Program-made: the position numbers and the translations under genes
Notes under the pieces: model-generated
What the model was told of the DNA's origin: nothing
Databases searched by the model: none
What the model saw: the letters and a program-made list of their open reading frames with translations, nothing else
Origin: Aureispira sp.
GTDB lineage: Bacteria > Bacteroidota > Bacteroidia > Chitinophagales > Saprospiraceae
Length of the DNA: 13,741 bases
Assembly: GCA_045105775.1 (NCBI GenBank)
Contig: JBGCDW010000074.1
Location: forward strand, 1-13,741
Reading direction: 5' to 3'
Shown: in pieces, positions 1 through 13,741 of the stretch
How the letters are laid out: every line of letters begins with the position of its first letter
How positions within the stretch are numbered: the first letter of the stretch is position 1

Positions 1-303
1 CTCCTCTTTTACTTGTTTGAGTTGTTGGCGTTCTTGCTTCACTGTTGCCTTTACTTTTTCTTTATCATCTTTTTCAGTTAGTATTGCTCTACGACCTTGA
101 CCAGGCTTTGTTTCTAAGCCTTTTATTCTTAGCCTTAAATAGCGGTTGACCCATCTATTTACTGGTTGTGGTGTCGTACAAACTATCCTCGCTATCTCTT
201 CAGATGTTTTTCCCTCACTTTTTAGCAATACCATGTGACAACGCCTTGAATATGCAGCAGAATTTGAGCTTTTATAACCTTTCTTTAATTCCTCTCTCTT
301 CAT
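1..303 (-). CDS. IS630-family (Tc1/mariner-superfamily) transposase, N-terminal HTH region only; the 3' part of the gene lies beyond the window start
   Basis: Reverse-complement of 1..303 is an open frame with no stop up to the window edge. It reads MKREELKKGYKSSNSAAYSRRCHMVLLKSEGKTSEEIARIVCTTPQPVNRWVNRYLRLRIKGLETKPGQGRRAILTEKDDKEKVKATVKQERQ... This carries the typical IS630 N-terminal pattern: A..RxxxVLLxxEGxSxxEIA, then an HTH with a W-containing recognition helix, then the 'KPG.GR...LT.E' motif. The ORF track missed it because the stop lies outside the window. An alternative start at 337 in another frame gives MGRKAKKVEITDEERGIKERL*, which matches the canonical extreme N-terminus even better. 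That suggests a frameshift near 275-285. Confidence 0.6.
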   Translation of the reverse strand, partial: MKREELKKGYKSSNSAAYSRRCHMVLLKSEGKTSEEIARIVCTTPQPVNRWVNRYLRLRIKGLETKPGQGRRAILTEKDDKEKVKATVKQERQQLKQVKEE

Positions 304-340
304 CCGTTATCTCTACCTTTTTAGCTTTTCTTCCCATCTT
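1..340 (-). mobile_element. Partial IS630-family insertion sequence: the transposase 5' end plus upstream leader. The element continues beyond the window start, and its terminal inverted repeat is not defined
   Basis: See the transposase CDS above. The element boundary cannot be set without the other end. The IS lies just downstream of the ATPase-operon 3' end (stop at 752). Confidence 0.45.
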
Positions 341-751
341 TTTGGAAGTAAAGATAACATGTTATTTATTTTGAACAACTACTTATAGCTTTTGTTTGGG
401 CTATTAAAACGGGGGAATGGTTAATCAAAAATGGAACTACTATTCCGATCAAAAAACTTAAGTACAGGAGAGCCAAACTCTACAGTATCTTTAGAATTGG
501 CTTTGATCATTTACAAGAAAAATTACTCTATCATATCCCCTTTTTTAACGAAATTCGACTTTTGTCCTGTACTTAGGTTACATATATAAAGATAAATTCA
601 ATTTTTTGATTGTGAGTATACAGGTCAGTTTTTTGTATAAGACAATTGGTTCGTTCCATTGTACTATACTGAAATTAGAATTAGTCGTGTCAATAACAAA
701 AGTACTATTAGCAGTTAAAACCACAGTATGAATGCGGCTTTAAGTATTTAC

Positions 752-3700
752 TTACGATTTCTTAAACACAATTCCACCTGATTTAGAAACAGGAGCAACC
801 GCTTTTTGCTGCGCGCCTTGCTCAATTCCTTCTTCCAATGCTTGGTGAATACTTTGCAAATGATCAGAAAACTGAGACAATTGCGCCACTACCTGCACCA
901 ATGGATTATCTTTATTACCCTGCAACAGCTTATCCTTATTAAAAGCCGCTTTGATTGCCTTCCAACGAACAGCTTCTTCCTCTGTTAATGCACCAATCAA
1001 TTCTTTGAATTTGAGCATATTGGATTCTGCACTAGAGGTGAGTGTTTGCGACTCGCCCTCATAGTGTGCAATGAGCAAGGTTTGCAATTCTTTTTCATTG
1101 GTAATAGGCGTAAGCTTTTCTACCAACTTGTTCATATTTCGATAAGAACCCTGTAATTTAAAGGCAGGTTCTGTACGGAAAGCCTCTTCCATGGCTGCGG
1201 AGCGAATATACTCTAAGTTAACTTTGAGAATGGCATCTCTAATCACTAGCATACGCTCTACCAAGGCTACAAATTCATTCACTTCCTGACTGCTGTGATT
1301 GCCCTCCAATTCGGCACCATCGCGACTTCCTGTTTGAGCATATTGCACCACGGCATAAATATCCTTGGCTCCCTTAGTGGCTAGTTTTTGCAATATGGCA
1401 TTAGAAGTCAAGGAATTCTCAATATAACTCAACTCAAAAACATCTTTGGTATCTCCAATAATATCACCCAGATTGTAAATGTCAGAACGGTTGGCCAACA
1501 TGTCTGGAACTTGGAACTTGTCGCCACTTTCGGTATATGGATTACCAGCCATGACCACAGCTACTCGTTTTCCTCTCAAATCATAGGTCTTGGTTACCCC
1601 TTTGTAAATACCCTCAATCTTGCGCTGTCCATCGGTCAAAGAAATGAATTTCTGCAAAAACTCAGGATGACAGTGCTGAATATCATCCAAGTAAATCATG
1701 ATGTTATCACCCATTTCCAAGGCCAGGTTGAGTTTTTCCAGTTCCTTGGCAGCAGCAGCATTGCCCGCCTCGCTCGGATCGAGCGAAACGACATTGTGTC
1801 CTATAGCGGGGCCATTGATTTTCATAAAAATAAGTCCCAGACGATCTGCCACATACTCCATCAAGGTAGTTTTACCATAGCCAGGAGGCGAAATGAGCAA
1901 GAGCATTCCCATTCTATCCGTACGGGTATTATCACCAACAGTACCAATTTGTTTGGCCAAGTTGTCTCCAAAAATAGGCAAATACAATTGGTCAATTAAT
2001 TTGTTTCGCACAAAAGAACTCAATACTCTTGGCTTGAATTCCTCCAAACGCAATGCTTGTTTAAAGTCTTGTGTTAAGGCGCGTTTCATGGTAACAAATT
2101 GCTCATATTGGGCTACTGTTTTAGCTTGATAATAGCTCAATTTGTTCATAAAAGCATTGTAGTCCATTTGGTAAATACCACCAGACCCAATGACAGCGTG
2201 TGCCCCATGCAATCCCTTTATTTCTTGATTGGTTTTGACGTTAATAACATGGCTTTCTTGATAGTTTTGTGTAAGAATAACCACCACTGCTTCTTGCAAA
2301 TAAGAAGTATACTCCGTCAGCTTTTGCTGCTCAATAAAAGCACTCAACCATTTTTGGCACAACTCAAATTGTTGCTCCAATTGCCCTTCCAAACTTTTGA
2401 GTACAGCATTAAAAGATTCTTTGGCTTGTTGACGCTCCAAGTATTGCTTGAACTCTGTTTGCAAATCATGGGCACTGCCACTGACAATGAAATGGTTTTG
2501 TCTAGACCATTCATCAAATAAATAGCGAGCAGCAGTTGGTACCAAATGTTCGTCGAACAAAGAATATTGCTTCAAAAAATCGCGCAAACCTTCCTCTAAT
2601 TGTTCTAATAAAAAATCAAACTCCTTGGTTTGAGGAAAAACTTTACGAATCAATCCTGCACTTTTTAGCTGTTTGTCAAACGTAGTTTTATTTTCCTCCG
2701 TTATAAATTTCTGCCAATACAAAGTTGCCAAAGCTCTTGCTTTGCTCTCATACACCAACAAATCAATATACTCGTGCAAGTATAAGATAGATTCTAAGAA
2801 TTTGGCAGCATCCAAATCGTGGATACCTTTGCTGTATCCTTCCTCTTTGGTGGCTCGTTCATTGACCAATTGCTGCACATAAGGCAAGACCTCTTCCGAA
2901 GTCAATTTTTTTCTTTCTTCTTGCAATTGTAAGAACGCAATATAAGCCAAGTACTCCGCTCTATACACTTGGCTATTCTCAGAAATAAGAGCTTGCTCCC
3001 AGACCGCTTTTGTCTCTAAGAAATTAGGCTCTTCTACTTCCTCATAGAAACCTGTTCCAGTGAGGTGATAGTACATTTTTCCTTCCTTGAGTGTCATGGT
3101 CAAGCCCAATGCTTGCTTGTTGACAGAGAAGAAATGACGACCAAATTTAATGGCATTGCCATCCGCAGAGAACAAATCTTTTCTGTCCTTCAATTGGCGA
3201 ATGCTATCTTCTTGAATGGTTTTGAGACGTGTTTGTACATCATCTGCCTTGTTAGAATCGCCCAAATCTTGCAATTTTTGGATGATGTCTCTAACTTTTT
3301 CAATCATCAAATCTGCTGCAAAAAAGCCATTGATGTCGTCTATTTCCTTAAAGTTCTTGACGCGATTGGCAATACCTTTTAGGTTTCTTTCGGCAGCCGT
3401 TTGTAGGGCTGTGCTGCGCTTGTTGGTTGCCTCAATAATGGACAAGCGGCGCGATTCAAACGCATTGCTAATCGCCTCGCGTTTATCGGCAATTTTGACA
3501 ATAAACTCATCAAATTCAGCAAATTTGCTTTCCAACTCCTCTACCTGAATCATCATTTTGGTATAATACTCATCGGCCTTTTCTACGGTGTTGGCAATAT
3601 CCAAGTAGTTGATGAGTCCTTGATCTAGGAGTTTGGATTGGGCGGCAAATTCGGCTACTGCTTCTGCACCCGTCAAGTCGCGCAAGCGGCGTTTGATGGC

Positions 3701-5725
3701 TGCTTTGGCTTGGTTGAGTGTGGCAAAAATAGCCGTGATATTATCGATGATGCGTGTTGTTTGGGTGGCATCCTCAATTTTGAGATTGGAAACAATTTCG
3801 ATCAATAACTCCAACTCTTTCCCAATTTCATCAATGCGCTCCTCTAGCTTTTGACCTTGACGCGCTGTTTCTACGTCTTCAATATTGGCCTGGGCTTGGG
3901 CTACACGCTCCAAATAGGGCTGTAGAGCATTGGGCTGTAGCAAAAACTGCACACAAGATTGGGAGAGGTTGTTGCTAATGTCCATCGCTTCGGTCTCCAA
4001 TTCCTCAATCAAGGACAAATCTGTATAACGCAATGCTTTGAGAGAAATAATAGCCCCTCTAATTTTGCGCAATTCGGCCAAGTGCTGCACAAACTGATCC
4101 ACCTTGAGATAGGTGGTGCCTTTGATGACTCTGAACAAAGCCACGGCTTCCTTTTGCGTTTCGCGAATGGTTTCACGCGTGTTTTTTCGGATGTTCTGTA
4201 CCTTCTCAAACTCATCAATAGCCGTATTGGCTGATGCTCGAATGGCCGAAATAGGAGTGGATAAATTGTAGGCTTCCTCATTATCAATCCAATAATAAGA
4301 ATCTAAAATGACGGTTGCTCGTTTGTTCAAATCAAAATACAAATCATCATAACTGTCATCTTGTGCCAAGAGACTCAACAATTCTTGACACTCGGCCATA
4401 GCGCGCACTATGTCTTTATTACTAATTTTATAAATATAAGAATCAGCATGTTGAGAAGGGAGTACATTGCCTTTGATGTAAGGGGTTTGCCATACTTGTA
4501 CCAAGTGGTGTGAAGTCTTGGTGTCCTCGCTTCTGAAGTAACACAGTTCTCCATCAGGAAAAAGACTGTACCCATTACAAATAATAGGGGTGGTGACGGT
4601 TTGTTCAATAACATTGTAGGAGAGGAGTATATAGGCTCCATCTTCTGGGCTATGAAAAACATACAAATGATCTTCTCCATTGGGCGATTGAAGGTGCTGC
4701 TCAAACAGTTTGTTTTGTCCAGGTGTTTTGTCAAACATCTTAAAGTCACCTGTCTGTAAATAAAAGCCATTGGAAAAAATCAAGCCTTGTTCATTGGGCA
4801 GCAGTACCCCTGAGTGTGCTAGAGCATCGACACGCTGCACGGTTTGAAGTTTTACATTATACACAAAATACCTAAATTCTTCTTGATAAGGTTTGATGCG
4901 CAAAGCAATAAGGTTGCCCAAATCTGCATAGTTGACGGTGGCATCACTAACTTTCTGATTGGCGTGTTTGACCTCCTCTGCATAAATCCCTTTGCCTGTA
5001 TCGGTATTGTCTTCAATTTTTATGGTCAAATCTCCATCTACTGTTTCTACAAACACCTTATCTAAAATAGAGATGTGTGGATGTGGCCCTTGGCGGTACA
5101 TGTCCATACGAACGGATTGCCACTCAAATTCAAACTGATTGGGGTAACGATAGTTTTTATCACCAGGAGAGGAGTCGTAAATCAACTGGTTATCTTTGAT
5201 CTCCCATTTAAAGGTTTTTTGACCATTACCATCCTTAAACACCATATAAAAGAACGGCTCATTCTTATCACGGGCAAATTTTAGAAAATAGACTTCCTTG
5301 GAGTAACGATAAAGACTCTTGAAGTCTGCTTCAAATTTTTCACTCCCTTTGGGACGAATAAGGTCTAATCCAACTTCTTTGTAACTGTGGTCATCTTTAA
5401 ATTCATAGATGCTAAACACATCTTGCAGCTCAATGTTTTTGAGCCCCATTCTAATATTATAACCAAAAATACAATAGCGTCCAATAGAGAAAATATCTCT
5501 TGCAATACACTCGTGCTGGGTTTCAATACGTTGGTTGCTAATGAGTTTCATTTCAATAGAACCAAAAACCTCTTTTCGTGCTTGGTTGAGTTTTTCTAAA
5601 CGTCCATGTAAGTCATTGCCGTTTTTTTGCAGACGATTTTTAATAATCTCATAAGTACTTCCCTCTAATTGTTGGTTGTGCTCTGTTGTCTCTTCTGGAG
5701 TTGTTGTTGTTGTATCTTCAGCCAT
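752..5725 (-). CDS. Giant multidomain AAA+ ATPase (1657 aa). Beta-rich N-terminal region of about 470 aa, long alpha-helical/coiled-coil middle region (aa ~470-1250), and a single MoxR/AAA_5-like ATPase module (aa ~1260-1460) followed by a C-terminal helical tail
   Basis: Uninterrupted 4974-nt ORF. Walker A reads LLLISPPGYGKTTLMEY (P-loop codons at 1865..1882, aa 1282-1287). Walker B reads IMIYLDDIQH (~1672..1701). Sensor-1/helix-2-insert region VAVVMAGNPYTESGDKFQVPDMLANRSD resembles the MoxR 'ATQNP...LPEAQLDRF' block. The N-terminus is rich in aromatic residues and beta-like segments (YFLKF, FYMVFKDG, YILLSYNV, CYFRSED). The middle is E/K/Q/L-rich and helical. No SD sequence; A-rich leader. 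Confidence 0.85.
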   Translation of the reverse strand: MAEDTTTTTPEETTEHNQQLEGSTYEIIKNRLQKNGNDLHGRLEKLNQARKEVFGSIEMKLISNQRIETQHECIARDIFSIGRYCIFGYNIRMGLKNIELQDVFSIYEFKDDHSYKEVGLDLIRPKGSEKFEADFKSLYRYSKEVYFLKFARDKNEPFFYMVFKDGNGQKTFKWEIKDNQLIYDSSPGDKNYRYPNQFEFEWQSVRMDMYRQGPHPHISILDKVFVETVDGDLTIKIEDNTDTGKGIYAEEVKHANQKVSDATVNYADLGNLIALRIKPYQEEFRYFVYNVKLQTVQRVDALAHSGVLLPNEQGLIFSNGFYLQTGDFKMFDKTPGQNKLFEQHLQSPNGEDHLYVFHSPEDGAYILLSYNVIEQTVTTPIICNGYSLFPDGELCYFRSEDTKTSHHLVQVWQTPYIKGNVLPSQHADSYIYKISNKDIVRAMAECQELLSLLAQDDSYDDLYFDLNKRATVILDSYYWIDNEEAYNLSTPISAIRASANTAIDEFEKVQNIRKNTRETIRETQKEAVALFRVIKGTTYLKVDQFVQHLAELRKIRGAIISLKALRYTDLSLIEELETEAMDISNNLSQSCVQFLLQPNALQPYLERVAQAQANIEDVETARQGQKLEERIDEIGKELELLIEIVSNLKIEDATQTTRIIDNITAIFATLNQAKAAIKRRLRDLTGAEAVAEFAAQSKLLDQGLINYLDIANTVEKADEYYTKMMIQVEELESKFAEFDEFIVKIADKREAISNAFESRRLSIIEATNKRSTALQTAAERNLKGIANRVKNFKEIDDINGFFAADLMIEKVRDIIQKLQDLGDSNKADDVQTRLKTIQEDSIRQLKDRKDLFSADGNAIKFGRHFFSVNKQALGLTMTLKEGKMYYHLTGTGFYEEVEEPNFLETKAVWEQALISENSQVYRAEYLAYIAFLQLQEERKKLTSEEVLPYVQQLVNERATKEEGYSKGIHDLDAAKFLESILYLHEYIDLLVYESKARALATLYWQKFITEENKTTFDKQLKSAGLIRKVFPQTKEFDFLLEQLEEGLRDFLKQYSLFDEHLVPTAARYLFDEWSRQNHFIVSGSAHDLQTEFKQYLERQQAKESFNAVLKSLEGQLEQQFELCQKWLSAFIEQQKLTEYTSYLQEAVVVILTQNYQESHVINVKTNQEIKGLHGAHAVIGSGGIYQMDYNAFMNKLSYYQAKTVAQYEQFVTMKRALTQDFKQALRLEEFKPRVLSSFVRNKLIDQLYLPIFGDNLAKQIGTVGDNTRTDRMGMLLLISPPGYGKTTLMEYVADRLGLIFMKINGPAIGHNVVSLDPSEAGNAAAAKELEKLNLALEMGDNIMIYLDDIQHCHPEFLQKFISLTDGQRKIEGIYKGVTKTYDLRGKRVAVVMAGNPYTESGDKFQVPDMLANRSDIYNLGDIIGDTKDVFELSYIENSLTSNAILQKLATKGAKDIYAVVQYAQTGSRDGAELEGNHSSQEVNEFVALVERMLVIRDAILKVNLEYIRSAAMEEAFRTEPAFKLQGSYRNMNKLVEKLTPITNEKELQTLLIAHYEGESQTLTSSAESNMLKFKELIGALTEEEAVRWKAIKAAFNKDKLLQGNKDNPLVQVVAQLSQFSDHLQSIHQALEEGIEQGAQQKAVAPVSKSGGIVFKKS

Positions 5726-5782
5726 GATGAGTTGGTTTCGTTGCTTGTCTTAGTTGGGGGTGGATTGTAGGTAGTCTATTAA

Positions 5783-7606
5783 CTAAAATTTTTCGTTTAG
5801 TTGTGTTAGTTGTTTGGATAATTCTGACAATTGGTAGGTATCAACCAATTCTGTTATTTGTGGAAGAACGCTCTTTTGTATAAATTGTATTTCGTATCCT
5901 CCAAAACTACTTTCTTGCAAGTACGTCATGTATTTCTTTAAGAGTCGTGCCCCTTTTTCTTTTTGGTTGGTTTGGTAGAATTGTTTGATAATTTGCACCT
6001 GCTTGGCAACCATAACATTTATAGTCTTTGCAAAGTAGTTATACCAGTTGTTCTGTAGTTTCTTAGCTTTTTTGATTTCATTCTGCTCAATGAGTGTCTT
6101 TATAGTTTGGGTAAAACTCAAGGTAATTGAATAAAAAGTAGGAAAATCCTCTAATTCAATATCTTCAAAAACTGGCCACTTAAATTCTTGAATAAAAAAG
6201 CGATAGTTGATTAGGGCTTGCTCCTTGCTCAAGTTTTTATTATCTCTTTCTTTGTATTCAAATAATTGGTTGATCCCATATGTGTGAATATACTTTGATG
6301 CTCCAGTATTAGTCATAAAATTAGACCCAGATACTTGGTTTCCATAGCTTGGTGCAAATAGGATAGGCCGCGTCTTGTAATTAGATGCTAATATCGCTAA
6401 TAGAAGAATTTCAGAGCGTACTAGAGAGGTTTGTGGACAAATTAGCTTGGGAGCATCTGGATCGTAATGGCCCAGTACAAAGCTACGTGTCGAAGCTGTT
6501 TTGATACCCTTGCGCTTAGATGCTAATAATTTTATCAACATTTTGACAGGCCAGGCTTTTTTTTCTGTATTTTCTTCCAATAAAATATAATCGCCTTTGG
6601 GAGCTTGATAATGCTCTAAATCAAGTCCTATATTTAGGTATTTGTCTTTGTAATAAGATTGATCAGACAAATGCGCACCATAGTAATGTGCATTGAGCAA
6701 ACTTTCATTGACTATCAATACATCTTCCCGTATTTTTTTAGCTTGCTGCAAATACAACAGTGGATAAGTATCGTTATCACCGTATGTAAATAGAATGGCA
6801 TTTGGGGGACAACTCAATAAGCTATTTTTGCTAAAAGCTATGGTTGCTGGTGTATACAGTTCTTTGCCTTCAACTGTTGCCAATGCTTTTTCCTTAAACC
6901 CTAAGAAAGCTAGGCGCATACTTAGGGTTAGAATTTCATTGCAATATTTGGTATATATGCTTCCCACCACTGTTTTAAAATCAGGATCTAGTTCATTAAC
7001 TTTTTTGAAGCATTGGGCAGCTAGATTGCCATTATCAATCAAAGAATCTAGCCATTCAGGTGCTTGATTGATGAGGTGGTATTTGCCATAGTCTAAAATA
7101 TATTGAGCAGATTTAAAGGAATGTGCTCTTCCTAGAGAGTAGTAATCATCAGGACTACTTAAAGGATATTTTTTATAATAATCAATAGTTTGGACAGGCC
7201 AATTATTATCACCAAAAAAACGATTGATATTGTATTCATCCGTATGAAAATACTTGGTAGCAATAGGTCGTTTTTGGAAATGCTCCCGTTTGATTTTTAG
7301 CGGCATCGCTTCACCTTTGATGACCAATTCATCTACATAACCCTCTTTGGGCGACCAAATTAATTGCTTATTATCTGAATAAACCCAGTTTCTATCTTGA
7401 TAATGGCCAACAGTAATCCAAAAACCTTGGGTATCTTTTAGAACATTGAGTCGAGTCATTCGATCCAATTTTATTGAGCAAATCCCCTTTTTTACAACAT
7501 GTTCTACTACTTCATGATACAATGGAAAATCACGGGGCAGTTGTGCCCAGAGGGTACAAGATAAATAGCTAATTAATAAAGTGGTATAGAAAAGCTTTAA
7601 TAGCAT
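5783..7606 (-). CDS. Secreted or periplasmic protein of unknown function (607 aa) with an N-terminal signal peptide
   Basis: Long ORF lying between the flotillin gene and the ATPase gene with short gaps (68 nt upstream, 57 nt downstream). N-terminus MLLKLFYTTLLISYLSCTLWA|QLP has the n/h/c regions of a Sec signal peptide with an AxA-like LWA cleavage site. I recognise no catalytic motif with confidence (TYGDNDTYP and HYDPDAP are possible metal-binding patches). Same strand and spacing as its neighbours, so it is inferred to be co-transcribed. Confidence 0.8.
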   Translation of the reverse strand: MLLKLFYTTLLISYLSCTLWAQLPRDFPLYHEVVEHVVKKGICSIKLDRMTRLNVLKDTQGFWITVGHYQDRNWVYSDNKQLIWSPKEGYVDELVIKGEAMPLKIKREHFQKRPIATKYFHTDEYNINRFFGDNNWPVQTIDYYKKYPLSSPDDYYSLGRAHSFKSAQYILDYGKYHLINQAPEWLDSLIDNGNLAAQCFKKVNELDPDFKTVVGSIYTKYCNEILTLSMRLAFLGFKEKALATVEGKELYTPATIAFSKNSLLSCPPNAILFTYGDNDTYPLLYLQQAKKIREDVLIVNESLLNAHYYGAHLSDQSYYKDKYLNIGLDLEHYQAPKGDYILLEENTEKKAWPVKMLIKLLASKRKGIKTASTRSFVLGHYDPDAPKLICPQTSLVRSEILLLAILASNYKTRPILFAPSYGNQVSGSNFMTNTGASKYIHTYGINQLFEYKERDNKNLSKEQALINYRFFIQEFKWPVFEDIELEDFPTFYSITLSFTQTIKTLIEQNEIKKAKKLQNNWYNYFAKTINVMVAKQVQIIKQFYQTNQKEKGARLLKKYMTYLQESSFGGYEIQFIQKSVLPQITELVDTYQLSELSKQLTQLNEKF

Positions 7607-7629
7607 GTTTAGTAGGATTTAGTTTATTG

Positions 7630-7661
7630 TAGTAGGGCGCAACACTTGTTGCGCCCTACTA
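7630..7661. promoter_or_regulatory. Perfect 15-bp GC-rich inverted repeat with a 2-nt spacer, in the 68-nt gap between the flotillin stop and the 607-aa gene start
   Basis: tagtagggcgcaaca-ct-tgttgcgccctacta. This is the most stable local hairpin in the window and sits in otherwise AT-rich DNA. No U-tract follows on either strand. It lies about 24-55 nt upstream of the downstream start codon on the minus-strand mRNA. Confidence 0.6.
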
Positions 7662-7674
7662 AATATGTTGTGCC

Positions 7675-10329
7675 TTAGAGTACTTTATCGGCAGCATCAT
7701 TGCCCATACCTAAGCTTTTGACCGTTTCCATCAAGTTTTGAATGACTCCTTTATCGTCGCCTACAGCTTTGTTGTACAACTGCATCAATAGGGCAGACAA
7801 GGTTACATTTTTGATGGTTTCAGTACCAATATCATACTGGCTTACAAAACCTCCAATACGCGATAGAATATTATCATCACCATCACCTAGCAAGGCACCT
7901 TTTACTACCTGCAATTCTTCACTGCTTTCCATTAACTTATCAATGGTTTTACCACGCTTAATAGCATTGATAATATTGTTGAAGAATTCTGTTTCACCGC
8001 CTACAATGTCAATATTAGCATTGTTGAAGGCCCCAGCTAGGATACGAGCGTGAGACTCTGCAATACCCAATTCTGCTTGGATTTCTGCAATTCTGATTTC
8101 TCTTTGCTGCTCTAGGCGCAATTTGAACTCTTCGTGCTCTTTGCCTACACCATCCAATAGCTTCATGGCATTGGCTTTGGCTTCAATACCTTTGGCTTCT
8201 GAAATCAATTTTTCACCAATAGTTTTGGCTTCGGCTAGTCCATGCTGCTCTAGTGTTTGAGCTTCGGCCAAACCTTTTTGTTCTTTGACCTTAGCCTCTG
8301 CTAGACCTTGTTGTTCGGTTACTTGCGCTTGAGCCAAACCTTCTTTTTCTAGGCGTAGAGCCTCGGCCAAACCTTGCTGCTCAGTTACTTTGGCTTCGGC
8401 CAAACCTTGCTCTTCAATAATTTTGGCTTCAATCAAACCTTGCTGTTCTTTAACTTTAGCAGCAGCTAGACCTTGTTGTTCGGTTACTTGCGCTTGAGCC
8501 AAACCTTCTTTTTCTAGGCGTAGAGCTTTTGCCAAGCCTTGTTGCTCCGTAACTTTGGCTTCGGCCAAACCTTGTTGCTCGGTTATTTGAGCTTTGGTTA
8601 AGCCTTTCTGCTCGATTACTTTGGCTTCGGCCAAGCCTTGCTGCTCTACAATTTTGGCTTCAGCCAGACCTTGCTGCTCGGTTACTTTGGCCGCTGCCAA
8701 TCCTTTCTTTTCCGTAGTTTGAGCCTCGGCCAAACCTTGCTGCTCAATAACTTTGGCTTTGGCCAAACCCTGACGCTCAATTATTTCTGCCTCTGTATTA
8801 CCTTTTTCTTTGATAATATCAACATCCACCATGCCTCTAGCACGTTCGGCTTCGGCTTTCATTTCAATGGCTTTGGCTTCAGCTTCAGCACGTTTTTGTA
8901 AAATATTGGCTTGTGTTATGCCCTCCATTTCTTTGGCTTCGGCTTTGGCTTTCATCACATCTGCTTCGGCCAAACCAACGGTTGCTTCTTCTGCCGCCAA
9001 TGCCTCTGCATTGATTTTACGTGCTTCGGCATCTTTTTGAGTAGCAGCTTTTTTAGCATCGGCCTCAATCACAATTTGCTGTGCTTTTACTTCTGCGGCT
9101 AGTTTATCTGATTCTGCACGACGTGTTTGAGTGATTTTTTGCATTTCAGCTTCTTTAGAAGCTTCAATTTCCGCTACTTTTTTGGCACGTTCGGCAGCAG
9201 CCAATTGCTTAACATCTTCAATTTTTTGATCTTCCTCTACGGTCTTTTTTTCCTCGGCTTTACGCTCTTTGATAATAACTTGGATGTCGCGTTTTTTCTC
9301 TTCTAGGATTTGCTCTTTTTCAATTTCTGCCAATCCTACCGTACGTTCTTTGTCTGCAATTGCTTTTTGTTCCTCTGTTTCTACGCGTTGAATTTGAACT
9401 TTTTCTAATTCTTCTTTATTGAGTCGAGCAAGGATGATTTGACGTTCTTTGTCTTCTTCTGCTTCCCCCAGCTTTTGTTCGGATTGCTTGCGAACCAGTT
9501 CAGTTTGCAAATCTTTTTCAATGACGACTTGTTTGGCCGCATTTTCCTGTTCACTAGTCAATTCTCGAATTTCACGTTTTTGTTTTTGTTCTTCTTCGAT
9601 TTGCTGTTTTTCTAAGCGAATGATGTTTTTTCTAGCCTCTACATCTTGCTCTTTGATGGTTTGTTCTCGATTGCGTCGAATTTGATTGGTGCGTTCTTGC
9701 TCTACAGACGTAAGCTCTTCAATCTTCTTGATACCTTGTGCATCTAGGATATTCTTTTGATCTAAATCAGATAAAGAGGTTTGCTCTAAGTAGTCAATAG
9801 CACAGTCATCGAGTTCATAACCATTGAGGTCTGTACCAATTGTTTTTAGAATTTCTTTCTTGAATTCCTCTCTTTGTGTATACAAGTTGATGAAATCAAA
9901 GCCTTTACCCACGGTTTTGAGTGCTTCGGAGAATTTGGCATCAAACAGATTGTTTAAGGTTTCTTGTTGAGAGGCACGTTGGCAACCGATGGTTTGTGCT
10001 ACTTCCTTAACAGAAGCCTCATCCTTGTTGATCCGCACAAAGAAGACCACCTTGATGTCTGCACGCATGTTGTCTTTACAAATCAATCCTTCTGACCCAG
10101 TACGATGTACCTCAATGGTTTTGAGAGAGATGTCCATTTCTTCTACCGTGTGCATGATCGGGAATACAAACAAACTGCCGTCTAAGACAACTTTGGTACC
10201 ACCCGCACCTGTACGTACCAAGGCTTTACCCTGTGGAGATTTACGCAGGGATTTTAATAAGACTAATATACCCCCTGTAGTGATAACAAGGAGGATAGCC
10301 AAAAATATATACAAAACAGATTCACCCAT
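7675..10329 (-). CDS. Flotillin-family SPFH/band-7 protein (YqiK/FloT-like), lengthened to 884 aa by a tandem 11-residue-repeat stalk
   Basis: N-terminal TM helix (VLYIFLAILLVITTGGILVLL). The SPFH core (aa ~30-215; KVVLDGSLFVFPIMHTVEEMDISLKTIEV...ADIKVVFFVRI...) has the typical flotillin beta-alpha pattern. A long E/K/Q-rich coiled coil follows. Next come about 17 hendecad repeats E-Q-Q-G-L-A-E-A-K-V-T. The C-terminus is flotillin-like (GAFNNANIDIVGGETEFF..., LLGDGDDNIL...GG). Confidence 0.88.
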   Translation of the reverse strand: MGESVLYIFLAILLVITTGGILVLLKSLRKSPQGKALVRTGAGGTKVVLDGSLFVFPIMHTVEEMDISLKTIEVHRTGSEGLICKDNMRADIKVVFFVRINKDEASVKEVAQTIGCQRASQQETLNNLFDAKFSEALKTVGKGFDFINLYTQREEFKKEILKTIGTDLNGYELDDCAIDYLEQTSLSDLDQKNILDAQGIKKIEELTSVEQERTNQIRRNREQTIKEQDVEARKNIIRLEKQQIEEEQKQKREIRELTSEQENAAKQVVIEKDLQTELVRKQSEQKLGEAEEDKERQIILARLNKEELEKVQIQRVETEEQKAIADKERTVGLAEIEKEQILEEKKRDIQVIIKERKAEEKKTVEEDQKIEDVKQLAAAERAKKVAEIEASKEAEMQKITQTRRAESDKLAAEVKAQQIVIEADAKKAATQKDAEARKINAEALAAEEATVGLAEADVMKAKAEAKEMEGITQANILQKRAEAEAKAIEMKAEAERARGMVDVDIIKEKGNTEAEIIERQGLAKAKVIEQQGLAEAQTTEKKGLAAAKVTEQQGLAEAKIVEQQGLAEAKVIEQKGLTKAQITEQQGLAEAKVTEQQGLAKALRLEKEGLAQAQVTEQQGLAAAKVKEQQGLIEAKIIEEQGLAEAKVTEQQGLAEALRLEKEGLAQAQVTEQQGLAEAKVKEQKGLAEAQTLEQHGLAEAKTIGEKLISEAKGIEAKANAMKLLDGVGKEHEEFKLRLEQQREIRIAEIQAELGIAESHARILAGAFNNANIDIVGGETEFFNNIINAIKRGKTIDKLMESSEELQVVKGALLGDGDDNILSRIGGFVSQYDIGTETIKNVTLSALLMQLYNKAVGDDKGVIQNLMETVKSLGMGNDAADKVL
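8180..8790 (-). repeat. Tandem 33-nt (11-codon) repeat array, about 17-18 units, inside the flotillin CDS. It contains a 165-bp higher-order duplication (8300..8361 is identical to 8465..8526)
   Basis: The protein reads E[QK][QK]GL[AT][EK]A[KQ][VI][TVK] repeated head to tail. At DNA level, the 62-bp string gctagaccttgttgttcggttacttgcgcttgagccaaaccttctttttctaggcgtagagc occurs twice, exactly 165 bp (5 units) apart. The flanking units are also near-identical. Confidence 0.85.
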
Positions 10330-10597
10330 GATTAATTGTTTTTAGTTAGTTGAGTAATAAGGCTTTGGCACAAAGGGTAATGCCAAAATATGAAATTGTT
10401 AGATTGAAAATTATTTTTTACAACTATTAACGCTTATCCCGAATAAAGTTGTATGGTTCGCTGTAGCATTTTTTCCTTTATCTGCATCATCGAAAGACGT
10501 ACAGCCTCTCCGAGGATGCACGTTTTCGCTTCTTCGCTAAAGATAAAAATCAAAACAGCTCTCTTTTCATAAATTCTATTCGTGATAACCGTTATTG

Positions 10598-11335
10598 TTA
10601 ATGCTGTGTCCAGCGTTGGACTAGGTATGTTTTTTTCTCTTCGTCTTCTTGTATGATAATCACTTCTGTACCTTTCTCTATGAGTTCACCTGTATCAGAA
10701 CGAACTCTTAAAGTAATAATAGATTCGTCAATAGTGGCTTTGAGCTGGCCCGTTTCCTCTCCTTTGATACTAGTGAGCAAAGTGCCTATTTTGCCATTAA
10801 TAACCAATGGTTTGGCAAAGGTATTTCCATGTTTAAACAAAGGAACCAAAGGCATGGTCAAGAATTTGGCAGCAAAAAGACTCGCCAATACAAGAGGCCC
10901 AAAGAGCAAAGCTGCCGTTCCCAAAGAATTGGTTGGATTGATCCAACTACTCTCATGGTTGCAGTAGACGGATAAAGACCATAAGGATAAAATAAACATG
11001 GACAATAAGACCATAAAAGGAACACGCCCTAAATTAAAAAAGCGTAAACCACCAAGTAAAATAGAACCAGCAGTAATTCCTGTATCGGCATTTGCATCTA
11101 CATCCGCATCCGCATCAACGTCTACATCGGCATCCACGTCTATATCAACATCCACATCAACGTCTACGTCGGCATCCACATCTATATCAAAGCTTTTTAG
11201 GCCTACCACACCTAAAATAACGGTTAGCCAGTAAAAACAGATGATTCCCAATAAAATGGTTAAAACAAAGTTGGGGGTGGATAAGGCTGCAGTGAGTAAC
11301 TCTTTCATAGGTTCATATTGTAATAAGTATAACAA
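10598..11335 (-). CDS. YqiJ/NfeD-like inner-membrane protein: N-terminal multi-TM domain plus C-terminal NfeD-type OB-fold beta domain, carrying an internal (Asp-Val)n dipeptide-repeat tract
   Basis: Several hydrophobic helices (FVLTILLGIICFYWLTVILGVVGL, ILLGGLRFFNLGRVPFMVLLSMFILSLWSLSV, AALLFGPLVLASLFAAKFLTMPLVPLF). The C-terminal ~70 aa (GKIGTLLTSIKGEETGQLKATIDESIITLRVRSDTGELIEKGTEVIIIQEDEEKKTYLVQRW) have the short all-beta character of NfeD/YqiJ C-terminal domains. The gene lies directly upstream of a flotillin gene, which is the conserved yqiJ-yqiK / nfeD-flotillin arrangement. Confidence 0.72.
   Translation of the reverse strand: MLYLLQYEPMKELLTAALSTPNFVLTILLGIICFYWLTVILGVVGLKSFDIDVDADVDVDVDVDIDVDADVDVDADADVDANADTGITAGSILLGGLRFFNLGRVPFMVLLSMFILSLWSLSVYCNHESSWINPTNSLGTAALLFGPLVLASLFAAKFLTMPLVPLFKHGNTFAKPLVINGKIGTLLTSIKGEETGQLKATIDESIITLRVRSDTGELIEKGTEVIIIQEDEEKKTYLVQRWTQH
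11086..11190 (-). repeat. Imperfect hexanucleotide (GAYRTN)n tandem repeat of about 17 units, encoding DIDVDADVDVDVDVDIDVDADVDVDADADVDANAD in the YqiJ-like protein
   Basis: Plus strand reads catccgcatccgcatcaacgtctacatcggcatccacgtctatatcaacatccacatcaacgtctacgtcggcatccacatctatatc. The encoded protein has a strict alternation of Asp with Val/Ala/Ile over 35 residues, located after the first TM helix. Confidence 0.85.
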
Positions 11336-11535
11336 GTAAGAAATACAAGCAATAATACTAAAATCCAGTAAATAAAAAGACCAACTTTCTTAATTAAATA
11401 ATTGATAGTAAAACTATTTTTAATAAAAGCTTAACTTTTGTTGTTGTATTGTTAATACATATAATTGGGCAAATTAGTTTCCTTGTGTGTTATTATTTTG
11501 GAATAGGTTTAATATTCTTAGACTACTTTAGTATT

Positions 11536-11576
11536 AAAAAAATGAGTCTTCCCATTTTATGCACGGGATGACTCAT
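11536..11576 (-). terminator. Second terminator-like hairpin plus U-tract, paralogous to the one at 11761..11797
   Basis: Stem atgagtcttccca / tgggatgactcat (11542..11554 pairs with 11564..11576; 12 of 13 positions pair, one t-t mismatch) around a 9-nt loop. A U7 tract follows on the minus strand (plus-strand A7 at 11536..11542). It shares the left arm 'aaaaaaatgagtc' and the 'ttatg' loop core with the downstream copy. Confidence 0.55.
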
Positions 11577-11760
11577 CGTTCTAGTATTTATAGAATCAAA
11601 AATAGTTTGTCTGTGATCGTAAGCTTAATTATAATCATCTAATAAGAAATTACGGTCAAGCGTCTTGTTTTATTGGGTGTGAACAAGTGCTAGAGCTTTT
11701 ACTTACGTGACCCCTGAAATTTGAGGTTGTACCTTTTTTCATCTACTTAAATGTTAGTGT

Positions 11761-11797
11761 CAAAAAAATGAGTCATCCTGTTTATGAATGACTCATA
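11761..11797 (-). terminator. Rho-independent terminator closing the three-gene module at 13702..11837
   Basis: On the minus strand, atgagtcat (11796..11788) and atgactcat (11776..11768) form a perfect 9-bp stem with an 11-nt loop. A U7 tract follows immediately (plus-strand A7 at 11762..11768). The element begins 40 nt after the lipoprotein stop codon. Confidence 0.7.
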
Positions 11798-11836
11798 ATT
11801 GAGTGTAGAATATTTTGTGTTCAATTGTAAATTTAG

Positions 11837-12325
11837 TTACAACCATCCAGTAATAAGATCACCTTTTAGCATAGGTGTTACAGACTGTACTTTTTCATCT
11901 TTCATTTTGATGTAATACTTAGGTTTGTCTTGCACAAAAACAACAAAAACATCTTTTAGTGGAATATCATTTTCCAATAAATCTTTATTTGCATCTGCGT
12001 TCTTTTTTTCTGCTGTTTCCCAAGTATGAATTTCACATTTTTGATTGTTTAGATCCATTCTTAATCCTGTTAATTGGGCGACATAAGCATCTAATAAGAA
12101 TTTACTGTCTTTAGAAGAATCTTGTTTTACTTGATCTATGTATAAAAAATGTTCATCTATTATATTATCAATACTTAGAGCATCATTTTTTAATGCACTA
12201 AATAATTTTTCTACTTTTTTAATATCTTGATCCATTATATTGTTTTTATGAATTTTGTTATTAGAGTCACAACTAATTATTGCTATACTTAATAATAGTG
12301 ATAATAAATTAAAGTAATTTAGCAT
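11837..12325 (-). CDS. Small lipoprotein of unknown function (162 aa)
   Basis: Signal peptide with lipobox MLNYFNLLSLLLSIAIIS|C (I-I-S-C fits [LVI][ASTVI][GAS]C). The start codon is 5 nt downstream of the preceding gene's stop, indicating translational coupling. A hairpin plus U-tract terminator follows directly. Confidence 0.7.
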   Translation of the reverse strand: MLNYFNLLSLLLSIAIISCDSNNKIHKNNIMDQDIKKVEKLFSALKNDALSIDNIIDEHFLYIDQVKQDSSKDSKFLLDAYVAQLTGLRMDLNNQKCEIHTWETAEKKNADANKDLLENDIPLKDVFVVFVQDKPKYYIKMKDEKVQSVTPMLKGDLITGWL

Positions 12326-12330
12326 GTTTT

Positions 12331-13134
12331 CTATTTTTGTTTACTGCTTCCATTTCCACCAGTTGTATTGGAGGTAACTTGACCATTGTGATCCTCTTTC
12401 AAATCTTCTCCTAGATCTCCGGGATTATGTCCACCACCAAATGGCCATGTACCCCTTTGAGATGAAACATTCCAACCTGCAGCTCCTGCCACTTCAATGC
12501 CAAAATCTGTGCAGTTGTAGGTATTGAGATTATAAGTATTTGACCCATTATTCTCTACATACTTTAATGCATCAAAAAATTGCTTGTGAGTTATCTCTCT
12601 AGTTGCTTGTACTTCTGCACCGTGTCCTGTATCAGATTGGAGCATTCCCCCTACTTCGGGTGCTCTAGGGTCAACACCACTACTAGGATAAAAACCTATG
12701 GTGGCTTCAACCTTGGTTCCATCAGTATTAATTTTCACAAGATGCACAAATGTATGGCCTACATCTACTGAAGTGAGGGGAGAACCTTCATAGGTATCTC
12801 TATCTCCTCCTGAACCTGGCTGGTCTACTAAGATAGAAATTTTATACGTTTTACCTTCTTTACAATCGTAAAATTGTTTAGTAAAGGTATTCCCTCCAGA
12901 GCAAGGTGCTTTATTATTTGAGTTTTGTTTGCTATTTGTATTGTGTTTTGTTCTCAGTTCGGCGAGTTTAGTCTGCACTAAGTTAATAGTATTTTGCATA
13001 CTATCTAACTGCTTCTGCTCGTCCGTATCAACAAAGCCATCTTCTGCAAACAAATTCTGATACTTAACTAAAGTATCTTTCATTGATTGTACTTCTTTTT
13101 CAAGTTTTTCTATTTTTTCAGCTTGAGTTGCCAT
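12331..13134 (-). CDS. N-terminal coiled-coil segment fused to a PPPDE/DeSI-type (DUF862-like) permuted-papain-fold cysteine peptidase domain (267 aa); no signal peptide
   Basis: N-terminal heptad-like helical segment (aa 1-65). Domain aa ~95-225 has the His-before-Cys order of permuted papain folds. The TYKISILVDQPGSGG block matches the DeSI 'KLYVYDL..G' start. The VDVGHTFVHLV block matches 'GIWHTSIVV' (His127, codon 12754..12756). The YNLNTYNCTDFGIEVAGAAG block matches DeSI-1 'YNLFEHNCNTFSNEVAQFL' almost residue for residue (Cys208, codon 12511..12513). The C-terminal tail is Gly/Asn/Thr-rich and low-complexity. Confidence 0.78.
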   Translation of the reverse strand: MATQAEKIEKLEKEVQSMKDTLVKYQNLFAEDGFVDTDEQKQLDSMQNTINLVQTKLAELRTKHNTNSKQNSNNKAPCSGGNTFTKQFYDCKEGKTYKISILVDQPGSGGDRDTYEGSPLTSVDVGHTFVHLVKINTDGTKVEATIGFYPSSGVDPRAPEVGGMLQSDTGHGAEVQATREITHKQFFDALKYVENNGSNTYNLNTYNCTDFGIEVAGAAGWNVSSQRGTWPFGGGHNPGDLGEDLKEDHNGQVTSNTTGGNGSSKQK

Positions 13135-13162
13135 GTGTTAATTTTTTTAGTCGGGGGAATGA

Positions 13163-13702
13163 TTATAAATTTAGAGCTTTTACGATTGCATCAAGTCGGT
13201 CGCTAATCTTGCCAATGTTTTCATTGATTTTTGCTCTAGCTTTTTCATTGACCCTTTTGCCAGGTTTTGAGCTGTCAGAGCCTTGTGCTACGGCCTCTTT
13301 GAGTGCGTTTAGTTGTGTTTGTAGTTCATCGATTTGTGCTTGCTCTTCCTCATCGATTACGCCGTCTTTTTTAGCTTCTTCGATGAGCTTGCTTAAAGCC
13401 GTTTCATATTTGGCAATATTGGCGTTCAATGTATCTTGAGGAGCTTTATCTTTGACTTTATCCATCTTGTCAATGCCCTCTCTCATTTGACCCATTTGGG
13501 TGCTTCTTTTAGCTTTATTGGCTTCAAGTGTAGCTGTATCTTGGTCCTCTCCTGTAGTTTCTGTTTCATCATCTGATACACTAGAAGCGTTAGGGTTGTA
13601 TAAGCGTAGAATTTCGCCATTTTTGGCAGCATAATCAGTATCGGCAAAAATTTGTTCCAAAGAACCTTTATCTTCTCCTTCTACTTTACCTTCTAAGGAC
13701 AT
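13163..13702 (-). CDS. Acidic coiled-coil protein of unknown function (179 aa as annotated; may extend N-terminally beyond the window end)
   Basis: ORF with a Met start at 13702. The 39 nt from that Met to the window end are also open in frame, so the true start may lie outside the window. The sequence is strongly acidic and helical (EEEQAQIDELQTQLNALKEAVAQG). It shares the motif G-[VF]-[IV]-D-x-[ED]-E-Q-x-Q-[IL]-D-x-[LM]-Q-[TN]-x-[LI]-N with the N-terminus of the downstream peptidase-domain protein. Confidence 0.65.
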   Translation of the reverse strand: MSLEGKVEGEDKGSLEQIFADTDYAAKNGEILRLYNPNASSVSDDETETTGEDQDTATLEANKAKRSTQMGQMREGIDKMDKVKDKAPQDTLNANIAKYETALSKLIEEAKKDGVIDEEEQAQIDELQTQLNALKEAVAQGSDSSKPGKRVNEKARAKINENIGKISDRLDAIVKALNL

Positions 13703-13741
13703 GAAACATTCCTTGGTGGTTGGGTTTAGGTTTTTTACAAG

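Follow-up and report, generated by a model that had tools for sequence, protein, structure and literature searches.

Do the four genes that stand in a row on the minus strand of an Aureispira contig, between positions 752 and 11335, form one molecular machine, or do they combine a familiar unit with a newcomer? The window is the whole stretch of DNA that was analysed (Aureispira sp., assembly GCA_045105775.1, contig JBGCDW010000074.1, positions 1-13,741; 13,741 nt), and its four genes encode, in order of transcription, a YqiJ/NfeD-like membrane protein, a flotillin-like SPFH protein, a secreted protein of 607 amino acids (aa) and a giant cytoplasmic ATPase. An earlier sequence-only reading saw in them a four-gene cassette of undescribed composition. 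The analysis leads to a different view, in which Aureispira carries here its version of a three-gene membrane-maintenance operon that is widespread and vertically conserved, and the 607-aa gene is a lineage-specific insertion; we give this reading a probability of about 0.7.

The features of the locus are compiled in Table 1. All four open reading frames are co-oriented as had been described, and the two terminator-like hairpins anticipated upstream of yqiJ are present, each with a run of seven T residues; they separate the operon from the upstream genes and insulate it. The yqiJ frame can be extended to a TTG at 11335 (10598-11335), yet the real start is likely the ATG at 11308. The gap between the 607-aa gene and the ATPase gene is 57 nt, as had been stated. 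The one between the YqiJ and flotillin genes is not short and measures 268 nt; it holds a structured insert of about 190 nt that the closest relative lacks.

Table 1. Positions of the features recognised in the window, with the evidence for each.
Feature	Position	Strand	Evidence
IS630-like transposase N-terminal fragment (winged HTH)	1..337	(-)	Pfam HTH_29 E 5.8e-9, HTH_23, HTH_32
ATPase, 1657 aa, database name 'DNA repair ATPase'	752..5725	(-)	Pfam
AAA+ core, AAA/AAA_5 (aa 1275-1398)	1532..1903	(-)	Pfam
DUF7902	aa 599-682 of the ATPase	(-)	Pfam
DUF3686 domain (aa 38-478)	4292..5614	(-)	Pfam PF12458 E 6.6e-162
Secreted 607-aa TMEM260_2-domain protein	5783..7606	(-)	PF28495
GC-rich hairpin, 14-bp stem, directly after the flotillin stop codon	7630..7661	(-)	dG -26.6 kcal/mol, z -7.6
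Flotillin-like SPFH protein, 884 aa	7675..10329	(-)	Pfam Band_7 E 2.5e-14
About 16 tandem copies of a 33-nt repeat (11 aa, EQQGLAEAKVT-like) in the flotillin gene	8257..8805	(-)	Tandem Repeats Finder
YqiJ/YuaF (NfeD-like) membrane protein, 236 aa	10598..11308	(-)	Pfam YqiJ_N, gene position
Two intrinsic-terminator-like hairpins	11796-11768 and 11577-11541	(-)	dG -13.8 (z -4.3) and -19.8 (z -6.8)

Homologs of the ATPase number more than 3,800, and its N-terminal 700 aa match 898 sequence clusters at 50% identity. Synteny was followed in a sample of 80 loci from 80 genomes, which are distributed over six phyla (Bacteroidota, Planctomycetota, Verrucomicrobiota, Desulfobacterota, Clostridia and Kiritimatiellota). 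In 71 of the 80 loci the gene directly upstream, in the same orientation, is a flotillin homolog (E 1e-100 to 1e-280), and in 59 loci this gene is in turn preceded by a YqiJ homolog. Of the nine loci that lack flotillin, six are contig ends. The order YqiJ, flotillin, ATPase on one strand is conserved, SPFH/NfeD genes are linked to the ATPase across the six phyla, and the proposed coupling of the ATPase to the YqiJ(NfeD)-flotillin pair is therefore no coincidence of adjacency. Purifying selection on the core genes is strong (dN/dS 0.03-0.04). A full form of the operon, consisting of an XRE/S24 regulator, CesT_Tir_1, PspA, YqiJ, flotillin and the ATPase, was recovered in 25-27 of the 80 loci, these being Bacteroidota loci; at the operon head PspA_IM30 (E 1.7e-44) occurs in 27 loci, CesT_Tir_1 (E 5.7e-57) in 25, and HTH plus S24-like regulator genes, which are upstream and divergently transcribed, in 25.

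This three-gene operon is already known, contrary to the claim that its composition had not been described. Ravi et al. 2024 (mSystems, PMC11237479) identified it by comparative genomics, in a purely computational description that gives Dokdonia donghaensis ANH61663.1 as an example, and reported that it is usually headed by a CesT/Tir-PspA pair while also noting 'abbreviated' forms. No experimental study of the conserved core was found in the literature searched, and the searches retrieved no paper on DUF3686, on PF12458 or on 'DNA repair ATPase' together with flotillin. Compared with the published operon, neither the CesT/Tir-PspA pair nor the regulator is present in the window, a TMEM260_2 gene is added between flotillin and the ATPase, and the encoded flotillin is longer by about 16 repeats of 11 aa. 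HMMs made from the loci detect no PspA, CesT or XRE genes in the window or in the Aureispira loci, and PspA is absent within the window and within 10 kb in the Aureispira relatives; since the CesT/Tir-PspA pair is missing, the window represents the published 'abbreviated' form. Among the roles that had been suggested for the locus, membrane maintenance or repair fits the PspA, CesT/Tir and XRE-S24 genes, whereas the only pointer to a trans-envelope complex is the inserted gene.

The ATPase consists of a DUF3686 head, which is composed of beta-propeller repeats according to Ravi et al. 2024 (PMC11237479), followed by DUF7902, a long helical region and a C-terminal AAA+ module. This module had been regarded as MoxR-like, and the assignment stands: the core is of the AAA_5 type, it carries a beta-hairpin between helix alpha3 and strand beta4, and its closest fold is that of MoxR members, the model being of moderate confidence (pLDDT 65.6). 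Recognizable motifs include Walker A (PPGYGKTT), Walker B (YLDDIQ), sensor-1 (N1395) and an arginine (R1413), and among these Walker A, sensor-1 and the arginine are invariant in the family. Walker B presents Asp-Asp (D1347-D1348) instead of the canonical hhhhDE, a pair that is invariant in the family (12 diverse homologs), so that ATP turnover could be slow or regulatory. The MoxR ATPases CbbQ, NorQ and RavA are proteins of about 300-500 aa that usually have a VWA-domain partner; in contrast, the motor of the window ends a 1657-aa protein, has Asp-Asp in place of Asp-Glu in Walker B, and has no VWA gene nearby. A VWA domain was found in none of the window proteins, and there is no conserved VWA cluster near the ATPase in the 80 loci. 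When the family profile was compared with PDB sequences, only a P-loop of about 40 residues was matched (p97, RuvB), and no solved relative was retrieved.

The flotillin-like protein possesses an N-terminal membrane hairpin, a Band_7 domain (aa 31-213), a long Glu/Ala-rich coiled coil and a conserved C-terminal domain, and it has the transmembrane, band-7 (SPFH) and coiled-coil make-up of the protein described by Ravi et al. 2024. Its homologs are typically about 700 aa long, and those of Aureispira relatives range from 708 to 884 aa; the unusual length of the window protein is due to expansion of the 11-aa repeat, for which Tandem Repeats Finder reports overlapping arrays of period 33 with 12-13 copies. 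Of 25 flotillin homologs, no more than 5 match Pfam Band_7 at E<=0.01, and a search of the PDB with the family profile gives nothing at E<=1e-3, the sole match being QmcA (E 0.0037) in the coiled coil. These results, with no significant match to solved SPFH/flotillin chains, define the scaffold as a divergent subfamily of SPFH proteins. A small truncated SPFH paralog occurs in other Aureispira and is absent from the window, where tblastn detects no remnant of it in the 268-nt gap.

The product of the first gene contains three hydrophobic stretches, of which TM1 and TM2 are joined by an acidic (Asp-X)n loop, and it ends in a beta-rich domain. Its topology and gene position agree with the 3-TM YqiJ/YuaF type that is encoded next to flotillin, and the arrangement resembles the NfeD2(YuaF)-FloT pair of B. 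subtilis and the YqiJ-YqiK pair of E. coli, where the gene for a membrane protein of the NfeD/YqiJ type immediately precedes one for a flotillin-like SPFH protein; unlike the window, those pairs have no linked giant ATPase. Similarity of the family to YqiJ_N and to the soluble domain of YuaF is weak. The window protein matches Pfam YqiJ_N at E 3e-4 (21.4 bits, under the 23-bit gathering cut-off), 11 of 26 family members match it with a best value of E 4.5e-7, and the family profile matches the B. subtilis YuaF soluble domain (2k14) at E 0.073.

The 607-aa protein had been taken to lack recognisable domains, yet it carries PF28495 (TMEM260_2), and this identity is also backed by a match to the start of the TMEM260 Rossmann-like domain and by the TPR fold. 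A signal peptide (predicted cleavage ...LWA|Q) precedes an N-terminal beta and helical region; next come a Rossmann-like domain, in which the motif GDNDTYP is invariant, and, at the C-terminus, a TPR-like domain. The protein thus has the Rossmann-like and TPR extracytoplasmic lobe that characterizes GT117/DUF2723/human TMEM260 O-mannosyltransferases. In contrast to these enzymes it lacks the GT-C catalytic module (DUF2723, PF11028) with its transmembrane segments, possesses a signal peptide only (a single N-terminal helix in the model), and has an N-terminal region of about 230 aa that is not found in the full-length GT117/TMEM260 enzymes. The full-length relatives of about 1000 aa combine PF11028, PF28495 and PF28497, whereas the 607-aa protein and about 60 stand-alone relatives contain PF28495 only. 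It is a periplasmic, non-catalytic, stand-alone form of the Rossmann-like and TPR substrate-recognition lobe. In human TMEM260 the luminal Rl-TPR lobe recognises acceptor peptides (bioRxiv 10.64898/2026.03.17.711096), and for the 607-aa protein the most likely ligand is a protein or peptide of the periplasm; it is most likely no obligatory part of the machine.

Is this lobe nevertheless a dedicated periplasmic subunit or sensor which, at least in Aureispira, works with YqiJ, flotillin and the ATPase as a four-component trans-envelope machine? The distribution of its gene makes this unlikely. The gene is missing from all 80 ATPase loci across six phyla, from A. anguillae and from the nearest Saprospiraceae locus, and among 80 loci that encode relatives of the 607-aa protein, none carries flotillin, YqiJ or ATPase genes. 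The sequence-only reading had named such a lack of linkage as the sign of a coincidental adjacency; for this gene it is what is found, and the four-gene cassette is not a conserved unit. A. anguillae and locus L001 have nothing in the slot between flotillin and the ATPase, L086 has a Rieske oxygenase there, and in other lineages it is filled by plainly unrelated and selfish genes, nucleases among them (DUF559, PDDEXK_3, an IS200-like transposase, DMP19, a beta-lactamase-family gene and an M54-like gene). Linkage elsewhere had also been considered from contig co-occurrence (P0171 and P0184 with the ATPase P0025) and was rejected, as L086 shows none within 10 kb. Even within Aureispira the copy number in the slot varies from 0 to 3, with three tandem copies in L081, and the very stable hairpin between the flotillin stop and the 607-aa start is not expected within a tight operon. 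Hairpins of different sequence with U-rich tails are located at the same position in L081, L082 and L084 (four genomes including the window), and the element is likely a terminator/attenuator or a transcript-stabilising structure. There are observations on the other side: at least six Aureispira contigs (the window, L169, L168, L081, L082/L083 and L167) keep the gene in the slot and on the strand of its neighbours, its spacer to the ATPase gene is unstructured, and its evolution, though about 9-fold faster than that of the neighbouring genes, is still constrained by purifying selection (dN/dS 0.19), from which a local functional link is conceivable. Variation within the protein is greatest in the TPR-like domain, which in human TMEM260 serves for ligand recognition. 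Overall the evidence favours a passenger over a new subunit, and the insertion is confined to the Aureispira lineage.

A more elaborate version would have Aureispira recruiting a captured periplasmic Rl-TPR protein as a rapidly diversifying, ligand-binding adaptor that passes a cue or a client from the periplasm, such as damaged or foreign envelope proteins, on to the machine of YqiJ, flotillin and the ATPase, a true trans-envelope variant with a sensor under in-situ birth-and-death evolution; we hold this to be quite unlikely. Separately from this, the core operon may be a bacterial scaffold-plus-motor membrane-remodelling system. It is very unlikely that the locus is an anti-phage or conflict system, in which infection would be sensed by a MoxR/McrB-like ATPase, with the hypervariable secreted protein as a diversifying specificity factor. 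This reading was downgraded by a search of PADLOC-DB v2 with all seven window proteins, which yields no meaningful match (best, mad8, E 0.0097 over the P-loop region) and nothing for flotillin, YqiJ or the 607-aa protein. The core moreover has no effector domain (nuclease, toxin or protease), and, in contrast to typical defence islands, its genes show high conservation, synteny across phyla and strong purifying selection; their association with PspA and CesT/Tir speaks for envelope stress. Hardly any weight can be given to the proposal that the 1657-aa protein is a DNA-repair ATPase whose position next to flotillin is functionally meaningless: Pfam describes DUF3686 as 'ATPase involved in DNA repair', NCBI names the homologs accordingly, and there are the weak P-loop-only matches to RuvB, but the adjacency to flotillin recurs across phyla and the database name is probably a misnomer.

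For the conserved membrane-maintenance operon, we infer a scheme in which flotillin would oligomerise at the inner membrane, forming an SPFH cage on the cytoplasmic side, and YqiJ would be the membrane partner of flotillin, bound through the C-terminal OB-like domain of YqiJ. The ATPase may hold the flotillin lattice by its head and arm and would spend ATP to assemble, disassemble or remodel the scaffold, plus PspA where present, by analogy with Vps4 and its substrate ESCRT-III, or with MoxR ATPases and their partner proteins. The conserved hairpin behind the flotillin gene probably causes the ATPase gene to be transcribed less than the scaffold genes. In HflK/C-FtsH and in PspA/ESCRT-III with Vps4-type ATPases a membrane-scaffold polymer is paired with an AAA+ motor, and the operon may share this logic as a functional analogy, although its motor is not homologous to FtsH or Vps4 and has neither a protease nor an MIT domain. 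The conserved core occurs in at least six bacterial phyla. Among the SPFH scaffolds noted here, no other has a dedicated AAA+ motor that is non-proteolytic, and for this reason the core offers a good entry to the question of how bacterial flotillin/PspA assemblies form and turn over, and how they are linked to envelope stress. The Aureispira insert is of secondary interest and may inform how substrate-recognition lobes evolve on their own.

An Rfam scan of the whole window finds no known family, and a scan for the sigma-70 consensus was uninformative. Upstream of the four genes the Bacteroidota-type promoter motif TAnnTTTG occurs at one site, 296 nt upstream of yqiJ, which is not beyond chance because the motif has a density of 0.87 sites per kb. 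Of the insertion sequence that had been placed downstream of the ATPase gene, the window contains the N-terminal part of an IS630-like transposase: about 110 codons, including the HTH part, lie inside the window in a disrupted frame, and the remainder runs beyond the window end.

All four genes that the sequence-only reading had joined into a cassette are present as co-oriented ORFs on the minus strand, which carries every long ORF of this 13.7-kb contig from an Aureispira sp. MAG (Saprospiraceae, Bacteroidota), and the 68-nt and 57-nt spacers given for them are right. The pair of upstream terminators is likewise genuine, each consisting of a coding-strand hairpin followed by a T7 tract, and both hairpins fold far better than shuffled controls. 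The IS element placed downstream holds up only in part: no more than the N-terminal winged-HTH part of an IS630-like transposase lies in the window, where its frame is disrupted and it runs off the window end. Translation of the YqiJ-like gene likely begins at the internal ATG shown in the table, and the resulting length agrees with the 228-242 aa of its relatives; its YqiJ_N match (E 3e-4) is slightly below the curated Pfam cut-off. The flotillin-like protein is longer than the ~700 aa found elsewhere, having been extended by ~16 tandem 33-nt repeats in its gene.

Coordinates of features in the window and in fetched genomic loci of relatives (L numbers); dN and dN/dS refer to the window versus L169, the closest pair
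Feature	Locus	Position	Strand	Remarks
Upstream genes	window	12331-13134; 13163-13702	minus	coiled-coil-rich
Upstream terminators	window	11796-11768; 11577-11541	coding	
YqiJ-like protein	window	10598-11335	minus	probable start ATG 11308, 236 aa; dN 0.018, dN/dS 0.039
YqiJ TM1-TM2 loop	window	11084-11190		codons ~50-85
Hairpin-forming segment	window	10416-10608	minus	~190 nt
SPFH/flotillin-like protein	window	7675-10329	minus	884 aa; Pfam Band_7 E 2.5e-14; dN 0.015, dN/dS 0.031
Post-flotillin hairpin	window	7661-7630		14 bp
Post-flotillin hairpin	L081; L082; L084	~4294-4321; ~8037-8078; ~9732-9765		
607-aa protein (slot TMEM260_2 gene)	window	5783-7606	minus	dN 0.134, dN/dS 0.194
Slot TMEM260_2 gene	L081; L082; L167	4353-9960; 8133-9959; 10001-11815		
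Slot TMEM260_2 gene	L168; L169	10001-11830; 6106-7929		
1657-aa ATPase	window	752-5725	minus	Pfam DUF3686 (aa 38-478, E 6.6e-162), DUF7902 (aa 599-682), AAA/AAA_5 (aa 1275-1398); dN 0.014, dN/dS 0.034
ATPase Walker B, D1347-D1348	window	1682-1687		
Small SPFH paralog	L081; L082; L084	1024-1575; 5094-5654; 6523-7197		
Small SPFH paralog	L086; L167; L012	5520-6251; 6916-7467; 6951-7502		
Small slot genes	L031; L034; L036	9536-9958; 9344-9901; 9522-9941		
Small slot genes	L066; L002; L048	9538-9912; 5662-6186; 6802-7251		

ORFs at 80 genomic loci with relatives of the ATPase (43-70% identity), spanning Bacteroidota, Planctomycetota, Verrucomicrobiota, Desulfobacterota, Clostridia and Kiritimatiellota, were searched using the window proteins. 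In 71 of them a co-oriented flotillin homolog (E 1e-100 to 1e-280) directly precedes the ATPase, and at six of the nine loci lacking it the sequence extends less than 1.6 kb upstream; in 59 of the 80, a YqiJ-like gene is situated 5′ of the flotillin gene. This tabulation of homolog neighbourhoods bears out the proposed membrane-related coupling of ATPase, flotillin and NfeD. Neighbouring genes at all of the ATPase loci were also clustered to find further conserved genes, and about 25 Bacteroidota loci were found to carry PspA/IM30 (~240 aa, E 1.7e-44), a CesT_Tir_1 protein (131 aa, E 5.7e-57) and a divergently transcribed HTH_XRE plus S24-like regulator; downstream of the ATPase no conserved gene emerged from the 80 loci. 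PspA, CesT and XRE genes are absent from the window and from within 10 kb in the Aureispira relatives, and the window operon is therefore the abbreviated form, that is, the core operon without the CesT/Tir-PspA pair at its head. Several relatives encode an extra small SPFH paralog (183-243 aa) between yqiJ and the full-length flotillin gene, which copies only the flotillin TM and Band_7 N-terminus; it is absent from the window and L169, and a search of the window found no remnant.

Operons joining CesT/Tir-PspA to three further genes were described by Ravi et al. 2024 (mSystems, PMC11237479), whose supplement gives, for Dokdonia donghaensis ANH61663.1, a context string with an opposite-strand cHTH+protease regulator, CesT_Tir, YqiJ-YuaF and Band-7+coiled-coil, elements that agree with the Bacteroidota loci fetched here. 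PspA-band 7/FloT-NfeD neighbourhoods were reported by Popp et al. 2022 (PMC9239133). The composition, which had been put forward as new, was thus already described computationally, and the window carries a version of this known operon that is peculiar to its lineage; no experimental work on the ATPase and no mention of DUF3686/PF12458 were found in the literature searched. The main value of the locus lies in its uncharacterised core system, and its second in a hypervariable stand-alone TMEM260-like lobe.

The N-terminal 700 residues of the ATPase match 898 clusters (50% identity) at E <= 1e-3 and 257 at E <= 1e-30, most of these proteins being 1600-1900 aa long. Beyond the Pfam domains, NCBIfam gave only P-loop-level RuvB matches, and no VWA partner is present. 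The Walker A motif (GYGKT), N1395 and R1413 are invariant. In the Walker B motif (YLDDIQ) the usual catalytic Glu is replaced by Asp, and the Asp-Asp pair is retained in 12/12 aligned homologs, down to 53% identity; judged from sequence, it may confer slow or regulated ATP hydrolysis.

The conserved unit does not include the 607-aa gene, which occurs in 0/80 ATPase loci; as a four-gene unit, the cassette of the sequence-only reading is not borne out. Its 740 homologs carry Pfam PF28495 (TMEM260_2) and fall into two groups, stand-alone proteins of ~600 aa and DUF2723/GT117 glycosyltransferases of ~1000 aa (PF11028+PF28495+PF28497). When an alignment of stand-alone members was used to scan metagenome contigs, none of the resulting 80 loci had flotillin, YqiJ or ATPase homologs within 10 kb. 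Unrelated genes also occupy the slot, the flotillin-ATPase junction that holds the 607-aa gene in the window. This junction is mostly shorter than 130 nt, and about 25 loci carry unrelated ORFs there, including IS200-like transposase, DUF559 and PDDEXK_3 nucleases, DMP19-like, beta-lactamase-family and M54-like proteins, lipoproteins and, in a 62%-identical relative, a Rieske oxygenase. The junction therefore tolerates insertions, perhaps owing to a terminator-like hairpin after the flotillin gene. In unrelated phyla the slot repeatedly contains small genes of selfish or nuclease type (DUF559, PDDEXK_3, IS200-like transposase), in the manner of an insertion hotspot.

Within Aureispira the slot is filled in the window and at loci L169, L168, L082/L083, L167 and L081, the last with three tandem copies; A. 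anguillae (L084) and the Saprospiraceae locus L001 have no gene there, giving between 0 and 3 copies. Slot proteins of Aureispira relatives are only 44-48% identical and roughly equidistant among themselves, whereas the ATPases are 88-92% and the flotillin N-terminal halves 91% identical; the best homologs outside the slot reach at most 32% identity to the 607-aa protein. The dN of the 607-aa gene is ~9-fold above that of its neighbours, yet net purifying selection persists. The most variable part of the protein is its C-terminal TPR-like domain (36% mean pairwise identity, versus 55% in the Rossmann-like part). The slot genes look like a clade confined to Aureispira in which copies are duplicated in tandem, lost and rapidly diversified without leaving the slot. 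This is compatible with a functional yet dispensable accessory gene and does not establish a connection with the flotillin machine.

A confident AF2 model of the 607-aa protein (pLDDT 88.4, pTM 0.86) consists of an N-terminal helix corresponding to the signal peptide, a small beta domain with helices (aa 30-250), an alpha/beta domain bearing the invariant motif C-P-x-N-A-I-L-F-T-x-G-D-N-D-T-Y-P-L, and a C-terminal helical repeat domain. The family's signal-peptide consensus ends in Ala-Gln, as is usual at signal-peptidase I sites in Bacteroidota. The GT-C membrane module is lacking, so the protein cannot be the transferase; the favoured reading is a module that binds proteins or peptides in the periplasm.

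Directly 3′ of the flotillin stop lies a GC-rich, very stable hairpin (dG -26.6, z -7.6). Hairpins of other sequence occupy the equivalent place in L081, L082 and L084, where they are followed by a U-rich tail that the window copy lacks. Conservation of position but not sequence in four Aureispira genomes suggests a terminator or attenuator dividing the scaffold gene from the motor gene.

By analogy with other scaffold-plus-motor pairs, the flotillin-like protein would assemble into an SPFH cage on the inner membrane with YqiJ as its membrane partner. The DUF3686 head and the helical arm would serve the giant ATPase for docking, and ATP would power the building or taking apart of the scaffold, and of PspA polymers where these are encoded, under envelope stress, a framing drawn from the PspA, CesT/Tir and XRE-S24 genes of related operons; the post-flotillin hairpin would lower expression of the motor. 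A true four-component trans-envelope machine is ranked below this scaffold-and-motor reading, and so is a defence system, for which PADLOC was negative. The same ranking applies to a DNA-repair enzyme: the NCBI entry 'MAG: DNA repair ATPase [Aureispira sp.]' is 100% identical to the 1657-aa protein, but neither domains, context nor fold back its label.

Besides the flotillin-gene repeats and the post-flotillin hairpin, the sequence-only reading overlooked the 268-nt gap between the YqiJ and flotillin genes. Within this gap, a segment missing from the otherwise colinear L169 adopts an extended, imperfect hairpin fold (dG -53 kcal/mol, z -4.1). The segment matches no Rfam family, is not repeated at any of the fetched loci, and may represent either a MITE-like insertion or a structured leader. 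The YqiJ TM1-TM2 loop is an acidic (Asp-Val/Ile/Ala)n repeat encoded by 18-42-nt tandem repeats, with the D-x-D-x pattern kept across 26 aligned orthologs, and could be cation-binding. The two upstream genes, which the terminators separate from the operon, have no confident Pfam domains and are unlike the L169 genes in the equivalent position; the 267-aa protein has a C-terminal domain with Cys/His. Divergence from L169 is mosaic, with nucleotide identity of 94% across 10609-12899 versus 88% across 735-10415, and dS of 0.046 in the upstream 162-aa gene versus 0.42-0.69 in the four operon genes, a possible sign of recombination whose boundary would lie close to the yqiJ-flotillin spacer.

Follow-up and report, generated by a model that had tools for sequence, protein, structure and literature searches.

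The window, which is the whole stretch of 13,741 nt that we have analysed (contig JBGCDW010000074.1 of the Aureispira sp. assembly GCA_045105775.1), contains a minus-strand gene for a flotillin-like protein of unusual length, found between a gene for a membrane protein and a gene for a very large ATPase. The features are given in Table 1. The flotillin reading frame is uninterrupted and its product has 884 aa followed by a stop codon. Its SPFH domain scores 54.1 bits in Pfam (cut-off 23.6), and the similarity to E. coli YqiK extends well beyond this domain: BLASTP aligns aa 7–438 with YqiK residues 11–433 at 30% identity. A structural search with Foldseek gives matches of 2e-9 to 1e-6 to the cage subunits of prohibitin, flotillin, stomatin, HflK/C, erlin and QmcA. 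These results, together with the YqiJ-like neighbour, bear out the first-pass annotation of the gene as a member of the flotillin family of SPFH proteins. Full-length homologues are present in Aureispira and other Saprospiraceae.

Table 1. Position of the features found in the flotillin locus, with the evidence for each one.
Feature	Position	Strand	Evidence
YqiK-type flotillin (SPFH) gene	7675..10329	-	ORF; Pfam Band_7 2.5e-14; BLASTP YqiK 2e-47
N-terminal membrane helix, aa 1-29	10243..10329	-	Hydropathy scan; AF2 helix 2-27
SPFH / Band 7 domain, aa 31-213	9691..10239	-	Pfam PF01145; pLDDT ~80; Foldseek to SPFH cage proteins
Predicted long wall helix, proximal non-repetitive part, aa ~197-509	8803..9741	-	AF2 secondary structure; BLASTP
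Hendecad array, 19 in-frame 33-bp units, aa 510-718	8176..8802	-	Repeat finding; in-frame parsing
LLDGVG turn ending the predicted wall helix, aa 724-729	8143..8160	-	Non-helical in fragment model; conserved
Cap-like helix, CC2 equivalent, aa 730-770	8020..8142	-	Helix 89-129 in fragment model
Extended segment ANIDIVGG, aa 771-778	7996..8019	-	Non-helical in full-length and fragment models
C-terminal helical domain, aa 779-884	7678..7995	-	Helices, pLDDT up to 91, both models
62-bp exact core, copy 1	8300..8361	-	Partner 8465-8526
62-bp exact core, copy 2	8465..8526	-	Partner 8300-8361
141-bp block, copy 1, units 12-15 region	8269..8409	-	127/141 vs 8434-8574; TRF period 165
141-bp block, copy 2, units 7-10 region	8434..8574	-	127/141 = 90% vs copy 1
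YqiJ/NfeD-like multi-pass membrane protein, upstream partner	10598..11335	-	YqiJ_N; TM scan; gene order
DUF3686 + DUF7902 + AAA ATPase, 1657 aa, soluble, downstream	752..5725	-	Pfam

With the NCBIfam equivalog of FloT (NF058507) the protein reaches 35.8 bits against a cut-off of 700, and the match is limited to its EA-rich residues 478–569 (profile positions 313–395). A Pfam scan gave no match at E <= 0.01 to the C-terminal domain of eukaryotic flotillins (Flot, PF15975). Sequence searches of the PDB were uninformative: the full protein found only spurious Noc matches, a profile of 24 family members only a marginal match to QmcA (E = 0.005), and a profile of the C-terminal half found Flotillin-2 at a non-significant E = 9.2. 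The model of the C-terminal fragment had no match in Foldseek. The link to flotillins rests therefore on the YqiK alignment and the fold search.

The upstream gene codes for a multi-pass membrane protein, as found in a TM scan, and it falls just under the Pfam YqiJ_N cut-off (21.1 bits against 23). The gene order is the same as in E. coli yqiJ-yqiK and it is conserved in the related loci L001–L011. The ATPase gene on the other side follows the SPFH gene in those related loci which are long enough to show it, and also in the distant locus L015. Its product has no hydrophobic segment and is 96% identical in L001. A literature search found no paper containing the term DUF3686. We dropped a reading of the locus as a defence island: PADLOC had no match for the flotillin, the NfeD-like gene or orf607, and the ATPase gave only a marginal match to mad8.

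Several parts of the protein can be recognized around the repeats. The N-terminal membrane helix is followed by a basic stretch, KSLRKSPQGK, and by the positive-inside rule the remainder of the chain is predicted to be cytoplasmic. The proximal part of the wall helix can be aligned with the YqiK helix as far as aa 438. This non-repetitive part has no hydrophobic periodicity at 3.5 or 3.67 residues; the exact hendecad is, as judged from the sequence, restricted to the distal array and absent from the rest of the wall. After the array, the family consensus keeps the motif LDGVG.EHEEF, and its residues H732, E733 and E734 do not vary in A2. The same is true of I773, G777 and G778 in the ANIDIVGG segment, a candidate inter-subunit beta-strand which may be equivalent to the beta-strand of flotillin.

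The array itself had been described as about 17 units at 8180–8790, which is essentially right. Among the 19 units which we parse, units 1–17 (8209–8769) are canonical, with the consensus GLAEAKVTEQQ, while the two outermost units, 0 and 18, are degenerate. With Tandem Repeats Finder we obtain 33-bp arrays at 8257–8769 and a 165-bp period at 8269–8574 (1.9 copies, 90% matches), and a repeat search places 14 copies in register at exactly 33-bp spacing. The self-identity of the protein is 0.56–0.60 at lags of 11, 22 and 33 residues and at most 0.14 at other lags. With the units in frame, the description of the repeat as an exact hendecad holds: an exact period of 11 residues is maintained over many turns of a segment predicted to be helical, as in an 11/3 arrangement. 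Residues G1, L2 and A5 are found in 17/17 canonical units, E9 in 16/17 and A3 in 15/17. When the canonical units of three genomes are pooled, L2 and A5 appear in 49/49 and G1 in 47/49. Polar, semi-conserved residues occupy positions 4, 6, 8, 10 and 11. When a unit is drawn as an 11/3 helical wheel, G1, A5, E9 and L2 fall on one side, while A3 and V7 are roughly opposite. An NCBIfam match of the array to the curli protein CsgB (E = 4.5e-4) is attributed to composition, since E, K, A and Q abound in the array and it is predicted to be helical. We take a plus-strand ORF within the array (8638–8901) to be a side effect of the repeats.

The units are quite divergent in DNA, only about 65% identical. 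Their identity is 0.50 at third codon positions and 0.83 at second positions, and half of the identical residues are encoded by different codons. The use of different codons for identical residues indicates that most units are old and under purifying selection. Replication slippage is unlikely, since the units have such a low identity. Nor does the array resemble a hypermutable, slippage-prone contingency repeat, given its 33-bp units, their identity of about 65% and a predicted cytoplasmic location.

A structural model of a fragment places the array in the predicted wall helix. This AF2 model of the C-terminal fragment (mean pLDDT 73) has a helix at aa 643–723, a break, a helix at 730–770, a second break at 771–778 and further helices. 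The first helix is continuous at pLDDT 69–91 and spans units 12–18. In this model the array forms the distal part of the wall helix and leads up to the cap turn, in agreement with its initial assignment to the helix of the cage wall. The whole order of wall helix, turn, cap helix, strand and C-terminal domain appears in this model with moderate confidence. In the model of the full-length monomer the SPFH part has a pLDDT of about 80, while the helical region has low confidence (45–60) and is broken at aa 306–319 and at aa 580–600, the latter within the array. The low pLDDT and these breaks leave a hairpin folded back on itself as a possible alternative to a single straight wall.

A comparison among relatives had been proposed as a test of variation in the number of units, and this number does differ among them, in steps of 11 residues; all these comparisons are with species-level relatives, at 81–89% nucleotide identity. 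The query has 17–19 units, versus 3–9 in relatives outside an Aureispira clade with 18–19 units. The closest relatives, 84–89% identical outside the array, have 4, 8, 18 and 19 units. Two Aureispira metagenome-assembled genomes from different studies (L001 and L002) have orthologues of 873 aa with 18 units each, and 18–19 units are retained in three genomes which have diverged to 81–89% nucleotide identity. The protein had been compared with typical flotillins of about 500 aa; the relevant relatives have instead about 708 aa and 3–5 units. A metagenome scan added two further loci, both with 709-aa forms. In L003 a scaffold gap of 10 N is found exactly where the array starts, so its interrupted array is uninformative. 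A protein search with the array alone gave only 10 matches, each a C-terminal fragment of a family member with a few units, and no other giant array. A lookup of the exact 884-aa product did not find it on record elsewhere. The same site has been expanded in other lineages with super-repeats of 22 and 44 aa. The wall helix of the query is probably the longest seen so far in the protein family.

A clear rule emerges when distances are measured between conserved anchors on both sides of the array. They are 96, 107, 118, 129, 140, 151, 162, 173, 272 or 283 residues in 107 of 112 homologues, in all cases related by multiples of 11; the remaining five are offset by 7. This 11n (rarely +7) rule is, at the level of sequence, direct evolutionary evidence that the predicted wall helix must keep the angular register between base and cap.

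A perfectly identical 62-bp segment recurring 165 bp away had been pointed out, and the pair is indeed there, exact over 62 bp and no more. In the window there is only one other exact direct repeat of at least 25 bp, a 26-bp pair at 8358/8721. The larger unit proposed, a duplication of 165 bp or five units, is not found as such: the similar block is about 4.3 units long (141 bp), has 90% identity and contains the 62-bp segment as a homogenised core. Specific pairing is limited to units 8–9 versus 13–14 (29/33 and 33/33), since units 7 and 12 (30/33) are no more similar than units 1 and 12. The two copies differ at 14 positions, 9 of them synonymous when the copies are compared codon by codon, and all 14 fall outside the core (P = 0.0025 under a uniform spread). 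L001 also has two copies of the same two-unit block, spaced 198 bp. In this block (ALRLEKE-QAQVTEQQ) the copies within each genome share 62/66 and 61/66 positions, versus 57–60/66 between query and L001. The arrays of these two genomes are collinear at their edges, with interior blocks in different order.

A very recent event of unequal recombination or slippage, as first suggested, is thus too simple, given the 14 differences in 141 bp and the duplication of the block in L001 as well. The pattern fits an older duplication followed by recent conversion or re-duplication, and the 62-bp core may be the product of gene conversion or of an independent re-duplication. A fresh duplication of a five-unit block in the lineage of the query is the less probable course, although it deserves consideration: Tandem Repeats Finder does report the 165-bp period at 90%, units 10 and 15 are mutual best matches (26/33), and the query is one unit longer than L001 and L002. 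It is made less likely by the position of all block differences outside the core, by the two-unit block which is also present twice in L001 and by the lack of relationship between units 6 and 11 (20/33).

E. coli YqiK, an inner-membrane protein of the flotillin family, is among the closest known proteins. Its similarity to the present protein covers the anchor, the SPFH domain and some 225 residues from the start of the helix, and it has a single unit, KKGLAEAEAQR, at the same site, just before the cap region. YqiK has 553 aa and one unit, against 884 aa and 17–19 units here. The cap and C-terminal domain of our protein (LDGVG-EHEEF ... IDIVGGE) do not align with YqiK, and the DUF3686 ATPase gene is an addition to the YqiK-YqiJ pair.

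The cage of human flotillin-1/2 (PDB 9BQ2, 9L3G) is matched by Foldseek with probability 1.0 and E = 5e-9 over 461 columns, and it has the same order of SPFH domain, wall, cap, strand and C-terminal domain as our fragment model (PMC11260169). Its wall is also rich in A/G-E patterns, and it forms a right-handed barrel with no heptads (PMC11260169). The view that a typical flotillin has a coiled coil of heptads is contradicted by these published structures. The 11/3 periodicity had been taken to imply a packing unlike a left-handed coiled coil. A right-handed packing is expected from a drift of +20 degrees per unit on a helix of 3.6 residues per turn and from the flotillin structure. It would not be a departure, since the published barrel is heptad-free and such packing is the family norm. 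The two proteins differ in their walls: 186 aa without repeats in flotillin, about 527 aa predicted here, of which 209 are the exact hendecad array. The C-terminal sequences have no significant similarity. Flotillin attaches to the membrane by lipidation and a hairpin, with no transmembrane helix.

HflK/C-FtsH and QmcA-YbbJ are bacterial SPFH cages with an AAA protease or an NfeD partner. They resemble our locus in the SPFH fold and in the association of SPFH with an AAA+ protein or an NfeD-type membrane protein; in our case the association is a genetic linkage, and the membrane protein is putatively NfeD-like. The wall helices of HflK/C and QmcA are much shorter, within 44–189 aa, and FtsH is anchored in the membrane, whereas the DUF3686 ATPase lacks any hydrophobic segment. 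Right-handed coiled coils of hendecads, as in stalks of the tetrabrachion type, also have an exact 11-residue period and keep their phase upon insertions of 11 (and 7) residues. In those stalks the helices are bundled around a hydrophobic a/d/e/h core; our array has instead two opposite stripes of small residues (G/A/L and A/V), with the remainder charged or polar. Such stripes would suit helices laid out in a single-layer sheet, not in a bundle.

On balance we favour the interpretation that this is a long form of a YqiK-type flotillin, in which the array is the membrane-distal part of the wall helix and derives from an ancestral module which was later amplified. The order along the chain would be membrane anchor, SPFH domain, a very long wall helix (CC1), turn, cap helix, beta-strand segment and C-terminal domain. 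If the protein forms a cage, the whole of aa 197–723 (527 aa, ~79 nm in contour) would be wall. One unit of 11 residues would correspond to three helical turns, about 1.65 nm, so that the gain or loss of whole units would change the length of the helix without rotating the cap with respect to the SPFH base. The two opposite stripes would be appropriate for a helix packed between two neighbours in a single-layer barrel. The module appears to be ancestral, with one copy in E. coli YqiK and 3–5 in most Saprospiraceae, and would have reached 18–19 copies in one Aureispira clade at the DNA level, where units were duplicated in tandem and exchanged sequence by unequal recombination or gene conversion.

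Since the array is distal in the wall helix, the number of repeats probably sets wall length and, by the published correlation, the number of subunits; the height of the cage would change as well. SPFH wall helices known so far have 44–189 aa, and wall length has been proposed to set the size of the complex (PMC11260169). The number of subunits is given as 0.1782 x CC1 length + 10.22 (PMC12624060), which for the 186 aa of flotillin gives 43 subunits. Extrapolation of this regression, far beyond its fitted range, suggests about 2 subunits per unit, with ~104 subunits predicted here versus ~73 in the 708-aa relatives and 44 in human flotillin. In a conical cage an extension of 2.8-fold is no simple matter, which counts against this interpretation.

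It is unlikely, in our opinion, that the array is helical and in phase while its length is neutral, so that the distal wall simply tolerates insertions of three turns and copy number drifts. Unit numbers are widely spread among relatives and show no visible relation to gene context, in keeping with such drift: forms of 763, 873 and 884 aa occur with or without a small Band_7 gene and with 1–3 copies of orf607, and other lineages have expanded independently. Yet strong purifying selection acts at 5/11 positions in every unit, 18–19 units have been kept in the three diverged genomes mentioned above, and CC1 length tracks stoichiometry in the published correlation. Still less probable is a projecting stalk or docking ladder, for instance for the DUF3686 ATPase or the YqiJ-like partner, with copy number setting valency. 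The conserved linkage to a giant soluble ATPase, the polar and semi-conserved residues at surface positions 4, 6, 8, 10 and 11 and the break of the monomer model within the array would be compatible with it. However, the array has conserved helical flanks on both sides and a cap turn, hence it is an internal part of the helix and not an appendage at its end; a phase kept strictly at 11n (or +7) suits a continuous packed helix, whereas a flexible ladder would tolerate other lengths; and the ATPase remains 96% conserved although the organization of the array differs.

Mis-assembly of short reads as the origin of the long array or of the 165-bp-spaced block is very improbable. In its favour are the metagenomic origin of the window and of all its close relatives, the gap of L003 at the array start and the lack of any other record of the exact product. 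Against it, 18-unit arrays in an intact frame are found in two independent genomes. An assembler would produce identical copies, whereas the units are only ~65% identical and the two block copies differ at 14/141 positions and lie between unique units, so that a read or k-mer length above 62 nt is enough to resolve them. The gap in L003 is one of five in an assembly at 3.8x coverage and is due therefore to low coverage.

A wider proposal is that this subfamily builds very large cytoplasmic cages, tuned in quanta of 11 residues, which house or scaffold the DUF3686 AAA ATPase (~1,660 aa). We consider it speculative and rather doubtful; the conserved pairing makes the giant ATPase a candidate client. 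If true, the system would be a counterpart of HflK/C-FtsH for soluble cargo, and the Aureispira clade with 18–19 units would have the largest SPFH assembly known, with ~100 subunits and a wall helix of ~80 nm. If length turned out to be neutral, the array would be hardly more than a tidy example of how repeats behave in a structural protein. A literature search found no paper which combines the terms SPFH and hendecad.

The length of the wall helix is currently proposed to determine how large SPFH cages are (flotillin, prohibitin, stomatin, erlin, HflK/C) and how many copies they contain, on the basis of a regression over a handful of solved complexes with walls of 44–189 residues (PMC12624060, PMC11260169). 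This locus and its relatives offer a natural series of similar proteins, whose walls differ by exact steps of 11 residues: the 4, 8, 18 and 19 units of the closest relatives are supplemented by other steps in the wider family. The longest predicted wall exceeds the flotillin wall by a factor of about 2.8, so that the series reaches well outside the fitted range.

In the flotillin described here, amplification of an ancestral three-turn module has lengthened the predicted wall helix. We assign the protein to a distinct, long subfamily within the YqiK type. It is 30% identical in aa 7–438 to E. coli YqiK, an inner-membrane protein annotated to the flotillin family (E = 2e-47); the alignment extends across the SPFH domain and into the long helix for about 225 residues. 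Foldseek with the AF2 model, in which the SPFH part has a pLDDT of about 80, finds the cages of prohibitin, flotillin (9BQ2, 9L3G), stomatin, HflK/C, erlin and QmcA-YbbJ (E 2e-9 to 1e-6). Profile and Foldseek searches with the C-terminal third of the protein gave nothing significant among solved flotillins. Relatives from Aureispira and Saprospiraceae are named "flotillin family protein" or "SPFH domain-containing protein" in the databases. FloT equivalog identity was rejected (35.8 bits, cut-off 700). A hydropathy scan shows a single membrane helix at the N-terminus and, after it, a basic stretch, so that the bulk of the protein is predicted by the positive-inside rule to be cytoplasmic.

Features of the flotillin locus (window coordinates unless a related locus is named)
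Feature	Position	Strand	Description
DUF3686 + DUF7902 + AAA ATPase	752–5725	minus	1657 aa, soluble; after flotillin
DUF3686 ATPase in related loci	L001 8275–13251; L012 12266–17239; L015 2428–7644
607-aa gene	5783–7606	minus	between flotillin and ATPase; signal- or lipoprotein-like N-terminus
Flotillin ORF	7675–10329	minus	884 codons, single long ORF
Band_7/SPFH domain	aa 31–213		Pfam, 54 bits (cut-off 23.6)
Hendecad array	aa 510–718; 8176–8802	minus	19 consecutive in-frame 11-residue units
Canonical units 1–17	8209–8769	minus	consensus GLAEAKVTEQQ
YqiJ/NfeD-like gene	10598–11335	minus	upstream of flotillin; multi-pass membrane protein, YqiJ_N match near threshold

The first-pass annotation had reported tandem 11-residue repeats. 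They are confirmed by Tandem Repeats Finder (33-bp arrays in 8257–8769; a 165-bp period in 8269–8574 with 90% matches), by in-frame parsing and by the self-identity of the protein, which is 0.56–0.60 at lags 11, 22 and 33 and at most 0.14 at all other lags. An ungapped repeat search gives 14 in-register copies with a spacing of exactly 33 bp. One degenerate unit stands at each end of the array. None of the 17 canonical units departs from G1, L2 or A5, while E9 is kept in 16 of them and A3 in 15. Between units 51% of the identical residues have different codons, and identity at codon positions 1, 2 and 3 is 0.66, 0.83 and 0.50. Because conserved residues often use different codons, most units must be old and under purifying selection. 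A TTG-start ORF of 87 aa inside the array (8638–8901, plus strand) is most likely a byproduct of the repeat codon structure and not a gene.

The same module is found at the same place in homologues when their sequences are laid out as 11-mers. The 120 best homologues have 697–774 aa, with a mode of 708–709 aa; thus a comparison made earlier with proteins of about 500 aa is valid for canonical flotillins, but not as a baseline. There are about 3–5 units in the 708–709 aa forms, one more in the 720 aa form, 8 in two proteins of 763 aa (P0001 and P0002, 87–88% identical) and 9–10 in P0004 (774 aa). A scan of species-representative genomes yielded L001 and L002, two Aureispira MAGs obtained in separate studies, whose orthologues have 873 aa and 18 units. 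We measured array length in 112 proteins, from the anchor A-x-x-G-L-A-E-A before the array to the invariant HEEF after it. In 107 of them the distance is 96, 107, 118, 129, 140, 151, 162, 173, 272 or 283 residues, all within a single class modulo 11; five proteins depart from this series, each by exactly 7 residues. When 1.84 billion representatives were searched, 468 clusters reached E <= 1e-30; none of the best 150 exceeds 825 aa, and the longer members expand the same site with repeats of 11, 22 or 44 residues. Two proteins from other lineages (P0137, P0132) have the site expanded with super-repeats of 22 and 44 residues. E. coli YqiK has a single unit, KKGLAEAEAQR. Since the module is shared with YqiK and the relatives vary at this site, the module is ancestral and the site a general expansion point, of which the Aureispira clade is the extreme.

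An identical 62-bp pair 165 bp apart had been noted, and it was found as described: 8300–8361 equals 8465–8526, and identity ends exactly at these limits. It had been attributed to very recent unequal recombination or slippage; the identity stands, but a single fresh 165-bp event agrees less well with the surrounding sequence. The repeated block has 141 bp with 90% identity, and all 14 nucleotide differences lie outside the 62-bp core (P = 0.0025 under uniform spread). Nine differing codons are synonymous in a codon-by-codon comparison of the copies, most of them within the block. L001 also has two copies of the pair ALRLEKE-QAQVTEQQ, spaced 6 units apart instead of 5; copies agree at 62/66 and 61/66 positions within each genome and at 57–60/66 between genomes. 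The array edges are collinear with L001, while interior blocks are differently ordered. This pattern is concerted evolution, and it points to a duplication of greater age that has recently undergone gene conversion, or else to unequal exchange on several occasions. Slippage is unlikely, because the units are only about 65% identical. An assembly error is also unlikely as the origin of the long array: the block copies differ from each other, they are bordered by unique units and independent MAGs concur; the array gap in another related locus, L003, reflects its 3.8x coverage. Apart from the 62-bp pair, the 13.7-kb window has just one exact direct repeat of at least 25 bp, a 26-bp pair inside the array (8358–8383 and 8721–8746), spaced 363 bp or 11 units, a possible substrate for deletion or duplication of 11 units. 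As the only such substrates for homologous unequal exchange, the 62-bp and 26-bp repeats predict indels of 5 and 11 units.

The order NfeD-like gene, flotillin, DUF3686 ATPase is kept in the related loci which extend far enough and in a distant lineage (L015); E. coli yqiJ-yqiK has the same order for the first two genes. The ATPase is 96% identical to that of L001, the flotillin 89%. An SPFH cage with an AAA+ partner, here a putative one, recalls HflK/C-FtsH. No paper mentioning DUF3686 by name was found in the literature searched. The gene of about 607 aa is fast-evolving, 71% identical to its L001 orthologue, with 0–3 copies among relatives: L002 has three tandem paralogues (13330–18937), no homologue was detected in L005, L007 and L009, and the L012 orthologue carries Pfam TMEM260_2. 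In L012 (7359–7919) and L002 (10001–10552) the NfeD-like gene and the long flotillin are separated by a small second Band_7 gene (183–186 aa); it is absent from L001 and from the window, which has a 268-bp spacer (10330–10597). The NfeD-like gene contains a second coding tandem repeat (11084–11190, minus strand; periods 18, 24 and 42 bp); in the protein this gives an acidic run of D-V/D-A/D-I dipeptides (DIDVDADVDVDVDVDIDVDADVDVDADADVDANAD), placed behind the first membrane helix. An ORF of 179 aa (13163–13702, minus strand) has only weak coiled-coil-type matches (YmfL-like regulator, 4HB_MCP, JetC/LmuB segments).

The full-length AF2 monomer is helical in aa 197–770, with low confidence there and breaks at 306–319 and 580–600. 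A model of the fragment aa 642–884, based on an alignment of 22 sequences, improves on this (mean pLDDT 73). In it a continuous helix runs through units 12–18 up to aa 723 (pLDDT 69–91) and is broken at the conserved LLDGVG; a helix of 41 residues follows (aa 730–770), then a break at ANIDIVGG and a helical C-terminal domain. Because wall helix, cap helix, strand and C-terminus succeed each other in this way in flotillin and in other SPFH cages (PMC11260169), the model places the array at the distal end of the wall helix. An 11/3 wheel shows two stripes about 160 degrees apart, with G1, A5, E9 and L2 at 0–98 degrees and A3 and V7 at 196–229 degrees; the other positions are polar. Such a helix would suit packing between two neighbours, as in the flotillin wall, a single-layer barrel of side-by-side helices. 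The first-pass annotation was right in expecting packing unlike a left-handed coiled coil; its contrast with a heptad EA coiled coil was mistaken, since flotillin has no heptads and its barrel is right-handed (PMC11260169). As 11 residues make three turns, gain or loss of whole units would leave the angle between cap and base unchanged; in the 11n (rarely +7) rule this constraint has left its mark on the evolution of the family.

Published SPFH walls have 44–189 residues (PMC11260169). The values compared here are 186 in flotillin, about 244 in YqiK and 351 in the 708-aa relatives. If aa 197–723 are all wall, instead of part of the long helix folding back, the helix would have 527 residues, about 79 nm of contour. 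The regression subunits = 0.1782 x CC1 length + 10.22 (PMC12624060), where CC1 is the wall helix, gives 43 for flotillin (44 observed). Extrapolated far past its fitted range, it would give about 73 subunits for the baseline and about 104 for the window protein, about 2 per unit. A variable SPFH wall length would be expected by a specialist; exact 11-residue quantisation, extreme length and a natural allelic series make the proposal that wall length sets cage size directly testable.

Follow-up and report, generated by a model that had tools for sequence, protein, structure and literature searches.

A conserved aspartate–hydrophobic alternating loop in YqiJ/NfeD-like partners of bacterial flotillins

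A 35-residue tract with aspartate at alternate positions, encoded in a 13,741-nt stretch of Aureispira sp. DNA (the window), is, on sequence evidence, a conserved loop typifying a large clade of flotillin-partner YqiJ/NfeD-like proteins, most of which are uncharacterised. The preliminary description did not associate such a tract with characterised YqiJ/NfeD proteins; it marks the family as a whole and is no oddity of one member, and E. coli-type YqiJ is the exception. The feature is apparently undescribed. The literature searched on YqiJ, DUF1449, NfeD/SPFH cryo-EM, DVDVDVDV and YuaF/NfeD2/FloT contained no description of it, and publication elsewhere is possible. At a little short of even confidence, we propose that the tract acts as a charge-gated, cation- or proton-binding amphipathic loop with a propensity for β-structure, which would line a flotillin-enclosed membrane patch.

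Minus-strand translation of positions 10598-11335 gives MKELL...GLKSF-DIDVDADVDVDVDVDIDVDADVDVDADADVDANAD-TGITAGS. The gene and the segments of its product are as follows.

10598-11308, minus strand: YqiJ/NfeD-like gene, first of the flotillin operon; 236 aa plus stop, ATG at 11308-11306 (ORF list)
11204-11278, minus strand: TM helix 1, residues 11-35 (AF2 pLDDT >90; hydropathy 2.2-2.4; invariant Y26-W27 and G33)
11084-11188, minus strand: (Asp-X)n tract, residues D41-D75, DIDVDADVDVDVDVDIDVDADVDVDADADVDANAD, 35 residues (translation and codon listing)
11015-11071, minus strand: short helix 80-90 and motif L-R-F-F-N-L-G-R-V-P-F, closing the acidic loop and leading into TM2 (AF2)
10856-11017, minus strand: TM2 (98-117), a short K/R-free loop (118-128) and TM3 (129-151, invariant K148) (AF2 helices; hydropathy; K+R counts)
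10613-10789, minus strand: NfeD-type C-terminal OB-fold, residues 174-232 (AF2 strands, pLDDT >90; Foldseek; YuaF profile match)

The alternation of Asp with Val, Ala or Ile over 35 residues, as first described, is borne out by the translation: the 18 polar positions hold 17 Asp and 1 Asn, and the 17 positions between them hold nine Val, six Ala and two Ile. The tract was originally placed at 11086-11190; it exists, but its true span on the minus strand, 11084-11188, is shifted by 2 nt. It starts 4-5 residues after the predicted end of TM helix 1 and so does directly follow that helix, and it has no Gly, Pro or Asn turn before its final residues. Across the six reading frames of the window it is the sole (acidic-X)n run with n of at least five, and the naive probability of 17 Asp at fixed alternate positions is ~1e-17 at this window size. 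The EF-hand-like calcium motif DxDxDG (D-x-[DNS]-x-[DNS]-G) was not found in the window linker.

The host gene is real, because its product has 941 homologs at E ≤ 1e-3 (best E = 1.8e-120), as well as an ortholog of 93% identity from an Aureispira MAG (locus L009). A plus-strand ORF at 10998-11234, readable as a Ser/Thr-rich gene, was rejected as an antisense reading of the repeat in this well-supported gene. Pfam YqiJ_N (PF21001) scores 21.4 bits (E = 3e-4) against the 236-aa protein, under the 23-bit gathering cut-off; PF07290 and NCBIfam gave no match, and a PDB sequence search returned nothing at E ≤ 10. A 67-sequence profile aligned by hhalign with E. coli YqiJ gave a probability of 94.6% (E = 7.2e-8) over 130 columns of the TM2-TM3-OB region, and a profile search gave a marginal YuaF match (E = 0.095). 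Close homologs are named 'DUF1449 family protein' or 'OB-fold-containing protein' in their source records. The AF2 model (mean pLDDT 83.9) contains helices at 11-35, 98-117 and 129-151 and strands at 174-232, and Foldseek retrieved from the PDB 2K14 (YuaF; E = 1.4e-4, TM-target 0.69), 3CP0 (E = 3.8e-4, 0.80) and 3WWV (PH1510-C; E = 6.7e-4, 0.80). By its profile alignment and predicted fold, the protein is YqiJ/NfeD-like, as had been proposed, with three TM helices and a C-terminal OB-fold. Residues F90, F91, N92, G94, V96, P97, F98 and M99, at the end of the loop and the start of TM2, are invariant in the homolog alignment.

The tract recurs in homologs when it is left out of the search. A query consisting of residues 76-236 only gave 626 matches, and nearly all of these homologs have an (Asp-hydrophobic)n segment at the same place; among the best 120 full-length matches, nearly all carry the tract at residue ~40, with a length of 6-44 residues. 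In the 134 matches with recognisable anchors, the linker from TM1 to FFN is 23.7% Asp, and its D:E ratio is 6.8:1, as compared with 0.7:1 in the rest of the same proteins. Period-2 power in the linker is 1.92 versus 0.19 in shuffles (~10×), with 99 of 122 linkers exceeding their own shuffle more than threefold, and power at periods 3 and 3.6 is ~0.10, under the shuffled period-2 value. The residue X in D-X-D is hydrophobic in 87% of cases (V 30%, A 20%, L 14.5%, I 10%, F 7%, M 5%), and positions flanked by two hydrophobics are occupied by D in 63%, with E, G, H and S next in frequency. The amphipathic-strand-type alternation that the preliminary description had recognised is therefore a period-2 polar/hydrophobic pattern strongly kept in homologs.

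In ~25% of family linkers, at least three His are interleaved in the same register, for example in Saprospira (DFDMHHDVPTDIHHGVHADIGGDVHHD), a hint that the loop may bind protons or metals and is not mere spacing. The DxDxDG motif occurs in 29 of 128 family linkers, whereas shuffles give 9.7 ± 2.9; most of this excess arises where the alternating segment runs into a Gly-rich tail. The pattern FFN[LF]GxVPF, taken from a 13-sequence alignment, yielded 80 genomic loci, a sample biased towards Bacteroidota from which a full phyletic range is not claimed; 73 genomic loci with the tract come from many Bacteroidota families and one alphaproteobacterium. The homolog alignment that had been suggested as a check thus finds the tract family-wide and variable in length, with acidic residues that number 7-29 from genome to genome but are nearly absent in Enterobacteriaceae. 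A search with E. coli YqiJ reached Enterobacteriaceae only, where YqiJ retains a vestige of the tract, LDAHLDHYDS.

We compared the tract with that of the Aureispira MAG ortholog and the linkers of close relatives with one another. Over 32 aligned codons, the two Aureispira tracts differ by 11 synonymous changes and one I-to-V replacement; synonymous sites have diverged while the residues are kept, and selection therefore acts on the pattern. The same two tracts differ by a 6-nt indel. Near-identical alleles of relatives differ by one or two VD units (2-4 residues), and within 90% clusters, proteins of 265 versus 263, 244 versus 248 and 230 versus 234 aa differ only in VD/AD units; length therefore drifts in frame. 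Linker length differs in 120 of 201 close pairs. Overall, 211 linker-length differences are even and 174 are odd, with a clear excess of 2 and 4 among close pairs only; the Gly/Ser tail after the tract blurs the parity signal. Both parts of the resulting picture are strongly supported by these comparisons: selection appears to keep Asp, not Glu, at every second position with a small or β-branched hydrophobic between (V > A > L > I > F), and D-X units appear to be gained and lost freely, one or several at a time, by in-frame indels.

The in-frame polymorphism among near-identical alleles, including the close pairs of unequal length, is also what would be seen if the tract were a functionless low-complexity expansion kept by replication slippage alone. 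We consider this extremely improbable. The 11:1 ratio of synonymous to replacement changes reflects purifying selection, the tract occupies the same position in essentially all non-enterobacterial members recovered with the tract-free query, and the Asp positions are not decaying to N, G, E, A or Y as drift predicts. Moreover, the window DNA has no perfect repeats able to sustain slippage. The TRF array at 11084-11190 has a best period of 42 (2.5 copies, 84% match) and minor periods of 18 and 24, not 6; bases six positions apart agree in only 68% of cases, and perfect hexanucleotide repetition extends for 2.7 units at most, in GATGCGGATGCGGATG. The term imperfect hexanucleotide repeat, used in the preliminary description, is thus acceptable but loose. 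The associated claim of slippage-prone, in-frame length change survives in its second half, given the 6-nt indel between the two Aureispira tracts and the VD-unit differences among near-identical alleles, but not in its first: a long perfect short-tandem run of the kind expected at slippage contingency loci is absent from the tract, with a maximum of 2.7 units and no period-6 TRF array, and the codons are mixed (GAT 13, GAC 4; GTG, GTA and GTT 3 each). The GAT:GAC ratio equals that in the remaining window genes. Judged from the internal repeat, the latest visible event in the tract DNA is a 14-codon (42-nt) duplication.

This recent duplication is compatible with a passive acidic spacer, or entropic bristle, for which net negative charge and flexibility would suffice and in which the period-2 pattern would be a by-product of GAT-GTN unit duplication. 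Such a spacer could part TM1 from TM2/3, repel anionic lipids or nucleic acids, or fix an N-out topology. The extreme length tolerance, the population polymorphism of one or two VD units, the low-confidence coil predicted by AF2 and the near-absence of the tract from enterobacterial YqiJ all fit this explanation, which we regard as possible though somewhat unlikely. Charge and flexibility alone would admit Glu, Ser, Gly and Pro, but the linkers show the D:E bias and the 87% hydrophobic share at X given above. In addition, D and X are both kept despite diverged synonymous sites, the pattern survives in lineages without shared DNA repeat similarity, and His substitutes in register.

The position of the tract relative to the membrane was assessed from charge and hydropathy. 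Mean K+R per sequence is 0.37 in the N-terminal tail, 1.42 in loop 1, 0.07 in loop 2 and 3.7 in TM3 (with the invariant K148) and the following stretch. Under the positive-inside rule, these counts indicate that the tract is probably in the cytoplasm, on the flotillin side, which speaks against the periplasm in the choice that the preliminary description had left between the two compartments. Embedding in the membrane, which it had considered incompatible with 17 Asp, is not predicted either: the tract has a hydropathy of ~0 and forms an AF2 loop between TM1 and the interfacial helix. Segment 73-97 is not a fourth TM helix, because it is too polar (hydropathy ~0.75, two Arg) and too short. The strongly supported layout is N-out, TM1, a ~40-60-residue acidic loop, an interfacial helix with FFNxGxVPF, TM2, TM3 and a cytoplasmic NfeD OB-fold. 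With the N terminus outside, the loop would hang from the inner membrane face, where the flotillin SPFH domain sits, and from this placement the candidate ligands are Mg2+, polyamines, protons and transient Ca2+, not envelope cations. In the AF2 prediction from the 67-sequence alignment, residues 48-75 are coil with pLDDT <50 (41-54 for the tract), and no β-hairpin was seen in this monomer model, which is blind to oligomeric sheets.

Were the topology N-in instead, the tract would lie in the periplasm, on the outer side of the inner membrane, and would be a ribbon that binds Ca2+/Mg2+ with low affinity, an arrangement near to the cation-binding ribbon considered in the preliminary description. 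The organisms are, by their record titles, mostly marine or aquatic and live in high Mg2+/Ca2+, and the proton-motive force can help to translocate acidic segments. We nevertheless judge this topology very unlikely: three TM helices would carry the OB-fold into the periplasm, away from the SPFH domain, whereas the TM of the flotillin precedes a K/R-rich stretch (KSLRKSPQGK); the K/R counts of loop 2, TM3 and the tract loop match N-out/C-in; and segment 73-97 is no candidate for the additional helix.

Downstream of the yqiJ-like gene lie the other members of its operon, and upstream of it a candidate terminator.

7675-10329, minus strand: flotillin-like SPFH protein, 884 aa, with an N-terminal TM and Band_7 at residues 31-213 (Pfam E = 2.5e-14; NCBIfam FloT-like match)
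5783-7606, minus strand: 607-aa protein with an N-terminal signal/TM segment; orthologs labelled TMEM260_2 (PF28495, precomputed)
752-5725, minus strand: DUF3686 + DUF7902 + AAA+ ATPase, 1657 aa, last module gene (Pfam E = 6.6e-162, 3.7e-27 and 1.4e-6, respectively)
11768-11796, minus strand: intrinsic-terminator-like hairpin + T7, preceding the yqiJ-like gene (found by terminator scan; stem of 11 pairs and tail TTTTTTGACA)

The predicted hairpin divides the operon from three upstream ORFs; a second, similar hairpin with a T-run was noticed by eye at ~11535-11576. The flotillin gene begins 268 nt downstream of the yqiJ-like gene, and its product has a long coiled-coil with 11-aa repeats after Band_7. 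A flotillin gene directly follows the yqiJ-like gene in all 80 related loci, and a DUF3686 ATPase gene lies ≤8 kb downstream in 59 of them. From this gene order and the QmcA-YbbJ precedent, the 884-aa flotillin is presumed to be the cage partner of the YqiJ-like protein. The 607-aa protein, which had no Pfam match in our own search, is encoded in 3 of the 80 loci and is an accessory of the Aureispira lineage only. No ORF of the 13.7-kb window matched PspA_IM30 or CesT_Tir, even at E ≤ 1; one relative (L008) has the full operon with CesT/Tir, PspA and PLD. In Aureispira, a calpain-family (Peptidase_C2) gene is inserted in the operon. A defence-system reading was dropped, as PADLOC matched neither the YqiJ-like protein nor the flotillin and gave only noise for the remaining genes.

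The tract might instead be an acidic, amphipathic docking strand for another product of the operon, bound to a basic surface through β-augmentation or an electrostatic zipper. That surface could belong to a PspA-like protein, to the SPFH domain of the flotillin, or to the β-propeller or pore of the DUF3686 AAA+ ATPase; the ATPase could then use the strand as a handle for remodelling or extracting the complex. The adjoining flotillin in 80 of 80 loci and the ATPase in 59 of 80 agree with this possibility, as does E. coli YqiJK, which lacks both the tract and the ATPase. In addition, this operon type has been proposed to drive ATP-dependent sub-membrane remodelling (PMC11237479), and the peptide V(DV)4 forms an ordered β-sheet only with a complementary cationic partner (PMC5770463). 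We hold a docking role to be doubtful all the same, because neither the flotillin nor the 607-aa protein has a complementary alternating basic tract, and a fixed partner surface should limit tract length more than is seen. Long tracts also persist in loci without a detectable ATPase ≤8 kb away (median 14 acidic residues versus 10.5 with the ATPase), and the acidic count correlates weakly with flotillin length (rho = 0.28, p = 0.017, in non-independent data); tract length is thus independent of a nearby ATPase, although both comparisons carry too little information to be relied on.

For the favoured reading of a charge-gated loop, the following sequence of events can be envisaged. Anchored in the membrane at both ends, the loop would be a hairpin-shaped, polyanionic tether. 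With few counter-ions bound and at neutral pH, its charges would repel one another and hold it extended and disordered; neutralisation by protons, by Mg2+, Ca2+ or other metals, by polyamines or by a basic partner would collapse it to an amphipathic β-hairpin or sheet, carboxylates alone covering one face and aliphatic side chains the other. With a stoichiometry like that of QmcA-YbbJ (26 heterodimers), several hundred carboxylates would lie below the enclosed membrane patch; that stoichiometry, like the placement of the loop with respect to the cage, is extrapolated from a different SPFH-NfeD pair. These carboxylates could be a cation- or proton-binding, charge-gated assembly element that adjusts how the flotillin microdomain is assembled or which lipids and ions surround it. 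The wide length tolerance (7-29 acidic residues; ±2-4 between alleles) argues against a precise structural role. In the literature searched, metal-binding, pH-response or topology experiments were found for no family member.

A more specific version, which we hold as an improbable speculation, casts the loop as the sensor in a bacterial response to membrane damage, which would be the prokaryotic equivalent of the Ca2+-triggered repair carried out by ESCRT-III/Vps4. A membrane breach would admit Ca2+/Mg2+ or protons that neutralise the loops beneath the membrane; the loops would collapse to β-sheet and nucleate or lock a flotillin cage around the lesion; and a PspA/ESCRT-III-like protein with the DUF3686 AAA+ ATPase would remodel and later disassemble the assembly. 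Circumstantial hints are the PspA and CesT/Tir genes in the operons of some relatives, the Peptidase_C2 gene in the Aureispira operon and the His-rich Saprospira variants. Under the broader reading of a charge-gated loop, the acidic strip has ion or proton buffering and sensing, charge-based lipid sorting and triggered assembly as candidate roles, and the ~10-30 carboxylates of each subunit, repeated over all copies in a flotillin cage, would provide a cheaply testable handle on microdomain function.

Among known systems, E. coli YqiJ (DUF1449; PF21001 and PF07290), the partner of YqiK, likewise has three TM helices and a C-terminal OB-fold, a (L/F)xNxGRxP motif before TM2 and a gene immediately upstream of a flotillin-family gene. 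By contrast, its linker, throughout Enterobacteriaceae, is only GALDAHLDHYDS, with 3-5 acidic residues and 3-5 His, and E. coli yqiJK has no adjacent DUF3686 ATPase. E. coli YqiJ, the sole well-studied YqiJ, thus lacks the conserved feature that stands out most in the family at large. The window protein falls under the Pfam cut-off for that family, and most tract-bearing homologs have no precomputed Pfam match, a large clade largely missed by current Pfam thresholds. Asp at every second residue, imperfect DNA repeats and in-frame variable length are also found in the SD-repeats of staphylococcal Clf/Sdr proteins and the (Asp-Y)n repeats of mollusc shell matrix, the latter proposed as a Ca2+-ordering β-sheet face. 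These proteins are extracellular and unrelated in fold and context; their repeats are much longer, with Ser or Gly as the partner residue and no amphipathic face.

The NfeD/YqiJ partners of bacterial SPFH/flotillin proteins are widespread, and PMC13086221 describes their role as unclear. YbbJ forms with QmcA a cytoplasm-facing cage of 26 heterodimers seen by cryo-EM (Tan 2024, as cited there), and B. subtilis YuaF/NfeD2 forms a cytoplasm-facing assembly with FloT (PMC2636767). Like the window protein, YbbJ and YuaF are membrane-anchored OB-fold partners encoded beside an SPFH gene. The OB-fold of the window protein superposes on YuaF (2K14), 3CP0 and PH1510-C, although sequence similarity to YuaF is marginal; no acidic alternating loop in YbbJ or YuaF/NfeD2 is reported in the literature searched, the comparison with YuaF being one of the OB domain. 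PspA-associated operons that combine a flotillin, YqiJ/YuaF and a novel AAA+ ATPase were described by Ravi, Aravind et al. (mSystems 2024, PMC11237479), and the window holds what corresponds to their 'abbreviated' form, with a flotillin, a 3TM YqiJ/YuaF-like protein and a large AAA+ ATPase but no CesT/Tir-PspA dyad. The words 'acidic' and 'aspartate' are absent from that text, and the tract is therefore not described there.

The tract itself has parallels among designed peptides. On its own, Ac-V(DV)4-NH2 stays in solution, but mixing with a cationic (Orn-Val)4 partner turns it into amyloid (PMC5770463), and the designed MAX1-family hairpin VD1, (VD)4V-DPPT-(DV)4, is tabulated as gelling in acetate with 150 mM NaCl (table in PMC12940918). 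Both share (Val-Asp)n alternation with the tract and are soluble or unfolded when charged and β-sheet, amyloid or gel when the charge is compensated. They differ in being synthetic, 9-20 residues long and equipped, in the hairpin, with an engineered D-Pro-Pro turn, whereas the natural tract has 35 residues, membrane anchors at both ends and no central turn. This match to charge-gated β-hairpin designs makes the biophysics of the tract testable with synthetic peptides.

The YqiJ-like gene encodes a protein in which Asp alternates with hydrophobic residues along the whole of D41–D75:

10598–11335, minus strand: open reading frame of the YqiJ-like gene in the ORF listing, with a likely ATG at 11308; translation gives 236 amino acids.
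11084–11188, minus strand: (Asp-X)n tract D41–D75 in the translation, DIDVDADVDVDVDVDIDVDADVDVDADADVDANAD.

Of the tract residues, 18 are polar (17 Asp and 1 Asn), and they alternate without exception with 17 hydrophobic residues that are small or β-branched (V9, A6, I2). When all six frames were scanned, this was the sole (acidic-X)n run with n of at least 5 in the window, for which the naive chance of a tract-like run is ~1e-17. The tract noticed in the preliminary description is real, but the position given there, 11086–11190, is shifted by 2 nt. A plus-strand ORF at 10998–11234 was rejected as a gene, being merely the antisense of the tract-bearing gene. Tandem Repeats Finder found no period-6 array in the tract DNA; the array that it reports at 11084–11190 has a best period of 42 (2.5 copies, 84%), with weaker periods of 18 and 24. 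At offset 6, identity reaches 68%; perfect hexamer tandems extend to 2.7 units at most, and exact repeats to 13 nt (at offset 42). Asp is encoded by GAT (13) and GAC (4), a ratio matching that of the remaining window genes, and GTG, GTA and GTT are used equally for Val. The period-42 array, low offset-6 identity and mixed codons indicate that the tract is something other than a pure simple-sequence repeat. The latest change that can be seen in it is a duplication of 14 codons, DIDVDADVDVDVDV and then DIDVDADVDVDADA.

Pfam returned YqiJ_N alone for this protein, below threshold (21.4 bits versus a 23-bit cut-off). A homologue search gave 941 matches, the best from Aureispira (Saprospiraceae, Bacteroidota), with source names of 'NfeD family', 'DUF1449 family' or 'OB-fold-containing' protein. 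A 67-sequence profile matched Escherichia coli YqiJ with a probability of 94.6%, and an AlphaFold2 model built on the same alignment was confident overall (mean pLDDT 83.9):

Residues 11–35: TM1.
Between TM1 and helix 80–90: tract loop, modelled with low confidence.
Residues 80–90: short helix.
Between helix 80–90 and TM2: conserved motif FFNLGRVPF.
Residues 98–117: TM2.
Residues 129–151: TM3.
Residues 174–232: OB-fold.

The top PDB structural matches of the OB-fold are the NfeD domains of YuaF (2K14), 3CP0 and PH1510-C (3WWV). Together, the profile match, the TM/OB-fold model and the NfeD-domain matches identify the protein as a YqiJ/NfeD-like partner of an SPFH protein, and a divergent member compared with known YqiJ/NfeD proteins. 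Two short YqiJ-like fragments, P0400 and P0401 (cluster of P0024), are labelled 'acetyl/propionyl-CoA carboxylase alpha subunit' by JGI/IMG, which is probably an annotation error.

The preliminary description had called for homologues to be checked for the presence and length of the tract, and a (D-hydrophobic)n run of 6–44 residues, beginning near residue 40, was found in nearly all of the best 120 full-length homologues. To avoid circularity, a tract-free query (residues 76–236 only) was also searched against 1.84 billion representatives, giving 626 matches, and linker statistics were taken from the TM1-to-FFN segment of the 134 with recognizable anchors. Asp makes up 23.7% of these linkers, with a D:E ratio of 6.8:1 compared with 0.7:1 elsewhere in the same proteins. 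Period-2 power is ~10 times that of shuffles and exceeds three times that of the linker's own shuffle in 99 of 122 linkers; no helical-period power was seen in the family linkers. At the X position of D-X-D, V accounts for 30%, A for 20%, L for 14.5%, I for 10%, F for 7% and M for 5%. The median linker has 12 acidic residues, which puts the window tract, with 17 Asp, towards the upper end of the family range. About a quarter of linkers interleave at least three His in the same register, as in the Saprospira example DFDMHHDVPTDIHHGVHADIGGDVHHD. In Saprospira and relatives (L014, L016, L018 and L019) and in the P0045 cluster, the Asp tract is largely exchanged for an Asp/His-rich segment that holds the polar/hydrophobic register, for example DIHVHHGGIHADIGGDVHHDVPH, which suggests metal or pH responsiveness. 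By contrast, E. coli YqiJ has GALDAHLDHYDS alone at this site, as does every Enterobacteriaceae relative. The tract is a family hallmark and not special to the window gene; the earlier remark that characterized YqiJ proteins are without it holds for E. coli but fails as a rule, E. coli being the exception.

Relative to the ortholog at L009, an Aureispira MAG locus (93% identity), the tract differs over 32 aligned codons by 11 synonymous changes, 1 replacement (I to V) and one 6-nt indel, indicating purifying selection on Asp and hydrophobic positions alike. Neutral expansion is extremely improbable given this pattern and the conservation of the tract, which is not a recent slippage product. 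Within 90%-identity clusters, near-identical proteins differ by only one or two VD/AD units (265 versus 263, 244 versus 248 and 230 versus 234 amino acids), and linker length is unequal in 120 of 201 pairs that share at least 80% identity beyond the linker, with differences of 2 and 4 residues commonest. In-frame length change, proposed earlier on the basis of a hexanucleotide repeat, is supported on evolutionary and population scales, but the window DNA is a poor slippage substrate.

Membrane embedding of the tract, named in the preliminary description as a refuting outcome, is contradicted by a hydropathy of ~0 and by AlphaFold2, which places the tract in a loop. Per aligned sequence, K+R averages 0.37 for the N-tail, 1.42 for the loop bearing the tract, 0.07 for the TM2–TM3 loop and 3.7 for TM3 (with invariant K148) together with the stretch beyond; in the flotillin partner, the TM is followed by KSLRKSPQGK. 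With three TM helices, the K+R distribution predicts an N-out/C-in topology, which would place the tract and OB-fold in the cytoplasm, along with the SPFH domain of flotillin. This predicted side agrees with the QmcA–YbbJ cage, which, according to PMC13086221 (citing Tan et al. 2024), faces the cytoplasm and comprises 26 heterodimers. A periplasmic cation-binding ribbon is very unlikely, as it conflicts with both the K/R distribution and the side of the membrane occupied by flotillin. We have high confidence in the tract as a genuine feature of the family, under selection and located in the cytoplasm.

The YqiJ-like gene heads a minus-strand cluster that follows two hairpins and continues with flotillin, the 607-aa protein and the DUF3686 ATPase:

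11768–11796, minus strand: terminator-like hairpin and T7 run upstream of the YqiJ-like gene, from the terminator scan.
~11535–11576, minus strand: second similar hairpin and T7 run, outside the loop-length rule of the scan.
7675–10329, minus strand: flotillin, 884 aa (TM, Band_7, long coiled coil with 11-aa repeats).
5783–7606, minus strand: 607-aa protein with an N-terminal signal/TM; TMEM260_2 in the precomputed Pfam of orthologs.
752–5725, minus strand: DUF3686/DUF7902/AAA+ ATPase, 1657 aa, by Pfam.

Both hairpins lie in an AT-rich 500-nt gap between a 162-aa ORF and the yqiJ-like gene and share the stem core ATGAGTC...GACTCAT; they resemble intrinsic terminators arranged in tandem, or duplicates of a small repeat element. 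Three minus-strand ORFs lie upstream (11837–13702; 162, 267 and 179 aa), for which family searches gave nothing significant, only weak coiled-coil-type matches and a sub-threshold YmfL-like phage-regulator match (179-aa ORF). Relatives do not keep them beside the operon and have 4HBT and FAD-binding genes upstream instead. At 8257–8805, the flotillin gene contains ~13–17 tandem 33-nt units (99- and 165-nt periods are also visible) encoding an 11-residue repeat, ~EQQGLAEAKVT, within the coiled-coil region; these repeats probably lengthen the cage wall, and ortholog sizes range from ~700 to 884 aa. An extra small Band_7 gene (183–226 aa) occupies the interval between the yqiJ-like and long-flotillin genes in several Aureispira relatives, L002 (10765–11316), L004 (10741–11301) and L005 (10955–11635), whereas the window (10330–10597) and L009 have just a 110–270-nt gap there.

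Among 80 related loci, retrieved with an FFN-motif pattern and biased to Bacteroidota, flotillin is directly downstream of the YqiJ-like gene in all 80, and the DUF3686 ATPase lies within 8 kb in 59. The 607-aa protein, for which a local Pfam search gave no match, is missing in 77 and is therefore a lineage-specific add-on, present in one to three tandem copies in Aureispira relatives (for example, L002 14094–19701). DUF3686 is described in Pfam as an 'ATPase involved in DNA repair'; its place inside a membrane flotillin/NfeD operon, in the window and 59 of the 80 relatives, fits membrane remodelling better. In two Aureispira loci (L005 and L006, both 16143–18884), the TMEM260_2-like gene and the ATPase of this operon are separated by a calpain-family (Peptidase_C2) gene of 913 aa and an ORF of 200 aa; the proximity of a calpain-like protease to a poly-Asp loop protein may point to a link with calcium. 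Alternatively, flotillin, PspA or the AAA+ ATPase might use the tract as a docking strand or handle, as E. coli lacks both tract and ATPase; this is unlikely, because tracts are kept where the ATPase is not nearby and no complementary basic strand is visible in flotillin or the 607-aa protein.

The loop is anchored in the membrane at each end and must therefore double back. Fully charged, it would be extended and disordered, consistent with the low AlphaFold2 confidence there. Two synthetic peptides share its dipeptide alternation: V(DV)4 is soluble alone and forms β-sheet only upon charge compensation by a cationic partner (PMC5770463), and PMC12940918 lists the hairpin VD1 as forming a gel in acetate with added salt. 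Their behaviour favours a charge-gated reading, in which the ligands could be protons, polyamines, or metal ions, divalent or other; with one loop for each subunit of a flotillin assembly, several hundred carboxylates would lie beneath the enclosed membrane patch. A passive acidic spacer would account for the length tolerance and the coil prediction, but the D-over-E and hydrophobic biases speak against it, and we consider it doubtful. The strict Asp-over-Glu preference, hydrophobic register and in-register His variants argue for ligand and side-chain specificity over bulk charge. By analogy with the peptides, we tentatively prefer, at somewhat less than an even chance, a charge-gated, amphipathic, β-prone loop that binds protons, metal ions or polyamines. 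The boldest reading, that it serves as the ion-influx sensor of a flotillin/PspA/AAA+ membrane-repair module, is distinctly unlikely.

No mention of an (Asp-hydrophobic)n loop was found in the searchable literature. The tract offers a concrete, testable way into the function of the NfeD partners of bacterial flotillins, although it is not categorically new. The window operon is of the same type as the PspA-linked flotillin/YqiJ–YuaF/novel AAA+ ATPase systems of Ravi, Aravind and co-workers, who found 'abbreviated' operons without PspA to be widespread and make no mention of an acidic tract (PMC11237479); in one relative, L008, CesT/Tir, PspA and PLD genes lie immediately upstream. The operon type and the YqiJ/NfeD kind of protein are therefore known, and what had apparently gone undescribed is the loop as a conserved, selected hallmark of a larger, largely Pfam-negative clade.
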